Assembly (NCBI GenBank): GCA_051532055.1 | Contig: JAOPTX010000032.1 | Location: 125,115-189,114 of the forward strand | Source of the DNA: Fibrobacterales bacterium | Lineage (GTDB): Bacteria > Fibrobacterota > Fibrobacteria > Fibrobacterales > JAOPTW01 | DNA: 64,000 nt | Direction of reading: 5' to 3' | Shown: one piece after another, positions 1 to 64,000 of the stretch | How positions within the stretch are numbered: position 1 is the first letter of the stretch | How the letters are laid out: each line of letters starts with the position of its first letter | Translations under genes and position numbers: made by a program | Notes under the pieces: model-generated | Database searches by the model: none | What the model saw: only the letters and a program-made list of their open reading frames with translations | Told to the model about the DNA's origin: nothing

Positions 1-2
1 AG

Positions 3-923
3 ACCTCATCAGACTCCCAAAGTACACCCTACTCTTCTCAAACTCATAATACAACGTCTTCAACAGATGCATCGACCCCTTCTTCAAGCATCAATAATTC
101 AGCGGTGAACAATTCATCAAGTGAAAGTGAACCACCTGCGAGTAGTAGTAATGGTACAGTAGCTGGCGAACCTGATAGAATTAACACCTTTGTCAGCGGA
201 GACATTGAACATATCTATGGTAAAGGAACCACTCCGGATTCAAGTAAAATACTCAATGGTGCAACAAGCCTCCTAAAAGAGAACCGCTATTTTGACCCAC
301 AAGGCGCCCTCAAACATTGGGACCAGTATGACCCCACTAGTACCTACATCAAAACAACTCAACTATCGACTGATGGCGTCATTAGACAAGTGACCCAGTG
401 GTACGGGCCTGACTCTCTTGATTACATTCAAAATAGAGACACAAACTCCAAACCAACTGACCTTACAAAATACGAAAACAATAAGAAAGTAACGGTTCAA
501 TACTATAACCCTGCAGAACAGATCACTTCACAAATACAGTTCGACTCATTTGAAATCAAAAACGCAGAAATCAATTTTATAAACGGTATTAAAAGTGAGC
601 GTGCCGATTTTTTAAGTGATGGAATCACTCGAGCAACATACACCACTTATGACGATTCAGGCATTGTTGCACAACAAACATCGTACCATCCTGATGGCAC
701 TACTCTTAAAACAGTTAGTAACTATATTCCAAATAGTTCTGGAAGTCAAATGACCCTTCAAAAGTCATATGACACATCTGGAAAGATTACCTTAGAACAC
801 CACTTTCATGCAGAGGGCTGGGAAGAAACACAAATTCAATATGACTATGGGCGAGATTTAAAAGTGGTTATCACTCTTAATGCTGCAGGTGAAATTGTGA
901 ACAGTATAGAGGTTGGGCCTTAA
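3..923 (+). CDS. 5'-truncated protein, probably exported: Ser/Thr-rich linker followed by YD/MORN-like beta-hairpin repeats
   Basis: The frame is open from base 3 (TSSDSQSTPYSSQTHNTTSS...), so the GTG at 105 is probably not the start. Recurrent YDxxG/YxPDG motifs (YDDSG, YHPDG, YDTSG). Confidence 0.6.
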   Translation, partial: TSSDSQSTPYSSQTHNTTSSTDASTPSSSINNSAVNNSSSESEPPASSSNGTVAGEPDRINTFVSGDIEHIYGKGTTPDSSKILNGATSLLKENRYFDPQGALKHWDQYDPTSTYIKTTQLSTDGVIRQVTQWYGPDSLDYIQNRDTNSKPTDLTKYENNKKVTVQYYNPAEQITSQIQFDSFEIKNAEINFINGIKSERADFLSDGITRATYTTYDDSGIVAQQTSYHPDGTTLKTVSNYIPNSSGSQMTLQKSYDTSGKITLEHHFHAEGWEETQIQYDYGRDLKVVITLNAAGEIVNSIEVGP

Positions 924-3211
924 TCAGGCCGCCCCATGAAGGTCATTTCTATCAAATCAGCCATATCAGAACCATTAACTGCAGAAATGCAGATTCTATA
1001 ATATTGATACTCCCCTGGCTGATTTAAGACAAAAGTCAACTCAGTCGATTTAAACCCTATATCAATCCAATCAACATCTACCACAATATTGGACCGGGTA
1101 TCAACTGTGGTCCAGTCTGCATTAGCAATATCATCAGTTACTTTAACACTTGAAGAATTTGCTCCCTGTAAAATCCAATCTTTTGGAAGCCTATCGTTAA
1201 GAGACTCATAGCGTCCACGGAGCACATATTCTAAAACTTTCTGCTGAGTATCAAAAGCATACATCACATTTGCTGTACCTGTACTTATTACCGTGAAGTC
1301 CACTTCCGACCCTGATCCCCACTGAGTCCAGTTAGAAGCACCATCAAAAAGTTTCCACGTTGCAAACCTAGAATCGCTAGTTATGGTATTAGTAGATACT
1401 CTATCATGATCTATCTCTGTTGTAGGTATAGTGATATTTTGAATAGGTTCCTCCATAAGGCTAATCTCTATAATATCTACCAATGATGAGCCATTCACTT
1501 CTTGTACACACAGTCTATAGATTAAATAATCAGCGGGCTTATCCACTGTGAATGCAATGGTGTCGTAACCAGTAGAAGACTGCCACTCATCATTAGTATC
1601 AATGGAAAATTGAGTATCAATAGTAGTCCATGTACTGACATCAACTGCATCTTCTACAGCAACAGTTTCATCATTGGACCCCTGGAGAACCCATTTTTTA
1701 GGAAGGCGATCTTTTAATGTATCATACCGACCCATGATCCGATACTCTTTAATTCGTTTTGTTTCACCAAACCGGTACATATTATTTGCCGTTGAACCCA
1801 CTGTGTCAAATGCATTTGTTGAAACCCAAGCCTTATCCATATCAAACTCTCTGTCAAAAGCCAGCCAGCCAGGATATGACGCATTATATATTGAAGTTGT
1901 CGTAACCTCAATTGACCCCTGACTAGCGGCAACCATAGAATCAGTTGCAACAACAAGTGAAGTATCTATTATGGAAGGAAGGGCCCCTCTCATCACAGAC
2001 TCAGAGGACGATGACACAATCACTAACGAAGAGGATGATACAATAACCGATGAAGAAATAACTATTTCTGGTTCAGAAGAACTCGAAGAGAGAGGAGTGA
2101 CACTCGACAAGAGAGAATCACCACTCGCCGTGTCGACAATTGCTGTATCAACGACTATCAAATCATCTGCTGAAGATAGCAGAATAGGATCCTTATCAAC
2201 CTGCTGCACAACTGAACTCAATAGTGCTGCCGAAGAACTTTGGCCCAAAGAATCTCCAGCGTCCGAACTACTCGGTACTATTACTTTCGATGATGAAAGC
2301 ATAACGCTTGAAGACGAGAGCACCGCCTCTGAAGATGAAAAATCAAATACGATCTCACCATAACTCGACAATCCACTTGAAATAGGGTCGGGACGAGCAA
2401 TACACACACTATTTGTCCAATCAAATACCTGAGTAGCACTACACTCCCGAGCGAGATCGAGAGATTCAACACATTTAAGCGTATCACCCATTGGGCAGCC
2501 ATAAGAGTAGGCTTCAATAATTTTTATAGAGACCGTATCAATCATCTCTTTTCCGTGGTCTACAACAAGCTCATCAACCGTAAACTCTTCTGCAAGTCCC
2601 GTACTCTCGTCACTGGTAATTTTAAATACGATTTCATATTCGCCCTCAGGCATATTTGGAATAACTACTGCACCATTTAAATCACGCACATAGCGAACCG
2701 GCTTACCCGAGACCATCACCTCAACAGTCACCGTAGGGTCTTCTGTTATCTGAAATACAACATCTTTTGCAGGCTTCAATGAAACAGTACTATCAGAATC
2801 GCTCTTATGAGTAAGAGAATCTATCCATACTGAAAAAGCCTCAGTACCCTCATGCCATTCAGCGGTCATAAAATAGTGAGCTGTTGTATCCACTTCAATC
2901 TCTATGCGCCCATTGGTGTCAGTATATTCAAAGTCTACCCAATTATCTGCAACAACCTCTGCAATAGAAGCCTTTGCAGCAAAAGCAGATGTCGCTTCTT
3001 GTGTATCATATTGATACAGTGTAACCAAGGCCCCAGATAAAGTGTCCCCATTGGGACCCGTGATTGTTGCCGTAATAACATTGTCAGTCCCGACTGTAGA
3101 CCCGATATCATCCCCTCCCCGAGCACAATTCAAAACCGCAACAACAATACATGCACCTAAAAATACATTGAAAAAATTATTAAGAAAATGACTACGCATC
3201 TTTGCCATCAT
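920..3211 (-). CDS. Lipoprotein with an Ig/carboxypeptidase-regulatory-like N-terminus, Ser-rich linker and two tandem discoidin (F5/8 type C, CBM32-like) domains
   Basis: Lipobox-like VAVLNC. AAAAGGGA lies upstream of ATG 3211. Poly-Ser linker. Duplicated motif GRYxxLxDRLPKxWxLQGxN...WTTxDT...YR. Confidence 0.7.
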   Translation of the reverse strand: MMAKMRSHFLNNFFNVFLGACIVVAVLNCARGGDDIGSTVGTDNVITATITGPNGDTLSGALVTLYQYDTQEATSAFAAKASIAEVVADNWVDFEYTDTNGRIEIEVDTTAHYFMTAEWHEGTEAFSVWIDSLTHKSDSDSTVSLKPAKDVVFQITEDPTVTVEVMVSGKPVRYVRDLNGAVVIPNMPEGEYEIVFKITSDESTGLAEEFTVDELVVDHGKEMIDTVSIKIIEAYSYGCPMGDTLKCVESLDLARECSATQVFDWTNSVCIARPDPISSGLSSYGEIVFDFSSSEAVLSSSSVMLSSSKVIVPSSSDAGDSLGQSSSAALLSSVVQQVDKDPILLSSADDLIVVDTAIVDTASGDSLLSSVTPLSSSSSEPEIVISSSVIVSSSSLVIVSSSSESVMRGALPSIIDTSLVVATDSMVAASQGSIEVTTTSIYNASYPGWLAFDREFDMDKAWVSTNAFDTVGSTANNMYRFGETKRIKEYRIMGRYDTLKDRLPKKWVLQGSNDETVAVEDAVDVSTWTTIDTQFSIDTNDEWQSSTGYDTIAFTVDKPADYLIYRLCVQEVNGSSLVDIIEISLMEEPIQNITIPTTEIDHDRVSTNTITSDSRFATWKLFDGASNWTQWGSGSEVDFTVISTGTANVMYAFDTQQKVLEYVLRGRYESLNDRLPKDWILQGANSSSVKVTDDIANADWTTVDTRSNIVVDVDWIDIGFKSTELTFVLNQPGEYQYYRICISAVNGSDMADLIEMTFMGRPD

Positions 3212-4055
3212 GTGTCCCTTTTTCGTTTTTCTCACTCATGGGAAAAAACTGGATATTGAGTTGGAATACCCGATCCTTATTCCGAACCTCAGCTTCTTCG
3301 TGAACAATATTAATAATCTCTTCCTGAACTACCATTATTTTCTTCTTAATTCTCATCAAAGCATGGTCAGTGGCGGCCACAGTTTGTGTTATTATATGGC
3401 GTTCCTCCCGAGGGATGTTTTTGAGTGCTTCCTTTGCTTGATCCATCATGAGCCCTTGATAGTCATGAATAGCCTGAACGCCAACCTCCGCTGCCCCCAT
3501 CATAGAAATCTCAGATGGACGCCAAAACCCTTGCTTATCCTCTACAATAAGCTCCAGTTTCTTAAGAAGCGTTACTGTAGCTCGCGCCTCTGCAGATCGT
3601 ATTGGTGGATTTACAAAACGAGCCAACTCTTTAATGTCATCCTTAAAATCAAGAACCGAAAGGGCTTGGTGTACTGCAATATGATACCATTTACTAAAAA
3701 ACTTCATCTGATCTTTTTTAAGTTGCTTTGTACCCGCTGGTTGCAGCTGCATCATTTTTTTAAAAATCAACTCTCTTTCATTTGAATCAGATTCATGGGT
3801 ATAGGCGACAATAAGTTCAAAATAATTGGCTTGTGACCCACTAAGCTTCAATGCTTTCACAAATTTTGGGATATAATTAGGTGTTAAATTATTAACCCCT
3901 TCCACAATATTTTTGTAGAGCCCTGATGAGTTATACCCCGCTATACGCGCAAAGAAGCGATACGAAAATTTCGAATCCACTAGTTTACGTTCACTATAAT
4001 AGTCCCGTAAATAGTGACGATAATTATAGTAGTTAAATATGTCAGGTAACTTCAT
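3192..4055 (-). CDS. TIGR02147 family protein (putative HTH regulator expanded in Fibrobacterota)
   Basis: Family-typical N-terminus IFNYYNYRHYLRDYY...FSYRFFARIAGYNSSG, central WYHIAV and C-terminal VFQLNIQFFP. Confidence 0.85.
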   Translation of the reverse strand: MKLPDIFNYYNYRHYLRDYYSERKLVDSKFSYRFFARIAGYNSSGLYKNIVEGVNNLTPNYIPKFVKALKLSGSQANYFELIVAYTHESDSNERELIFKKMMQLQPAGTKQLKKDQMKFFSKWYHIAVHQALSVLDFKDDIKELARFVNPPIRSAEARATVTLLKKLELIVEDKQGFWRPSEISMMGAAEVGVQAIHDYQGLMMDQAKEALKNIPREERHIITQTVAATDHALMRIKKKIMVVQEEIINIVHEEAEVRNKDRVFQLNIQFFPMSEKNEKGTHDGKDA

Positions 4056-4413
4056 CCCATTCCTACTTTTTCTTAGCTAATAGTTACGCTATTAACGTTT
4101 CTTCGACACCTTATTCTTTCTGCCACAAAGCGAGAACACCCTACTGTATCGAGCAGTAATTCAGATTACAGCCTACAAAGGTCAACAATGACAAAACGAT
4201 CACCACAGCAACCTTCGTAGACTTAACTAACCACTGTTTAAATAATTTTAGAAAAATCTACAAACTAGATGCACTATCAGAACAACATTTTAACTAAAAA
4301 AGTGCTAATTATGTTTAAAAAGGTGTTTAATTCCTATAAAACATTGATTTATTGACTAAATGAGCTCAAAAACAACCACGCACCCGTTTAAACGATTTAA
4401 TGGTACCAATATA

Positions 4414-5205
4414 TTATTTTGGATTTTTAGGATGAATCTCATCAAAAAGTGCCCAAAAAGTATCTACACCAACCGCCTCGGCACGTATCGCCTCTTGAAG
4501 GCCTACTTTTTCGAGACCTTCTTTTATAAGGCCCTTTGGATAAAGTGAACTTAAACTATTGTAGAGTGTCTTTCTTTTTTGAGCAAAACACTGTTTCGCA
4601 AATGCCATAAATTCAGGTGTCAATTCACGACAGTTTTCTTTATGTGTAATCATCATCGTCGCAGACATAACATTAGGTCGTGGAGTAAAGTTTTCAGGCC
4701 CAATTTTACGAAGTACACGAGCATCGGCGTAAGAATTGACGAGAACCGTCAGAAACCCATAGTCTCGACAACCCGGCTCCGCACAGACACGCTTTGCAAC
4801 TTCATACTGCACCATCGCCATAATACCACTACTCTTAGAGAGATGGGGAAGCATCGATGTGAGAATTGGTGTCGCCATGTTATAAGGTAGATTACCAACG
4901 ATGGTTGCTCCAGGATTTTCTTCAAGATACCCTGCGAGGTCAAAGTCGAGAAAGTTCTTGTTGATCACCGTAAGAAACCGATGCTTAAGCTTCACGTTCA
5001 AATACTGCACGCACTTTTCATCAATCTCTACAGCAGTAACATGCCCCGCCTTATTAAGCATCTTATGGGTGAGCGCCCCATGCCCAGGCCCTACCTCTAA
5101 TACAGCGTCATCACGAGTGAGTTCAACATCATCAGCAATTGCCTGAATAATAGCATCATTATTTAAAAAATTTTGACCGAACTTTCTTCTTCTATTTCTA
5201 TCCAT
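4414..5205 (-). CDS. rsmA: 16S rRNA m6,2A1518/1519 dimethyltransferase
   Basis: FGQNFL, LEVGPGHGALT, VGNLPYN, FTPRPNVMS and FAQKRKTL motifs. Confidence 0.95.
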   Translation of the reverse strand: MDRNRRRKFGQNFLNNDAIIQAIADDVELTRDDAVLEVGPGHGALTHKMLNKAGHVTAVEIDEKCVQYLNVKLKHRFLTVINKNFLDFDLAGYLEENPGATIVGNLPYNMATPILTSMLPHLSKSSGIMAMVQYEVAKRVCAEPGCRDYGFLTVLVNSYADARVLRKIGPENFTPRPNVMSATMMITHKENCRELTPEFMAFAKQCFAQKRKTLYNSLSSLYPKGLIKEGLEKVGLQEAIRAEAVGVDTFWALFDEIHPKNPK

Positions 5206-5375
5206 TGTGACTCTCAACTCTTCTCTTATTTATGCATGACCTATGCTGAATATTTTAGTCTATCGGGGAATATAAGTACGTTTTAAGTCCTTAATTTTTG
5301 TAGATTTAACCACTGTGCGGCCCATTGTATTGTGTGCCGGTTTTTAATGTATTAACTGTGATTACCCGGATACTG

Positions 5376-8300
5376 ATGCAGCTTAAACAGTTCAGCGTTA
5401 TTGGCTTCAAATCTACATTATTATGGCTCATAATTGGGTGCTTTTTCATAGGCACAGTAATGGGCTCTACCAGCCAGATTGAATACCTCAAAACTCCGGA
5501 GCGCGTCAAGCCACTCCAAAATATCCTCCCTAAAAAAGGCATTTTAACCCACCCACAATGGGGATACCTTAAATTCCCGGCAAAAAACCTCTCTGTTGAT
5601 CATAAGGTAAACTTTGAAAAACGAGAAATGATAATCACAGCCTCGTTCAATAATAGCCGCAACAAACAAAAAACGGCCCTTTGGAACAGCTACTATCGAG
5701 AACTTGCGACCTACACTCTTGAGATGAATGACCTCATTTTAAACAAAATTTGGCTTGAATCTCTGATTGGTCAAGAAAACCCCAGCTCTGTAGGTCAAGG
5801 CGATACTCACTTTGAACTTGAAATCCCCATTAAAATGCCTCAGTGGCTTAAAGATGTGGGGATACCTAAACCTACAATCGACATTACCGGTGATCTAAAC
5901 ATTCAACTCAAAGGCGTGGGAAAGAAATATACAAGGGACCCCCTTCACAACTCCTTGTGGCCCAATTTTGACCCCAAATTTACACCAAACTTCTCAGTCA
6001 AAGGCTCCATTGGCAAAAACCTTTCTATCCAAATCAATAACCAAGAAGGGTTTCAAATTGCCGATCAATTAAAAATTGTGTATCAAGAATCTGAGCCCAA
6101 TGAATTTGAAGACAACATCATTCAACGCATTGAAGCAGGAAACACCTCCCTCTCTCTCGAAGGAACACGATTAACAGGATACTCTGAAAACCATCAAGGC
6201 CTCTTCGGCATAAAAGGTGAATTTAAGTTTGGTGACCTATATCTCACTGCAATAGCCTCCCAAGAAGGGGGCTCCTCTCATAAACAGTCCCTCAACTCTG
6301 AGTATACCGACAGTGAATTTGCAATTAAAGAGAGTGAATTTGTCGATGGAAAACACTTCTTCTTATCTATGGAAGATCGCAATGAATACAAGACCAAAAA
6401 GGCCCTCGGTGATCAATTAATCCTCAAGACCAAACGGAACCTTACCATTTATGTCTCTGTGCCACGAGAAAACAAAAATGATGGGAGAAACTATTACAAA
6501 GGCCTCACAGGGTACTTTGCTCATAACTTTGCAAACACAAACAATAAATACATCATGAAAGAGCTCAAAAGCGACGAGTTCAACTATGACGCAAAGACCG
6601 GCATACTCTCACTAACACGCCCCTATAGAAGTAGCCGAGTAGGCGCTTGGTGGGAGGATTTGTCTGTGGGCGATAAAATACTCACTCAACCTACAGGCGG
6701 CAATGAAGGTGGCGACAATACCGGTGTTATTATTTTCAAATCAACAACCCTTATACCTGACCTTGATCTCCTCATGCTCCGCAACCGATACGCCGTTGGA
6801 TATACGAGTGAAAGTAAAAATGATTTTCAACTCGAGTTGATAAACAGCAACCAGCAATCGCCAACTAATTTAGTGGCACTCCTTCAGGACACCCTGGGAG
6901 TCACCCTTCCCAAAGATAACGAAAAAGACTTCAACGAACTGACTGGTGAGCTAATCCTCCCCTGTAAAGTAATTCCTCAAACAGTACGGAACAATGCAGA
7001 CTCAGTTTCCTATTACCAAGAAGCGTGTCTTGAACCTATGCGCCATATTATTCCTCAGAGTTCTGCCGACAAACTCTATACCAACAGTGCAACCCTCCGG
7101 AAAAAGTTTGAATCACACTACTCGTTTAAAGTAAAGGGAAAGCGCAAAAATACTCAGATCAATCTCAACAGTGGTACTCACTCCCTCAATTCAGGGGGAT
7201 GTATGGATATTGCAGAAGGATCTGAGCGCCTTACCATTAAAGGGGCCGGAACGGTACTCCAACGCGGCAAAGATTATGATGTACTCTATGAGCTTGGACA
7301 GATAAACCTCACCTCTGATCGCGCTCGTGACCCCAACACCGAAATTGAAGTAGAGTACGAGTGCCAACCTCTCTTTCAAATTGAAAACAAGTTCTTACTC
7401 GGTCTCCGCGCCAAATACCCCCTCGAATCATTTGGCAATGGATCACTTCTTGGTGCTACGATGCTCTACAAAGGGCAATCTCTTAAAGCGCGTCGCCCAC
7501 AATATGATCAAACCCCGTATTCTTCATTTCTCTGGGGGTCAAACCTCTTACTCAAAGATAGCTCACGCTTCATGTCAAAAGCGATCAACATCCTCCCCTT
7601 TATCAAAACGAAATCACCTTCACGCTGGACGCTCGAAATGGAAATCGCCCAGTCCTACCACAACCCAAACACCTCAGGTGACGCACTCGTAGAAGATTTT
7701 GAAGGATCCTCCCGCACAATACCATACAGCATGTATCGCTCATCATGGCATAGAGCCTCTCCCCCACTCAGCACTGACCCCCTAAATCCCCTTGATTATC
7801 GCTATCAAGCACGGGAGTTTATCTGGCACTCGAATCACGAAAAACGAAGAGGCGAAATTTTTTCATCACTAAAAGAGAAGTACGACCGCAATACACGTAT
7901 ACCCATTTTAGAACTCAAAATCAAACCTATTAACCGAGAAGGAAAAAACTGGGGCTCTATAATGAGGGCTAATTCAGACTATGCAAGTGACCTCAGTGTT
8001 GAGTATGAATATATAGAAATCGTTGCAAATGGTACGGGGGGACAACTCCTCATTGACCTCGGGCAAATATCAGAAGATCTCTCAATAAACGGCGATGAAC
8101 CGAACCAAGAGCTCAACTCAGAACAGACAGAAGGAAACATTAGCCCTGATCATGACGACGGACTTGATGGCCTTCCTGATGAATTAGAGAAACGCAAAGA
8201 GTGGCTCTGCTATAGTACTTGTAACACTCCGAACATCATAACATACGACCCTATAACGAATCCAGACCCAGCCCTCGACAACTGGAGTGAGCAAGAGTAT

Positions 8301-11300
8301 GTCTCAGACCCAACTTATCAAATCAACGGCACACAAAACAATGCTGAACGTACTGTCTATGACACAGAAGACATTAGTAGAGACGGACTCCTTCAGACAA
8401 CGAATGCCTTTGTCCGATATACCATTGATTTTTCTGACGACATGATCAATGCTAATAATGGTGTTCAAGTAATTGAGCAGCAGGGCACCGGACAAAACAG
8501 CTGGAAAATTTACCGCATAAATCTCAAAAAGTATAGTGACGTCTATCCTCTTGGAGCGAACCTTACTCAGATTCTACAAAATGCAAAATTCACTCGATTA
8601 ACCCTAACAGGAGCCTCAAGCGAAACAGAGGTGAGACTTGCTCGCTTTAATATCGTTGGGAGCCAGTGGGAAACTGAATTTTTGACCGATGTCGCTACTG
8701 GTGACACGATCAAAACCTTACAAGAGAACTTTACCTCCGATGGCCCAACCTCAACAACGTCTTTCGCCAGTACAACTGAAGAGACTGGTGGCCGTGTTTC
8801 GGTAGATGTTATCGATAACAAAGATGATAATGACATCTACTTCCCCTCCAATAATACTGTTTTTGAAATCGAAGATGATGACACCGGCACGAAAAGAAGA
8901 GAACAGGCACTCATCATCAACTACTCTGAAATTGAACCGGGCCAGCAAGCATTCATTACCCGTAAATTTGAATCGCAACAGTTTGACCTAACCAATTATA
9001 AAAGCCTTAAAATGGAGATCCACCATGTCGATTCAACTCTCGGTGCATTTAATGACCCAGGAGTGCGCTTTGCCATACAACTTGGATCAGATCCAACGAA
9101 CAAAGGTTCGTATTATGAATGGTCGTTTAGACCCACACCTCAAAGTTGTGGTTCCGATGAAGCATGCCATAGCGGCAACTGGGATGACAATGCCTTTGCC
9201 TTAGCACTGAGCGAGTGGCCCAAACTCAAGAACCACTCCGATTGGTCTCCTGTGGTTGACACCTCCATTCGATATATTTTACAAAATGGAACCTATCAAC
9301 CTGCCGACCTTAATTATAAACGACAACTCAAAACCCTCCATGATGCCATTGAAGATTCAGAAGGCACCACTGAACGAGCTGAGATGATCACCCTTCGTGG
9401 AAATCCATCAATAAGCAACATAAGTTGGATGCGTATTGTAATCATCGTGGATGACGAAGAGCTTTCGGATGATCCTCGTACCGTATCAGGTGAATTTTGG
9501 GTTAATGATCTCAGGCTCGATGGTATTCGTGATGGCTGGGGAACATCTGCACGTTCACGAATTCAACTTGAGTTTGGTGATGTTCTCACTCTCAGTACCG
9601 ATGTCACTTATCAAAATGGTAACTTTGCACCTCTGCAGTCTAACTCTGGTTCTGCCAAAAAATCTCCCGCACAATCATCATCCTTGATGCAATACAATGC
9701 AAGCGCCCAGTTTCATCTTAATAAGTTTTTAAAAGACGAGTGGAAATTTAGAATCCCCTTTATGGTTTCAACGAGTATGAATGTCACGCGCCCCTTTACT
9801 AAACCCAACTCAGATATTCTTCTCTCAGATGATGACTTTTTTGATTTATCCAAAGACTTCTATGATCACCTCACTGACCAAGAGAACATCTTTAGTGAAG
9901 ATCAACAAGACACCAATTATATCGGTACTAACCACGGTGAAGAACAAACCTTAAGATCAGAAAGTAAAAGTGAAGGCTTTCAGACTGTACAGCTCAGAAA
10001 ACAACTCAGCGTGAGTTTTGCTAAAGAATATGTCCGGCATAAGTCCCTCCCTGTAGAAATGCTCTCTCAAGTATTACTCGAGCGACCAACACTCTCTTAC
10101 AAGTATGTGGAGTCCGAAAACTTCTCACCAACGTCAATTGATACCAATTATACTTATACCACCTCTGCCAAGTATAAATTTGGTCAATTAAAAGCGAGTA
10201 AATTCCGACCCTTTTCGAGCTTCAAGAGTTCTAAAAATTCTTGGATTAAGTCACTCTCTAAAACATCCTTTTCACCCTGGCCCGAAACATTTGATGTTAC
10301 GCTTGCTGATTTTTCATTTAACAAACGCCTCACCAACAACCGTTCTGTTGATTCTCCTAATTTTACTCATAGAGAGACCGATTACGGACTTGACCTCAAG
10401 CACTCAATCAATATGCGATGGAAAATGTTTAACTTTCTCACCGCTTCTTACGACCTTACTATAAACCGTGACTTTAATGATTTTCATGCTGACTTTGCCA
10501 AAGAGGCGCTTTTTGATAGTGAAAAGGGCGGGGGACTTTTAGGACTTGGACGTATTACAAGTCTCGACACTAACGATCATGCCCGTCGCTATCTCCTCAG
10601 AGATAGTTCAGGAGTCTATGAAGACATCACTTACCAAGATGAACGCATCTCACAATACATAAATTATGACTCAGTCCTTGTTGACCCTGCAGCAATCGAT
10701 GGGTCTGACTATGGCATCTTGCTTAATGAGTTTAAACGATCACAAAATATGAAACTCAATTATAGTCCTCAATTTGTCGATTTTGTCACCACTCGTTTTA
10801 TCCTTGAGTCCCGATTTAATCATGACCGAAACAATACCAACTTTAGTGATGACACTACCGACACGTATTGGACACTCAAACAAACAAATAGTTTTCAAAC
10901 ATCCGCAACTCTCAAACTCCCCCAACTCTTTGACTTTAGTGCTACCAAAGGCATCTCAAAATTTTTAAAAAAAATGAAGTGGTCTAGCCTACGCAGCACC
11001 TGGAAGGTAAATCTCAACACTTCTGGAGAAGAGTATACTTTTGCAGACTTAGAACGCCAAGGCGTCTCAGCAAGTGACTACTATAAGTACTCTTTTGGCC
11101 TCGCTGAAGGTGGTGGTTGGCGCCATCCCGGCAATATCGTCACGGGAACTATGGGCAAAAATAACTGTGAAGACTATACCCATTTTGCTGAATACTGTAA
11201 TCAAGAAATTTTTTACCTTCAAAACCCTTCCGATTCTAATGGATTCAGAAATAAAAATCAACTCATCAACAAACACCTTCTACCCACACCACGTGTGGGC

Positions 11301-12284
11301 AACAATCAGTTTACCCAAGACATAGATCGTGCGCTTAAACTCAATACCCAACTTACTATACCAACATCAATGCCCATTCAATTACAAGCACGAACTGAGT
11401 GGAGTCAAAAAATTGGCTTTGAAAGAGAGAACCCTTGGCAAACAGACACAACAACCACTTGGCCATCATACTATGTCTATGGTACGCTCAAAAACATTGC
11501 TCAAACCTTTGCCCCTCTCAAAAAACGGTTTTCTTCTATTAATCTCTCATCCGGATATAAATATAGCCAGGTAGAATCTATTACAGCCCATGCAAACTCT
11601 GAAGATGGCGTGGAAGAAAAATACTCTTTTGCCCCCCTCATTAAAGCAACCTTAACAACAAAAAAGAAGACAACTTTTTCAAATGCAATAAACCTGAGTT
11701 GGGGCCAAAAGGATAGTTATAACAAAGTTCAAGCCATTGCCAATAACACAGCAGTTGTTGACACAACCACCTTCTGGAATGAACGCTATATCCCGTATGT
11801 TCCCAATGAAAAATTTAGAACAACAAACTTTTCTTTTAGTAATGACTTTAGAGTAAAATATGAGATTCCTACCAACAAAGGATTTTATCTATTCAAATGG
11901 TTTTTTAGACTCAAAAACCCCGTTATTCTCAATGGGGTTATTACCTACGCTTGGAAAAGAGAGACTCGTACAACCTTTGACAATAACAACTACCTCCCTT
12001 CTGATTCCACCATTGGCACTCCAAGTATTTTAGTGAATAACCTACAAGATATTGCTAGCCCTTACTACTATCCTGCCCGTTACAATGATGGTCAGGTGGA
12101 CAATCGCACCCGTAACTGGTCATTTCTTATCCACCCGAGCATGAGTTATCAATTCACCACACGGGTTGCCAGTTTAGCCCATATTAAATACCGTTATGAA
12201 GATATTGTGACCAATGACACCGATCAACGCAAACAAGATTTAGAATTTTTAATACAGGTTACTATTAAGTTTGGAAACAGATAA
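5376..12284 (+). CDS. sprA: SprA/Sov-like very large outer-membrane protein (type IX secretion translocon homolog)
   Basis: About 2300 aa. N-terminal motifs FEDNIIQRIEAGNTSLSL...GLFGIKGEFKFGDL; also LQRGKDYDVLYELGQI, DTEDISRDG and FWVNDLRL. The C-terminus is rich in amphipathic beta strands. Start codon uncertain (5325 or 5376). Confidence 0.85.
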   Translation: MQLKQFSVIGFKSTLLWLIIGCFFIGTVMGSTSQIEYLKTPERVKPLQNILPKKGILTHPQWGYLKFPAKNLSVDHKVNFEKREMIITASFNNSRNKQKTALWNSYYRELATYTLEMNDLILNKIWLESLIGQENPSSVGQGDTHFELEIPIKMPQWLKDVGIPKPTIDITGDLNIQLKGVGKKYTRDPLHNSLWPNFDPKFTPNFSVKGSIGKNLSIQINNQEGFQIADQLKIVYQESEPNEFEDNIIQRIEAGNTSLSLEGTRLTGYSENHQGLFGIKGEFKFGDLYLTAIASQEGGSSHKQSLNSEYTDSEFAIKESEFVDGKHFFLSMEDRNEYKTKKALGDQLILKTKRNLTIYVSVPRENKNDGRNYYKGLTGYFAHNFANTNNKYIMKELKSDEFNYDAKTGILSLTRPYRSSRVGAWWEDLSVGDKILTQPTGGNEGGDNTGVIIFKSTTLIPDLDLLMLRNRYAVGYTSESKNDFQLELINSNQQSPTNLVALLQDTLGVTLPKDNEKDFNELTGELILPCKVIPQTVRNNADSVSYYQEACLEPMRHIIPQSSADKLYTNSATLRKKFESHYSFKVKGKRKNTQINLNSGTHSLNSGGCMDIAEGSERLTIKGAGTVLQRGKDYDVLYELGQINLTSDRARDPNTEIEVEYECQPLFQIENKFLLGLRAKYPLESFGNGSLLGATMLYKGQSLKARRPQYDQTPYSSFLWGSNLLLKDSSRFMSKAINILPFIKTKSPSRWTLEMEIAQSYHNPNTSGDALVEDFEGSSRTIPYSMYRSSWHRASPPLSTDPLNPLDYRYQAREFIWHSNHEKRRGEIFSSLKEKYDRNTRIPILELKIKPINREGKNWGSIMRANSDYASDLSVEYEYIEIVANGTGGQLLIDLGQISEDLSINGDEPNQELNSEQTEGNISPDHDDGLDGLPDELEKRKEWLCYSTCNTPNIITYDPITNPDPALDNWSEQEYVSDPTYQINGTQNNAERTVYDTEDISRDGLLQTTNAFVRYTIDFSDDMINANNGVQVIEQQGTGQNSWKIYRINLKKYSDVYPLGANLTQILQNAKFTRLTLTGASSETEVRLARFNIVGSQWETEFLTDVATGDTIKTLQENFTSDGPTSTTSFASTTEETGGRVSVDVIDNKDDNDIYFPSNNTVFEIEDDDTGTKRREQALIINYSEIEPGQQAFITRKFESQQFDLTNYKSLKMEIHHVDSTLGAFNDPGVRFAIQLGSDPTNKGSYYEWSFRPTPQSCGSDEACHSGNWDDNAFALALSEWPKLKNHSDWSPVVDTSIRYILQNGTYQPADLNYKRQLKTLHDAIEDSEGTTERAEMITLRGNPSISNISWMRIVIIVDDEELSDDPRTVSGEFWVNDLRLDGIRDGWGTSARSRIQLEFGDVLTLSTDVTYQNGNFAPLQSNSGSAKKSPAQSSSLMQYNASAQFHLNKFLKDEWKFRIPFMVSTSMNVTRPFTKPNSDILLSDDDFFDLSKDFYDHLTDQENIFSEDQQDTNYIGTNHGEEQTLRSESKSEGFQTVQLRKQLSVSFAKEYVRHKSLPVEMLSQVLLERPTLSYKYVESENFSPTSIDTNYTYTTSAKYKFGQLKASKFRPFSSFKSSKNSWIKSLSKTSFSPWPETFDVTLADFSFNKRLTNNRSVDSPNFTHRETDYGLDLKHSINMRWKMFNFLTASYDLTINRDFNDFHADFAKEALFDSEKGGGLLGLGRITSLDTNDHARRYLLRDSSGVYEDITYQDERISQYINYDSVLVDPAAIDGSDYGILLNEFKRSQNMKLNYSPQFVDFVTTRFILESRFNHDRNNTNFSDDTTDTYWTLKQTNSFQTSATLKLPQLFDFSATKGISKFLKKMKWSSLRSTWKVNLNTSGEEYTFADLERQGVSASDYYKYSFGLAEGGGWRHPGNIVTGTMGKNNCEDYTHFAEYCNQEIFYLQNPSDSNGFRNKNQLINKHLLPTPRVGNNQFTQDIDRALKLNTQLTIPTSMPIQLQARTEWSQKIGFERENPWQTDTTTTWPSYYVYGTLKNIAQTFAPLKKRFSSINLSSGYKYSQVESITAHANSEDGVEEKYSFAPLIKATLTTKKKTTFSNAINLSWGQKDSYNKVQAIANNTAVVDTTTFWNERYIPYVPNEKFRTTNFSFSNDFRVKYEIPTNKGFYLFKWFFRLKNPVILNGVITYAWKRETRTTFDNNNYLPSDSTIGTPSILVNNLQDIASPYYYPARYNDGQVDNRTRNWSFLIHPSMSYQFTTRVASLAHIKYRYEDIVTNDTDQRKQDLEFLIQVTIKFGNR

Positions 12285-12348
12285 GCCAATCCTCTTACCC
12301 CACAAAATTTTGAATATATGCAAAATTTAATGTACCTTTGACACTGTT

Positions 12349-14241
12349 ATGGACCAAAAGCCCTCGCATATCTACGCCTATTTTGACTATGATGACACCC
12401 TTGCATCGGGTGACAGTATACTCTATTGGCACCGATTCTACTTTCGTGAGCGAAAAAAACGCTTTTTACTCCGTATTTTCCATTTCATCGGTTTTTTACT
12501 CTGGTCAATCCGTACTATTAAATCTGGTACCCTCAAACGGATAATGCTCGCCCCCCTTTGTTATGAAACCGCGGAAGAGCGTGCGCGTCTGGGCGAAAAA
12601 TTTGCTCGTGAAGAACTCCCTAAATTTCTCTACCCCAGTATGCTCGACCGACTCTGGAGTCATAAGATGCTTGGTCATAAAATTGCAATCCTTTCTGCAT
12701 CTCCTATGTTTTATCTACAACACCTCGATAAAATCCTCAGTGCCGACCTTATTGTAGGTACACGGATGGAGTTCCCTTCAAAGGGATTGATACGAATCCC
12801 TCATTATCGTACCGGCAACTTTAAAGGGCGTGAAAAGACTAAGTTTTTAGAATCGCATTCCGAGTTCCCCGAAGGGGGCAAAGGTTGTTTTGCTTATTCA
12901 GATCACCATTCTGACCGATTTTTACTCCGCCATGCTGAATTTCCATTTTGTGTCAATCCCAACGATAAACTTCGTCGTATTGCCCAAGAAAACAACTGGC
13001 CCATTCTGACGCCCCATCGCCTTAAGTCGGGGAGAACAAGAACTGCGGCCTCTGCCTCTCTTCTCCTTCTTCAAAAGGGCTCTCTCGAAAATAAGATTAC
13101 TATTGGAAGCTCCAAAACTGCTCGTGACTTTCACTTGCGCCATTGGATTAAATCTTTTTTCGAAATACTTGAAGATTCTGATTTCGCAACATGGAGCTCT
13201 TTCATTCAGGCTTCTCATGCACTCAAAGGGCTTCCTGAACTTCTCATGAAAGAACTGGTGGTTACCCATAATAGTAACCCCAACACCATACTCTCTCTCT
13301 ATAATACCAGCGGCTCTCATTATGTGCGTAACCCTCTCATCTCTTTTACTGCACACGCCCCGCACAACACCAATTACGTTACACGGGTGTCAGGACCGTT
13401 ATCCCAGTGGCTCGATACCGAAAGTTATAAAGCACAAAAGTTTTGGATAAAAGTACGACACTCCCACATTGAATCATTCTGGCAGCTCGACAAAAAGTTA
13501 ATACTTGCAAGTGTAGACAAAACTAATAATGAAAAGCTGCAGCAATCGGTTTATTTCTGGCTCGATCAAGCACAGCACACCTTTGACAACGACTCTCGAA
13601 CATATACAGATGCTCCTTGGATTGAGCGAATACAATCTATAGAACAAAGTGGGGCCCTCCTCCCTCATGTGAAGATGATTCAAAATAAAGATCAACTTGA
13701 GCTCCATCAGTTTAGCCCTGAGGGTATACGATTTCATAAACTATGGCAGTTTAACCCAGGTCTCTGTTCTGCAATCCCCCTAAAGGTTTCTACACTCTTT
13801 TTTACACTACTTGCCGAAGATATTATTATCGACATTGATTGCGGCTTTAACCTTAAACTGATTAATCAGCAAGGGTCACCTACTCTTAAGGTTATTGATT
13901 ATACCTACCTATACGATGCATCTTTTAGAGCGGGCCCTGCTATACATCAATTGATAAAGGCCCCTATAACGACTAATGTTAATGAGCTCACACTTCCCGA
14001 AAAGTGGGAGCCTCATTTTGAGTCACTCAACATTGACTACAGCACTGCTATGGCAGACCTTTTTGGTGGACTGACCATTGACCTTGGTACTATCAACTTT
14101 AGCCAATGGCGCTATCGCCGTACTCGAATTGGTAAAGAACAATGGAATAGACTCTACCAACTCCCTCCTGAGCTTTTCCTTGTTATAAAAAGCTTGTGGA
14201 GTATCGAAACACTCTTTTCTCTTCTTAAACAGCGAGCATGA
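12349..14241 (+). CDS. HAD-IB family phosphatase fused to a degenerate ABC1/UbiB-type kinase-like domain
   Basis: HAD motifs FDYDDTL, LSAS, K and YSDHHSD are intact. The C-terminal half follows ABC1 motif order with catalytic residues altered (see findings). Confidence 0.7.
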   Translation: MDQKPSHIYAYFDYDDTLASGDSILYWHRFYFRERKKRFLLRIFHFIGFLLWSIRTIKSGTLKRIMLAPLCYETAEERARLGEKFAREELPKFLYPSMLDRLWSHKMLGHKIAILSASPMFYLQHLDKILSADLIVGTRMEFPSKGLIRIPHYRTGNFKGREKTKFLESHSEFPEGGKGCFAYSDHHSDRFLLRHAEFPFCVNPNDKLRRIAQENNWPILTPHRLKSGRTRTAASASLLLLQKGSLENKITIGSSKTARDFHLRHWIKSFFEILEDSDFATWSSFIQASHALKGLPELLMKELVVTHNSNPNTILSLYNTSGSHYVRNPLISFTAHAPHNTNYVTRVSGPLSQWLDTESYKAQKFWIKVRHSHIESFWQLDKKLILASVDKTNNEKLQQSVYFWLDQAQHTFDNDSRTYTDAPWIERIQSIEQSGALLPHVKMIQNKDQLELHQFSPEGIRFHKLWQFNPGLCSAIPLKVSTLFFTLLAEDIIIDIDCGFNLKLINQQGSPTLKVIDYTYLYDASFRAGPAIHQLIKAPITTNVNELTLPEKWEPHFESLNIDYSTAMADLFGGLTIDLGTINFSQWRYRRTRIGKEQWNRLYQLPPELFLVIKSLWSIETLFSLLKQRA

Positions 14242-14242
14242 T

Positions 14243-14713
14243 ATGCAGATTAAACATCTCATTTTAGAGCTTTTGAAAAAGCACAAATACAACTACTACA
14301 TATATGAACCTGTAGTATTTGAAAAACGAATCAATGAAGAGAAGATTCGTGCAGACCATTTTCAATCAGACTTCGCCTATATCGAAGTCTTTTATAGAGA
14401 CTTCCTTCCTATTGACACATCTGAAATGCGTGTTAAAGCAATTTGGGATATTATTCTCGAAGTATTTTCGTCATCCCTTCGTGGATCCGACATTAAGGGG
14501 CATCTCAAAAATGATGAGGGACTTGGGGTTATAATGGTTGACTGTGACTCATATGCACCAGAACGCCTCAGGAAACGTATTGTTGAAAAACTGTATGAAG
14601 CAGATTTTCTCAAATTTATTATCAATAAAGATAATTTTATTAATGCCTATTTTTATACAGCTCGTTCTGAAAATACCGACCCTACCCAACAATCTCCGAT
14701 GCGAAGGATCTAA
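14243..14713 (+). CDS. Degenerate GGDEF-like protein retaining an RxxD I-site
   Basis: LRGSD-IKGHL-KNDEG-LGVIMVDCD...ERLRKRI mirrors RxxD-x5-GGDEF-hhhLPxT...ERLR. Confidence 0.55.
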   Translation: MQIKHLILELLKKHKYNYYIYEPVVFEKRINEEKIRADHFQSDFAYIEVFYRDFLPIDTSEMRVKAIWDIILEVFSSSLRGSDIKGHLKNDEGLGVIMVDCDSYAPERLRKRIVEKLYEADFLKFIINKDNFINAYFYTARSENTDPTQQSPMRRI

Positions 14714-15794
14714 TCTCATCCCATTGAGTCATAGGATCAAACTCAGTCGTACATCTATAATCAGCAAAAGTACACGGCTTATTTGCGCCAATACTATTAA
14801 AATTCCAACACGGAGCACAGGATAATGATCTGTCCCTGATAATTAAGTGTTCTCTTTCTATTCGTTCATGGCTTAAATAAAAGGGCCCCGTTCGTTTTTC
14901 ATCAGTAGGCCCAAAGAATACAATGCACCGTTTTTGTTCTGCAATACTCATATGCATCAGCCCAGAATCATTCCCCACATAAAAAAGTGCCTGAGAAATG
15001 ACCCCACTCAATTCACCCAGTGATCGACATTTAATATCAATGAGTATATCTTTAACAGCTACAGATTCTGTGGTACTGGAAATAATATTTTGAATCTCAT
15101 CTGCTATTGATTTCCGAATGGGTTCTTCTGAAGGGTCTCCTGCAAGATAACATTGTAGAGCAAACTCGTTATAGAGAGCAACTGCCATAGCCGCATAGAC
15201 TCTTGGGTGAAACCGTTTTTTATCCATTCCCCGCTCTGGACTTGACCCCGGATGACACACATAGTATTTATAACGAGGAACCTCTTTCAGATCGATTTTT
15301 TCAGGATAATTAAAACCACAATAATCACTAGAACCAATAAGGCTTTCTGTAAGTGATAAATTTTGATCAGTATCATGGAGTTCAGGGTTACTTGAAAAGG
15401 TGTAGGTTTGGAGTATATTCGGTAGGGTACTATTGGGATAACTGAAGCCAATACGATGGGGAGCACCAATAATTCGAGTAAAAACTGAATACTTCCAATG
15501 ACCCGTAGGAAAAAGCGATATTGTTGCATCAAACTTTTGAGCACGCAGTGCCAAGAGTGAACGCAGCCCTTTTAAGAGTGACTCTTTGTCAGGATAAAAA
15601 GGTATCACCTCACTAAACAGACCTGAATCTTTTCCCATTTCAGCAATACCTGGCTTGAGAGCAAGAAGGGTCAATCGGCCCTTACCAAGTTTCTGAACTA
15701 AGTTTTCAAGAGTCGGTTGAACCATTAGAAAGTTGCCAATACCAATAGGGCAAATTATCAGAATTTTTGAGCAGTCATGTAAAATTGGTTTCAT
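14682..15794 (-). CDS. Glycosyltransferase family 9 (heptosyltransferase-like)
   Basis: IGIGNFLM, HPGSS, YVGNDSGLMH, FFGPT and CAPC motifs. Confidence 0.9.
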   Translation of the reverse strand: MKPILHDCSKILIICPIGIGNFLMVQPTLENLVQKLGKGRLTLLALKPGIAEMGKDSGLFSEVIPFYPDKESLLKGLRSLLALRAQKFDATISLFPTGHWKYSVFTRIIGAPHRIGFSYPNSTLPNILQTYTFSSNPELHDTDQNLSLTESLIGSSDYCGFNYPEKIDLKEVPRYKYYVCHPGSSPERGMDKKRFHPRVYAAMAVALYNEFALQCYLAGDPSEEPIRKSIADEIQNIISSTTESVAVKDILIDIKCRSLGELSGVISQALFYVGNDSGLMHMSIAEQKRCIVFFGPTDEKRTGPFYLSHERIEREHLIIRDRSLSCAPCWNFNSIGANKPCTFADYRCTTEFDPMTQWDEIRSFASEIVG

Positions 15795-15865
15795 GTACTA
15801 CAATATAGCAAAGGATTGGTATTTAGGTGAGATAGCTATCTACCGCTGAGGCTCAATGAGATACC

Positions 15866-16435
15866 TTATTCTATATCACGTGAAACCAGATACCCCTTAT
15901 GCACATCTTGAACCAAAAAGCAAAGTTTTTGTATTCCTTTTGTCATACTTTTTGCCGATATAGTAGAACCGCTGAGAGCGTCAATATCGGTGCCATATTT
16001 AAATGAAGCACGAGCATTTTTACCCTTAAACAAATCAAGCCATTCCTGCTGTTTAACTGCACGACCTCGAATCTCTCTATATTTTAAAACAGTGTTATAC
16101 ACCACTTTTTGCTCTGCATCAAAAACAACTAAAAAAGTAATGGGCATTTGTTTACCAAACACATTATCCACAAAAGCATGGCCAATCAGCGAGTCACCTT
16201 TATGAATTGACCAATAGTAGAGAAAATTAAAGTAGTAGTTCTGATTAACTTTTATTACTGCAGCTCTACGCATTTCTTTAGTAACAAGTACTTTTTCATA
16301 GTGAAGAAGCGTCTCAATACCATACAAAGAACGAAGCTCCCGCTCCGCACTCTGCTTAAGGTCTTGAGCCCCTGCAATCACAGGGGCCAAAAGAACTATT
16401 ATCGCTAATATTATATATATGCGATAGGCCTTCAT
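15866..16435 (-). CDS. Exported FMN-binding domain protein
   Basis: Signal peptide, GKQMPITFLV, YREIRG and flavinylation-type motif DALSGST. Start overlaps the porin stop codon. Confidence 0.8.
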   Translation of the reverse strand: MKAYRIYIILAIIVLLAPVIAGAQDLKQSAERELRSLYGIETLLHYEKVLVTKEMRRAAVIKVNQNYYFNFLYYWSIHKGDSLIGHAFVDNVFGKQMPITFLVVFDAEQKVVYNTVLKYREIRGRAVKQQEWLDLFKGKNARASFKYGTDIDALSGSTISAKSMTKGIQKLCFLVQDVHKGYLVSRDIE

Positions 16436-17520
16436 TAGAACATGTACCCTACACCAAGATCAATAAAGTGAGTCACGTCATCATTCGCACCTTTAGTTTG
16501 ATAGGTGTAATCAGCTTTAAAAACCACTTCATCAACAGGTTTGAACGCAAGTCCCGCTGCAATTTTTGTAGTTGCATTTGCCTCTTCTACAGCACTGTCC
16601 GTATGTGATGATGCAACATTGAATGCTTCATATCGTACCCAAGGAAGTAACTTAGCTTCTTCGAAACCAAGTTCACTACCAACATTATATCCTACTTCAG
16701 TATAAAAACCCGAAGACCCTTCAAGGCCTTGGTTAGCAAGTGCTTCATAGGTTGTAAGGGCCGCTTCAGTTACTGCATAGATATTATTTGCGTCGTATTT
16801 TGCGTGAACTTCTAAAAGGTTAATTCCCTCGAAATTTTGTTCTCCATTATTTGCCATAAGGTGATTACGTGAAATTGATGCACCAACACGAAGACCCATT
16901 AAACCGATATAGTCGACTCGTGCATTAAACAGTACTGTTTCAAGACTTGATTTATACCCTTTTTGACGACCACTACGAATGCCACTATCTTCTATATTTG
17001 CCGTATTAAGACCCTCCATCACAACAACTTTATAGTCGATCATATCAGAGATTACACCAGTTGCACCCACACCATTTCCAAACCATGTTGTTGGAATAAT
17101 ACGTTTACTATATTCCGGACGCTCTACTGATACAAAGAGTGGTGGCTCGTGGTTTTCATTAATAAGACCAATTGAAGGGAGAAGCACACCAAATTGATAG
17201 TTTGCCGCATCCGAGTGTTTAAAGTTGATAATAGCTTGTTCAAGCTCGAGCTCACCATTTCCACCTGAAACAAAATTATGTTCAAGTTCAACTTCAGATT
17301 TAAATGACCACTGCTCATTCCACTGATACCCATAAAAGAGAACAAACCGATGAAAGTCCAAAGTAGGTGCTTTATCATCTTTCTTCTCGACATTTTTATA
17401 ATTCAAGTGGAGCTCACCATATCCACCAATTGACGTTTTTGATCCACCACTTACAGCGAATTCATCTTGCCCAAAGGCAACTGCAGCCATAAAGGCAACC
17501 ATATATACCATTTTTTTCAT
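16435..17520 (-). CDS. Outer-membrane porin-like beta-barrel
   Basis: Signal peptide from ATG 17520. IGGYGELH, DFHRFVLF, ELEH, NENHEP and IIPTTW motifs; C-terminal GVGYMF. Confidence 0.8.
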   Translation of the reverse strand: MKKMVYMVAFMAAVAFGQDEFAVSGGSKTSIGGYGELHLNYKNVEKKDDKAPTLDFHRFVLFYGYQWNEQWSFKSEVELEHNFVSGGNGELELEQAIINFKHSDAANYQFGVLLPSIGLINENHEPPLFVSVERPEYSKRIIPTTWFGNGVGATGVISDMIDYKVVVMEGLNTANIEDSGIRSGRQKGYKSSLETVLFNARVDYIGLMGLRVGASISRNHLMANNGEQNFEGINLLEVHAKYDANNIYAVTEAALTTYEALANQGLEGSSGFYTEVGYNVGSELGFEEAKLLPWVRYEAFNVASSHTDSAVEEANATTKIAAGLAFKPVDEVVFKADYTYQTKGANDDVTHFIDLGVGYMF

Positions 17521-17531
17521 TTTCACATCCC

Positions 17532-17570
17532 GTTTAACTAGATTAAGATTCAGTCTCAATCTAGTTAAAC
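17532..17570. promoter_or_regulatory. Perfect 13-bp inverted repeat enclosing a Fur-box-like 19-mer, immediately upstream of the porin start
   Basis: GTTTAACTAGATT-13nt-AATCTAGTTAAAC. The minus-strand core reads ATTGAGACTGAATCTTAAT. Confidence 0.55.
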
Positions 17571-17575
17571 TAATA

Positions 17576-17604
17576 GCGCCCCTCAAGGACTAATTGGGGG
17601 GCGC
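17576..17604 (-). terminator. GC-rich hairpin after the EamA gene, possible intrinsic terminator
   Basis: GCGCCCCTCAA...TTGGGGGGCGC. The U-tail on the minus strand is weak. Confidence 0.45.
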
Positions 17605-17670
17605 CATCAAATTCACAACTATGTAATGTAATCAACTTATGGTTTGTTACAGCCTTATGCCAGTCCAACC

Positions 17671-18597
17671 TTATAAAAAAGGGAAATATGAGTGCTTTTC
17701 GCCTAATATGATCAATAATACCCCAGTAAACAACGCAATAAGCGCGCTCATTTTTTTTCTTTTATTAAGCTCCTTAAATAGAAAAGCTCCAAGAATAAGA
17801 GTGACAAACACACGACTTCTCTTAACTGCAGAAAGTAACAGTATGAGGGCATCTTCATGAGCAAGTGCTCGAAAATAGACAAAATCTGCAGCAATAAGAA
17901 GTATGCCAATAAGGGGGATTGACCACCGCCACTGGAAAGGCGTACTTTTTTTCCTGATGGGAACCCATGCACAGAGTGTGATTAAACCCAGTAATGTAAC
18001 GAGATAAAAGGAAAACCACAACTGTAGTGTTTGCGGGGGTATGGCGCGAGTTTGAATAAGATATTTATCGTAAAGGCCACTACTCGACCCTGCTATAGTT
18101 CCCAAAACGACAAAGAGAATCCAACGATTACGCCTAAAGTCAATGCCCTCTTTCTTGCCCAATGAAGAAAAACCCATCAATGAGCCTAATATCAGTGCAA
18201 CCCCAAACCATTGCAGTGGAGTAGGAGATTCACCGTAAATAAAAAGCGCTCCGAAAAGGGTAATAAATGGACCAGCTGCTCTAATTGGGGTTACCAAAGA
18301 TAGTGGAAGGTGCTTGAGTGCAAAAAAATTGAGTGTCCACGCAAGAGAGATAATTGCAGACTTAAGAGCAATAAGCCCATGGAGCTGCCACTCAATGGGC
18401 GATACATAGAGCCCAAACTGTTGAAATAAATCTGAGAATAAATATGAGCCCACAAATAGTGGAGCCATAGAAAGTAGTCCAAAACAAGTGCTCAAAAAGA
18501 GAACGGGAATAACTGCATTATCACGCACTCCATATTTTTTAGCTATGTCATAGAGGCCCAAAAAAAGGGCAGAAAGTAATCCAAGGTAGATCCACAT
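17671..18597 (-). CDS. EamA/DMT family transporter
   Basis: About 10 hydrophobic segments in two repeats; ALKHLPLSLVTPIRA. Confidence 0.85.
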   Translation of the reverse strand: MWIYLGLLSALFLGLYDIAKKYGVRDNAVIPVLFLSTCFGLLSMAPLFVGSYLFSDLFQQFGLYVSPIEWQLHGLIALKSAIISLAWTLNFFALKHLPLSLVTPIRAAGPFITLFGALFIYGESPTPLQWFGVALILGSLMGFSSLGKKEGIDFRRNRWILFVVLGTIAGSSSGLYDKYLIQTRAIPPQTLQLWFSFYLVTLLGLITLCAWVPIRKKSTPFQWRWSIPLIGILLIAADFVYFRALAHEDALILLLSAVKRSRVFVTLILGAFLFKELNKRKKMSALIALFTGVLLIILGEKHSYFPFL

Positions 18598-18635
18598 GAA
18601 GGCATTAATAGATGTTTAAAAAACAGATCGGTCTA

Positions 18636-19241
18636 TTACTCAGTTAGTTTTATATGGTGTATAAAGGTATCAACTTTAGTGACACCATCCAACTCACCAG
18701 TCTTAAGATATTCAACTAATTTAAAACGCATACTCTCTTCTGCTTCTACAGTAGATGCTCCTTCAGCTCGAATATTAAGGTCAGGGCAGTACTGATAACA
18801 TCTATTTTGTGAAATCCACGAAAGGGTCATCACCTCTACATTTTCAAGTTCAACTTCAACAAAATGAGGTTTCTTAATATGACGTGCTACTCGCTCTCTC
18901 AGCTCTGCCGAACTAATAAGCTTTGAAATAGACTCATTAGCACCCACTTTCATTGCTCGATAGGCTAGATTATTATTCAAATTGGAGCTTTGAAACAGTA
19001 TCGGAGTATCAATATAAGGCTCTATTGCTCGTACATGCCTGATAAAGTCTATTCCAGTTCCATCAAACAAACTATAATCGACAATAAAACAATTCACTGG
19101 AGGCTTATGGGCAATAAGCTCTAGCGCCTCATCAAGAGAGGCGGCAAAAGTTATATCAACAGAGTCACCCAAAATTTTTTTCAAAATCTTTTGAGCAATT
19201 TTACTGTCTTCAAGATGAAATATTTTTACGCCGTTAGCCAT
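18636..19241 (-). CDS. Response regulator: receiver domain plus C-terminal HicB-like domain
   Basis: Receiver motifs LEDS, IVDYSL.DGTG and GAN..ISK. C-terminal YCPDLNIRAEGASTVEAEESMRFKLVEYL. Confidence 0.75.
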   Translation of the reverse strand: MANGVKIFHLEDSKIAQKILKKILGDSVDITFAASLDEALELIAHKPPVNCFIVDYSLFDGTGIDFIRHVRAIEPYIDTPILFQSSNLNNNLAYRAMKVGANESISKLISSAELRERVARHIKKPHFVEVELENVEVMTLSWISQNRCYQYCPDLNIRAEGASTVEAEESMRFKLVEYLKTGELDGVTKVDTFIHHIKLTE

Positions 19242-19330
19242 ATCAGACCCCAAATGTCATACGTTGTTAGTATACCACATTTTAAAAATTTGACGAGACT
19301 TTTTTAGAAGTTCAAGCACTTACTTTCGGA

Positions 19331-21682
19331 TTATATTCCGAGTTTTAGGCCCGCATAGATCCCAAACCATCGATAGTGATCATGAGTACCCACTCGAGAG
19401 TTCAAGTAGAGATCTCCCACTGGAGATATCAAAGGATCAACATCCCTTTCAGTTATAAGCAGATTTAATGAAACCCCAGTAAACAAACTTATATAGGGCC
19501 CAAACTTAATACCCATCCCACTTTTTAATCGAAAGAGGTTATTAAAGTCGCTCCAACTCATCGCTTCTTCTTCCTCTTCTGGAGGATTAAATATTGCATT
19601 CCACCCAAAATCAGTTTCACTATAAAACCCTCCAAAATCATGACGATACCCATAACCCATTCCAATAAGAACGACATTCTTATTGGATGTTATTTTTTCC
19701 GCAGCAGTAAAAGTGGTATACAGCTTTTTGCCTCCGGTGGCAAGTGTAATCAATTCTAACCCGGTCTCATCGACCCAAATATTACCATTAAGTCGTCCAT
19801 TTTTTGAATAATTGATTAACCCAATAGGATAATCACAAGAGTCTGAAATATTGATAAGTCCAATTTGTACACCTCCAACATCACCTGCTACGTTAAGGAT
19901 TGATGTAACCTGATGATCAGATACATCATCTGCAATGTTTATAGCACCTGCAACCTGAGTTCCCACAACCTTATCTGAAGCATTCATAAAACCAGCAGCC
20001 TGAAAACCTTCAACGGCATCTGAGACATTCATAAAACCCGCTGCTTGAAAACCTTCAACGGCATTTGAGACATTCATAAAACCTGCTGCTTGAAAGCCTT
20101 GGATAGGCTCCGAAACATTTATAAAACCTGCAGCCTGAAAACCGCTTATAGAGTCAGAGATATTAATAAATCCACTTCCCTGAAAACCTACAACAGTATC
20201 TGCAGCATTGATAAAGCCAGACATCTGAAAGCCCTCTAGATTCTCAGCAATGTTCACATAACCTGCAGCCTGAAAACCTGTTACTTTTCTTGCAAGATTA
20301 ACGACACCAGCTCCTTGAAAAAACTCAATATCATCTGCAATGTTAAAAACACCCCCTACCTGGATACCACCAATGTACCCCTTGTTAATATTACCTATAG
20401 CAGCGATTGATGACTCAGAAATACCACCATACGTCTCTGTAACACCAAAGTTTAGTAAAGTACCATTAAAGGGCTCATCATATCTTTTATGAAAATAGAC
20501 CGTTTTAGTTGCTCGCTGCTCTAAAAATTGAGGTATTGTATCTCGAGTATCCCGTATCATAATAGTGTCATGAGTAACAACGGTGTCAACATCTGTGAGA
20601 TTTGCTACTGCCCCTTCATTAGTAAGTGATACCGCACCACCTCGACTCACCGTTTGTTCTTGTTCGACTGTAGTAAAATCTCTACCATTCACAACAATTC
20701 GTTTTCTGTATGGAATCACCACACTACTTTTTTTAAAGCGGTTATGTGCCTCAAGGCTTATACTATATTCACCAGGCTCGAGCCCCAGTTCAATACTTCT
20801 CCCACCTTGTTTACTCAACTCAGCTATAAGATACCCTTCACTATTGCGAACAAAAAGTCTGCCCGCTATATTTTCACCAAGTAAAAGCCCCGATGAAATT
20901 TCACGTACATCAGTAAAAACAACATCGCCGGTACCCGTGAGCTTCATATCATAATTAGCATGCTGTGCTCCACCACTTGTCTTCTCTGTGTTTGACAATG
21001 TCTCATTAAAGGCAAATTGGTACGCTTCACTCAACGTTACTTTTTTGTCTCCACTGATATCAGCCGCCCCTCTGAGCCCCGTTACGAGATAATGAGTAAA
21101 AAAAGAGCCACTAATCCTATCAGACTCCTGAGAAACTTCATCTCCGGCACTCGATGTGATAAAAGCATATCCTTTCATATCCGATGACTCATCAACTAAA
21201 AATGCCTTTCGACGAAGGCCTCCTTTAAAACGAGTAATGGTCCCCGAAGCACATGCGTCAAGCACCGCGATTTTGATATCTGAGCGCATCTCATTGATTT
21301 TAGATCGAAGCTCTTTATACCCGAGAAGCTCTTCACCGAGTAATAGCCCTTTGTCATTAGCATGTCCAGAATAGTAGAGTATCAATTCACTTTTTTGTCC
21401 TACACTTTTCACCTTGTCGATCTGACGATTTAATGAATCAAGTATGGTCAATAATTCAATACGTGTCGGTTCTTTTATAAGCTGTTGATCACTCTGTAAC
21501 ACACCACCCATCTGTTTCATAACACTTAAAAACGAAACAGCATCAGTTGTTGCATACCGCAAAGGAACTCGCCCTTCACCACCAAAATTTGACCCAATCG
21601 CAAGGGCAAAACGGCGAATCTCTTTTGATTCACCGATTGTTGCAAGTACTAGAAATACTAAAAAACAGAGTACTTTATTCAT
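19331..21682 (-). CDS. Exported caspase-family (peptidase C14) protein with 15-aa GxQ repeats and a C-terminal beta-barrel-like region
   Basis: Signal peptide; LRYATTDA; catalytic YYSGHA and LDACASG; SQESD...GSFFTHYL. GGAGG RBS before ATG 21682. Confidence 0.88.
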   Translation of the reverse strand: MNKVLCFLVFLVLATIGESKEIRRFALAIGSNFGGEGRVPLRYATTDAVSFLSVMKQMGGVLQSDQQLIKEPTRIELLTILDSLNRQIDKVKSVGQKSELILYYSGHANDKGLLLGEELLGYKELRSKINEMRSDIKIAVLDACASGTITRFKGGLRRKAFLVDESSDMKGYAFITSSAGDEVSQESDRISGSFFTHYLVTGLRGAADISGDKKVTLSEAYQFAFNETLSNTEKTSGGAQHANYDMKLTGTGDVVFTDVREISSGLLLGENIAGRLFVRNSEGYLIAELSKQGGRSIELGLEPGEYSISLEAHNRFKKSSVVIPYRKRIVVNGRDFTTVEQEQTVSRGGAVSLTNEGAVANLTDVDTVVTHDTIMIRDTRDTIPQFLEQRATKTVYFHKRYDEPFNGTLLNFGVTETYGGISESSIAAIGNINKGYIGGIQVGGVFNIADDIEFFQGAGVVNLARKVTGFQAAGYVNIAENLEGFQMSGFINAADTVVGFQGSGFINISDSISGFQAAGFINVSEPIQGFQAAGFMNVSNAVEGFQAAGFMNVSDAVEGFQAAGFMNASDKVVGTQVAGAINIADDVSDHQVTSILNVAGDVGGVQIGLINISDSCDYPIGLINYSKNGRLNGNIWVDETGLELITLATGGKKLYTTFTAAEKITSNKNVVLIGMGYGYRHDFGGFYSETDFGWNAIFNPPEEEEEAMSWSDFNNLFRLKSGMGIKFGPYISLFTGVSLNLLITERDVDPLISPVGDLYLNSRVGTHDHYRWFGIYAGLKLGI
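19850..20375 (-). repeat. Intragenic 45-bp (15-aa) tandem repeats, consensus VEGFQAAGFxNVSDx, about 11-12 copies
   Basis: Near-identical 45-bp units are visible at 19981-20115; copies degenerate toward both ends. Confidence 0.85.
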
Positions 21683-22487
21683 TACCTCCACCTTTCATAA
21701 TTGTTGTCGTATATTGAAAAAATCGCTTATCAAGACTCAAAAAGCCATTCTCTGGCGGTGGTGCACCATCTTTTTTTAACGCATCCTTTATTATCTTAAC
21801 GTTAAAGGCCTCTTTGGCCGTTATAAAATAGAATCGTTCATACCGTGGCGCATCATCAAGTTCATAAGAAAAAGAGAGCGGAGTTTTAGTATTCAATATT
21901 AGTGACGCCGCATCCTCCCCCTCAATTGGTAAGTGTATTGTCACAACGCCGTTTCCATCAACGGAGGCAATCACCCCATACTTTCGATCGGTTGAGATAT
22001 AATGTATTTGAATAAGGTCACCTTGAGTAGCGCTCCCTCCATCTTCTATATAAACTGTTGCATCACTATGTTTTTTATAGAGTTCTAAATAAGGACCTAG
22101 TCCTTTGGTGCGAAGACCATCATTACCGGCATTAAAGTATACCACAACAACTGAAACTAAAATCACCATAGAAAGGACAGAAAATAGCTTTGTTATCCCC
22201 CCCCCCGATGATACCGCCACTTCAGCCTCTTGGCTTTCTTCCGCAGAAGAACCATCCGACAGGGTAACCGATTCAATTCCTGCTTTTTGTTTCACCTGGC
22301 GCAATACCCAATCTGGAGAATACTCCTCTGCAATAGAGACATCAGACTCTAACACCGCAGCTAAACGTTCACTCAAGGCGCTGTCATACTCAAGACGATC
22401 AGTGATTGCCCGTAATTCTACTTCTGGGAGTTCTCCCAACACATACCGTTCAAGCTTCCAATGTGGCACTATCTCTTCTCTCTTCAT
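21675..22487 (-). CDS. Membrane-anchored anti-sigma-like protein (ActD-like) with a C-terminal DUF4384-like domain
   Basis: N-terminal LERYVLGEL helix, single TM (LFSVLSMVILVSVVVVYF), RTKG, then GDLIQI.Y...YGVIASVDGNGVVT.H and LDDAPRYERF. Overlaps both neighbours. Confidence 0.75.
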   Translation of the reverse strand: MKREEIVPHWKLERYVLGELPEVELRAITDRLEYDSALSERLAAVLESDVSIAEEYSPDWVLRQVKQKAGIESVTLSDGSSAEESQEAEVAVSSGGGITKLFSVLSMVILVSVVVVYFNAGNDGLRTKGLGPYLELYKKHSDATVYIEDGGSATQGDLIQIHYISTDRKYGVIASVDGNGVVTIHLPIEGEDAASLILNTKTPLSFSYELDDAPRYERFYFITAKEAFNVKIIKDALKKDGAPPPENGFLSLDKRFFQYTTTIMKGGGNE

Positions 22488-22975
22488 ACAAGTACCTCCC
22501 GTAGCTCATTCACGCTCTCTTTCAGAAGTCGCAGTCGCTTGCGCACCCCTGAGACAGACATTTTAACCTCACCCGCAACCTCTTCGAGGGTCATACCATC
22601 AACATAGTGCAGTACTGCAATAGTTCTCGTTGACTCAGGCCCTCTTTGAAATATTTTATCAAGGAGCGAACGTTGTTCCAAAATTTTCTCATCATCAACA
22701 CAGGCTATCATCTCAACAATTTCATCGCCAATAGCTTCGGGTCGTTTTTTATTATCACGAATTCTATTCAAGCAAAGATTGGTCGCAATACGATAGAGTA
22801 GACTTGAAGGGAATTCAATAGATAGGTTTTCCCGTTTACGAATTACTTGTACAAATACATTCTGCATAATATCCATCGCCTCGTGCTCATCTTTGAGCAA
22901 TTGTTGACACCGGCGCAACACCATTGCCCCATATCGCTTATACAGCGCCTCTATATCAACTTTTTGCTCACTCAT
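22484..22975 (-). CDS. ECF RNA polymerase sigma-70 factor
   Basis: Region 2 (EAMDIMQNVF, LYRIATNLCLNRIR) and region 4 (DGMTLEEVA...SVSGVRKRL); 163 aa. Confidence 0.92.
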   Translation of the reverse strand: MSEQKVDIEALYKRYGAMVLRRCQQLLKDEHEAMDIMQNVFVQVIRKRENLSIEFPSSLLYRIATNLCLNRIRDNKKRPEAIGDEIVEMIACVDDEKILEQRSLLDKIFQRGPESTRTIAVLHYVDGMTLEEVAGEVKMSVSGVRKRLRLLKESVNELREVLV

Positions 22976-22986
22976 TCTATCCTTTA

Positions 22987-23013
22987 GACACGGCTATTCT
23001 GCAGAAGTGTTAC
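22987..23013 (-). promoter_or_regulatory. Candidate autoregulatory ECF promoter GTAAC-N16-CGT
   Basis: Minus strand reads GTAAC acttctgcagaatagc CGTGTC taaaggataga ATG, matching the common ECF AAC/CGT architecture. Confidence 0.5.
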
Positions 23014-23292
23014 TCAATTCGAATAAAAATGCAAAAATAGGAATTTTATGATACATACCGAAGTATTACGGCTTTTATGCATGAGAAAGCAGCTTAGTTG
23101 ATTAAGTCCCCCCATTCCAATGTCGAATATTTACAGCCCATTTATGAAAACTGATCTCAACACCTCCCTATTCACCAGAATAAAGAGTTACCTTTGAGGT
23201 ATACTCACGATTACATATTGGCTCTCTTTATCCATCTACATGTTAAGTAGATTGTAAAGCCAGACCATATACCCCTAACACCGGGACTCGCT

Positions 23293-24105
23293 ATGAATAC
23301 GAAAGAAGCAGAAAGCATCTATAATAAAATTTGGAAAAAACTCCAAAAAGATGCAATTCACCATATTGATAATGACCCCTTTCTTGGAGGGATGCTCCAT
23401 ACCCGTATTTTGACACAAAAAACTCTCGGCGACTCTCTCTCTCAGGTACTTGCCGCACAACTGGGTGACCACAATCTCCCCACTTTGCAACTACAAAACC
23501 TTTTTAATGACGTCTACTCGACACACAAAAAGGTACTTTATGCCGCAGCCTATGATATGCAAGCAGTCGTACAACGTGATCCCGCGTGTAACACTCCTTT
23601 AGAGCCACTTCTCCTTTTTAAAGGATTTCAGGCACTCCAAGCCTACCGAGCGGCAAATATTTTATGGAAAAATGGCCGTACGCTACTTGCCCAAATATTA
23701 CAATCATCAATTTCGCGCGCCTTTGGCGTCGATATTCACCCCGCTGCAACAATTGGGTATGGTATACTTATTGACCACGCCACAAATATCGTCATAGGTG
23801 AAACAGCCAAAGTAGGCGACAACGTATCGATTCTTCACGGTGTTACTCTCGGTGGTACTGGGAAAGATGGTGGTGATCGTCACCCTAAAATTGGTGATGG
23901 TGTTCTAATATCTGCCCATGCACAATTATTAGGTAACATTAAAGTAGGCAAAAATGCCAAAATTGGTGCCGGTGCGGTGGTACTCGGCAATGTTCCAGCT
24001 CATACAACTTATGCTGGAATTCCCGCAAAAAGAGTTGGAGTACCTAATTGCGAAGTCCCTTCAATGAACATGAGTCATGACCTTAACGATTATGCAGGGC
24101 TCTAA
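23293..24105 (+). CDS. cysE: Serine O-acetyltransferase
   Basis: RDPAC, KGFQALQAYR, VDIHPAA, DHAT and TLGGTGKDGGDRHPKIG motifs. Confidence 0.95.
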   Translation: MNTKEAESIYNKIWKKLQKDAIHHIDNDPFLGGMLHTRILTQKTLGDSLSQVLAAQLGDHNLPTLQLQNLFNDVYSTHKKVLYAAAYDMQAVVQRDPACNTPLEPLLLFKGFQALQAYRAANILWKNGRTLLAQILQSSISRAFGVDIHPAATIGYGILIDHATNIVIGETAKVGDNVSILHGVTLGGTGKDGGDRHPKIGDGVLISAHAQLLGNIKVGKNAKIGAGAVVLGNVPAHTTYAGIPAKRVGVPNCEVPSMNMSHDLNDYAGL

Positions 24106-25208
24106 TGTTTTTGGGCGATAAAAAATATTCACTCGATGCTATTTTTAGAATGCTTATTGGTCTTGCCCTTTTTGGTGTAGGGCTTTGGCTCCTAAACTAT
24201 TTGAGCGATGTACTTATCCCTTTCGCCATAGCATTTTTACTTGCCTACATTATCAACCCTATGGTTGTTAAGGTTCAAAACAAAGTTAACCACCGGGGTG
24301 CCGCCGTCTTCATAGTGCTTATCACCCTATCAGTGATTATTACTGGAGCAACAATAGTGATCATTCCTATTTTAGCCCACGAAGTACATCAAGCGTCAAT
24401 ACTCATTTCACGTCTCGTCCATGATTCAGAGATGACTCAAAAAGTGGTGAGCATCATTCCCCCTGAACTTTGGAACACTATCCAAGAGCCATTCAAAAGT
24501 GGCGACCTCTCAACAATCCTTAAGAATCGCGACTATCTTAAAGGAACACAAGAGATATTAAAACGAGTCCTCCCGGGCGCCCTTGGCATTATGGCGGGCA
24601 CCGCACAAATCCTAATGGGTATTACTGGACTATTTATCATAATACTGTATCTAGTATTTTTACTCAAAGATTTTAAAAAATCAAAAGAAGAGTGGACCGC
24701 ACTCCTTCCTAATCGCTACCGCATACCAATTTTAAGTTTTGTACATGACCTTGATGACGCAATGGGCACCTATTTTAGGGCTCAATCTCATGTTGCAACT
24801 CTTGTTGGTATTCTCTTTGCAATCAGTTTTTGGGTCATTGGCCTACCAATGGGTATCCTCCTTGGACTTGCTATTGGACTTCTTAATATGGTTCCATACC
24901 TTCAACTTATTGCGATTATTCCTGCAGTATTTCTCGCTTTTGCTGGTGCAATTGAGAGTGGTGCAAGTCCCTATCTTTCGATTGGCCTCACTCTATTAGT
25001 ATTTGCCATTGTTCAAGTGATACAAGATGCAATCATCACTCCCCGCATTATGGGTAAAGTGACTGGACTAAGCCCGGCGATGATACTTCTCTCTATCTCA
25101 GTTTGGGGTAAACTCCTTGGACTTTTAGGTCTGATCATCGCCATCCCCGCCAGCTGTCTACTACTCGCCACGTATAAGCGCCTACAAAGCAGCGACCAAA
25201 CAGATTAA
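24105..25208 (+). CDS. AI-2E family transporter
   Basis: PFAIAFLLAYIINP, LNMVPY and ITPRIMGKVTGLSP motifs; multiple TM segments. Confidence 0.88.
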   Translation: MFLGDKKYSLDAIFRMLIGLALFGVGLWLLNYLSDVLIPFAIAFLLAYIINPMVVKVQNKVNHRGAAVFIVLITLSVIITGATIVIIPILAHEVHQASILISRLVHDSEMTQKVVSIIPPELWNTIQEPFKSGDLSTILKNRDYLKGTQEILKRVLPGALGIMAGTAQILMGITGLFIIILYLVFLLKDFKKSKEEWTALLPNRYRIPILSFVHDLDDAMGTYFRAQSHVATLVGILFAISFWVIGLPMGILLGLAIGLLNMVPYLQLIAIIPAVFLAFAGAIESGASPYLSIGLTLLVFAIVQVIQDAIITPRIMGKVTGLSPAMILLSISVWGKLLGLLGLIIAIPASCLLLATYKRLQSSDQTD

Positions 25209-25284
25209 CCCACAGTCTCAAATTCTATTTTCTCCCTCTTTTGCTACTTTTGTGGTATAATTATTTAAAACCTATGGACATACT

Positions 25285-25779
25285 ATGGATATTGAAGTTG
25301 TTGCGCTCTGTGATGCCGCTACTGAACAAGCTGGAAAATTAAATATTTTGGGTGCTTTTGATAGTATTCAATCACCTCAATTTCCATTCGTTCATCCACA
25401 GTGTGCCTTTGTTTGTCGTATTAGGTTTAATAGAATTGAACAAGGAGAGCACTCTTTTAAACTTGACTTTGTCGATCAAGACGGAAAGTCCCTCGTACCT
25501 CCACTCGAAGCAAAAATCAATTTAAATTTCCCTAAAGGTGCAGATTCACAAGTATCAAATATGATACTCAATATGCAAGGCCTAAAGTTTGCAAAGCCTG
25601 GCAAATATCTCTTCGAACTCGCCATCAACAATCGCCAAGAGGCTTCGCTCCCCCTCCATATAAAACAGATTAACCTCCCCAAAAGAGCACAACGCCCACA
25701 ACAAGGCGAAGACAACTCTCTTTTTGGTGATGATCCAGAAATCCCCGGGCATCCGGAAGGTCCTGACGACCTGAGCTAA
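25285..25779 (+). CDS. Conserved hypothetical protein (DUF6941-like beta-sandwich)
   Basis: LCDAA..GKLNILGAFD.I...FP and F.KPGKY motifs. Confidence 0.65.
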   Translation: MDIEVVALCDAATEQAGKLNILGAFDSIQSPQFPFVHPQCAFVCRIRFNRIEQGEHSFKLDFVDQDGKSLVPPLEAKINLNFPKGADSQVSNMILNMQGLKFAKPGKYLFELAINNRQEASLPLHIKQINLPKRAQRPQQGEDNSLFGDDPEIPGHPEGPDDLS

Positions 25780-26642
25780 TTAATAATAAGCCCCAGCCTA
25801 AAGAGATGCAGTCGTTCCCGTGAATCATAGTAACCTGAACGACTACCATAGCTATAGCTACTATACAATGAAGGCACTACCATTTCGAAGCCATAATAAA
25901 TGAAACCAATCCCAGAAGAAATTCGGTATTGATCTGAAATTACTGGATAAGCTTGTTCCTCTAGCCCATCAGTATCCGCTATCCATCCTTTCACTTTTTT
26001 GGTTCCTTCAGCGATATACTCAAATTTGGCACACATAAATAGACCCCCATGAGCAACAACGCTTTTTTCCCAGCGCGCCCCAGTCCTTACACCAAATGAC
26101 ACATCCTTTTGTGACCCAGGGAGCTCTGGACTATTCTTAGAATAAACATATCCCAGGCCACTCCCATACCACTGAAATTGAACAGATGATTTAATATTCA
26201 ATTGAATTACGAGTGCATTGAGATTACTTTGCCGATACGTACCATCGTATATCTCATACGACGGGTTTGAAATGTCCTCTTGAATACCCATAGTTGCATG
26301 AGCACTTTGATGTATCCCGTAGACTGCCACAACGCTTTTATACTTACCGAAATCAGGTCCCACAAAAACAGAATCAAAACCTATTAGCAGATTTCCGCGC
26401 CAACTATGATTTGGCAAAGCGCTTTGATTGAAGTGTGTATCATTACGAACTTCTATCATTCCACCCAAAGTAATCGAGGATAGGTGTATTTTTTTAGACA
26501 GAGAGAGTCCTAAACCTTTCTCATAAAAGAGAGATGTTTGCAATGCCCCAACAGCGCCAATTGTCGACGGTTCTTGATATAAAGACCACCCCTGCACCAC
26601 ACAGCACACAACGATATTTACCATTAATACCAGTATATTCAT
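25776..26642 (-). CDS. Hypothetical exported, beta-rich (possibly outer-membrane) protein
   Basis: Hydrophobic N-terminus, HQSAH motif, alternating aromatic strands; ORF of about 290 aa. Confidence 0.55.
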   Translation of the reverse strand: MNILVLMVNIVVCCVVQGWSLYQEPSTIGAVGALQTSLFYEKGLGLSLSKKIHLSSITLGGMIEVRNDTHFNQSALPNHSWRGNLLIGFDSVFVGPDFGKYKSVVAVYGIHQSAHATMGIQEDISNPSYEIYDGTYRQSNLNALVIQLNIKSSVQFQWYGSGLGYVYSKNSPELPGSQKDVSFGVRTGARWEKSVVAHGGLFMCAKFEYIAEGTKKVKGWIADTDGLEEQAYPVISDQYRISSGIGFIYYGFEMVVPSLYSSYSYGSRSGYYDSRERLHLFRLGLIIN

Positions 26643-26655
26643 ACACAATAGATAC

Positions 26656-26683
26656 AAAAAAAGCCGCCCAAAAATGGGCGGCT
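26656..26683 (-). terminator. Intrinsic terminator after the HU gene
   Basis: Stem AGCCGCCCA/TGGGCGGCT with a U-run on the minus strand. Confidence 0.85.
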
Positions 26684-26707
26684 CACAAATAATATTTTTA
26701 TCAAATC

Positions 26708-27010
26708 TTATTTTTTCTTAGGTCTTGCTTTAGAAGCAACTTCTTTAAGATTTGAAGAAGGCTTGAAGCCTACAGATTTAGAAGCTTTGATTTTGATCTC
26801 TTCGCCTGTTGCTGGATTACGACCTTTACGCGCAGAACGAGATTTAATAGAGAATGTACCGAAACCGATAAGCTGAACCATTCCGTCTTTTTTGATACCT
26901 TGCTCGATTGAACCGAGAACTGCTTTTAATGCTCTTTCAGCAGCAGCTTTTGATTCAAAGTTTGCATCTTTATCTTTTTGAATGAGTTCAACTAATTCTT
27001 GCTTATTCAT
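26708..27010 (-). CDS. hup: DNA-binding protein HU
   Basis: MNKQELV, VQLIGFGTF, RKGRNPATGEEIKI and FKPS. AGGAG RBS before ATG 27010. Confidence 0.95.
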   Translation of the reverse strand: MNKQELVELIQKDKDANFESKAAAERALKAVLGSIEQGIKKDGMVQLIGFGTFSIKSRSARKGRNPATGEEIKIKASKSVGFKPSSNLKEVASKARPKKK

Positions 27011-27092
27011 TAATACTCCTAGTTGTATATATATTTGATAGGGATTACCTAAGTCAAAGGTATTATTTTTTATTACAGTGGCAATAAAAAAA

Positions 27093-28031
27093 TTAGTTTG
27101 TTCTATTTTTTTTATCAAGCTCTAACAGCTGTAGATACAGCGCTTGAGTACGACTCATCGCAACACCCTTCTCTAAGCCCTTATTTATAGGGTACTTATA
27201 GATGAAATCAAGCTCCATTCCCCGCCCATTCTGATAATCAAGCATCATACTTGGCTTATAGGGCTTCATGACATCAGTCTGAGTAATCATAGTATTAATG
27301 AATGATTGTTCAACAACAACCTTTTGAGAGAATGCAGCAGCAACGGTTTCATGCATTATAGCCTCGGCCCACTCACGTGATTCAGTGGTATCCATCATTG
27401 TTCGTGTATCTCCATAAAGTACTGATAGCCCGTTAAATGGCATATTCCATACGAGCTTTTTCCAGCGGGCTAATCGCAAATCATCACTTGCGGTTACCTG
27501 AATACTAGCTGCCTTAAAGTTTTCGACAATAGTTAAAAATCGATTACTCGGCTCACTGAGAGGAGATGACAGGTAATATTCTCCCAGCATAACTCCACCA
27601 TAATCAAGATGGTGTATATGACCTGGCCCGATTTTATTCGAACAAATAAAACAGAGCCCCCCCATAATATGGGCCTCTGGAATATACTGGGCTACTGCTT
27701 CTTCACCACCAAGACCATTTTGCATAAGGACTATGGTCTGCTCGGAATGATACAAATAAGGGAGTATTTCTTCCAATAGATAATTCTGAGTAGCCTTAAG
27801 CGCAACAAGGAGCACATCTACTTTTGGAATATCTTCAAATGAATGATAGCACTGAACAGGCAGAATATGCATATCACCATCAATAGAGTCAACACGTAAC
27901 CCTTGTGAAGATACTTCATCATAATCGCTATGTAACAGAAAATGCACATCAAAACCGGCATGGGCCAGCTTGCCACCATAGTAGCCACCAACCGCACCAG
28001 TTCCAATTACAGCATAAGAGAGTGAAGGCAT
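27093..28031 (-). CDS. panE: 2-dehydropantoate 2-reductase (ApbA/PanE family)
   Basis: GTGAVGGYYG, MQNGLG, WKKLVWN and PSMMLDY..GR.MEL motifs. Confidence 0.88.
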   Translation of the reverse strand: MPSLSYAVIGTGAVGGYYGGKLAHAGFDVHFLLHSDYDEVSSQGLRVDSIDGDMHILPVQCYHSFEDIPKVDVLLVALKATQNYLLEEILPYLYHSEQTIVLMQNGLGGEEAVAQYIPEAHIMGGLCFICSNKIGPGHIHHLDYGGVMLGEYYLSSPLSEPSNRFLTIVENFKAASIQVTASDDLRLARWKKLVWNMPFNGLSVLYGDTRTMMDTTESREWAEAIMHETVAAAFSQKVVVEQSFINTMITQTDVMKPYKPSMMLDYQNGRGMELDFIYKYPINKGLEKGVAMSRTQALYLQLLELDKKNRTN

Positions 28032-28052
28032 TCCTTTACTCGATTGCGTGGT

Positions 28053-28541
28053 TTATTTACCACAACACTTTTTGAATTTTTTTCCACTACCACATGAACA
28101 AGGGTCATTACGACCGACTCTTTCCTCATCACGGATAAATGTCTCTTGCTTGGCAGATTCGCCATCAAAGAAGTACCAGATATCATCTACTTTTTTAAAA
28201 GTACTGATCTCACCATGGTTTTGAACTTTTCCCCGCTGTTTATAACGAGCAAGAAATGAGACATATCCAATATCATCAGCCGCTTCACCTTTATCGGTAG
28301 CGGTAATTTTAAGGTCAATCCACTCAGAATTTTGGGACCAATCTTTAATCTCATTTTCGTTAAATTCACTTTTTTTCTCTGGGTGAATTGTTTTCATAAT
28401 ATACTTCACATCTGCTTTTGTAAAAGCAGTATAGCGAGAACGAAGAAGCGCTTCTGGTGTAGGAGCCTCTTTTTCACGATTAAGATAGGGTTCGCAACAT
28501 GCAGTATATTCGAGTTCAGATCCACAAGGGCAGAGTGACAT
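28053..28541 (-). CDS. ychJ: YchJ family protein with SEC-C motifs
   Basis: CPCGS...[17 protein letters not shown] and [18 protein letters not shown]. Confidence 0.9.
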
Positions 28542-28671
28542 GAGAGTACCTTTTTAAGATGTTTGAGTGGAGTAAAAATAATAATTAGTGCTCTTTAAAC
28601 TCAAGTATTGTGATGAAAAACCATCCTAATAGGCCATATAAATACGGTATTAAAGGGTATGAGCGTGCTAT

Positions 28672-28703
28672 AATTCAAAATTCAAAATTCAAAATTCAGA
28701 ATT
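28672..28703. repeat. Heptamer tandem repeat (AATTCAA)x3 + AATTCAG + AATT
   Basis: Directly visible in the ychJ-rsmG divergent intergenic region. Confidence 0.85.
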
Positions 28704-28758
28704 TGCATCAATTTGCTACATTATAAGACTGAATCTCTTACTCAGTACAGTAGTTATT

Positions 28759-29433
28759 ATGCAAAATTCTCGACCAGCCCCTCGTCAAAACCGTCTCAAG
28801 CCAACAATGAAAAACATGGGTGTACTTCTCAAAAGTCATGGTGTTGAGATCAATAATGAGACCCTTGAAAAACTTTGGGAATTTCATCAGCTCCTGAGAG
28901 AAAATAATACTGACCAAGATTTAAGTCGACTCAATGCATTCGAAACAATTATTGAGCGTCACTATGCTGACTGCATGATAATTAATGCATTTGAACAAAA
29001 TTGGCCAAAAAAGATGCTCGACATTGGTTCAGGTGCAGGGTTCCCTGGAATACCCTTTAAATTAATCCACCCCGAGATTCACCTCACCCTTTGTGAACCA
29101 CGACAACGCCGTTGTGACTTCATGGGTATGGTTATTGAAAAACTCGACCTCCCTAATGTTGAAATTTTCAACCATAAAGTGACCTCAAAAAGTATGGACA
29201 TTCCCGTTGGTGGGATTATAACCCGTGCCTTTGAGCTCATGGAAAAAACACTTCCTCGAATAGAAAACGCACTTCAGCCCGGTGGCTATGCCTACTTTAT
29301 GAAAGGGCCTGCAGCCAAAGATGAAATTGCCACGTTCTCTAACCCGAATTATACTATTCACAAAGAGCACTGGTATACTATTCCCAATTCAAATCAGCAG
29401 AGAAGTTTGATCGTTTTAAAACGTAAAAAGTAG
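28759..29433 (+). CDS. rsmG: 16S rRNA m7G527 methyltransferase
   Basis: RHYADC, LDIGSGAGFPGIP, TRAF and MKG motifs. Confidence 0.93.
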   Translation: MQNSRPAPRQNRLKPTMKNMGVLLKSHGVEINNETLEKLWEFHQLLRENNTDQDLSRLNAFETIIERHYADCMIINAFEQNWPKKMLDIGSGAGFPGIPFKLIHPEIHLTLCEPRQRRCDFMGMVIEKLDLPNVEIFNHKVTSKSMDIPVGGIITRAFELMEKTLPRIENALQPGGYAYFMKGPAAKDEIATFSNPNYTIHKEHWYTIPNSNQQRSLIVLKRKK

Positions 29434-29517
29434 ACCGCTGCTTCATCGTTATATGTTATCTTCTTTTTAAGGAACTCTTCAAATGCCCATTTGAAGGTTT
29501 CACCATTTGGAGGAACA

Positions 29518-29766
29518 ATGAATAGTATACGGTGGATACGCAATATTATTGCCGATGGCCATAGGTACACACTAGAAATTCTTATCGGTGCGGACCTCAT
29601 AGCTGACAAGTGCTACGTTAGAATTAATCAGGAGCCAGAACTCTGGTTTACCCCTGATAGTGATGATCGAGATATCATTGTACAACGTGGAATTGACATT
29701 CTAAAGAAACGATTTGAAGGCCTCACCGTAACATCAGCCAATGGGCAACCATTTAATTGGGGCTAG
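29518..29766 (+). CDS. Small hypothetical protein
   Basis: GGAGG RBS before ATG 29518; 82 aa; ends 12 nt before the GH57 gene. Confidence 0.65.
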   Translation: MNSIRWIRNIIADGHRYTLEILIGADLIADKCYVRINQEPELWFTPDSDDRDIIVQRGIDILKKRFEGLTVTSANGQPFNWG

Positions 29767-29778
29767 GAGCAAAGGATT

Positions 29779-32295
29779 ATGGCAGAAAAACACCCTATTT
29801 ATCTCACGATACATGGACATTTTTATCAACCCCCTCGTGAAAACCCTTGGACTGATGAAGTTGAAATCCAGGACAGTGCACTCCCCAATCACGATTGGAA
29901 TGACCGCATTGCATCACAGTGCTATGATGCCAACTCCGCATCACGGCTATTGAATCCTTATGGCAAAATTTCGAAAATTATTAACAACTATGAATATATG
30001 AGCTTTAATTTTGGACCAACGCTCATGTCATGGATACGTGATAACCGTCCCGATACCTACAAACGCATTATTGAAGGTGATAAACAGAGTGCCAAAAGGC
30101 TCAATGGGCACGGCAACGCCATTGCCCAGGTATATAACCACATAATCATGCCTCTTGCCAACGAGCGTGAACGCCAGACACAAATAGAGTGGGGTATTAG
30201 AGATTTTGAATATCACTTTGGTCGTAAACCAGAAGGTATGTGGCTCGCAGAGACCGCTATTAACACAGCAACAGTAGTAGACCTCATAAAAGCTGGCATC
30301 AAATACACCATACTTGCGCCTACTCAAGCAGAAGCAGTTCGAGAGTTTGCCGATGACTCATGGTATGACGTAAGTCAAAGCACCATAGACCCAACGAGAC
30401 CCTACAGAATTTATCCTAAAGATGAAGATGGCGACCCCTTTATCGATGACGCATATCTCGATGTCTTCTTTTATGATGGCAACCTCTCATCTGCCGTTGG
30501 TTTTGAGCACCTACTCCGTAATGCACCCGCCTATATCGACAAGATAAAAGGCGCCTTCAATTATGAAAAGTCAGACCCACAGCTTATCTCCATTGCGACA
30601 GATGGAGAATCATATGGACACCATGAGCCCTTTGGGGATATGTGTGCTTCATACATGTTTGACCAAGTATGCCCTAAAGAGAATATTATTCCTGTCAACT
30701 TTGGTTATTTCTTAGAAAAAAAGCCGCCCATTGCAGAAGTGACCCTTAAAAATGGATTAGGTGAAGGTACCGCATGGTCATGTGCGCATGGTGTTGGACG
30801 ATGGTACCGTAACTGTGGTTGCACTACCGGTTCTCCTCCAGAATGGAATCAAGAATGGCGCGGTCCTGTACGGCATGCCTACAATTATCTTTCTAAACAT
30901 GCTATCCGAGTCTATGATAGCGAAGTAAAAAAACTATCTCACACAAAACCTAAAAAGCTCATTATTGAGTATGTTGACGTTTTACTCCACAAAGACTCTG
31001 CATTTACCGGTGAGTTCTTGAAGAAGCATCTCGTAACTACTGACAACTTTCAAGAGCGGGCCACACAGCTTCTCTGCCTTCTCGAAATGCAAAAGTATAC
31101 CATGTTTGCCTACACCAGTTGTGGGTGGTTCTTTGGAGAGATTAGTGGATTAGAACCTGTGCAAAACATGAAATATGCACGGCGCGCCATCGAATTAATG
31201 TCTTACTTTAAAACAAGTTTTTCCATAGATAAATTCCTCAACTTCCTCGATGGAGCCATAAGTAATATTGACGGCCGTACCGGCAAACAACTCTACCTTG
31301 ACTATACTGGGTCTCACCTCCCAACAACTTTTCGGGTTATTGCAGAAGTGCTCTATAGAGAGCTTCACGCAAAAACCCAATTTTGCTCTAACGTAGGTAT
31401 TTTTAATATAACGGTTGTTCCCGTTTCTACAAGTACTGTTAAAACATATACTGTTGCAATTGCAAACACGTCAACCTGGGAACGGGATTCTCTTGTCGTT
31501 GTTGGCCTTAAAAACCATTATGGAGATGATTACTTTGCCTTCTTACCGGATTCTGTGGACTTAAAGCTGTTTGACACTCTTAAAAGTCCAACACAAGATT
31601 TTGATACCGTGATCCAACTCTGTCCCGATGCAGTGCCCGTTGGCTTTAGAGACCTCTTTGATGATGCCTTCATCAATATTACACAAGAACTCATTGATAA
31701 CTCTTCTCGATCAATTTTAGAAGACTACAAAGTCTTCCCTAAAAAACATGGAATGATTATGGAGATCTTACAACAGTCACAGAAGCCATTAGATGAGAGT
31801 ATCGCAGTTCCTCTTAAAATGTCAATGTCGGCTTATGTGTATGATGCACTAGAGAAAGCCTTGAGCGAAGTCACCCCAGAGATTGAAGAAGAAATAGCCT
31901 CCCTCCGAAAAAGAGCGGCGTATTTACACCTCACTCTTAAAGCAGAGTGGATTGAGAAACGATTTGATACAAAAATAGAAGAGCTGATGCAAAGTATCAT
32001 CGATTCACCCGTCCCCCAAGTAATCAAACATATTACCAAGCTAATCACTCTCGCAGACTCCTTTAACATGACTATAAATAAGGGAGAGGTTGAAAACAAG
32101 GCATATCCACTCTACCTAAAAAACATGGACCTCTTTAAAAAAAGTGGCACCATGGACCTTGCCCTTGTTGAACTCTTCTCATGGCTTAACTTTGAGTTAC
32201 CCAAAGAGGTTTACGTTGATAAAAAAGCAAAAAGTTCACAAGGTGCTCATGATAACAGCAATAGAGCATTAGAAAAAGCTGAGGTATCGAGCTAA
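29779..32295 (+). CDS. Glycoside hydrolase family 57 / DUF3536 protein
   Basis: HGHFYQPPRENPW, GMWLAET, ATDGESYGHH, WSCAHGVGRW and YTSCGWFF motifs. Confidence 0.9.
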   Translation: MAEKHPIYLTIHGHFYQPPRENPWTDEVEIQDSALPNHDWNDRIASQCYDANSASRLLNPYGKISKIINNYEYMSFNFGPTLMSWIRDNRPDTYKRIIEGDKQSAKRLNGHGNAIAQVYNHIIMPLANERERQTQIEWGIRDFEYHFGRKPEGMWLAETAINTATVVDLIKAGIKYTILAPTQAEAVREFADDSWYDVSQSTIDPTRPYRIYPKDEDGDPFIDDAYLDVFFYDGNLSSAVGFEHLLRNAPAYIDKIKGAFNYEKSDPQLISIATDGESYGHHEPFGDMCASYMFDQVCPKENIIPVNFGYFLEKKPPIAEVTLKNGLGEGTAWSCAHGVGRWYRNCGCTTGSPPEWNQEWRGPVRHAYNYLSKHAIRVYDSEVKKLSHTKPKKLIIEYVDVLLHKDSAFTGEFLKKHLVTTDNFQERATQLLCLLEMQKYTMFAYTSCGWFFGEISGLEPVQNMKYARRAIELMSYFKTSFSIDKFLNFLDGAISNIDGRTGKQLYLDYTGSHLPTTFRVIAEVLYRELHAKTQFCSNVGIFNITVVPVSTSTVKTYTVAIANTSTWERDSLVVVGLKNHYGDDYFAFLPDSVDLKLFDTLKSPTQDFDTVIQLCPDAVPVGFRDLFDDAFINITQELIDNSSRSILEDYKVFPKKHGMIMEILQQSQKPLDESIAVPLKMSMSAYVYDALEKALSEVTPEIEEEIASLRKRAAYLHLTLKAEWIEKRFDTKIEELMQSIIDSPVPQVIKHITKLITLADSFNMTINKGEVENKAYPLYLKNMDLFKKSGTMDLALVELFSWLNFELPKEVYVDKKAKSSQGAHDNSNRALEKAEVSS

Positions 32296-32299
32296 CGTA

Positions 32300-33235
32300 T
32301 CAAACGAGTGTAACGTTAGAGTGAGTTGTTAATAAGGTATGCACCTGCTGGCATACCGATACTGCCTCTGTTGCACACTGTAGCGCGAAGTGATCGCTCT
32401 GCCCATCATCAATGAGAGTACTAAATGCTTTGTGCTCTTCCTCAAGGGGGTCAGAACTCAAAACGCTTTCCGCTTGGTGCACTAAATTATTATGAAGTCT
32501 CAGCCTTACTGCTCTATTGAGTAGATCGCATTCAATAGAACCATATTCACCTTCTATATTTATTATTCGTTCAGAGCGCTCAAATGCTCTGTCTGCACTG
32601 CAATGAACTTCCACATCACCAATAGTCAGTGTTACTGAGCAACAATCTTTAAACTGTATTTCATCACCTTGACATTTCAAGGCTGTAATCTCACAGCCCA
32701 GCATTGAAAAAATCAAATCTAAATCATGAATCATAAGATCATAAGATACATCACGATCAGATGTCTTTCGTCTCGTAGGAAGCGACCGACAACTCCGTAT
32801 AGACTTTAGTGCCCCCAGTTGCTCAACAAACTCACTCGTTCGAATCCAAGCAGGATTAAAGCGTTCACTATGCCCAACCATCAAAGGTGTATTGTATGCG
32901 TAAATCATCAATGATTCCGCATCACTTCGATCAAGTACAAAAGGCTTTTCAACCAATACTGGTATCTTTTGTTCAAGAAGCTGTCGCACAAGAGAATAGT
33001 GATCATCACACGACGCTGCAACTATTGCACCATCAAACTTGAGCCCATCAAGTGCCTCTGTAAGAGATATAAAACAACGGAGGTTATCTCGCCAAGTAGA
33101 AGTATTTTTATCAACTAATGCCGCTATGGTAAAACAAGAACCACGAAACACCGCATCAATATGTTTACTTCCCATGGCACCAAGACCAATAATCACGATT
33201 CTTTTTCTTTGAGGTGAACTCAATATCTCAACCAC
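32300..33235 (-). CDS. Gfo/Idh/MocA family oxidoreductase
   Basis: GLGAMG, VLVEKP, VGHSERFNP and DLMIHDLD motifs. Confidence 0.9.
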   Translation of the reverse strand: MVEILSSPQRKRIVIIGLGAMGSKHIDAVFRGSCFTIAALVDKNTSTWRDNLRCFISLTEALDGLKFDGAIVAASCDDHYSLVRQLLEQKIPVLVEKPFVLDRSDAESLMIYAYNTPLMVGHSERFNPAWIRTSEFVEQLGALKSIRSCRSLPTRRKTSDRDVSYDLMIHDLDLIFSMLGCEITALKCQGDEIQFKDCCSVTLTIGDVEVHCSADRAFERSERIINIEGEYGSIECDLLNRAVRLRLHNNLVHQAESVLSSDPLEEEHKAFSTLIDDGQSDHFALQCATEAVSVCQQVHTLLTTHSNVTLV

Positions 33236-33401
33236 TACTGTTATATAGGGCTAAAAATATCAATTTATTCCTTCTCAAGCGAGATATCAGGGGCTTTTCT
33301 TTATTATCAACTCAAAAACTCTTTCCTCTTATGCTCGAACATAAATAGTTATCTATTTTTACCTTAATAGACGTTTTTAGAGTTTGTAGGCCTAGAGAGT
33401 T

Positions 33402-34820
33402 ATGCATTTAAATTTTTCAGAAACCAGAGTTCTTATTATTGGCGATATTATGCTTGACCGATACTATATCGGGAATGTAGACCGGATATCACCCGAAGCG
33501 CCAGTGCCGGTAATACGTGTTAATAAAACAACCACCGCCCTTGGTGGGGCCGCAAATGTCGCCAACAACATTAGTCATTTAGGTGCAAAAGCAACACTCA
33601 TTGGCTTTTGTGGTCATGACAGTGATTACCACGAAGTAAAAGTTCTCTCGGAACAACAAAATATCGACCTCGATATTACCATATGTAGCAATCCTACTAT
33701 TACAAAATCACGAGTTATCGGTGAACACCAACAGATTACTCGTCTTGATTTTGAGAGTTCTACTCCCTACAGTAACGAAGAAATTCAAAAACTAGAAGAG
33801 GCCTTCACTAAAGCCCTTCCCGGTTCAGATATCGTAATTATTTCGGATTACGGGAAAGGAGTATGTACTCCAGAGCTCTGTCAATCAATCATCAGCCAAG
33901 CACGAGAGGCAGGCAAAAAAATTATCGTTGACCCTAAGGGTCAAAACTGGCAAAAATACCAGTATGCCTCATATATTACTCCCAACTTTAAAGAATTTAG
34001 AGAGCATCTTGCTATAGACATCGACAATGCTGATAGCGCCATTGAACAAAGTGCCCCTAACATTATACACCGACTCCATCTCGATAATCTACTCGTAACA
34101 AGATCACAAAAAGGCATGACACTTATCACCAATTGTGATGAGTTTTTTCACCGTCATACCGAAGCTCGCGATGTTTTTGATGTCAGTGGCGCTGGCGATA
34201 CCGTTGTTGCAACCCTTGCTGTCGCGATTGCGTCAGGTATGAATTCAAATCAAGCAATCAGTGTTGCGAATTCAGCTGCTGGAATTGTTGTGGGTAAAAT
34301 GGGAACTGCACCTATTGAAATTCGTGAACTCAAACGCAAAATTTTTGACCCAGACCTTGTTGAATCTCCTAAGATCGTATCCAAAGAGCAGCTTCTTACA
34401 TCGCTTGCCCAGGTAAAGCACCGAGATAAGACTGTAGTATTTACAAATGGCTGTTTTGATCTCGTTCATAGAGGCCACCTACAATACCTTAAAAAAGCAC
34501 GAAACTTTGGTGATATGCTCATTATTGGCCTCAACAGTGACCAATCAGTCCAAAGGCTAAAAGGCCCTGATCGACCAATTAATAATGAAAATGATAGAGC
34601 CCTTATGCTCGCCTCACTTGAATTTGTCGACTATGTCTGCATCTTTAATGAAGAAACACCATTTGAACTTCTTAAAGATATTCAACCTTCAATCCTCGTA
34701 AAAGGTGGAGACTACGCTCTCGATGAAGTAGTAGGCCGCGAATTTGCAAATGAAGTTCGATTAGTACAATTTGTAGATGGATATTCAACAACAAACATTA
34801 TTAAAAAAATGGAAAAATAA
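33402..34820 (+). CDS. hldE: Bifunctional heptose-7-phosphate kinase / heptose-1-phosphate adenylyltransferase
   Basis: RISPEAPVPV, SDYGKG, DVSGAGDT, FTNGCFDLVHRGH and LVKGGDY motifs. Confidence 0.96.
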   Translation: MHLNFSETRVLIIGDIMLDRYYIGNVDRISPEAPVPVIRVNKTTTALGGAANVANNISHLGAKATLIGFCGHDSDYHEVKVLSEQQNIDLDITICSNPTITKSRVIGEHQQITRLDFESSTPYSNEEIQKLEEAFTKALPGSDIVIISDYGKGVCTPELCQSIISQAREAGKKIIVDPKGQNWQKYQYASYITPNFKEFREHLAIDIDNADSAIEQSAPNIIHRLHLDNLLVTRSQKGMTLITNCDEFFHRHTEARDVFDVSGAGDTVVATLAVAIASGMNSNQAISVANSAAGIVVGKMGTAPIEIRELKRKIFDPDLVESPKIVSKEQLLTSLAQVKHRDKTVVFTNGCFDLVHRGHLQYLKKARNFGDMLIIGLNSDQSVQRLKGPDRPINNENDRALMLASLEFVDYVCIFNEETPFELLKDIQPSILVKGGDYALDEVVGREFANEVRLVQFVDGYSTTNIIKKMEK

Positions 34821-34821
34821 T

Positions 34822-35781
34822 ATGATTATTGTTACCGGTGGTGCAGGCTTTATTGGAAGTAACTTAGTTCATGGACTCAATAAAAAAGGGTACACAGATA
34901 TTCTTATTGTTGATAATCTCGCAAAGCCAGAGAAACATCTCAATCTTAATAGACTTGAATTTACTGACTATATTGACCGATATGAGTTTATAGAAAAACT
35001 CGATACGTTTACCGATGTCGAAGCTATTTTTCACCAGGGGGCCTGCTCAAAGACAACGGAAACAGACGGCCTCTACATGATGGATATCAACTACGACTAT
35101 TCCAAAACCCTCTATTCCTTTTGTCAAAAACAAGGCGCACGATTTATCTATGCCTCGAGTGCATCGGTCTATGGTAATGGTGATACAGGCTTTACAGAGC
35201 TCAGAGAAAATGAATATCCACTCAATATATATGCCTATTCAAAGTTTCTCTTTGACCAATGGATTCGTAAACAAGAGTGGAAATCAGAACATCAAGTAGC
35301 TGGACTCCGATATTTCAACGTGTATGGTCCACAAGAAAACCACAAAGAGTCTATGGCAAGTGTAATCTACCACTTTCATAACCAAATTAAAGAGAATGGT
35401 TCACTCAAAATATTTGAGGGCTCAGGCGATTTTATACGTGACTTTGTTTATGTGAATGATGTAGTCGATGTTAATCTTTTCTTACTCGAAAACCCTGGTG
35501 TTTCTGGAATATTTAATGTGGGAACAGGAAAAGCAGAAAGCTTTATGAGTATCGCTAAAATCATGTCCGAAGAAAACAACAATGCAGCAATAGAGACTAT
35601 TCCATTCCCAGAGCACCTAAAAGGTAAGTATCAAAAATATACGCAAGCAGATCTCACGAACCTTCGTCAAGCAGGTTATGAGGCCGATTTCATCTCTTTA
35701 GATGATGGAGTACGAGAGTATGCTCGTATACTTACAGAACAAAACGGGTTCCTTTTATATAAAAAACCCGCCTACAAGTAA
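34822..35781 (+). CDS. hldD: ADP-L-glycero-D-manno-heptose 6-epimerase
   Basis: IIVTGGAGFIGSN, FHQGACS, YAYSK, LRYFNVYGP and GKYQKYTQAD motifs. Confidence 0.96.
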   Translation: MIIVTGGAGFIGSNLVHGLNKKGYTDILIVDNLAKPEKHLNLNRLEFTDYIDRYEFIEKLDTFTDVEAIFHQGACSKTTETDGLYMMDINYDYSKTLYSFCQKQGARFIYASSASVYGNGDTGFTELRENEYPLNIYAYSKFLFDQWIRKQEWKSEHQVAGLRYFNVYGPQENHKESMASVIYHFHNQIKENGSLKIFEGSGDFIRDFVYVNDVVDVNLFLLENPGVSGIFNVGTGKAESFMSIAKIMSEENNNAAIETIPFPEHLKGKYQKYTQADLTNLRQAGYEADFISLDDGVREYARILTEQNGFLLYKKPAYK

Positions 35782-35869
35782 GCAAGCCACCTTCCTATCC
35801 CTCAAAGCAGAAAATTAACTCACCTCCTTCACTTATTTAAGACTATTTTAATGAGTGAAAGAGGTAATC

Positions 35870-36328
35870 ATGGCACATTATTGTTTAACTGGTTATGTTA
35901 AAAGTGATTCTGATATTCCAAGTTCAGTTCGGATCTATATTACAAACTGGAGCCCTGGGTTTATTACTGCTGAAATAATGGGGAGTGCACCTGGCCGCAA
36001 TAAAGACTTCATCAGTAAAACTGTCAAAACCTCTCAGCTAGATAGAATAACATACCGGAAAGTTCCCGAGCACCTCATCTATAAATTTCTTAAGATTTAT
36101 AACTCTCAAAAAACTGCTATAAAAATTACAGCCTCTTTTAACCAAAAAGTAGGGTCAAAATCAAAAGTCAAAGCTGAATTTACGCTCTATAGTTACGACA
36201 ACCAATGTGGGGTGGAGTCTATATCGGATCGAACCTACCATGAGACATTAATTCTTGGAGTTATCGCCGCTGTAATCACCCTCACCTTTGCATGGGTCGA
36301 AATCAGTCCATTCATACAATATCAATAA
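35870..36328 (+). CDS. Hypothetical protein with a C-terminal transmembrane anchor
   Basis: GAGG RBS before ATG 35870; hydrophobic C-terminal LILGVIAAVITLTFAWV. Confidence 0.6.
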   Translation: MAHYCLTGYVKSDSDIPSSVRIYITNWSPGFITAEIMGSAPGRNKDFISKTVKTSQLDRITYRKVPEHLIYKFLKIYNSQKTAIKITASFNQKVGSKSKVKAEFTLYSYDNQCGVESISDRTYHETLILGVIAAVITLTFAWVEISPFIQYQ

Positions 36329-36340
36329 TTTCAGCTTCAT

Positions 36341-37630
36341 TTAACTCAATTGATTCCTAACCCAATCCACCAACTCTTCTTTTGTATCTAATACTCCATC
36401 GAGCTGCAATTCAAAAGATTCTTTTATTAACACCCCCATATGAGGCCCCGGTTTGACACCAATTTCCATGAGTAATTTACCCGTAAGGAGTGGTTCTGGT
36501 GGAGCGTCCCACACACCAACAGCCCGGGCTCGTTTCTCAATCCACGATGATATATTTTCATATTCTACATCACCTCTCCCGCACAGCATGGCACCAGCAA
36601 TAAACGCTTGGTCTCGTAATGAAGCGTTGAGAGCCAACCTTCTCACCCACCCTTCAGTTGGTTCAATACTTTTTTTAAAGCCTTCAATCAAGATTCGATA
36701 ACTCCTTGTCAACGCCTTAACCCCTTTGATAAGTTTTACATCACGAGTCATCCTCTTCAAAAAAGATTCTACCACCTGTATTGGCATATGTGAACAAAGC
36801 ACGCTAAATTGTAGAATCTCTTCTTCTTTAGTTACCTCTCCGCGTTTTTCTGCTGCGGTATCAACCGTTCTCAATAGACTCTGCCATTCAATGTCTATCA
36901 ACTCATCTGAAAATTGAGCTATTTCAGGAAAAAACCGTGTAAGATCCATGGCAACAAGATTCGATAAGCCAATAGAAGGCCTTGATGCTTTAAATAACAA
37001 CTTTTGAAACTCATCGTAAAAACGCTCTGAAGAGAGTTCTGACAAATCTTGTTTACTACAAAGTACCATAGTTTCTGGTGCTATAGTGAGCTCAAAACGA
37101 GCAGAGAATTGTACCGCTCTTAAAGCACGCAGAGGATCCTCACTAAACGCATCACTTACATGGCGTAATGTCTTTAACTCAAGGTCCTTCAAACCACTAT
37201 TAGGGTCAGTCAATATTCCATTTTTCAACGACACTCCCATACTATTAATAGTAAAGTCTCGTCGTTTAGAGGCCGTTTCAAAGTCGAGCCAAGGGTCTGA
37301 TTGTATAGTAAATGCTGTATGCCCTATACCACACTTTTCTTCAGTTCTTGGAAAGGCAAATTCGAAGTCCTCTCCATCCACTGTTAAGAGGTACACGCCA
37401 AAGGCCTTACCAACCAAGCCCGGCCTACCAAATAAACTAAGTACTTCAAGAAGCCCTTTTTCTGTGAGAGCATAGACTTCAATGTCGTAATCTTTAGATG
37501 GGAAACCAAGAAGCGCATCACGAACCCAGCCACCAACTAGGTATGCATTACCACCACGATGAGCTATCTCCTTCGCAATTTTTTTGAGTACCTCTGGCAG
37601 CCTTGTTAACGCATCATCTATACTTTTCAT
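36341..37630 (-). CDS. cca: Class II tRNA nucleotidyltransferase (CCA-adding type)
   Basis: LVGGWVRD, DYDIE, RRDFTIN, EDPLR and ERFYDE motifs; KPGP near the C-terminus. Confidence 0.88.
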   Translation of the reverse strand: MKSIDDALTRLPEVLKKIAKEIAHRGGNAYLVGGWVRDALLGFPSKDYDIEVYALTEKGLLEVLSLFGRPGLVGKAFGVYLLTVDGEDFEFAFPRTEEKCGIGHTAFTIQSDPWLDFETASKRRDFTINSMGVSLKNGILTDPNSGLKDLELKTLRHVSDAFSEDPLRALRAVQFSARFELTIAPETMVLCSKQDLSELSSERFYDEFQKLLFKASRPSIGLSNLVAMDLTRFFPEIAQFSDELIDIEWQSLLRTVDTAAEKRGEVTKEEEILQFSVLCSHMPIQVVESFLKRMTRDVKLIKGVKALTRSYRILIEGFKKSIEPTEGWVRRLALNASLRDQAFIAGAMLCGRGDVEYENISSWIEKRARAVGVWDAPPEPLLTGKLLMEIGVKPGPHMGVLIKESFELQLDGVLDTKEELVDWVRNQLS

Positions 37631-37748
37631 TATACCATCTCTGTTGATTGTGCAAAATGTACTTTTTGCACCACTATGATCTATAGATTCTCTGATATTA
37701 TACCTCTTTTTATCTATTTTTTGCTGCGTAACTAAAAGAGGGACACCT

Positions 37749-38363
37749 ATGAGCCGGCCAATGATTAAAGTTTGTGGAATTACTGAACTTCACAATGCAC
37801 TTGCGATTGAATCACTTGGTGTCGAATATATAGGCTTCAACTTTATTCCCTCTTCAAAACGATATATCAGTCCCGAATCTGCGCAAAAAATCATTAGTCA
37901 ATTAACATCAGCTATTCCCGTTGGTATTTTCATGGATCAACCCATCGATCATGTAAACAAGTCTATTGAAGTATCGGGTATTAACCTTGTACAATTGCAT
38001 GGAACCGAGGCCCCAAACTACTGCTCACAAGTAAGTGCATCGGTCATTAAAGTTTTTTCAATTACCCATAATTTTGATCTCACTATTCTTGAAAAATATC
38101 CAACAAAATTCCATCTTTTTGATGCCCAAAGTGGTTCTGAAAGAGGGGGTACTGGTACTACTTTTGACTGGAGCCTTATCACATCATCCACCAATAAAAC
38201 GCCTTGGTTTTTAGCTGGTGGGATTGGGCCAAAAAACATAATTGATGCGACTCAAACAACGGGTGTCTTTGGACTCGACCTTAACAGTAAATTTGAGATT
38301 AAACCAGGTATGAAGTCGATCGATTTATTGCGACAATCCCTTGTAGCGTTAAACAATGTTTGA
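37749..38363 (+). CDS. trpF: Phosphoribosylanthranilate isomerase
   Basis: IKVCGIT, VQLHGTE, GGTGTTFDW, LAGG and DLNSKFE motifs. Confidence 0.94.
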   Translation: MSRPMIKVCGITELHNALAIESLGVEYIGFNFIPSSKRYISPESAQKIISQLTSAIPVGIFMDQPIDHVNKSIEVSGINLVQLHGTEAPNYCSQVSASVIKVFSITHNFDLTILEKYPTKFHLFDAQSGSERGGTGTTFDWSLITSSTNKTPWFLAGGIGPKNIIDATQTTGVFGLDLNSKFEIKPGMKSIDLLRQSLVALNNV

Positions 38364-38829
38364 ATATAACTGAACAGGTTAGAAAAGAATTTTTTAAAAA
38401 AACACTACTCTCTTTTAAAAATATCTCCTAAAAAACAATCCAGTCAATTTCCACCAACTCCTTACTAATTTTAAAAAAGTGAACTTTTCACCCTTGAAAA
38501 CCAGCACTTTTTCACTGTTTTTTAATGCAAAACCAAAAAAAGTTTAAGTTTATTTTCACGCTCTTTTCCCCTTATTTAATATGGGCTTTAGATATAGGCC
38601 AACAACAGAAAAAAAACAACACAACACACTCCACCCCCTATAAAACAACGGATAAAACGCATCGACACTTATTTACACCCTTCACACACACAACATCAAC
38701 CATCAGTAAACCCTTATGGGATATCACTTTACAAGAACCCAAAATGACATGCAATGAAATTTTTATCTTGTTTTCTGTATCAAAATAATATTATCTTATA
38801 AACATACAGTTCAAAAACAGTGGCGAGAA

Positions 38830-39192
38830 ATGGCTAAGAAAGTTGTAAAGAAAAAAGTGGCAAAAAAAGCAACAAAGAAAAAAGTAGCAAAGAAAAAAGT
38901 TGCTAAAAAGAAAGTTGCTAAAAAAGTAACAAAGAAGAAAGTTGCTAAAAAGAAAGTTGCAAAGAAAAAAGTAGCGAAGAAAAAGGTCGCTAAAAAGAAA
39001 GTTGCAAAGAAAAAAGTGGCGAAGAAAAAGGTCGCTAAAAAGAAAGTTGCAAAGAAAAAAGTAGCGAAAAAGAAAGTCGCTAAAAAGAAAGTTGCAAAGA
39101 AAAAAGTAGCGAAAAAAGTTGCAAAGAAAAAAGTGGCGAAAAAGAAAGTCGCTAAAAAAGTTGCAAAGAAAAAAGTCGCTAAAAAGAAATAA
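38830..39192 (+). CDS. Histone H1-like, lysine-rich repeat protein (25 units of xxKK/xxKKK, mostly VAKKK)
   Basis: 70 of 120 residues are Lys; only M/A/K/V/T are used. Synonymous variation in Val, Ala and Lys codons with a constant peptide indicates selection on this frame. Confidence 0.85.
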
Positions 39193-39295
39193 TTGAATCA
39201 TTGTGACTCGATAAACTTAGCCGCTCTCTGTTGGTTTTCTTCCTAAGAGACCCCTGAGTTTCCACACTAAGTCACCAATCGATATCGTTATTACT

Positions 39296-39354
39296 AAAGC
39301 AGAAAGCGTACACTCATTCGATAAGGGTATAGTGTAGCAGCTCCTGCTTTTTTT
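39296..39354 (+). terminator. Long interrupted hairpin with a U7 tail downstream of the H1-like gene
   Basis: AAAGCAG/CTGCTTT and TACACT/AGTGTA stems, followed by TTTT. Confidence 0.6.
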
Positions 39355-39535
39355 GTGCCTATTCTAAACATCTATTTAGACAAGCCCACGCTTACAAAGT
39401 TTTACTCCCCAAAACCACTCTTTCATTCAATATTTTCGCCCTTTTTGTATAAGTCTCATTAATAATTACTTTTTTTAGTATTTTTAATATTAATAGTAAT
39501 GCGTATTTTTACATACATTGACTGATAGAGGCCAT

Positions 39536-40237
39536 ATGAGCGATAGTTCCAAGTTTACCATTCTTATCATTGAAGATGAAGCCCAAATAGCAGAAGGGTT
39601 AGTTGATCTCTTCCAATTCAAAGGCTACGAAGCAGATGTAGCCCAAGATGGCGAATCTGGTTTGACTATGGCACTTACAGGTAAATACGATCTTATTATC
39701 CTCGACCTTATGCTCCCAAAAATGGACGGATTTACTGTATGTAATAAAATCCGTGAACAGACTCGAGAGCTTCCAATTATTATACTCTCGGCAAAAGCAT
39801 CTGAAGAAGACATTGTTAATGGCCTGACACTCGGTGCAGACGACTATATAAATAAGCCTTTTTCTGTAGGCCCCCTCTTTGCTCGTGTAGAAGCCGTGCT
39901 ACGAAGAAGTCGAAAAATTCTTGAAAAAGACAACTTTCTTGTTCTCGACACCATGACCATTGACTTTAAAATGCTTCAAGGTGATAATGATAACGAAAAA
40001 ATCTACTTCACTCGTAAAGAAATAGAAATTCTTAAGCACCTAAATATCAATAAGAATAATGTTGTGTCCCGTACAGACCTTCTTCGTGAAGTTTGGGGTT
40101 ACGATGATCCAAGCACTATTGATACTCGTACTGTCGACATCCATATCACTAAACTAAGAAAGAAAATAGAGCGTGACCCAGCATCACCGAAATTCTTGCT
40201 AACCCTTAGGGGCAAAGGGTATCAGCTCTGCGTTTAG
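39536..40237 (+). CDS. OmpR/PhoB family response regulator
   Basis: IEDE, ILDLMLP, GADDYINKPF, RTVDIHITKLRKKIE and TLRGKGY motifs. Confidence 0.93.
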   Translation: MSDSSKFTILIIEDEAQIAEGLVDLFQFKGYEADVAQDGESGLTMALTGKYDLIILDLMLPKMDGFTVCNKIREQTRELPIIILSAKASEEDIVNGLTLGADDYINKPFSVGPLFARVEAVLRRSRKILEKDNFLVLDTMTIDFKMLQGDNDNEKIYFTRKEIEILKHLNINKNNVVSRTDLLREVWGYDDPSTIDTRTVDIHITKLRKKIERDPASPKFLLTLRGKGYQLCV

Positions 40238-40240
40238 CAC

Positions 40241-41857
40241 ATGAATAAGATAAAACTCTATTTTATCATATTTTTCCTTTCTATAATAATTCCGTCTGGA
40301 GTGTTATTATACAACCTTGATAGTCACATGGACTCATTATCACTTGAAGTCCAGCGTGAGAAAGCACAGCAAATCCCTCTTCGCATCAATCAACGACTCG
40401 TTGAGGGTATTCAAAAAGAGTTTCACCGGTCTCCAAAGCAGTATCAAAAAGCCTATCTCGGGGATACCGCCCAAAGTCATAGTCCTCTTACTGAATATCC
40501 AGTACTGAACTTACAATCGAGCATTATTGGGCATTTTCAAATATCACCTGCCAATGAATTTCACACACCTTTTTTCTCTCCTGATCTCGACTCAGCTGAT
40601 TTTGATTTCGATTCACGTCAAGCCGCATACCTTAATCTTAAAGATCTTGTAGAGTCCTTCAAGCTATCACAAAATCTTGAAGGAGACCCAAGCGTAGGCG
40701 CACCGCGTACCATACCAAACGGTGTCACAAGTAGCAATTTAAGAATGAGTACTTTCAAGACTCTTTCACAACATAATAACATCATCTATTATCGTACTGT
40801 TAAATATGGCCAACTCACATACATACAAGGATTTGTGATTGATGCAACAATTTATCTTAAAAAATGTACCGATTTCACTCTTAAACACGCTTTTCCCTCA
40901 TCCATTTTTGATATTCAATTCTATTCCGGCGAAACAACCATTCTTGACACCGAACACATTGAAGAATCACCGAAGGATGCCATTCTCCTTATAAGAAAAC
41001 CTGTTTCCCGAATGATACCAGGTATTGATGTCGTAGTCTACCCAGTAAATCATAACCCGTATAGTAGCAACTGGCTTGTGCTCTTCTGGGGATTACTTGT
41101 CTCCCTACTGCTTATTGGCGGACTCTTTAGTGTTTATCGCCTTATGAGTGATCAAATTGCACTATCGAAGAAACGCGCTGATTTTATATCTGCAATAAGT
41201 CACGAATTTAAAACCCCCCTCACCTCTATACAAATGTATAGCGAAATGCTCGAAGAAGGCTGGGTTACTGATACGGCAAAAATCAAACACTACTCGCACC
41301 TTATTACTTCAGAATCAAATAGACTTTCGCGACTCATCACCAACATACTGACCCTCTCAAACTTCGAGCATAATCAATGGCCTATCAACCCAGAGCCCAC
41401 TAATGTTACCGATTCCCTCCAAGCTTTTATGGACAAATACAAGAGTACTGTTGAAGAACGTGGCTTTATTGTCGAAGTCTACTCAACACCTACGGCCTAC
41501 AAATACCAAATTGATCAAGAGGCACTCTTTCATGTACTGCTCAACCTTGCAGAAAATGCAATTAAATTTTCTTACTCCTCAGAAATCAAGAAACTGATTT
41601 TTTCACTCGACCATAAAGATGGCGATGTCTATCTCAGTATTCGTGATTTTGGCCCAGGGGTCCCCAAAAAAGATATCAGTAAAATATTTGATGATTTCTA
41701 TAGAGTTGAGAGTGAAATGACCCGAACCACTAAAGGTACTGGTATTGGACTTTCTCTTGTTAAACACCTTTGTAGAGCAATGGATATTCAACTACTCGCT
41801 CAAAATAGCAACCCAGGCCTTACCATTACTCTTATCTTTAGGTTTGGTGAGCTTTAA
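40241..41857 (+). CDS. Membrane sensor histidine kinase
   Basis: Two TM helices; ISHEFKTPLT, NLAENAIKF, DFGPG and GTGIGL motifs. Confidence 0.93.
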   Translation: MNKIKLYFIIFFLSIIIPSGVLLYNLDSHMDSLSLEVQREKAQQIPLRINQRLVEGIQKEFHRSPKQYQKAYLGDTAQSHSPLTEYPVLNLQSSIIGHFQISPANEFHTPFFSPDLDSADFDFDSRQAAYLNLKDLVESFKLSQNLEGDPSVGAPRTIPNGVTSSNLRMSTFKTLSQHNNIIYYRTVKYGQLTYIQGFVIDATIYLKKCTDFTLKHAFPSSIFDIQFYSGETTILDTEHIEESPKDAILLIRKPVSRMIPGIDVVVYPVNHNPYSSNWLVLFWGLLVSLLLIGGLFSVYRLMSDQIALSKKRADFISAISHEFKTPLTSIQMYSEMLEEGWVTDTAKIKHYSHLITSESNRLSRLITNILTLSNFEHNQWPINPEPTNVTDSLQAFMDKYKSTVEERGFIVEVYSTPTAYKYQIDQEALFHVLLNLAENAIKFSYSSEIKKLIFSLDHKDGDVYLSIRDFGPGVPKKDISKIFDDFYRVESEMTRTTKGTGIGLSLVKHLCRAMDIQLLAQNSNPGLTITLIFRFGEL

Positions 41858-42729
41858 CTTCCCACTCTTCTATATAGATCTATGAAGCGCAGTTGTGGTA
41901 CTTCCTTAAGAAGCCCCAATGATACCGATTCAGTATAAAACTCAATCAGAGAATGCCAATGTTCGTCTTCAAGTCGATAAACCATTGCATTAAAATAGTC
42001 TCCAAGCAAAGTATCTGGGAGAGAAAGTGGATATTGACCTCTCCAGATATCAATTGCTTTACTTCGATTTTCATTGAATGCAGTATAACTCAACTCAACA
42101 GAGTGTAAAAAGGCCTGTAAAAGCTTATGTATATCATTTGACAAGTCACTTCGCATAATCCATAGTCCAAATACAAACGGGGCCCCTTTCCAAGAAAGCC
42201 ACTCATCAGCCAAATCAAACTGCAATATTCCCTCTCTCTTTTGTGTAACTATCTCAAGCGCTGCATCACCAATGCGTAACTCTGCATCATAGCCTCCCCC
42301 CTTCTTCAGAGGCACAAAAGAGGGTCTGACCTTATATTTTTTTGCACAAAGTATTTTTAAAAGCGCCACTGATGTCTCTGAGTCTGGCGTCACCCCAATC
42401 ATTTTACCATCGAGCTCTCTCCAAGAAAATTGAGAAAAAAGAACAACAGAAAGAACCTCTTTTCTTGCAGATATACCAAGAGATGGGTGCAGAAGGTACC
42501 GAGATGAGTCTTTAGCATACGCTATAGAAGAAGAGGGAGCTACATCAATTTTTCCTTCATGTAGTAACTGATTCAAACCTGAAGGTACTCCATCGACGTA
42601 AGAAATTGCCTCATTATTTGTAGGGAGTTTCCAGAAAAAAGGGATCACATTACAAAAGGAAAGCCTTCCTACACGTAATATAGGCCGACTTCCCTTAAAT
42701 ATCTTGTTTTTTTGAGCTGAAATGGCCAT
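41854..42729 (-). CDS. mqnA: Chorismate dehydratase (futalosine menaquinone pathway)
   Basis: NVIP, PSGLN, VLSV.LFS, SETSVAL, IGDAAL and DLADEW...PFVFGLW motifs. Confidence 0.85.
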   Translation of the reverse strand: MAISAQKNKIFKGSRPILRVGRLSFCNVIPFFWKLPTNNEAISYVDGVPSGLNQLLHEGKIDVAPSSSIAYAKDSSRYLLHPSLGISARKEVLSVVLFSQFSWRELDGKMIGVTPDSETSVALLKILCAKKYKVRPSFVPLKKGGGYDAELRIGDAALEIVTQKREGILQFDLADEWLSWKGAPFVFGLWIMRSDLSNDIHKLLQAFLHSVELSYTAFNENRSKAIDIWRGQYPLSLPDTLLGDYFNAMVYRLEDEHWHSLIEFYTESVSLGLLKEVPQLRFIDLYRRVGS

Positions 42730-42886
42730 ATGTTATGCGATTTTCTCTTTTGTTGCTTTTAAGAAGCAGTTATTTTCTTATATTTATCAAAGATAAATAA
42801 TAATTCTATTTATCGCAGAACTCACTATGCTCTTACAATGCTGAAAAGTTTGAGAGCTCATGTACAACTGTAATTAAGTGTGATAG

Positions 42887-43171
42887 ATGCCAAGATTTAA
42901 AGTTAAGAAAACATCGTTAATGGAAGACCAAAAAGGTGTTGTATTCAAAGGCAAAGTAATTGAAGGACCCATCAACAAAGGTATGACTGTTGATATTCCC
43001 ATTACTGAAGCTGCAACGATTTCTATGAAGGTTTTCGATATAATTCACTTTGAGAAACAGAAAGATGAAGACAAAAAGATTGGTCTTGTGATCGATTTTG
43101 CCCAAGAGCCGGAAGCTCTCGAAATTGTTCTTAATCTCAATATTTCAAACGAAATTCTCGAAGCACGTTAA
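42887..43171 (+). CDS. Small protein resembling a stand-alone EF-Tu domain II-like beta-barrel
   Basis: F.V......GVVFKGKVIEG.INKGM.V pattern; followed by its own terminator. Confidence 0.55.
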   Translation: MPRFKVKKTSLMEDQKGVVFKGKVIEGPINKGMTVDIPITEAATISMKVFDIIHFEKQKDEDKKIGLVIDFAQEPEALEIVLNLNISNEILEAR

Positions 43172-43191
43172 ACCCAACCAAACTTAAAGCA

Positions 43192-43238
43192 AACCCTAAG
43201 CCTACTTCAAACACTGGTTTAGGGTTGTTTTTGTTTTT
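43192..43238 (+). terminator. Intrinsic terminator
   Basis: Stem AACCCTAAGCC/GGTTTAGGGTT followed by T-runs. Confidence 0.7.
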
Positions 43239-43345
43239 CCCAATTATCTTTATAAACTACTATATCTGAAATTTTTCTACTAACTATCACTCTATTTATA
43301 TCCGATAGACTAAAAGAGAAAACTCTATGATATACTTAGAATATA

Positions 43346-46267
43346 GTGGTAATTTATAATAAAATACGAATGGCAGCATTTATTTCGCTGGTACTCCTGG
43401 ATTCGCTTTGGTCGAATCCTGTTGAAGGGCTTTTTGAATTTACTGAGGATAGTTACAGTGGAACTGCAGCCCTCCAATTCCTAAAGCTTCCTTCCGGAGC
43501 TCGCCCCCTTGGTATGGGTGGTAATATTGCCGCAATCGATATTCAACCTACATCAATCCACTGGAATCCTGCAGCCATTGCTGACATCTATAGCTACTGG
43601 TCAACACTCTCACATACAGAAATTTTTGGTGAATGGCGCCATGAATATATCGCAACCACCGTACCCTCACCGTTTTCTCGGGGAACCTTTGGCTTTGCAG
43701 GGTCGGTTCTCATGACCACCCCTTTTACAAACTCGCGTGATATTTATGAGGACAAAAATAGTTTTTACGCTACAGATGTTGCACTCTCTGCAGGCTATGG
43801 TTGGTATTTAATTCCAGATATTTTTTCAATGGGAGCAACAGGCTCCTTCCTAGCGAGTCTTATAGATAGCTATTCAGGTATCAGTGCCTCCGTCGATATT
43901 AGTGCCCGAGGAAAGCTTATCTATGGGATGTATAGTTCGCTTAGCCTCAACAATATCTCTCCTGGAATTACCTACAATACAAGTACCGACGATGGAGCAA
44001 AACTCCCAACAACACTTCAATGGAGTATCGGCAAACCATTAACAAAACACCCAGGCTCATTCCCCTTTGCATGGAGTATTGGTTATACAAAAACCAATGA
44101 TGGCTATCAAGTTGCACAAGGTGGTTTAGAGCTCGCCTTCCTTGGTCGCTCTGTCTTTGCCCGAGGAGGATACGAATACAGTATATTTGATACAGAACTT
44201 GATTGGAGCCGGGGCATCTCAATGGGTGCCGGATTTATCATTAACTCTCTTACTATTGATTATGGTTTTAAGATGATAGGTGAACTCGGCAATTATCACT
44301 CATTAAGTATCAACTTTGCAGATGTTCCAAAAACAGAGCGCACTCCTCAAAACTGGCTCGAAATGGCCCAGGAGGCTTTTGGAGAGGGGCAATGTGCTGA
44401 TGCAACTACTTATGCAAAAAATCACTACAAACAACATCCTGCAAATCTTGAAGCCCTTACTATAATCCAACGCTGTGGACATATCGCCAGAGAAGAGTCG
44501 GGCATGTATGTGAACCTTGTCTTTACTGCAAATGCACTCGGTCGCATTAGTCCTGTTTGGATTGATGAATCTCCTGTTGGCGGCCTCTCACGGAGAGCAA
44601 CATTCTTTAATACTGAACAAAAGCGATTTCCGCAAACCCTTCTCCTTGATGCGGGTAATATTTTTGATTCAACTGATACACAACTCCAATCAAGCAATAG
44701 CGTACTTGCTCATGGCTATGAATATTTAGGATACCACTCCCTTAATCTTGGGCATAGAGAACTCTCACATATCACTCTTAAAAAAATGAATGTTCAGCTC
44801 CCCTGGATTCAAAGCCAAAAAAGTGAGGCGCTCGGGCCAACAATTTCCAAAGAGACCTTTTATACATTTAATGGTTTTACCGTTGCCGTAGTGGGTCTTA
44901 TCTCTCAACAAATAGATGACGGGTTCCCTCACTATATTGAATCATTCAATCGAGTACGCTCTGGCTGGAGTACACGACCCCATCTCATTGTTGCGCTCCT
45001 CGATGGAACCCTTAAAGAAGCTGAATATCTTGCACTTTCAGCAGCTCAGGTTGATGTGATTATTGTTTCTGGTGGTGAAGATATGCTTGAACGGCCCATC
45101 AAAATCAATAAAACTCTTATTGTCTGCCCCGGGACTCTTGGTACCCATGTAGGTGAACTCACACTTTATTTTAATGACGAGAAACAAGTAGATTCTCATA
45201 AGCATAGGCTCGTAGGGCTTAATGCTGATATTCAATCAGATGTTACCCTCTCTCAACTCCTAAATGAAACCCTCGATTATGTATCAGATCAAAATAACAA
45301 ATCGATCATTGACCAATATGTATACAAAAACTTCATCTATCAAATGAACACCGAAACTGACTCAACCACACTCTACATACATGAAGCAGACAAAAACTAC
45401 AATTATCAAATTACCCCTCCAGGAATATACACAAACATTAGCCTTGCCCCATCACAATCAAAATTTTCATATGTAACCCACACTAATGGCAAAGATTCGA
45501 TAATCATAAAAAACAGTGGTGACTCTACAGCTACCGTAATTAAGACTGATGGAAGCCCTATACATCACGTTGAATGGGATGCTCTCGAGAACTGGGTCTA
45601 TTTCACCCAAAAAGTGAGCCACACAGTTAGTGACATCTATCGAGTCACCCCTTTAGGGTATGACAAAATAAACCTTTCAACCGGACGCTATGGCTCGGTA
45701 AGGCGCTTTGACATAGCTCCCAATGGGAGGCATCTCGCCTACGAATCGTACACCGCCCCCTTCACCACCCTTTACCATTCGGCAATGGGCCTTGGGCGCC
45801 CTGCAGCATTTTCTAGAACGAACACTCATGCATCTCACCCAAAATACAGTCCAGACAGTAAAAATATTGCATTTATGGAACGTTCGGATATTGTCAATGG
45901 AAACGATACTCTTTTTAATGTTCTCTACTGGGATATTGACTTAGATACCCTCTATACGGTATGTGAGGGGAAACATGTGAAAGATTTTAGCTGGAACAGA
46001 GATGGCACTGAAATTCTATTTTCATCAGGTATTAACATAACCGATATTAACATATTTTCACTTGCCACGGAACGAACCCACAAGCTCAATACAACACTTG
46101 TAACCGGTAGTGAATATCAACCATTCCCTTATCGTTATCTTGGGCAAGATGGCATACTGTATAACTATCGTGAAGGCAAGAAAAATTCTATCTACTGGCA
46201 ATCCCAAAGTGATGGTAAAACATATAATCTTATTGATAATTCAGGACACAACCTATTGGTACCATAA
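43346..46267 (+). CDS. PorV/PorQ-like beta-barrel fused to a TPR-like helix pair, a 5'-nucleotidase/UshA-like domain and a TolB-like beta-propeller
   Basis: FLKLPSGARPLGMG...WNPAA (PorV/FadL-like). GGLSRRAT, LLDAGN, LGHRE and VDVIIVSG (metallophosphoesterase-like). IAPNG, YSPDS and WNRDG (PD40-type repeats). Confidence 0.75.
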   Translation: MVIYNKIRMAAFISLVLLDSLWSNPVEGLFEFTEDSYSGTAALQFLKLPSGARPLGMGGNIAAIDIQPTSIHWNPAAIADIYSYWSTLSHTEIFGEWRHEYIATTVPSPFSRGTFGFAGSVLMTTPFTNSRDIYEDKNSFYATDVALSAGYGWYLIPDIFSMGATGSFLASLIDSYSGISASVDISARGKLIYGMYSSLSLNNISPGITYNTSTDDGAKLPTTLQWSIGKPLTKHPGSFPFAWSIGYTKTNDGYQVAQGGLELAFLGRSVFARGGYEYSIFDTELDWSRGISMGAGFIINSLTIDYGFKMIGELGNYHSLSINFADVPKTERTPQNWLEMAQEAFGEGQCADATTYAKNHYKQHPANLEALTIIQRCGHIAREESGMYVNLVFTANALGRISPVWIDESPVGGLSRRATFFNTEQKRFPQTLLLDAGNIFDSTDTQLQSSNSVLAHGYEYLGYHSLNLGHRELSHITLKKMNVQLPWIQSQKSEALGPTISKETFYTFNGFTVAVVGLISQQIDDGFPHYIESFNRVRSGWSTRPHLIVALLDGTLKEAEYLALSAAQVDVIIVSGGEDMLERPIKINKTLIVCPGTLGTHVGELTLYFNDEKQVDSHKHRLVGLNADIQSDVTLSQLLNETLDYVSDQNNKSIIDQYVYKNFIYQMNTETDSTTLYIHEADKNYNYQITPPGIYTNISLAPSQSKFSYVTHTNGKDSIIIKNSGDSTATVIKTDGSPIHHVEWDALENWVYFTQKVSHTVSDIYRVTPLGYDKINLSTGRYGSVRRFDIAPNGRHLAYESYTAPFTTLYHSAMGLGRPAAFSRTNTHASHPKYSPDSKNIAFMERSDIVNGNDTLFNVLYWDIDLDTLYTVCEGKHVKDFSWNRDGTEILFSSGINITDINIFSLATERTHKLNTTLVTGSEYQPFPYRYLGQDGILYNYREGKKNSIYWQSQSDGKTYNLIDNSGHNLLVP

Positions 46268-46353
46268 TCTATCAATAGCCTAGAAAAGAGATATTCGCTC
46301 CTCAAGACTTACCCCTTTTGTTATTTTTCTCATAGAATCAGTTAGGAAATCCA

Positions 46354-47034
46354 ATGAAATTTATTTTATACACCGCTCTATTACTTTGCATGTTCTCTCT
46401 TAGCTTTGCAGAAAGCCCCTACATCAGCGTTTCGGGCGAATCAGAAGAACAACTTGAACCTCAATATGCAAAGATTTCTGGACAAATCAAAACCGTACAC
46501 CCTTCTATGGAAAAAAGTCACTCACGACTTATTAAAAGAATCAAGCTTCTTAATAAACATCTACTCGATGCGGGAATATCTGGAAATGACCTCGAAAAAT
46601 CCAATGTACGCCAAGGGGTTACTCACGAATGGAAAAAGAAAGAACGAATCGTAACTGGCTATTTTTCATCAGTGCAAGTAGACATAACCGTCTCCAACCT
46701 GAATGACCTTCAAAAGGTCTATAAAGCCCTCTCAAAACTCCAGGAATTTTCAATAACCAATACTCAATATCGTCGCTTTGATTTAGAAGAACAACAGATA
46801 AAACAAGCAGAAAAAGCCTTAAAAAAGGCCAAGACTAAAGCATTTCGAATGGCACGAACATTAGGGGCCTCATTAGGCTCCCCCCAACGTATTTCTGAAA
46901 CAGGAACTCACCGCCCTCGCCCCATGGTTAAATCAATGTCTGCGCTCCATGCTGATGTCGGAGCTCACCAAGAAGACTTTTCAGGGTATTTAATCGTACG
47001 GTCAGTTGTACAGGTTGATTTTTTGCTAAAATAA
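46354..47034 (+). CDS. SIMPL (DUF541) domain periplasmic protein
   Basis: Signal peptide; ISVSGESE...P, A.KKAKTKA..MA..LG..LG and V.V.F C-terminus. Confidence 0.85.
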   Translation: MKFILYTALLLCMFSLSFAESPYISVSGESEEQLEPQYAKISGQIKTVHPSMEKSHSRLIKRIKLLNKHLLDAGISGNDLEKSNVRQGVTHEWKKKERIVTGYFSSVQVDITVSNLNDLQKVYKALSKLQEFSITNTQYRRFDLEEQQIKQAEKALKKAKTKAFRMARTLGASLGSPQRISETGTHRPRPMVKSMSALHADVGAHQEDFSGYLIVRSVVQVDFLLK

Positions 47035-47110
47035 AAGGTTATGCCCTCAGCACTGCTCCAAAATCTATTTTAAAAAGAAGAGGTTGATACACACCTCGAA
47101 GGAGTATAAA

Positions 47111-47185
47111 ATGACAGTACTTTTTAATATAGTTGTCATCGCGATAATACTTACTGCTCTCTATATTGGCACTCAAGTATTCTAG
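47111..47185 (+). CDS. 24-aa single-pass membrane peptide MTVLFNIVVIAIILTALYIGTQVF (below the ORF-track cutoff)
   Basis: AAGGAG ends 6 nt before ATG 47111. The peptide has no charged residues and fills an otherwise empty intergenic gap. Confidence 0.6.
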   Translation: MTVLFNIVVIAIILTALYIGTQVF

Positions 47186-47247
47186 CGAAATGATGGGCCA
47201 CACACTGACGCCCTTCTTCTACTGTTGTGAATCAGTAGTTAATGGTG

Positions 47248-47736
47248 TTATATCGTTATTATATTTTGAAATACAATCTGAGGGCGCCCCCCCTCACCTG
47301 CCTGATATTTGTTGGCAGCCTCTATTAATGATTTTTTATCGATACCAAACCGCTCCATATCTGATTCCAAAAGATAGTTACTCCCATTTATAAGGAGCAT
47401 ATCTCGCCCTTTTACCTCTCCGCGATCGTGCTTCAATGTAGAGATGGCCAGTTGAATTAATCCTTTAAGTCCATCATACGTCCTGCTCCCCTTGGATTCT
47501 AGTCTCCACAACCCTTCAAATACTTCATGAGTTTCCCAGTAGTAGTCTGCATTAAAAAGATCAATACCATAGAGATAATGCTTATTTTCTCTCCAATCAG
47601 CGCCTTCATAGGTTAAGGGGGTTGGTTCACCAAGACCATCATCTATTTCTTTAATCGCACGTTTAATTTCAGGATGTGGCTCAATTCTATGGTCATCATA
47701 CTTTATGGGAAAAGGTGTCGTAGTGTAGCGACTCAT
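47248..47736 (-). CDS. DUF309 domain protein
   Basis: GIDLFNADYYWETHEVFEGLW and KGLIQLA motifs. Confidence 0.85.
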   Translation of the reverse strand: MSRYTTTPFPIKYDDHRIEPHPEIKRAIKEIDDGLGEPTPLTYEGADWRENKHYLYGIDLFNADYYWETHEVFEGLWRLESKGSRTYDGLKGLIQLAISTLKHDRGEVKGRDMLLINGSNYLLESDMERFGIDKKSLIEAANKYQAGEGGRPQIVFQNIITI

Positions 47737-48971
47737 TACATGACTCCCTCAATCCACTTAGCAACGGCACAATACACTTTTTGTGTGTATTCTATATGAT
47801 CCCGGTCTATTTTATTCATCGTGCCAGAAGCTTCCCAAAAAGTTGTTAAAAATGCTGCATTCTCTTCTGCATTTGGATTATCAAGATTCTCAACTTTCAC
47901 CGACTCATATCCAAACTCTTCAGGAGTAAAAACACGCTTCTCTTTAGCTACATCTCCATACTCATCTCTATACGCAATGGTTATGTGGACTCCTCGTGCA
48001 AAAGAAGGCGTCAACCCCCCTTCAAGGCCCTTAAAAACACCAACAGCAATTGAATACCCTTGTTCTATAGCAACATCTAAAATCATCTCTGAGTACCGTC
48101 CATGAAACGACGAAAAGAGACCGATCTTTGTCCCAAATGGATTAATCATTTTCTCAATTGTCGCAAGAAAGGGCCGTTTTTTTATTTCACGGCGAATACG
48201 CTGATATTTAGTAAGAGCAGGAAAAAGGTCATTTTGATTTACAAAAAGCCCTGTATTAGATATCGGCATGTCTTTAACAATACCCATATAAAACGTGCGA
48301 TCGAGTGCTTTAGCTAATCCAAGAAGGTTTGTACCAAATTTAGGGCCCGCACTCTCACCACACATACAAAGGGTTTTAAATCCTGCCTTGTTGAGCTCTT
48401 CAATAATAATGGGGGTCAATAGGAAACTGCGGTTAGTACCATCAAAAGGTTCCGCAAGTTGAATCACTCTTTCATCTTTTACCTTACGAGACTCAGGGAG
48501 GCCATCAATTTTTTCGATGGCCTCTATAAGACCAACATACTCTTCTGCTGTTTCGTATTTGATACGCAATACCGAAGCGAAAAACCCACGCACAAAATCA
48601 TTATTCGTTGACATAAGAAACTCGCCTAGGATTCGCGCTTCGTTACGACTCAGATCCATTTTGTCAAGAAGGCCTTTTCCAAAACCTTGAATTTCAACGG
48701 GGGTATCGTTCAAAAAATAATTAATAAAGACAGATGACGACCGTAGACAATTCGAAACGCCTATAGACTCCAACCTAATTTCTTCAGAGGTAGGGTGCTT
48801 AAAAAACAGCGCGCCTAAAAATGCTCCCTGTATAGACCTTGGAGCAATCTCTTCTTGAAATTCCTCAATGATCGCATCAACAAGTTCAGGGGTACAATCG
48901 ACACACCTCTTGCCCGTTCCAATATTTTGAATCCCCTCTTCAATAGCTGGTGCAATAACACTACTCTTCAC
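47736..48971 (-). CDS. Anthranilate phosphoribosyltransferase-like (TrpD2/YbiB-like) protein
   Basis: IGTGK, GAFLGAL, EPFDG..RS, GPKFG and R.IKKRPFLATIEK motifs; the TrpD GTGGD motif is absent. GTG 48971 follows a GGGG RBS; start uncertain. Confidence 0.7.
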   Translation of the reverse strand: MKSSVIAPAIEEGIQNIGTGKRCVDCTPELVDAIIEEFQEEIAPRSIQGAFLGALFFKHPTSEEIRLESIGVSNCLRSSSVFINYFLNDTPVEIQGFGKGLLDKMDLSRNEARILGEFLMSTNNDFVRGFFASVLRIKYETAEEYVGLIEAIEKIDGLPESRKVKDERVIQLAEPFDGTNRSFLLTPIIIEELNKAGFKTLCMCGESAGPKFGTNLLGLAKALDRTFYMGIVKDMPISNTGLFVNQNDLFPALTKYQRIRREIKKRPFLATIEKMINPFGTKIGLFSSFHGRYSEMILDVAIEQGYSIAVGVFKGLEGGLTPSFARGVHITIAYRDEYGDVAKEKRVFTPEEFGYESVKVENLDNPNAEENAAFLTTFWEASGTMNKIDRDHIEYTQKVYCAVAKWIEGVM

Positions 48972-49049
48972 GCATTCCCCTTTTCCAATGTTTTGCAATT
49001 GTCTTGTTTAAATTAAAAGATAAGCTAATAGATTAGATTAGTAGAATCC

Positions 49050-49076
49050 AAAGCCTCTTTTTACACGAAAGAGGCT
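49050..49076 (-). terminator. Probable terminator after mutY
   Basis: Stem AGCCTCTTT/AAAGAGGCT with a short U-tail. Confidence 0.55.
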
Positions 49077-49102
49077 ACTTTAAACAATTCCGTTATTCTC
49101 AA

Positions 49103-49933
49103 TTACGATTCGGCTATTGCATACTTTTTTGAAATGAGAGTTACAAACCCTTCTAAGATCATACCTGCAACAATTGACTCAAAACGCTCATCATTACATG
49201 GAAGCTCATTTACCAATTCAGCTTCAGTAAGCGAACCGCTTTTTAACAGCACCCGGAGAATAGCCCCTCGAACCTCTCTATCAGACCCTTTAAACTTCGA
49301 CTGAACCACATGATGACGACTCTTTTTCGCAGGATTTTTAAAACGTTTTTTAAGGTCGGTACCATAGTCCATAATAGCAGAATACCATTGTCTCGGATTC
49401 TCTTTATCGAGACACAGTTCAATAATGGGTAAAAGTTCTTTATCATCAACACTCTCTCGCTCTAAAAAAAAGTGATGTATAAAAACTGCTCGAATATTAG
49501 TTTCGATATAACTGACCGGTTGATTATACGCATAAGCGCAAATTGCAGAGGCTGTTGCAGGTCCAATTCCTGGAAGTGCAACAAGTCCAAATTCATCTTT
49601 TGGCATAACGCCCCCCATTTCCTCCACCACCATTTGTGCTGCACGTTGCAAAAACTGAGCACGTCTATTATAGCCAAGCCCTTGCCACTCATTTAAAAGG
49701 TCCGCCTTAGAGGCTACCGCTAGTTTTTTGAGTGTAGGGAATTTTTTGAGAAAAGACCTGTACTTATCTACAACACGATCAACTTGTGTTTGCTGCAGCA
49801 TTATTTCGGAGACCATTATAAAATAGGGGTCCTCTGTTTGCCTCCATGGAAGATTAGAGCGACCATGTTCAGTAAAAAACTGATAGACTTTCTTTCGGAA
49901 TGCTCGAACGGTATTGTGATGAAGTGATTGCAT
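49103..49933 (-). CDS. mutY: A/G-specific adenine glycosylase, short form without an Fe-S cluster motif
   Basis: LPWR, VSEIMLQQTQV, WQGLGYNRRA, LPGIGPATA and ETNIR motifs; no CxxxxxxCxxC after MDYG. Confidence 0.88.
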   Translation of the reverse strand: MQSLHHNTVRAFRKKVYQFFTEHGRSNLPWRQTEDPYFIMVSEIMLQQTQVDRVVDKYRSFLKKFPTLKKLAVASKADLLNEWQGLGYNRRAQFLQRAAQMVVEEMGGVMPKDEFGLVALPGIGPATASAICAYAYNQPVSYIETNIRAVFIHHFFLERESVDDKELLPIIELCLDKENPRQWYSAIMDYGTDLKKRFKNPAKKSRHHVVQSKFKGSDREVRGAILRVLLKSGSLTEAELVNELPCNDERFESIVAGMILEGFVTLISKKYAIAES

Positions 49934-50030
49934 GGCGCAAAAGTAATTAATTGTGAGCTGAGAAGTAGGCTCTGCAACCCAGAGCCCCTTCTTCAAGCAC
50001 ATTATTTCAACATTATAGTTTATAGCTTTT

Positions 50031-50465
50031 CTAAAAATGGCACCCTCTTCCTTTCTTTTTAAACGCGTCTAAGTGTTCTACTACCTTTTCGCGTTGCTCC
50101 TTACTTAAGCTATTTTGAAAAAGTACAAAAGCCTCCCATATGGATTGCCCCTCTTCTTTTATCTTCTGAGCATGGGTATCAATAAAAGGGGCAAAGGAAT
50201 CACTTGTCATGTTTTCATTAAGAAACGCCTCTTTCAATGCAGCATGGTGCTTCTCTTTTTCTGATTCATGAAGAGAACGTTTTTCTAGAATCTGTACTTT
50301 TACGTCTCTCAATAGTGCTTGTTGCCCCTCCGTAAGTTCAAGCTCTTCGGTTATCTCTTCAACTATCCAGGCTGCTTTCTCTTCAGGACTTTTGTTGTGA
50401 AAACATCCTATTAACATAAATAGCGTTGTTATTCCTACTGCGATTATTGGTAAATGTCTTTTCAT
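50031..50465 (-). CDS. Spy/CpxP family lipoprotein
   Basis: Lipobox LIGC; LELTEGQ and LSKEQR (LTxxQ) motifs; divergent from a two-component pair. Confidence 0.8.
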   Translation of the reverse strand: MKRHLPIIAVGITTLFMLIGCFHNKSPEEKAAWIVEEITEELELTEGQQALLRDVKVQILEKRSLHESEKEKHHAALKEAFLNENMTSDSFAPFIDTHAQKIKEEGQSIWEAFVLFQNSLSKEQREKVVEHLDAFKKKGRGCHF

Positions 50466-50543
50466 TAGATCCTCCTCAGGATTAGTTGTATATCGTTATA
50501 GGGTAAACATATCATCATTTACCCAAAGAGACCCTTCACGTAG

Positions 50544-50569
50544 GTCACAGAGTGTAACAGTTTGTAACG
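50544..50569. promoter_or_regulatory. Three direct repeats at 10-bp period (GTCACA, GTAACA, GTAACG), candidate OmpR-family binding site
   Basis: Copies start at 50544, 50554 and 50564, between the divergent spy-like gene and the response regulator. Confidence 0.65.
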
Positions 50570-50618
50570 GAATACTAAAAAATGTTTTTGCCCATTAAAA
50601 ATGATATACATTTGAGAC

Positions 50619-51302
50619 ATGCCTATACAAAAACGACATATACTACTGATAGATGATGACACAAAACTAGCTGACCTCTTAACAGAATATCTCGGCCAAT
50701 TTGAATGTGAAGTGGACTATTCCGAAACACCGCTTAATGGAATTTCAAAAATAAAGCACGGTTCATACGACCTTGTTATTCTTGATGTTATGATGCCCGA
50801 AATGAATGGATTTGATGTTTGTAAAGAAGTCCGTAAATTCAGTGAAATCCCCATAATCCTCCTCACAGCAAGAGGCGAAGTTACTGATCGTGTACTGGGT
50901 CTAGAACTTGGTGCCGATGATTACCTTCCAAAACCCTTTGAGCCCCGAGAGCTCGTTGCTCGTATTGACACCATTCTTCGTCGATCAAAAAACAGTTCTA
51001 ACTCCATTCTTTTTGGGGATTTCTCAATAGACACCCATAATCGTAAGCTCTTAAAAAATGGTGAAGAAATTGAAACCACTACCCTAGAGTATGAACTTAC
51101 TTTAATGTTTGCCCAAAACCCCAACAAAAAATTTAGCCGAGATGAAATTATGAATCATTTACAAGGTGTCGATACTGAAGTTTTTAGTCGCTCAGTAGAC
51201 ATTCTAGTCAGTCGTGTGCGCTCAAAAATAGAAACAGACACCAAACAACCTCGGTTTATTAAAACCATATGGGGTACCGGCTACATGTTTACAGGGGTAT
51301 AA
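50619..51302 (+). CDS. OmpR/CpxR family response regulator
   Basis: IDDD, ILDVMMP, GADDYLPKPFEPREL, RSVDILVSRVRSK and TIWGTGY motifs. Confidence 0.94.
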   Translation: MPIQKRHILLIDDDTKLADLLTEYLGQFECEVDYSETPLNGISKIKHGSYDLVILDVMMPEMNGFDVCKEVRKFSEIPIILLTARGEVTDRVLGLELGADDYLPKPFEPRELVARIDTILRRSKNSSNSILFGDFSIDTHNRKLLKNGEEIETTTLEYELTLMFAQNPNKKFSRDEIMNHLQGVDTEVFSRSVDILVSRVRSKIETDTKQPRFIKTIWGTGYMFTGV

Positions 51303-51304
51303 AT

Positions 51305-52531
51305 ATGATTTTACACTTCTTACAATCACTCTACTTCCGACTCTTCATAATCCACTTCTTCACTCTGTTCCTTGTAGTTGTTACCGTACTTGTCTCGGGC
51401 AATCTTACCAACATGCCTAAACATAAAGAAATTTTTAAGAGCTATGTAAACCTCTTTACAAACTATGTCATTGATGACATTGGCACTCCTCCCAATACTG
51501 TTATTGCAGACTCTATCGCAACAAGACTCGCTGTTGACCTGGTTATTGAAGGTCCAGAATATCGGTGGGAGTCCAACCCAAACGCAATAGAGCATGCCGA
51601 CCACTCTCATATCATAAAAAAAAATGGATACACCTTTACCATTACCAAACGTGATCCTTTTAGAGAAAACACACTGATGCACCTCTATTTAATTATTGGC
51701 CTTATACTGGTAATTTTCATCAACTATCTCATGATCAATAGCCAGTTTACACCCATTAAAAAAATGAGAGAGGGCGTCAAAGAAGTTGCCAAAGGTAATT
51801 ATGGCATACAAGTCTCTACTTGTGGCCCCAAAGAAACTCAACAGCTGGGGGAGGCCTTTAATGATATGTCAAAAAAAATTGAAAAACATATCTCCGAACT
51901 TCGTATCCTTCTTAGGGCGATTAGTCATGAGCTCCGCTCTCCTCTTGGTAGAATGAAGCTCGCCTTAGAGTTTGTCTCTGACAAAAGAATTAAAGAGTCG
52001 CTCTCAGAAGAGATCACTCAACTCGATACTATAACAGCGTCACTTCTAGAGCAAGAAAAATTAAAAAGCGGTCTAATCGAACTCGAAAAGTGTGATTGTG
52101 ACCTAAGCAACCTCCTCAATCAAGTCGTGCAACCCTATTCTCTAGAGCATACCGCAATACACCTTAACCTACCTGAGGTACCAATTACCGTCAAGGCAGA
52201 CTGCCCTCGACTCGCTATCGTATTTCGAAACCTTACTGAGAATGCTATAAAGTATGGTGAAAATAGCCCAATTACAATTTCAGTATCCCGACAAGAAACT
52301 TATGCCCTCATTAGTGTACAAGATCATGGTATCGGTATTGCACCAGAAGACATCTCCAAAATAGGAGATCCATTTTTTAGGCCTGATAGCTCAAGAACAC
52401 GTTCTAGTGGTGGTTTTGGTCTTGGCTTAAGTATTGCAAAAGCAATAATAACAGCCCACAATGGTACTTTTGAGATTTGTAGCAAAATTGATGAGGGATC
52501 AACCTTTACTGTCACACTTCCTATTTGTTAA
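51305..52531 (+). CDS. HAMP-containing sensor histidine kinase (CpxA-like)
   Basis: Two TM helices, HAMP; ISHELRSPL, NLTENAIKY, DHGIG and GFGLGL motifs. Confidence 0.93.
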   Translation: MILHFLQSLYFRLFIIHFFTLFLVVVTVLVSGNLTNMPKHKEIFKSYVNLFTNYVIDDIGTPPNTVIADSIATRLAVDLVIEGPEYRWESNPNAIEHADHSHIIKKNGYTFTITKRDPFRENTLMHLYLIIGLILVIFINYLMINSQFTPIKKMREGVKEVAKGNYGIQVSTCGPKETQQLGEAFNDMSKKIEKHISELRILLRAISHELRSPLGRMKLALEFVSDKRIKESLSEEITQLDTITASLLEQEKLKSGLIELEKCDCDLSNLLNQVVQPYSLEHTAIHLNLPEVPITVKADCPRLAIVFRNLTENAIKYGENSPITISVSRQETYALISVQDHGIGIAPEDISKIGDPFFRPDSSRTRSSGGFGLGLSIAKAIITAHNGTFEICSKIDEGSTFTVTLPIC

Positions 52532-52604
52532 CAGTGTAAAATAATATATATTCACACCGGGACACATGCGTAGTACGATCAATACTACTCGAAAAAGGAA
52601 TATT

Positions 52605-53087
52605 ATGAAAATTTATCTATTTTCTATTGGGATAATAGCATTTATACTTATAGGTTGTTTGGGCGAAGACCCCATACTCCCTTTAGAATCATCCGCTGAC
52701 ATTGTCAGCTCTATGGAAGAATCAAGCGAAGAAAGCCTCTCTTCTGATGAAGCTCCAGAAAAATCAATCACTCTTGATGATATCAAAGGTGAATGGTTTT
52801 TTTCAAAAGTTATGGGCGGAGGACCCAATGATTTTTTAGTCGCTATAGAAGATGATGAATCAATTACTTTTACCCTCACACTCCTCGGAACCGTAAAGAA
52901 TAGCGCTGAAGGTACAATTGAGGTCAAAGATGACTCTATACTCCTTAAATGGGATGAGTGTAAAGCCAAAAAAGAAGTTGTTGAGTGTGATGATGATTCA
53001 GCATCTAAGATTCCAAATGAACTTGGTTTTGATGGATCTGCAATTTATGATGCTGACAACACCGATTACATCTACGAGAAAAAATAA
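52605..53087 (+). CDS. Acidic lipoprotein of unknown function
   Basis: Lipobox LIGC, Ser/Glu linker, IKGEW lipocalin-like start; AAGGA RBS. Confidence 0.7.
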   Translation: MKIYLFSIGIIAFILIGCLGEDPILPLESSADIVSSMEESSEESLSSDEAPEKSITLDDIKGEWFFSKVMGGGPNDFLVAIEDDESITFTLTLLGTVKNSAEGTIEVKDDSILLKWDECKAKKEVVECDDDSASKIPNELGFDGSAIYDADNTDYIYEKK

Positions 53088-53112
53088 AAACGCAGTCAAA
53101 GAGCCTGCCATT

Positions 53113-53841
53113 CTACTGTGGCAGTTTCTCTGATATTAAACCTAAATGGGGTTCATGATGCTCATTATAAATCTCAAAATGTACTCGATTACCTATTTTG
53201 TCGATCACTTTTGTTGAAGTGATTACCTCACCATAAGTCTTATAACACCCTAATGCCCTCTTAAAGACAATCACATCCAATTCATCTAAATGGACCGTTA
53301 CGTCAATCTCTTTTTCAGGGGAGGGGCGAACCCCTTCACGATGCTCACTCCCCAGTTGTTCTTCCCCAAGCGTATAAAAACAAAGCCGTTTTAGATACTC
53401 ATAGCCCTCTTTTTTATACAAACCGCAATAAATCCGTTTAACAATACAATGGCCCACTATATGGTCATAATGCCCACTAATTCCGTGAATAGGGTAGGTT
53501 ACAATAATATTTGGTTTCACTCGCTCTATTTCTTGAATTATTACCTTCTCAAGCTCAAGGGGGTTCATATCTTTTAACCCTCCATCCAAATAATCGAGAA
53601 TAGTCATTCCATCAAGGTTAAGTACTTTTTCTACATCAAGCATCTCTCGAAAGCGAACTTCTCCCATTTCTTCAATAGTATAATTAAATGTATGCCGTTG
53701 AGTTGTCCCTCCACCTCGCGTCAAAGTGAGAAGATATACCTCTTCCCCCAAAGATTTTTGTTTATGAATCACAGGAGCGGGGCCAAATGACTCATCATCA
53801 GGATGAGGAAAAATATAGAGGGTTTTGATAGGTTCTGACAT
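53113..53841 (-). CDS. PIG-L family deacetylase
   Basis: FPHPDDESFG, LTRGG, DGGL and GHYDH motifs. Confidence 0.9.
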   Translation of the reverse strand: MSEPIKTLYIFPHPDDESFGPAPVIHKQKSLGEEVYLLTLTRGGGTTQRHTFNYTIEEMGEVRFREMLDVEKVLNLDGMTILDYLDGGLKDMNPLELEKVIIQEIERVKPNIIVTYPIHGISGHYDHIVGHCIVKRIYCGLYKKEGYEYLKRLCFYTLGEEQLGSEHREGVRPSPEKEIDVTVHLDELDVIVFKRALGCYKTYGEVITSTKVIDKIGNRVHFEIYNEHHEPHLGLISEKLPQ

Positions 53842-53926
53842 AAAGCTCGCTCCCGAAAACATCACTCTTTGAGTATATTGTTTTTATGGCGCATGGTCAA
53901 TAGAGTTGCCGAATATTTGTTTTCAA

Positions 53927-54613
53927 CTATTTTTCAATAGAGAGCCGCCAGAGGTCTTGCCCACTTTCTGCATATTTTTTTTCAAATGCAGTGAGATACT
54001 CACCTTCGGGATTAAGCTGCTCAACTATGCCTGTTTGTTTCTTCGCAACCGCGTAAGCTCTGTTGAATTCTTCAAGATAAAGCTTCCAATTACTTCTCAA
54101 TTCCATTCTATCACAGACCGCCAAAAGCGTTGGGAAAATTGGATGCCCCTGCCATCGCTTTGTAAATGAGCTCTGTTTGGGCCATGGATTAGGATAGAGA
54201 ATATAATGCTTTTCAATTGGTTTATTAGCTTCTACAATCAAACGCCATAAATCTATAACGTCTGCTCGTTCTATTATTACATTATCCAGACTATTGCCTG
54301 AAGCGCGTGCCACATTAACCGCATACCAATCACTTTTTAAAATACGGTCTTGTGACTTATCAATACCTATTACTATGCTATCTGCATGCGCAGCCCCAAG
54401 CTTAAAGCTGCTCATGCCCACACCACACGCAGAATCTAATATAATGGGTCGTTCGCCTAATTCTTTTAACTGATTAAGTATTCTATCAAAAGCCTTTTTG
54501 GTGTGGTCTTGAATAGGGCGTTTATACTCAGTAGTCATGTGTTTTATAACCACCGACTCTAAATCTTTGTGAATACCGTCTTGAGGACTGTCTACCCTTC
54601 TACTTTCACTCAC
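53927..54613 (-). CDS. TrmB-like SAM-dependent methyltransferase
   Basis: LDSACGVG, GIDKS, LYPNPWPK, RSNW and TAFEKKY motifs. Confidence 0.85.
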   Translation of the reverse strand: MSESRRVDSPQDGIHKDLESVVIKHMTTEYKRPIQDHTKKAFDRILNQLKELGERPIILDSACGVGMSSFKLGAAHADSIVIGIDKSQDRILKSDWYAVNVARASGNSLDNVIIERADVIDLWRLIVEANKPIEKHYILYPNPWPKQSSFTKRWQGHPIFPTLLAVCDRMELRSNWKLYLEEFNRAYAVAKKQTGIVEQLNPEGEYLTAFEKKYAESGQDLWRLSIEK

Positions 54614-54974
54614 TTTTGTTCCTTTTTCTTTTCGGAGGGACCATCATATGCATAACCTTTTGCGATACAGAGAAATTCTCTCCTCTCTCTTCGTCAATTA
54701 TAATATCCGAACCTTGTTTATAACCATACCACCACTCAACATCCTCACTCCCTACAGAGAGAGAGTGCACGGTACCCGTTGGGATGACTACTTCTTCACT
54801 CACTAATAGTTCTATCTGAGAATCTTCAAACGTAATGATGAGTTTACCCGAAATGAGTTTTAGTATCTTCTCATCTTCACAGAGATTCAAATACTCATTT
54901 AAAGGTGTATCAACCCATTGATTACACGTATACCCTCTTTGCTTCCATTCATTTTTTGTCTGATTTTTATTCAT
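54606..54974 (-). CDS. Cupin-fold protein
   Basis: W.D.P, LISGKL and IPTGTVHS motifs. Start could be GTG 54986. Confidence 0.65.
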   Translation of the reverse strand: MNKNQTKNEWKQRGYTCNQWVDTPLNEYLNLCEDEKILKLISGKLIITFEDSQIELLVSEEVVIPTGTVHSLSVGSEDVEWWYGYKQGSDIIIDEERGENFSVSQKVMHMMVPPKRKRNKSE

Positions 54975-55001
54975 AGTAACAACCACTCAAACATAAAGCC
55001 A

Positions 55002-55550
55002 TTACAATGGGATTCCAAAACGATACCATAATAGAGAACCAATGGCTACACCATTATGATATTCAGAAATGAGAAAATCTTTTACCTTTGATTTTTCAAC
55101 CAGCACTACTTCAATCTCTTCTCCACATTCTAGGGACTGCTTAGGATTTTGATTTTCTGGTAATGATTCATCTACTTCTATAGTGACTACTTGCATCAAT
55201 GAATCTGTCATTGCGGGATACGAGGCTAATGGTGGACTTACTTCAATAACGACACCACTGTATCCAGTTTCTTCTTTAAGCTCCCGAACAGCATCTTCTT
55301 CTATTGAGCAATTCTCGCACATACCTGCCGGGAGAGAAGTTACCCATCCATTAATTCCTTGTCGAAATTGCTTCAGAAGGATTAATCTATCACTTTGTTT
55401 GAGTGTTGCAAAAATGACAACTGATTTGCTAGAATCTGTTCGTTCAAAACGTTCCCAAGTATGCACCTTACCACTATCATCTTCAAAAGTGGCTTCGAGT
55501 ACTTTGAGTCGTTTGCCCTGAAAGAGCTCTTTTTCACTAATTTTTTTCAT
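55002..55550 (-). CDS. NUDIX hydrolase (ADP-ribose pyrophosphatase-like)
   Basis: KQFR, LPAGM and the Nudix box AVRELKEETGY. Confidence 0.9.
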   Translation of the reverse strand: MKKISEKELFQGKRLKVLEATFEDDSGKVHTWERFERTDSSKSVVIFATLKQSDRLILLKQFRQGINGWVTSLPAGMCENCSIEEDAVRELKEETGYSGVVIEVSPPLASYPAMTDSLMQVVTIEVDESLPENQNPKQSLECGEEIEVVLVEKSKVKDFLISEYHNGVAIGSLLWYRFGIPL

Positions 55551-55623
55551 AGAGATAAATATAGTAAAGTATAGCTCCTCACTTTTTCAACGAAAGAAGC
55601 TCAAGTTTTAACACACAAAAATA

Positions 55624-56700
55624 TTAGTATACAAAGTTTCCGTATACCCCAATTTTTTGACCATCAAAACTAGGTTCATTTGAATCAATTCGTTCCCACT
55701 TCAGTGCGTAACTTAAGTTTTTGGTCTGCTTAAACTCAACGCCAAGGCTATATGCATCTGCATAAATATCATCAAGCGATTGCCCAATTAACCCCATTAC
55801 CCCTTTGATTTTTGCACCAAATTTCATTTTCATATTTACATACCTGCCAAACACTTCAAATCTATTATTTATGGGGACAGCAAGATTACTTTCAAATGCA
55901 GCTACATTATCATATACTGTACTATTTTTCATGTAAGAATACATGATTCCGAGTTTTGCCCATGGCGTACCAATACATCCAAAAGGTGAAACTAATATCT
56001 GTGGTTTTACTTCTTGGTTTTGTGGTAACCCTAAAGACTTTAATGCATCTGGTAACCCCAAAGAAAGAGAATCATTTCCATTATATGGACGAATACTCGT
56101 GTAGAGGTTCACCGCCCAAAACGCCCCTCTATACTCTGTATTGAGCGCATATACAAAATCTTGTTTTTGGGTATCAATCCCTTGTCTATTATTCCCACTA
56201 AATACCCCACCATGCATAAATAACTCATCAGTAATATGGTATTTCATCGAAACACCTAAATCAAGATCCCCTGAACCATCTTGCGTCCCTGTCAAACTTA
56301 CTGGATACTCTTTAGCATGCGCCTTAAAATAAAAGAGTAAACGAGTAAACCACGATAATGATGGCTGTAAACCAACATAAAGCTTTGCTTTCTCCAATGG
56401 TTCTGATGTGATATATGCGCTATTCACTGTTGCTTTATTTGAACCCTCTTTATCCTTATCAACTCTAAAAGATACTTCAGCTTTTATTCCATGATCAAAA
56501 ACTTTCCTATACCCGAGTACAGCCACGAACATTTCCATATCTGTTTCTTTGCTTCGCGTGTCATATTCAAAATTAGGCCACAGTAAGATGATTGGTTTAT
56601 CCTTTGGCTCCTTTGCCTCACTCGCTTCCATTGGTGTTTTCTCTGTTTCAGCATAAACGAAGCCACACAGAACTATACTCAGCATTATATTTTTTAACAT
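55624..56700 (-). CDS. Porin-like outer-membrane protein
   Basis: AGGAG RBS, signal peptide, amphipathic strands, DLGV and GVFSGN motifs; C-terminal aromatic (GNFVY). Confidence 0.65.
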   Translation of the reverse strand: MLKNIMLSIVLCGFVYAETEKTPMEASEAKEPKDKPIILLWPNFEYDTRSKETDMEMFVAVLGYRKVFDHGIKAEVSFRVDKDKEGSNKATVNSAYITSEPLEKAKLYVGLQPSLSWFTRLLFYFKAHAKEYPVSLTGTQDGSGDLDLGVSMKYHITDELFMHGGVFSGNNRQGIDTQKQDFVYALNTEYRGAFWAVNLYTSIRPYNGNDSLSLGLPDALKSLGLPQNQEVKPQILVSPFGCIGTPWAKLGIMYSYMKNSTVYDNVAAFESNLAVPINNRFEVFGRYVNMKMKFGAKIKGVMGLIGQSLDDIYADAYSLGVEFKQTKNLSYALKWERIDSNEPSFDGQKIGVYGNFVY

Positions 56701-57018
56701 ACCATTCTCCTTTTGATGAGTATACTACTATAAGCTCACCAAACGCCATTATTTTTGTCTTTAAGTTTTATCACATTTATTCTTTCTAGATGCAGCACAG
56801 AGAATAATTTTTCAGTTCTATTCATATTTTACCCATAAACTCTCATTTCCACTAGTCTGAATTTGTCTTATTGTTATTCCAATAATTATTTCTACATTCG
56901 TAGACAATTAAATAACACTTACACTCAGATAGATACCCTAAAATCTATTTTCCGATACTTCAGGCATTCATTTTGTATAGATTATACAATGCAGGTTAAA
57001 CATCAATCGAGGGAGCCG

Positions 57019-58218
57019 ATGTTTCAATTGAGTAAATCAAATATATTTTTCAGTATAACGGTATTTCTACTTTTAGCTTGTACCAATGATCAAACACCCA
57101 TTGATGATTTCGCATTAACATCATCAGAGATTAACATTAGCAGTGAAGTCACTTCTTCTCAAGAAACATTAGTTAATAGTTCTAGTACTATTCTTCTTTC
57201 TTCTCAAACGGTACAATCATCTTCGAGCCTGTTAATAAATTCAAGTACTAGCCTCAGCCATAGTTCATCCAGTTACACAATGTCATCGAGTAATTATTCC
57301 TTTTCAGAAGCACCTTCAAGTAGTAGCAGTAGTAACAGAATAACTTACCCTGTTGTTGACCCTACAAAAAATAAATTAGCGAATATTACCAAAAAGTGTG
57401 AATTACCTATAGAAAAATTAAGTAATGGAGAGTCCGGTTGGAACTCTCGGTATTGGGACTGCTGTAAACCTCATTGTTCTGTTCCACAAAATACCGATAA
57501 CCTAACTAAAAACTGCTCAATTGATGACATAGAAACTCCTTGCTTTAAAGAAGTTGGAAATGAATTTTGGTCCGGAATTGAGACGATTAAATCTGGTTGT
57601 GCAGAAGGTGGTGAAACCTTTGCTTGTTATAGCCATGCGCCCTTTGCTGTTTGTGAAGACCTCGCCTATGGGTTTGCTGCCGTTCCTGGCATCCACGATG
57701 ACATGTGTGGTTCATGTTTTCAACTTGACTATGATGGAGGTTTTCAGCATGGCAACCCAAAAGAAGCCCACACCTTAATGAAAGGTAAAACAATGATTGT
57801 TATGGCTTCTAACATAGGGCATGATGTGGCAGGTGGTCAATTTGACATAATGATTCCCGGTGGTGGACTTGGAGCTTTTGATGCAGGATGTGCTGTACAA
57901 TGGAATGTAGATCCAAACGATGAACAACTTGTAGGTAAAAAATTTGGTGGCTTTATGACAACCTGTCGTGAAGCTCTTGGAAATGAAGAACCAGCTGACA
58001 CTTATAAAGATTGCGTTAGAAACATGTGTGACAATCTTTTTGGACTAGATCCAAACATGAAAGACCTTTGGGAGGGATGTATTTGGTATGTAGATTGGAT
58101 GCACGCTGTTGACAACCCTACATTTACCTATAAACAAGTAGAGTGCCCTCAAGTCCTGTTAGATATGTATGGGTCCGAATTTCACGATGATTATACACTG
58201 GATGATCTCTATAACTAA
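57019..58218 (+). CDS. GH45 endoglucanase lipoprotein with a Ser-rich linker
   Basis: Lipobox LLAC; RYWDCCKPHC, AYGFAA, CGSCFQL and QFDIMIPGGG with both catalytic Asp; GGAG RBS. Confidence 0.92.
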   Translation: MFQLSKSNIFFSITVFLLLACTNDQTPIDDFALTSSEINISSEVTSSQETLVNSSSTILLSSQTVQSSSSLLINSSTSLSHSSSSYTMSSSNYSFSEAPSSSSSSNRITYPVVDPTKNKLANITKKCELPIEKLSNGESGWNSRYWDCCKPHCSVPQNTDNLTKNCSIDDIETPCFKEVGNEFWSGIETIKSGCAEGGETFACYSHAPFAVCEDLAYGFAAVPGIHDDMCGSCFQLDYDGGFQHGNPKEAHTLMKGKTMIVMASNIGHDVAGGQFDIMIPGGGLGAFDAGCAVQWNVDPNDEQLVGKKFGGFMTTCREALGNEEPADTYKDCVRNMCDNLFGLDPNMKDLWEGCIWYVDWMHAVDNPTFTYKQVECPQVLLDMYGSEFHDDYTLDDLYN

Positions 58219-58252
58219 AAGGTTCAATTGTGGCATAGCTAAAATTTAGCAC

Positions 58253-58282
58253 AAAAAAAAGCCCTACAGAGTAGGGCTTTTT
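58253..58282. terminator. Bidirectional intrinsic terminator between the GH45 gene and atpC
   Basis: A8-GCCCTAC-AGA-GTAGGGC-T5. Confidence 0.9.
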
Positions 58283-58299
58283 AATTATTTAGAATCTAT

Positions 58300-58551
58300 C
58301 TAGTCTATTGTAGCATTATCAGTTAAGATACTCACAAGGTTATCTTTCACTTCAAGAAAACCATTTTCTATAGCTATCGTAGACATTTTACTATTTATTT
58401 TATATGACACAGAGCCAGTAGTAAGGCTCGCCAAAATAGGTGCATGATCTTTTAAGATTCCAAGAAGACCATCTGTAGCCGGTACGACAACAGAATCAAT
58501 CTCACCTTCGAAGGCTATTGCACTCGGCGTAAGAACCTTAAGAGTTAACAT
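58300..58551 (-). CDS. atpC: ATP synthase epsilon subunit (short; beta-sandwich domain only)
   Basis: L.VLTP, GILKDHAP and GFLEV motifs; operon position. Confidence 0.92.
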   Translation of the reverse strand: MLTLKVLTPSAIAFEGEIDSVVVPATDGLLGILKDHAPILASLTTGSVSYKINSKMSTIAIENGFLEVKDNLVSILTDNATID

Positions 58552-59964
<1,413 letters not shown>

Positions 59965-59980
59965 TTATACTCCTGGGACG

Positions 59981-60853
59981 CTAGCCGTTTTGAGACTCTG
60001 CACCTGCTACAATTTCTGTAAGCTCGGTAGTAATCGCAGCTTGTCTTGCGCGGTTCATTATTAAGGTTAAATTTTTAATTAAATCACTCGAGTTGTTTGT
60101 TGCATTTTCCATAGCCGTCATACGTGCACCATGTTCACCAGCTGCATTTTCTAGTAGTGAACGATAAAACTGTGCCGCAACATGCTTAGGCAATAAGCTC
60201 TTTACAAGATCTTGAGCATTTGGCTCATATATATAATCAGTTTCAATATAAGACTTATCACTCATATCCTCTTCAAACACAACTGGTAATACTTTTTTCA
60301 TTGTTGGTGTTTGAACCAAAACCGATTCGAATTCATTATTTATCAGATAAGCTTCATCAAACTTACCAGCGATAAAATCTTCCGTTGCTTCTTTCGCGAC
60401 GTCATTAATACTAAGAAAATCTGGGTTACGAGTTATCTCTTCATAATTTTTTTCAAAAGCGTAATGCTCTTTCTTTGAGAAAAAATCAAATACTCTTTTG
60501 CCAAGAGTATACACTTCATACTCAACACTTGATTCTCGTGTATCGATAACATTGGCAGCATACTTTATCATGCCATTATTAAAACTACCGCACAATCCTT
60601 TATCAGATGAGTATACATAATATCTGATTTTCTTAACAGGTCGCTCTTTCATGAGTTCAAAATCTACGACTTCTGAACTATTAGAAACAATACCGAGAAG
60701 TTTTTTTAATTTATCGCTATATGGCTTATTATCACGAATCGCATCCTGAGATTTTTTAAGCTTAGAGCTAGCAACTAACTTCATTGCCGAAGTAATTTTG
60801 TTAGTATTTTTTAAGCTTGTTATTCTAAGCCGTAGCTGTTTAATGGATGCCAT
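59981..60853 (-). CDS. atpG: ATP synthase gamma subunit
   Basis: KITSAMKLV, DKGLCGSFN and NRARQAAITTEL motifs. Confidence 0.97.
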   Translation of the reverse strand: MASIKQLRLRITSLKNTNKITSAMKLVASSKLKKSQDAIRDNKPYSDKLKKLLGIVSNSSEVVDFELMKERPVKKIRYYVYSSDKGLCGSFNNGMIKYAANVIDTRESSVEYEVYTLGKRVFDFFSKKEHYAFEKNYEEITRNPDFLSINDVAKEATEDFIAGKFDEAYLINNEFESVLVQTPTMKKVLPVVFEEDMSDKSYIETDYIYEPNAQDLVKSLLPKHVAAQFYRSLLENAAGEHGARMTAMENATNNSSDLIKNLTLIMNRARQAAITTELTEIVAGAESQNG

Positions 60854-60859
60854 TATTGA

Positions 60860-62380
60860 TTATCCTTCTACGTTAAAGACATCTTTAAATGACTTAAGAG
60901 CATTATTTATACGTCCTTCAATATCTTCAGTCATTTTTTGCTGAGTTACAATATCAGTATAAATATCAGAATGTTGACCATCTAAATAATCAACAAGCTC
61001 TTTTTCATAACGTACAACTTGATCAACAGGAACTTCTGCTAGATAATTATTCAAGCCAGCATAAATAACAATAATCATTTGCGAAACTTGATAAGGACTA
61101 TTCTCATTCTGTTTCATAAGTTCAACGAGGCGTTGACCTTTTTCAAGTTGGTCACGAGTCGCTTTATCCAAGTCTGAAGCAAACTGAGAGAAAGCTGCAA
61201 GCTCTCTATACTGCGCAAGCATTAGTTTAAGAGGAGATGCTACTTGTTTTGTTGCTTTAATTTGCGCATCACCACCAACACGTGATACCGAAATACCAAC
61301 ATTAACAGCAGGGCGCAAACCAGCATTAAAAAGATTCGAATCAAGGAATATCTGTCCATCTGTAATCGAAATTACATTTGTTGGAATATATGCAGATACG
61401 TCACCCGCTTGAGTTTCAACAATAGGAAGAGCAGTAAGTGATCCACCACCCTCTTTTTCAGACATTTTCGCAGCGCGTTCTAATAAACGTGAATGCAAAT
61501 AAAACACATCACCTGGGAATGCTTCTCGCCCTGGTGGTCTTCTTAAAAGAAGTGACATTTGTCTATACGCTTGAGCCTGCTTGGTAAGATCGTCATACAC
61601 AACTAATGCGTGCATACCATTATCTCTATAATACTCACCAAGTGATACACCACAATAAGGTGCAAGATACTGCATTGGAGCTGAGTCAGAGGCATTTGCA
61701 GCAACAATAGTTGTATACTCCATAGCCCCTGCTTTTTCTAATTTCTCTTTTACTTGTGCAATGGTCGAAGCTTTCTGACCAATACCAACATAGATACAGT
61801 ATACATCTTTACCTTTTTGATTGATGATTGCATCAATAGCAATGGCTGTTTTACCTGTTTTACGGTCACCAATAATAAGTTCACGTTGTCCACGGCCAAC
61901 AGGTATCATTGCATCAATAGACTTAATGCCTGTTTCCATTGGCTCACAAACGTCCATCCGCTCAATAATGCCCGGTGCTTTAGTTTCAAGCTGAATCTCT
62001 ATATCAGATTCAATGGCAGGTCCACCATCAACTGGTTGTCCAAGTGCATTCAGTACGCGACCGTTAGTAATTTTACCAACCTTAACCGATGCTACCTTAT
62101 TAGTCCGAAGAACAGTGTCCCCTTCTTTAATAGCATCAGCTTCACCAAGTACAGCAACACCAACATTGTCAGACTCAAGGTTGAGTACCAACCCTTGAAC
62201 GCCATTTTTAAACTCAACAAGTTCACCAGACATCACTTCTGAAAGTCCATGTACTCGTGCAATACCATCACCAACACTTAGTACGGTACCAACCTCATAG
62301 GTTTCCGCTTCAGTTTTGAAAGACTCTAGTTCTTTTAAAAGAATCGAAGATATTTCATCCGGTCTTATTTGTGTATCCAT
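60860..62380 (-). CDS. atpA: ATP synthase alpha subunit
   Basis: [15 protein letters not shown] and [21 protein letters not shown] motifs. Confidence 0.98.
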
Positions 62381-62400
62381 GTATAAATCCTGTAGTTGAC

Positions 62401-62937
62401 TTAAGCCAACAATTTGTTTTTTAAATGCTCAAGTTTATTTTGAAGTGAATGATCTTCAACGAGATCACCAACTCTTACAATAAATCCACCAATAAGATTT
62501 GTATCTAACTGGTTGTCGAAAACATGCGTCATTGAATCACGTTTTTCATAACTTTTTGTAATCTGGCTCATTTGATCATCACTCAGTGGAGTCACACTAT
62601 AAATTGTACCTTTAACTACATTATTATAAGTATCAAGTACAAGTTGAAACTCTTGAATCACAGATCCGAGTAACTCCAATCGATTTTTTTTAATTAACAG
62701 ACGCAAAAAATGCATACTGAGTTCAGAAAGCTTAGAACCAAATGACTTAATAATTACTGACTCTTTATTACCGAGTGATACCACTGGGTTTTTTATAAAA
62801 GACTGAAATTCTTGGTTTTTGTTTAAAACCTCTAGAACTAAGTTAAGATCACTTTCAATGATATCTAGTGACCCCGCCTGTTTACCCGCAAGTAAAAACG
62901 TACGAGCATATCGTTCTACAATAGCCTTATGGACCAT
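62401..62937 (-). CDS. atpH: ATP synthase delta subunit
   Basis: RYA and [11 protein letters not shown]...D.S motifs; operon position. Confidence 0.93.
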
Positions 62938-63540
62938 CTAATCCTCTAAACTTTTTATGTAGTTATCTACAATTTTTTTAGACTGATCGTTATCTATTTT
63001 CTCTTCGAGTAGCTTTTCAGCTGCGCCAATAGCTAAGTCAACCGTAGTTTTTCTTAGTTGAGAAATTGCTTCATTCTTCATAGCAGTAATCTCTTCTTTA
63101 GCAGACTCCACTATTTTAATTTTCTCATCTAGGGCGCCCTGCTCAATTTTTCGTCTATACTCTTCAGCACTTTTTTTAGCTTCAGAAACAATTTGTCCCG
63201 CTTCAGCTCTGCTTTCAGCAAGAATAGACTTCTGTTCAGTTGCAATTTTCTTAGACTCGTTTCGCGCCTCTTCAGCTTTTTCAAGCGAAGCATTAATAGT
63301 GCGATCTCGTTCATCAAGTGCATTGATGATTGGTCCCCATGCAAACTTTCTCAGAAGAAGCAGTAGAAGAAAAAACGTAATTAACGCCCAAATGCCAACA
63401 CCCGGATCAAGCTTTAGAAGCGGATTTTCATTTGATGCACCATGACTATCTGCAGCTTTCTCAACTGTTGCTACATGTTGATCTTGCCCAGAGTGGTCAC
63501 CGTGGTTTGCAGTAACTACACTTTTGCCTTCTTGTGACAT
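62938..63540 (-). CDS. atpF: ATP synthase Fo subunit b
   Basis: W...TF.LL..LL.KFAWGPI..AL.ER followed by a coiled coil; His-containing N-terminal extension. Confidence 0.93.
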   Translation of the reverse strand: MSQEGKSVVTANHGDHSGQDQHVATVEKAADSHGASNENPLLKLDPGVGIWALITFFLLLLLLRKFAWGPIINALDERDRTINASLEKAEEARNESKKIATEQKSILAESRAEAGQIVSEAKKSAEEYRRKIEQGALDEKIKIVESAKEEITAMKNEAISQLRKTTVDLAIGAAEKLLEEKIDNDQSKKIVDNYIKSLED

Positions 63541-63566
63541 ACTAAGTCCTTATAGTTAAGAGTAGC

Positions 63567-63791
63567 TTATTTATTTGCGAGAAGAATACAAATAACTTCA
63601 CCAAAAAGAGCAACACCTTCAATTAGTGCCGCAGCAATAATCATAGCAGTTTGAATTTTTGCTCCTGCTTCTGGTTGACGGGCAATACCGTCCATAGCTG
63701 CTGCTGCAAGTTTACCAATACCAAGTCCTGCACCAATTACTGCGAGACCAGCACCAATACCTGCACTTAAAAACGCCATGTTACCTTCCAT
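63567..63791 (-). CDS. atpE: ATP synthase Fo subunit c
   Basis: GAGLGIG, ARQPE and ALIEGVALF motifs. Confidence 0.96.
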   Translation of the reverse strand: MEGNMAFLSAGIGAGLAVIGAGLGIGKLAAAAMDGIARQPEAGAKIQTAMIIAAALIEGVALFGEVICILLANK

Positions 63792-63811
63792 TATTTACTC
63801 CTTGTTTTGAT

Positions 63812-64000
63812 CTAGTGATCTTGATTAATTGACATTCCAATAAACAGTGATGTGAGCAATGCGAACACATACGCCTGTAAAAACGCTACCATAATTTCGA
63901 GAACCGATATGAATAGTGCAAAGGGTACAAATGCTAATGAGAAAAATACCGATTTAAACACAATGATCATACCAAGTAGCGAAAAGATTATAAAGTGACC
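63812..64000 (-). CDS. atpB: ATP synthase Fo subunit a, C-terminal fragment (window edge)
   Basis: Manual translation: GHFIIFSLLGMIIVFKSVFFSLAFVPFALFISVLEIMVAFLQAYVFALLTSLFIGMSINQDH*. Confidence 0.93.
   Translation of the reverse strand, partial: GHFIIFSLLGMIIVFKSVFFSLAFVPFALFISVLEIMVAFLQAYVFALLTSLFIGMSINQDH

Follow-up and report, generated by a model that had tools for sequence, protein, structure and literature searches.

An operon that joins a caspase homologue to a sigma factor and a putative anti-sigma factor raises the question of whether the protease might free the sigma factor by cutting its inhibitor across the cell envelope. We analysed such a locus in a 64,000-nucleotide stretch of DNA from a Fibrobacterales bacterium (the window). 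A sequence-only reading had described overlapping genes for an ECF sigma factor, an anti-sigma factor with a single transmembrane helix and a caspase; the open reading frames and the Pfam and TIGR matches agree with it, revealing three overlapping minus-strand ORFs at 19331-22975. The caspase ORF is open from a GTG at 21691 (19331-21691, 786 aa), and the ATG at 21682 is the likelier start.

22484..22975, minus strand: ECF sigma factor gene, 163 aa, with Pfam Sigma70_r2 and Sigma70_r4 matches and TIGR02937 above its cut-off
21675..22487, minus strand: anti-sigma-like ("ActD-like") gene, 270 aa
19331..21682, minus strand: exported caspase-barrel gene, 783 aa from the ATG at 21682

This arrangement exceeds chance, because the identical gene order is found at all caspase paralogues of the genome, which sit in sigma/anti-sigma/caspase triads in 7/7 cases. 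The expectation that the three genes co-occur in other genomes was borne out: a survey revealed triads across phyla, with both partners upstream of 264 of the 284 caspases that have at least 1.4 kb of upstream DNA, and neither partner upstream of 12. The phyletic profiles match as well, the caspase being present in 108 and the anti-sigma in 112 of 151 Fibrobacterota genomes, and the culturable Fibrobacter intestinalis and a culturable Myxococcus isolate carry the system. In two myxobacteria (G151 and G273), a barrel-only gene follows the cognate sigma and anti-sigma genes, and caspases are encoded elsewhere. Apparent anti-sigma/caspase fusions (L025, L054, L080, L086 and L158) turned out to be early-start artefacts in GC-rich DNA. 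A response regulator gene (18636-19253) lies downstream; among the 17 loci listed it adjoins the caspase only in the nearest relative, and was for that reason left out of the system. Contigs of one metatranscriptome cover most of the operon, and none crosses 17284-18703; since these are contigs only, from a sample that is possibly the source, and may derive from DNA, we did not take them as proof of expression.

The third protein matches Peptidase_C14 (E 4e-10), and the elements previously read from its sequence, an intact caspase His/Cys dyad (SGHA and DAC), 15-aa repeats and the C-terminus FGIYAGLKLGI, are all present. Its predicted parts are arranged as follows.

21626..21682, minus strand: Sec-type signal-peptide-like N-terminus, assigned by hydrophobicity
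20903..21625, minus strand: caspase-fold domain, matching metacaspase 4, caspases and MALT1 in fold; acidic pocket residues D47, D142, E182 and E186
21362..21364 and 21251..21253, minus strand: catalytic His107 and Cys144, respectively
20663..20890, minus strand: beta-sandwich in a MALT1-like caspase+Ig arrangement
19802..20530, minus strand: predicted periplasmic beta-helix of 15-aa repeats (LA_2272-like), pLDDT > 90, optional in the family
19334..19798, minus strand: predicted eight-stranded outer-membrane beta-barrel of OmpA/OprF type

The proposed signal peptide is read from a hydrophobic N-terminus, which is shared by 110 of the 111 family representatives. An initial model of the N-terminal part was of middling quality (pLDDT 68). 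Foldseek gave no match for the full-length caspase-barrel model at E up to 0.001, and VIA-align separated this model into three matchable parts. The beta-helix and barrel expected at the C-terminus were both recovered. The barrel superimposes on OprF (4rlc; Z 14.8, rmsd 4.2, 130 aligned) and in the model consists of eight antiparallel strands, its long loops facing one side and its two termini the other, as in the OmpA type. The helix, which resembles those of EtpA and Ag43 (Z 16), is placed on the periplasmic side together with the caspase, because it joins barrel strand 1 and the loops follow the OmpA-type pattern. The predicted barrel supports the suggestion that the caspase is anchored in the outer membrane and faces the periplasm. 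By contrast, the idea that the repeat domain senses a ligand does not hold, as the beta-helix is periplasmic in the model and absent from 76 of 101 complete triads (present in 25). LA_2272_repeat was matched in 37 of 42 homologues; the stand-alone repeat-barrel was also searched for longer relatives, with one match. The translocator barrel of type Va autotransporters is 12-stranded and exports a beta-helix passenger; such an assignment was rejected here, since the model has eight strands and only the helix looks like a passenger.

The acidic pocket is conserved, with D47 kept in 265/266 and D142 in 266/266 sequences, which predicts Lys/Arg specificity at P1 (after excerpts of PMC5756287) and hence proteolysis after Arg or Lys by the caspase domain. 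A DxSxD loop may bind Ca2+. The protein is not a metacaspase proper: the YAxxD motif aligns to GCIND, and Ala replaces the pocket Cys, whose loss lowers activity in AtMC9 and TbMC2 (excerpts of PMC5756287). The caspase fold, acidic pocket and predicted Arg/Lys P1 are shared with MALT1, metacaspases and the orthocaspase MaOC1, for which self-cleavage is described (excerpts of PMC6023146 and PMC5756287), and MALT1, among the top Foldseek matches, also has the caspase-then-beta-sandwich order. Unlike MALT1 and the metacaspases, the present caspase is exported and barrel-anchored, lacks the metacaspase pocket Cys and is 12-14% identical to MALT1.

The anti-sigma protein consists of an N-terminal class-I anti-sigma domain, a single hydrophobic helix at about residues 98-118 and a periplasmic DUF4384-like domain. 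An N-terminal anti-sigma domain, one transmembrane helix and a gene at position +1 are those of a class-I anti-sigma, and the family, named ActD or ActD-like in databases, matches RslA-type 3hug, ChrR and the N-terminus of DdvA by profile. It is therefore inferred from homology to bind and inhibit the ECF sigma factor. The HxxxCxxC zinc motif is missing in this copy and present in 55 of 111 family representatives, and zf-HC2 is matched in 16 of 57 members. As for the DUF4384-like ectodomain claimed earlier, this protein itself has no Pfam match, but 23 of the 57 family members match DUF4384 (PF14326) with E values of 0.05 or less. The two most conserved columns of the anti-sigma are K128 and G129 (59/61 and 60/61 divergent triads); about 15 further ectodomain residues equal K128 in conservation among close homologues.

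The sigma factor belongs to TIGR02937 (sigma70-ECF; 70.7 bits against a cut-off of 42.9), and it is a short protein with sigma2 and sigma4 domains only, which fits the ECF definition. A predicted autoregulated promoter lies ahead of its gene.

22986..23013, minus strand: predicted ECF promoter, with -35 GTAACA (23013-23008), a 16-nt spacer and -10 GTGTCT (22991-22986)

The motif, with the consensus GTRACA-N16-GTGTY, precedes 78 of the 87 related sigma genes (shuffled sequences: mean 0.8, maximum 4), and we infer that the cognate sigma uses it. Because it is partly palindromic, an operator of a dimeric regulator is an alternative reading. The generic AAC-N15-18-CGT promoter pattern was not enriched (9/94, shuffle mean 10.3), and a sigma-70 promoter scan stayed at chance level (8 vs 12.7). 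As a candidate member of ECF25 or ECF216 (Casas-Pastor 2021), the system agrees with ECF25 in taxa and DUF4384 anti-sigma, but its promoter is unlike those of the described subgroups, such as GGAAC/GTC for ECF25s1-2. The targets predicted by the motif are mostly outer-membrane and envelope proteins, including TonB-dependent receptors and ExbB/ExbD/TonB; the conserved promoter points to TonB uptake genes.

Is there a link between the protease and the anti-sigma? One K/R-G motif recurs at three structurally unrelated places in the two proteins.

22101..22112, minus strand: site A, R126-T-K128-G129, predicted to be cut by the site-1 protease, some 10 residues from the transmembrane helix on its outer side
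21221..21232, minus strand: site B, R151-F-K153-G154, nine residues past catalytic Cys144, in a loop predicted to process or inhibit the caspase itself
20639..20650, minus strand: site C, V-S-R347-G348, start of the disordered linker to the anchor, predicted self-release site

Site A carries K/R-G/S/A in 272 of 274 triads, and L307 has no motif there. Site B reads R-x-K-G in 120/120 close homologues and K/R-G/A in 274/274 triads. At site C, Arg is found in 120/120 and Gly in 119/120 close homologues, and the motif in 268/274 triads; the linker behind it is predicted with pLDDT < 50 (residues 341-382). Over P4-P2, sites A and B are more similar between cognate partners than after shuffling (z 8.3, 6.8 and 5.1 for 111, 63 and 27 representatives), and the comparison is null over P2'-P3'. 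The pair RTK x RFK ranks first of 54,609 pairs of sequence windows, although clade structure alone lifts unrelated pairs to as much as z 7.4, against 8.5 for the site pair. Within genomes (44 genomes, 114 triads), z is 4.3, a value reached in 0/3000 shuffles, and the flanking controls are null. Tree-based tests on independent pairs lean the same way, none significantly (median p 0.25-1), and a column-based test of A-C covariation was null (z 0.6, rank 20,306). In two unrelated triads (L067 and L279), all three sites have switched to R-G; a pocket substitution common to these all-Arg enzymes was looked for and not found. L176, the sister of L067, has Arg at site B only, and L311 and L336 are counter-examples at P1, with Arg at site A and Lys at B and C. 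In a clade of orphan anti-sigma-like proteins without a caspase, Lys is missing from site A in 5/5 (one clade). These patterns suggest that the caspase probably cuts the anti-sigma at the lysine-glycine site K128/G129.

We consider it fairly probable that the operon encodes a proteolytic switch acting across the envelope. It would be a variant of cell-surface signalling whose outer-membrane receptor is joined to a site-1 protease of its own, able to release itself. At rest, the ECF sigma would be kept at the inner membrane by the anti-sigma, judging from family homology, and the caspase would hang into the periplasm from the eight-stranded barrel, here via the beta-helix stalk of the predicted structure, presumably silent while its own R-x-K-G loop occupies or adjoins the active site. 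Candidate triggers are a signal at the outer loops of the barrel, clustering or Ca2+. Once triggered, the Lys/Arg-specific caspase would cut its own loop (site B) and then its anchor (site C). The released enzyme would reach the inner membrane and take the DUF4384-like cap off the anti-sigma by a cut at K128|G129, as the covariation suggests. RseP and cytoplasmic proteases would complete the breakdown, as in comparable RIP systems, and this genome encodes an RseP-type M50 peptidase (E 3.8e-64) that is available as the site-2 protease. The freed sigma would then turn to its own operon and to envelope and uptake genes through the observed GTRACA-N16-GTGTY motif.

The same module of helix and barrel also occurs with STN or CarboxypepD_reg in place of the caspase; among 40 picked proteins, 14 carry STN. 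Of 16 loci with an STN version, 15 have FecR and 14 have an ECF sigma ahead of it, a linkage expected if an outer-membrane transducer bears its output domain in the periplasm; no STN-type locus turned up in an initial metagenome scan. This swap bears on the first alternative, which we regard as unlikely: sites A, B and C would be cut during export regardless of any signal, the fragments would stay bound, and a signal would pull them apart, as in self-cleaving FoxR-type anti-sigmas. Such constitutive maturation would equally account for motif, covariation and intact dyad; MaOC1 needs no activator for its autoprocessing (excerpts of PMC5756287), and constitutively self-cleaved anti-sigmas are known (excerpts of PMC11506125). 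Nevertheless, a housekeeping cut should need neither an outer-membrane anchor nor a separate release site, and STN, with which the module swaps, is a signal-relaying domain.

The covariation could also reflect shared recognition by one pocket instead of cutting, if the R-x-K-G of the anti-sigma enters the active site as a mimic of the caspase's inhibitory loop. The two proteins would then form an enzyme-inhibitor or tether couple and the sigma would be freed otherwise, comparable to protective STN-FecR pairs; TonB-dependent transducers do bind and protect anti-sigmas (excerpts of PMC11637429). We find this quite improbable, given that the catalytic dyad is intact in 274/274 triads, compared to 16% of prokaryotic homologues without a dyad (excerpts of PMC3501461), and that the P1' Gly is kept at all three sites.

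Highly divergent barrels, optional repeats and predicted targets in the outer membrane and envelope would likewise suit an envelope-assembly sentinel, in which a caspase-barrel that fails to insert stays behind at the inner membrane and there attacks the anti-sigma. The preferred switch would use the identical cut; only the trigger would differ, with no ligand. This is very unlikely, as the 7 paralogous triads here, the 17 caspase matches in one myxobacterial genome and the partner-matched motifs suggest separate inputs, not one general stress. Finally, we think it least likely that the caspase is a mere output of the sigma factor (an effector or envelope-protein processor) and the anti-sigma K-G structural, which would suit the caspases in promoter-led operons without an anti-sigma (such as ExbB-ExbD-TonB-receptor-caspase of G151) and the equal conservation of many ectodomain residues among close homologues, but leaves unexplained the cognate A/B covariation and the Lys loss in the caspase-free orphans.

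The proposed self-releasing switch shares with FecI/FecR/FecA cell-surface signalling (excerpts of PMC5411451, PMC11637429 and PMC10392083) the row of ECF sigma, single-transmembrane anti-sigma and outer-membrane protein, the predicted TonB-receptor and ExbB/ExbD/TonB targets, and the helix-barrel module with STN behind FecR. It differs in having an eight-stranded barrel instead of a TonB-dependent transducer, a caspase instead of STN, a DUF4384-like ectodomain instead of FecR, and a proposed dedicated site-1 protease instead of the shared Prc/CtpA. With no STN, plug or FecR match in any of the three proteins, it is not a classical FecIRA system. DdvS/DdvA of Myxococcus xanthus (excerpts of PMC11506125) also combines an ECF sigma, a transmembrane anti-sigma, a proposed periplasmic caspase-fold site-1 protease and RseP, and the N-terminal anti-sigma domains of DdvA and this family are related by profile match; the anti-sigma DdvA itself contains the protease, as a TPR-CHAT domain, compared to a separate outer-membrane-anchored C14 caspase here. 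In type III-E Csx29/Csx30/RpoE, a caspase-fold protease cuts an anti-sigma-like protein, Csx30, of which one group of C-terminal domains is DUF4384 (excerpts of bioRxiv 10.1101/2022.08.17.504292), but that system works in the cytoplasm, is triggered by RNA, belongs to the CHAT family and is linked to CRISPR.

In G151, genes for a GGDEF protein, a sigma-54 activator and an epimerase-GNAT protein precede the anti-sigma and, as fifth gene, the caspase, a gene order that may correspond to actA-E of Myxococcus. Unlike the triad here, this operon has no adjacent sigma, the cognate one lying elsewhere. The Myxococcus act operon comprises five genes (excerpts of PMC3824092). A sigma-metacaspase gene link was already reported by Asplund-Samuelsson 2012, who suggested a role in autolysis and listed sigma-70/metacaspase operons in M. 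xanthus, Anaeromyxobacter, Haliangium, Sorangium, Ralstonia and Fibrobacter (PMC3501461). These are very probably the same operons, and the accessible part of that account mentions no anti-sigma, barrel, cleavage motif or mechanism. Among the papers within its reach, our literature search found none on this mechanism, though the description of an ECF group that names the caspase may have escaped it.

More tentatively, and at a likelihood that we place just short of even, the family might form a separate trans-envelope class, in which a small outer-membrane barrel serves as receptor and sends a self-activating, self-releasing caspase through the periplasm to its cognate anti-sigma, which it cuts. 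A co-evolving P4-P1 code would insulate paralogous pathways, the output would be modular (caspase or STN), TonB uptake would be controlled in Fibrobacter and myxobacteria, and the last two genes of the developmental act operon of Myxococcus, so far unexplained, would be included.

The candidate switch is widespread among bacteria yet unstudied. The targets of most bacterial caspase homologues are an open question, for which cell death is the usual guess. The family supplies a named candidate substrate, a predicted site (K128|G129), two predicted self-cleavage sites and a reporter promoter, so that the question becomes directly testable. If the proposed mechanism is true, bacterial caspases would gain a job in signalling, as opposed to cell death, and ECF signalling would gain a receptor-borne site-1 protease. 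A caspase would moreover be tied to the control of nutrient uptake in cellulose degraders of the rumen, and perhaps to development in Myxococcus.

Three open reading frames on the minus strand encode the triad exactly where the sequence-only reading had placed it, and the caspase bears Peptidase_C14 together with the catalytic SGHA and DAC motifs, the 15-residue repeats and the C-terminal sequence given there. The triad and its promoter motif are arranged as follows.

22986-23013, motif GT(A/G)ACA-N16-GTGT(T/C), upstream of the sigma gene
22484-22975, minus strand, ECF sigma gene, passing the ECF superfamily cut-off
21675-22487, minus strand, anti-sigma-like gene
19331-21691, minus strand, caspase gene (Peptidase_C14), the likelier start being the ATG at 21682 (783 residues)

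The label of a DUF4384-like anti-sigma holds for part of the family (23 of 57 members), although Pfam revealed no DUF4384 in the window's own copy; zf-HC2 occurs in 16 of the 57. Anti-sigma domains retrieved with the family profile are those of 3hug, ChrR and DdvA. Among named genomes, one from Fibrobacterales holds the closest relative of the locus. Elsewhere in the window, an exported protein of 2319 residues (5325-12284, plus strand), which we take to resemble SprA-type translocons, and an FMN-binding protein gene that overlaps the gene of a porin O/P-like barrel (15866-17586, minus strand) were found.

The same genome (G000) contains seven paralogous caspases, each preceded by a sigma and then an anti-sigma gene in unchanged order. 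In three of the seven sigma paralogues the C-terminus is extended by a hydrophobic stretch that may be a membrane helix (loci L003:7224-7823, L005:2863-3405 and L006:2909-3505). Lipoprotein-like genes of 765-812 residues lie directly ahead of three triads (G000:C16:120021-122327, C16:25914-28352 and C42:53853-56150), and their kin precede loci L095 and L096. Among 151 sampled genomes of the same phylum, the caspase occurs in 108 and the anti-sigma in 112, with nearly identical per-family tallies; in the phylum of a Myxococcus isolate the caspase occurs in 78 of 121 genomes, with at most 17 matches per genome, and it is also found in records of Latescibacterota, Gemmatimonadetes and Acidobacteria. 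Locus DNA, chosen as best matches or hand-picked for spread, was taken for 110 of 164 caspase matches of the own phylum, about 100 of 257 of the myxobacterial phylum, and 78 loci from 476 matches in a GTDB scan. Of 297 distinct caspase reading frames, 284 have at least 1.4 kb upstream. Both partners precede 264 of these 284, so that the co-occurrence anticipated earlier extends to other genomes; eight have only the anti-sigma, and 12 have neither (six second copies in tandem, one in a TonB operon with the promoter motif at its head, and five others). In the reverse test of 38 anti-sigma matches from ten genomes, a caspase follows the full-length matches, the two exceptions being a match at the edge of its contig and a partial one, and none stands beside proteins with only the anti-sigma N-terminus. 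Altogether, the triad is a real and widespread module.

Some relatives are arranged differently. A five-member orphan anti-sigma-like clade adjoining gyrase and hemB genes has neither sigma nor caspase; such genes (L282:3477-4206 and L283, also L200, L204, L221, L229 and L233) stand beside gyrase/topoisomerase and hemB and have no Lys at the position of site A (below). In the myxobacteria G151 and G273, a barrel-only gene follows the cognate sigma and anti-sigma genes, and the caspases are located elsewhere. Two caspase-barrel genes flank a DUF4252 + Omp85-type gene in Latescibacterota loci (L099:5923-10922). In Myxococcus G151 (L267:4253-11447), genes for a GGDEF regulator, a sigma-54 activator, an epimerase-GNAT protein, the anti-sigma and the caspase form a run of five, with the last two at its end and no adjacent sigma; we presume these to be the act genes, and the run fits the act operon. 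The latter comprises five genes (PMC3824092).

The full-length structure model of the caspase protein consists of five parts.

residues 20-260, caspase domain, of lower confidence after the catalytic Cys
residues 265-340, β-sandwich
residues 341-382, disordered linker
residues 385-627, β-helix, pLDDT over 90
residues 629-783, eight-stranded barrel

The β-helix and barrel expected at the C-terminus are thus both present in the model. Structural comparison using VIA-align revealed that the β-helix resembles EtpA and Ag43 (Z 16), the barrel OprF (Z 14.8), and the caspase domain metacaspase 4 (Z 15.5) and MALT1 (Z 14.5); the MALT1 caspase-Ig ranks first in Foldseek for the N-terminal part. In the model, the long loops of the barrel connect strands 3-4, 5-6 and 7-8, and the turns at the end that holds the termini are short. 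As this is the pattern of OmpA, the β-helix and the caspase are both predicted to face the periplasm. Moreover, the repeats are optional: four or more occur in 25 of 101 complete triads, whereas in the other 76 the tail is typically 160-230 residues, the size of the barrel alone. These findings give no support to the earlier proposal of sensing by the repeat domain from an outward-facing position.

Among the seven paralogous anti-sigmas, of which the others are 15-32% identical to the window's copy, only Met1 and Lys128 are invariant. Lys128-Gly129 (site A, R126-T-K128-G129, a candidate cleavage site) lies a short way beyond the outer end of the membrane helix, at a distance of 6-39 residues family-wide (median 13); these are the two most conserved columns in 61 divergent triads, whereas about 15 other residues are equally conserved among 111 close homologues. 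The caspase itself bears K/R-G twice, at site B (R151-F-K153-G154) nine residues past the catalytic Cys and at site C (V-S-R347-G348) ahead of the anchor. In 274 triads, the His107-Cys144 dyad is intact in all, and the motif, allowing re-registration by two residues, is present at A in 272, B in 274 and C in 268. The pocket acids of the caspase are also conserved. MALT1 sites often have Gly at P1'. C14 enzymes other than animal caspases cleave after Arg/Lys via an acidic pocket (PMC5756287), and MALT1 cuts after Arg and also cuts itself (PMC6023146).

In cognate pairs, the residues that precede the Lys at site A resemble those at site B more closely than in permuted pairs (z of 8.3, 6.8 and 5.1 with 111, 63 and 27 representatives, respectively; none of 2000 permutations), whereas those after the Gly gave no cognate excess in the same test. 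RTK x RFK ranks first among 54,609 three-residue window pairs (z 8.5), the runner-up at z 7.4 showing the size of the clade-structure contribution. Shuffling only among same-genome paralogues (44 genomes, 114 triads) gave z of 4.3 for A-B, 3.2 for A-C and 3.4 for B-C, with flanking control windows null. In two unrelated triads, sites A, B and C all read Arg-Gly; as counter-examples, three have Arg at just one of A or B. Tree-based independent pairs were not significant, being too few, and a column-based A-C test was null. This covariation is good, though indirect, support for a single pocket that reads both motifs A and B.

The gene order, the fold, the motif, the covariation and the conservation of the promoter come from computation, whereas the trigger and each cutting step of the probable mechanism that we propose are inferred. 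A signal would gate the caspase, which would process its own loop, cut itself off the barrel, cross the periplasm and clip the anti-sigma at K128-G129; RseP, whose gene is present in G000, and cytoplasmic proteases would then free the sigma. Constitutive maturation is unlikely to be the explanation. Binding without cutting, which the covariation fits as well as it fits cutting, seems slightly less probable still; a sentinel for barrel assembly is improbable, and a pure output role for the caspase very improbable.

The promoter motif lies ahead of 78 of 87 related sigma genes, compared to 0.8 in shuffles. GTAAC-type -35 boxes are known in other ECF groups (PMC7826278); the motif forms a partial palindrome, however, and might instead serve as an operator. 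A matrix scan of G000 revealed four sites.

site 1, the triad operon in the window
site 2, L007:700-1671 (G000:C7:142199-143170), minus strand, signal peptide, repeats and eight-stranded barrel without caspase
site 3, L374:2888-4878 (G000:C32:39384-41377), minus strand, barrel-phosphoesterase-barrel run, by inspection
site 4, NAD(P)-binding-type gene

The plain pattern gives six matches in G000 versus 0-4 with other spacers, which means that one or two of the sites could have arisen by chance. The stand-alone protein of L007 is possibly a decoy or co-receptor in the regulon. The L374 run, whose three products look on inspection like a small barrel, a lipoprotein of metallophosphoesterase type and another barrel, lies about 5 kb from the second triad. 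Five Fibrobacter genomes have 20 matches versus four controls, preceding sigma, a TonB-dependent receptor, a DUF4249 protein, a DUF3450-ExbB-type operon and flavodoxin-fold reductases; five other genomes have eight versus two, preceding sigma, ExbB-ExbD-TonB-receptor operons, a receptor gene and others. Judged by these genes, the output resembles that of cell-surface signalling, namely uptake machinery and further outer-membrane proteins.

A profile of helix and barrel matched 10,402 representatives, the best 150 of which comprise 64 caspase fusions, 50 long non-caspase proteins and 36 short ones. Forty module proteins picked by length include 14 with STN (five over the cut-off) and 30 with CarboxypepD_reg. 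STN is a periplasmic domain that contacts FecR-type anti-sigmas (see PMC11637429). A metagenome scan added 29 loci of STN type; among the 16 that matched strongly and extended far enough upstream, FecR lies ahead in 15 and an ECF sigma before that in 14. In loci L381-L401 (ECF sigma, FecR, STN-CarboxypepD-β-helix-barrel operons) the third gene shares this helix-barrel module, so that the operons resemble cell-surface-signalling triads, and no plug domain was found by Pfam in the related proteins scanned. Given the STN/FecR and caspase versions, one outer-membrane scaffold bears an output that is either binding or proteolytic, with a different kind of anti-sigma next to each, and this receptor module is common to classical cell-surface signalling and the caspase triads.

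Sigma-70/metacaspase operons were reported in myxobacteria, Ralstonia and Fibrobacter, with autolysis suggested (Asplund-Samuelsson 2012, PMC3501461); the available portion of that text names no anti-sigma, barrel or mechanism. A caspase-fold site-1 step was proposed for DdvA, in which, however, the protease is a CHAT domain inside the anti-sigma itself (PMC11506125). Csx29 cleaves Csx30, a protein that binds sigma and that in one group has DUF4384 at its end (bioRxiv 10.1101/2022.08.17.504292), and 23 cyanobacterial orthocaspases carry a fused DUF4384 (PMC8283722). The portion of the ECF supplement at hand names DUF4384 for ECF25 only and lacks the word "caspase". The mechanism of the triad is undescribed in the literature searched. 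The triad fits best as a novel form of ECF cell-surface signalling that includes regulated proteolysis, and it supplies exact candidate sites and a reporter promoter for testing.

Follow-up and report, generated by a model that had tools for sequence, protein, structure and literature searches.

The window, a stretch of 64,000 nucleotides from a Fibrobacterales genome, carries a three-gene module made up of an ECF sigma factor, a predicted single-pass anti-sigma factor of an ActD-like family and an exported caspase-domain protein, all of which, like every other feature of the window located below, lie on the minus strand. The sigma factor (22484..22975, 163 aa) matches Pfam Sigma70_r2 (E 2.6e-13) and NCBIfam TIGR02937 (70.7 bits against a cut-off of 42.9), has a sigma-2 region and a sigma-4 region and is encoded directly upstream of the anti-sigma factor (21675..22487, 270 aa; YFNAGNDGLRTKGLGPYLE). 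The anti-sigma reading frame in turn overlaps that of the caspase (19331..21691, 786 aa; KIAVLDACASGTITRFKGGLRRKAF) by 17 nt. Immediately 3' of the caspase is a gene for a response-regulator receiver protein (18636..19253; Pfam Response_reg, 9.9e-14), which is absent downstream of the six paralogous modules of the same genome. A promoter-like dyad, GTAACAC-N15-GTGTC (22987..23013), is located 11 nt 5' of the sigma start codon. Of 121 non-identical sequences upstream of sigma genes, drawn from several phyla, 98 contain a dyad of the form G[TG][GA]AC..N..GTGT, and the best dyad is found in 67/121 real upstream sequences and in at most 10/121 shuffled ones; the pattern suggests that the dyad is an ECF promoter.

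Operons that join a sigma factor to a metacaspase have been in print since 2012 (PMC3501461). There are seven copies of the module in this genome, with the gene order kept in 7/7. The anti-sigma factor and the caspase are each present in 222 of the 296 genomes of the phylum, and their copy numbers per genome match (for example 7/7 and 6/6). In a locus sample heavily skewed to the genus Fibrobacter, the caspase is directly 3' of the anti-sigma gene in 65/68 loci of the phylum, the anti-sigma gene is directly 5' of the caspase in 77/79 loci from Fibrobacterota, Latescibacterota, Gemmatimonadota, Myxococcota and Acidobacteriota, and the sigma gene lies within the locus in 139/145 cases and is strictly adjacent in 125/145. 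Three loci from Myxococcus/Pyxidicoccus have an anti-sigma-like gene and a caspase with no ECF sigma gene upstream, and in at least one genus the anti-sigma and caspase genes are unlinked, the anti-sigma factor still reading R[IV]KG (loci L014 and L016). The anti-sigma family is large, with 11,382 cluster representatives (50%-identity clusters) at E ≤ 0.001, and is annotated only as 'hypothetical' or 'ActD', some homologues being labelled ActD or ActD-like at source.

The caspase consists of a signal peptide, the caspase domain, an Ig-like domain, a series of 15-residue repeats and a C-terminal domain. Residues 26-211 match Pfam PF00656 Peptidase_C14 (E 4.1e-10, 40.2 bits against a gathering score of 21.4), and the AF2 model (pLDDT 91) has the caspase/hemoglobinase fold, with MALT1 caspase-Ig3 as the top Foldseek match (E 1.7e-9) and legumain, caspase-3/7 and metacaspase 9 as further matches (E about 1e-8 to 1e-9). 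NCBIfam NF047832, which describes caspases of the EACC1-associated type, was rejected at 50.2 bits against a cut-off of 140. The catalytic His110 (21362..21364) belongs to an SGH motif, whose residues S108, G109 and H110 are invariant (65/65) and align with the SGH of Arabidopsis metacaspase 4 (AtMC4) and Yca1. The catalytic Cys147 (21251..21253) belongs to a DAC motif aligned with the DSC of AtMC4, in which C147 and the S1-pocket residue D145 are again invariant (65/65). Over the p20 part, the HMMER alignment pairs S108, H110, D145 and C147 with AtMC4 Ser84, His86, Asp137 and Cys139. The p10-like part contains an SxD/E motif with E189 invariant (65/65), and S187-Q-E189 was set against Ser350-x-Asp352 of AtMC4 by hand, using the residues that PMC7206013 names. 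The AtMC4 pocket made up of Asp137, Ser84, Asp352 and Ser350 accommodates Lys225, at which the enzyme cleaves itself within the linker (PMC7206013). On sequence grounds, the conserved acidic pocket of the caspase fits that of Arg/Lys-specific metacaspases, predicting specificity for a basic P1 residue.

An Ig-like β domain (residues 246-345, 20657..20956; AF2 strands 246-342) follows, giving the caspase-Ig3 architecture seen in MALT1. In the C-terminal half (19334..20635), which matched no family in Pfam and only unnamed clusters in the Atlas, a linker is followed by some seven repeats of 15 residues, GFQ..GF.N (about 20000-20278), and by a terminal domain. Shorter caspase paralogues end in an aromatic residue (...F), as outer-membrane barrels do, and the terminal domain probably anchors the protein in the outer membrane.

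The caspase carries two conserved sites at which a basic residue precedes Gly. RFKG (R154-F155-K156-G157, 21221..21232), the putative site of self-processing, at which K156 would be P1, lies 7-10 residues past Cys147, which places K156 only 9 residues from the nucleophile. K156 is conserved in 64/65 and G157 in 65/65 proteins of the phylum set; across the multi-phylum set (n=140), P3 is Arg in 136, P1 is Lys in 139 and Arg in the remaining one, and Gly occupies P1' in 139 and P2' in 136. Right after K156 begins a flexible loop (residues 157-169, 21185..21223) that links the catalytic strand/helix to the following strand and is the only caspase segment of at least three residues with AF2 pLDDT below 50. 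The loop is itself conserved (GG...PAF.VD), so it may be structural or part of the active site, which alone would explain the conservation of Lys-Gly. In AtMC4 the self-cleaved Lys225 is far more distant, 86 residues past Cys139 (PMC7206013). The other site, SRGG (S349-R350-G351-G352, 20636..20647), marks the border to the C-terminal half, where the first-pass annotation had seen it, and homologues show it as a conserved Thr-x-x-Arg-Gly. A [KR]-G pair is found in the boundary window of 136/136 caspases, the Gly being fixed by the design of the search, with P1 as Arg in 123 and Lys in 13, Thr at P4 in 107 and Glu at P6 in 108. Thr also occupies P4 in the caspase loop (119/140) and in the anti-sigma factor (53/131).

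The AF2 model of the anti-sigma factor (pLDDT 83) has four N-terminal helices (9-68), a transmembrane helix at 99-119 and strands from 133 onwards. The N-terminal domain matches the NCBIfam antisigma model NF052375 only weakly, at E 0.0035 and 17.4 bits, under the cut-off of 100. From the sequence (ITKLF...VVYF) the membrane helix spans residues 98-118 (22134..22196), and beyond it lies a periplasmic DUF4384-like β-sandwich (residues 129-270, 21678..22103; pLDDT >90 for most of 131-265), for which Foldseek returned no PDB match at E ≤ 0.001. DUF4384 (PF14326) is matched weakly by 34/68 homologues at E ≤ 0.05 (best 1.2e-5) and is precomputed for two distant ones; the anti-sigma factor of the window has no PF14326 match of its own.

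Between helix and sandwich, 8-11 residues past the membrane, is RTKG (R126-T127-K128-G129, 22101..22112), the putative site-1 site, at which K128 would be P1. In the alignment of 68 homologues (13-81% identity) no column other than K128 is invariant (68/68); G129 is kept in 66/68 and R126 in 56/68. The best-scoring 150 of the 11,382 cluster representatives have Lys in 150/150, Gly in 148/150 and Arg in 138/150, and Lys-Gly is present in 101/102 further homologues. AF2 gives residues 119-128 a pLDDT below 50, a low-confidence segment whose last residue is K128. Across homologues the Lys-Gly lies some 9-45 residues from the membrane helix (median about 23) and always among the first residues of the folded domain; this fixed place on the domain, at a variable distance from the membrane, means that it could be a domain cap.

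R-x-K-G occurs at 1.6e-4 per residue in this genome's ORFs of at least 200 aa, so that about 0.13 occurrences are expected in the caspase and about 0.04 in the anti-sigma factor, and one such pair on its own would mean little. It is conservation at both positions that lifts the match above chance. The first-pass annotation had given both motifs with exact residues and positions and had named non-conservation at one of them as an outcome that would speak against their common role, which is not what the homologues show. Its reading of R-x-K-G as a unit holds for the invariant Lys-Gly core and fails for the P3 Arg, which is lost in one anti-sigma subfamily (12/131). The co-variation it looked for is weak: in 10 of 128 pairs the anti-sigma factor lacks the Arg and the caspase retains it. 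Nine of these ten fall in the DACESG subfamily and one is from a type A locus (L042); in the nine, which are related, a set of subfamily features changes jointly, perhaps through a single event. A motif of this kind common to caspase and anti-sigma factor was not found in the published literature searched. In the models, both copies are placed in predicted flexible, periplasmic linkers, and Lys is likely the P1 residue; the proposal that RxK/G is the recognition site for both auto-activation and anti-sigma cleavage is a well-motivated inference.

The reading we favour, at a probability of about 0.45, is that Lys-Gly is the site at which the caspase cleaves both itself, for activation, and the anti-sigma factor, as the site-1 cut. 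The single-pass anti-sigma factor would hold the ECF sigma factor at the inner membrane, and in the periplasm a cysteine protease of metacaspase-like type, with cleavage after basic residues, would be tethered, probably to the outer membrane, by its C-terminal half. The cleavage motif would be Thr/x-Arg-x-Lys|Gly, with Lys at P1 and Gly at P1'. On a presumed signal, a cut after K156, in the flexible loop behind Cys147, would convert the zymogen to active enzyme, probably in trans by a second copy, and a cut after K128, in the flexible juxtamembrane linker, would remove the periplasmic DUF4384-like domain of the anti-sigma factor. The remaining stub would then be open to the site-2 protease RseP, and the sigma factor, once released, would drive transcription of its own operon at the GTAACAC-N15-GTGTC promoter. 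At the third site, Thr-x-x-Arg|Gly, a cut after R350 would detach the caspase-Ig unit from the anchor. A Peptidase_M50 gene of RseP type is present in the genome (G000:C15:139644-140897, E 3.8e-64, above the cut-off), and such genes are also matched in 14/14 control genomes, making this a weak discriminator. For DdvA, in which an anti-sigma factor is fused to a CHAT domain, caspase-like cleavage ahead of RseP has been proposed (PMC11506125). A broader version, in which one code, Thr-x-x-[Lys/Arg]|Gly, would serve an outer-membrane-tethered protease that self-activates, detaches and acts as anti-sigma site-1 enzyme in at least five phyla, is possible and can be put forward only tentatively.

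The conserved motifs could also reflect substrate mimicry in which self-activation plays no part and only one copy is a true substrate. The Lys of the caspase loop might fill its own S1 pocket as a silencing pseudosubstrate, like Lys225 of AtMC4 before calcium, or the anti-sigma motif might dock the caspase as a bait or inhibitor without being cleaved, in which case the anti-sigma factor would regulate the protease and not the reverse. Mimicry would agree with the resting state of AtMC4, whose active site is blocked by Lys225 (PMC7206013), with the Thr-Arg-x-Lys-Gly common to the caspase-loop and anti-sigma motifs, and with the conservation of the loop past K156 despite its predicted disorder, as expected of a binding segment. 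However, K156 is so close to Cys147, only nine residues away, that insertion in cis appears geometrically doubtful, and Lys225 of AtMC4 is also cleaved, which makes mimicry and cleavage compatible (PMC7206013); we regard mimicry without self-activation as somewhat unlikely.

Another possibility is that the two motifs are unrelated structural elements whose likeness is convergent or coincidental, the caspase Lys-Gly-Gly belonging to the architecture of the active-site loop and the anti-sigma Lys-Gly capping the first strand of the DUF4384-like domain, with the anti-sigma factor controlled otherwise, for example by ligand binding or partner switching. Strand starts often show a conserved Gly preceded by a basic residue, the anti-sigma Lys-Gly is fixed with respect to the folded domain and not to the membrane, and the P3 Arg does not co-vary between partners. 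Yet K128 is the single invariant residue of a divergent family (13-33% identity) and lies in a segment of pLDDT below 50, it is unusual for an Arg and a Lys to be conserved immediately outside the membrane on its periplasmic side, and P4 Thr, a basic P1 and P1' Gly recur at three sites beside an enzyme with a pocket for exactly such a P1, all of which makes unrelated motifs unlikely. Least probable of the alternatives, and to our mind very unlikely, is that the anti-sigma Lys-Gly is the site-1 bond for another periplasmic protease of DegS/DegP or Prc type, with the caspase acting elsewhere, for instance in processing envelope proteins under sigma control. To our knowledge, all characterised site-1 proteases of anti-sigma factors are serine or metalloproteases, which counts for another protease here, as do the genomes in which the anti-sigma and caspase genes are unlinked; but it would leave unexplained why the same motif recurs in the linker and at the domain boundary of the caspase itself, and why the two genes are almost always adjacent, are found in equally many genomes and agree in their family tallies.

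Pairs of an ECF sigma and an anti-sigma factor rank with the most common signalling devices of bacteria, and the activating protease is mostly unknown. The motif names the scissile bonds (K128-G129, K156-G157 and R350-G351), the enzyme (Cys147) and the pocket residues, so the favoured mechanism is testable. If it is true, bacterial metacaspase-like proteins, usually labelled with 'programmed cell death', would instead gain a defined part in signalling, and an idea proposed so far only for the fused DdvA would extend to a separate, intact C14 enzyme. Under the broader version, the caspase would be the first site-1 enzyme of an ECF anti-sigma factor to be a cysteine protease. As ActD of Myxococcus belongs to the anti-sigma family, the broader version could also supply a biochemical mechanism for the developmental-timing control by the act operon.

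The module resembles the RseA/DegS/RseP and RsiW/PrsW/RasP systems in its ECF sigma factor, its predicted single-pass anti-sigma factor with a periplasmic domain, the proposed membrane-proximal site-1 cut and the RseP-type protease. It differs from them in that the proposed site-1 enzyme is an operon-encoded clan CD cysteine protease with the same motif in its own linker; DegS is of serine type and PrsW of metallo type, and neither is known to have such shared-motif logic. The Myxococcus locus L147 encodes a sigma-54 activator, a GNAT protein, an ActD-like protein with RIKG and a caspase, and is presumably the act operon of Myxococcus xanthus; ActD-type Myxococcus loci differ from the module in having no ECF sigma gene upstream.

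Four metacaspase operons of M. xanthus contain sigma-70 factors (Asplund-Samuelsson et al. 2012, PMC3501461), and the same operon structure occurs in Anaeromyxobacter, Haliangium, Sorangium, Ralstonia and Fibrobacter (PMC3501461). These operons show the same linkage, and the available text of that paper does not mention the anti-sigma factor, the motif, a cleavage model or the topology (PMC3501461). The M. xanthus pair DdvA-DdvS likewise ties a periplasmic caspase-fold protease to an ECF anti-sigma factor (PMC11506125, PMC6061681). DdvA, however, is a TPR-CHAT protease fused to the anti-sigma factor, with an incomplete active site, and no shared cleavage motif is described for it in the available portions of these papers (PMC11506125, PMC6061681). 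Here, the protease is a Peptidase_C14 protein encoded on its own; its His/Cys dyad is intact and it probably has its own membrane-distal anchor. Assignment to the DdvA type of fused anti-sigma factor was rejected since the genes are separate and the protease is C14 rather than CHAT.

Among solved structures, AtMC4 (PDB 6W8S) is the best sequence match of the caspase (E 3.1e-7), with the pocket and dyad residues of Ser-Gly-His and Asp-x-Cys conserved, and Lys225 in its linker plugs the active site and is also where self-cleavage first takes place (PMC7206013). The linker of AtMC4, a cytosolic and calcium-dependent enzyme, is about 150 residues long, whereas the exported caspase has a linker of about 25 residues with the Lys 9 past the Cys. 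Substrates of the MALT1 paracaspase show a preference for Arg followed by Gly. MALT1 caspase-Ig3 (PDB 8V4X, 3UO8) shares the order of a caspase domain and then an Ig-like domain. It differs in being part of a eukaryotic cytosolic scaffold and is 12% identical, and no membership is claimed.

Csx29 of Craspase is reportedly one of the CRISPR-linked caspase-like proteases that act on sigma modules. In the SAVED-CHAT, PCaspase and PCc-sigma system of Haliangium, cleavage switches on a caspase-fold protease, which then cuts a sigma-related protein whose gene is close by (bioRxiv 10.1101/2023.06.23.546230). The CRISPR-linked systems are cytoplasmic and serve nucleotide- or RNA-triggered defence, whereas the caspase described here is periplasmic and is paired with an ordinary ECF sigma/anti-sigma pair.

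Four genes lie close together on the minus strand of the window; they encode an ECF sigma factor (22484-22975; Sigma70_r2, 2.6e-13; TIGR02937 over its cut-off), a 270-residue middle protein without a Pfam family (21675-22487), a 786-residue caspase protein with a Peptidase_C14 domain (19331-21691; 40.2 bits versus 21.4) and, directly 3' of the caspase gene, a response-regulator receiver protein (18636-19253). About 75 C-terminal residues of the latter have no family assignment, and no receiver-protein gene was found beside the paralogous modules of the same genome. Identification of the middle protein as an anti-sigma factor rests on its position, its architecture and a weak NCBIfam match (E 0.0035). 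RFKG (21221-21232, minus strand) comprises caspase residues 154-157, seven residues past the catalytic Cys147; RTKG (22101-22112, minus strand) comprises anti-sigma residues 126-129, eight residues past the membrane helix (98-118); and a third, boundary site, SRGG (20636-20647, minus strand), comprises caspase residues 349-352. Translation of the reading frames confirmed the positions and residues of all three motifs exactly as the first-pass annotation had them. R-x-K-G had there been cast as the recognition site for both caspase auto-activation and anti-sigma cleavage, a proposal that is specific, testable and, judged from sequence, plausible.

R-x-K-G occurs at a frequency of 1.6e-4 per residue in the long open reading frames of this genome, and its match within one caspase/anti-sigma pair is no more than chance; the motif stands above chance because relatives keep it, not because of the single pair. 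The genome, whose closest named relative is a Fibrobacterales MAG at 81% identity, holds seven paralogous modules, each in the order sigma factor, anti-sigma factor, caspase. The six further modules, named here by contig, are found at C32:45999-48949, C110:7559-10359, C16:116812-119822, C16:23058-25904, C16:85448-88491 and C42:56408-59391; they form two subtypes, one with long, repeat-containing caspases and the other with caspases of ~520-600 residues ending in ...F, and their downstream genes differ from one to another. Across the seven anti-sigma factors (15-32% identity) the invariant columns are the start methionine and K128 only, and those of the seven caspases include K156, G157, H110, D145 and C147. 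Together with 61 loci from other genomes, these make up a phylum set of 68 anti-sigma and 65 caspase sequences, which excludes four redundant or partial loci (L008-L011); the genome tallies for both proteins include one genome flagged as unpublished, G253, from which no sequence was used. K128 is the sole invariant column of the anti-sigma set (68/68), with G129 kept in 66 and R126 in 56 of the 68, and in the caspases G157 is invariant (65/65) and K156 is kept in all but one of the 65, which has arginine.

Among 1.84 billion cluster representatives, a profile search returned 11,382 anti-sigma relatives at E ≤ 0.001. Among the best 150 of these, each of which represents its own 50%-identity cluster, the lysine is present in 150, the glycine in 148 and the arginine in 138; because the genus Fibrobacter contributes about half of all loci, these 150 are the least redundant sample. 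Lys-Gly is also kept in 101 of 102 further anti-sigma homologues, the exception being a fragment. The multi-phylum locus search was run from a 13-sequence alignment, and species-representative genomes were scanned with the patterns A[VI][LVM]DACASG and D[GK][KR]VTLxEAY, which exclude the motif itself. This yielded 79 loci in Fibrobacterota, Latescibacterota, Gemmatimonadota, Myxococcota and Acidobacteriota; in 77 of them the gene directly 5' of the caspase encodes an anti-sigma homologue, and no anti-sigma gene is present upstream of two Fibrimonadales caspase loci. For motif logos, both locus sets were pooled after removal of identical sequences and of rows cut at the site. The caspase loop (n = 140) has Thr at P4 (119), Arg at P3 (136), Lys at P1 (139, with one Arg), Gly at P1' (139) and Gly at P2' (136), and the anti-sigma site (n = 131) has Thr at P4 (53), Arg at P3 (119), Ile, Leu or Val at P2 (106), Lys at P1 (131) and Gly at P1' (129). 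The boundary site, taken as the first [KR]-G close to where the Ig-like domain ends, is present in 136 of 136 caspases; its logo (n = 136) has Glu at P6 (108), Thr at P4 (107) and Arg (123) or Lys (13) at P1, the P1' glycine being fixed by the search.

The first-pass annotation had asked for conservation at both positions and for co-variation between them. Conservation is borne out by K128, in the phylum set and in the best 150 of the 11,382 representatives alike, and by the caspase lysine. Co-variation does not hold at the P3 arginine, which is present in both partners in 114 of 128 pairs, with 10 of the 128 discordant, having it in the caspase and lacking it in the anti-sigma factor. Nine of these 10 come from a subfamily of caspases with the sequence DACESG, and the tenth is a type A locus (L042). 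In the DACESG subfamily the anti-sigma site reads x-[Ala/Ser]-Lys-Gly, the third site Tyr-x-Lys-Gly-[Gly/Ser], and caspase P4 is Leu; joint change is seen only as this subfamily-level switch, which may represent a single event in related sequences. It was rejected as statistical support for co-variation because its sequences are kin.

The anti-sigma model (AF2, pLDDT 83) consists of four N-terminal helices, one transmembrane helix (99-119) and a periplasmic β-sandwich starting at residue 133. A Foldseek search of the PDB gave no fold match at E ≤ 0.001, only generic β-sandwiches; DUF4384 is weakly matched by 34 of the 68 relatives, and some homologues carry the source label ActD or ActD-like. 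A segment with pLDDT below 50 (residues 119-128) connects the transmembrane helix to the folded domain and ends at K128. A crude hydropathy estimate puts the linker from the helix to the lysine at about 9-45 residues (median about 23); the motif thus keeps its place relative to the beginning of the folded domain but not relative to the membrane. The caspase active site lies on the periplasmic side, as do all three motif sites. A complex prediction for caspase 24-350 and anti-sigma 119-270, with an alignment supplied for each partner (score 0.00, mark 0.32), weighs neither for nor against binding.

The caspase protein contains a signal peptide, a caspase domain and an Ig-like β domain (AF2, pLDDT 91). 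In Foldseek its closest structural match is MALT1 (caspase-Ig3 unit), with legumain, caspases and metacaspase 9 ranking next; of the proteins with solved structures, metacaspases are closest in sequence (AtMC4, 3.1e-7; also Yca1). The lysine-binding pocket of AtMC4 is described as lined by Ser84, Asp137, Ser350 and Asp352 (PMC7206013). These residues correspond to caspase S108, D145, S187 and E189, with the p10-side correspondence (S187, E189) taken from manual alignment, and S108, D145 and E189 are invariant in the phylum set; the predicted P1 specificity is therefore very probably Arg/Lys. The C-terminal half comprises about seven to ten tandem 15-residue repeats (GFQ..GF.N; window about 20000-20278 and flanks, minus strand; residues about 430-600, between the Ig-like and terminal domains), which probably form a β-solenoid, and a terminal domain. 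Neither has a family in Pfam or NCBIfam, and Atlas matches are to unnamed clusters only. The shorter paralogues end in an aromatic ...F, as do outer-membrane barrels, and we infer that the C-terminal half anchors the caspase in the outer membrane. Elsewhere in the genome, locus L008 (C7:142199-143228, minus strand) encodes a 323-residue exported protein homologous solely to the C-terminal 265 residues of the caspase (E 1.8e-24), and the C-terminal domain therefore also exists on its own.

We propose that the system carries out regulated proteolysis of an ECF anti-sigma factor by an operon-encoded, metacaspase-like enzyme with a self-similar cleavage code. Lys-Gly would be the scissile bond of the caspase, and to this self-processing and anti-sigma-release mechanism as a whole we assign a probability of about 0.45. 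A cut past K156 would mature the zymogen; in animal caspases the inter-subunit loop is cut about 12 residues past the catalytic cysteine, a place to which that of K156 corresponds. A cut past K128 would remove the anti-sigma ectodomain, after which an RseP-type protease, for which the genome has a gene, would complete release of the sigma factor, which would probably transcribe its own operon. A cut at the third site would free the caspase-Ig unit from its anchor.

Residues 157-169 form the sole segment of at least three residues with pLDDT below 50 in the caspase model, a loop that starts directly past K156, between the short helix following Cys147 and the next strand, and that is conserved despite its predicted disorder (GG, basic residues, then PAF[LM].D.SS). 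In the window (21185-21223, minus strand) it has extra Arg/Lys residues, with RRK among them. Because the loop is conserved (GG...PAF.VD), K-G-G could instead have a structural role in the caspase. A linker lysine that serves both as plug and as first cut has a precedent in AtMC4 (PMC7206013). The conserved, basic loop may be cut at more than one place, like the linker of AtMC4, or may act as a binding segment.

The genes are unlinked in one genus belonging to the same family (locus L014 in genome G096; loci L016 and L073 in genome G103), and the anti-sigma factor still has R[IV]KG. A convergent helicase-like gene comes after the sigma/anti-sigma pair there; in one genome the caspase is encoded on a different contig, where no sigma pair accompanies it, and in another (60% complete) the caspase search gave a weak match only. 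Three Myxococcus/Pyxidicoccus loci (L147, L127 and L135) have no ECF sigma gene upstream and are ordered sigma-54 activator, GNAT/epimerase-like, ActD-like, caspase, and the ActD-like protein of Myxococcus sp. CA023 (L147) carries RIKG. This arrangement resembles the act operon of Myxococcus, and if it is that operon, the anti-sigma-like protein may act there without a cognate ECF sigma factor. In the open-access papers found, ActD is mentioned only as part of the actABCD operon.

Of 121 non-identical regions upstream of sigma genes, drawn from several phyla, 98 have a dyad, G[TG][AG]ACAC-N-GTGT, 36-75 nt ahead of the start codon, in the form GTAACAC/GTGACAC, a spacing of about 15 nt and GTGT[TC] (loci L038-L153); the promoter-like copy in the window is at 22987-23013 (minus strand). 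Its conservation suggests auto-regulation of the sigma factor. Genome-wide, 8 matches were found versus about 6.5 expected from composition, which is not above expectation, and the scan therefore does not allow a regulon to be called. The same dyad (GTGACACT-N-AGTGTC) precedes the start of the L008 gene by 31 nt; this gene is a possible regulon member, and a third good copy (C3:46664-46690) lies ahead of a gene for a 245-residue NAD(P)-binding-like protein.

Linkage of sigma-70-family and metacaspase genes is already known, having been published in 2012 for M. xanthus, other myxobacteria, Ralstonia and Fibrobacter (PMC3501461). The main text of the ECF reclassification paper (PMC7826278) does not mention caspase, Fibrobacter, C14 or DUF4384, and no description of the shared caspase/anti-sigma motif, the three-site pattern, a separate C14 site-1 protease or the mechanism was found by searches of open-access main texts. 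In CRISPR-associated systems, cytoplasmic caspase-like proteases are reported to cut sigma-related proteins (bioRxiv 10.1101/2023.06.23.546230). For DdvA, an anti-sigma factor with a fused CHAT domain (PMC11506125, PMC6061681), caspase-like proteolysis ahead of RseP has been proposed (PMC11506125); in the window the caspase is a separate C14 protein.
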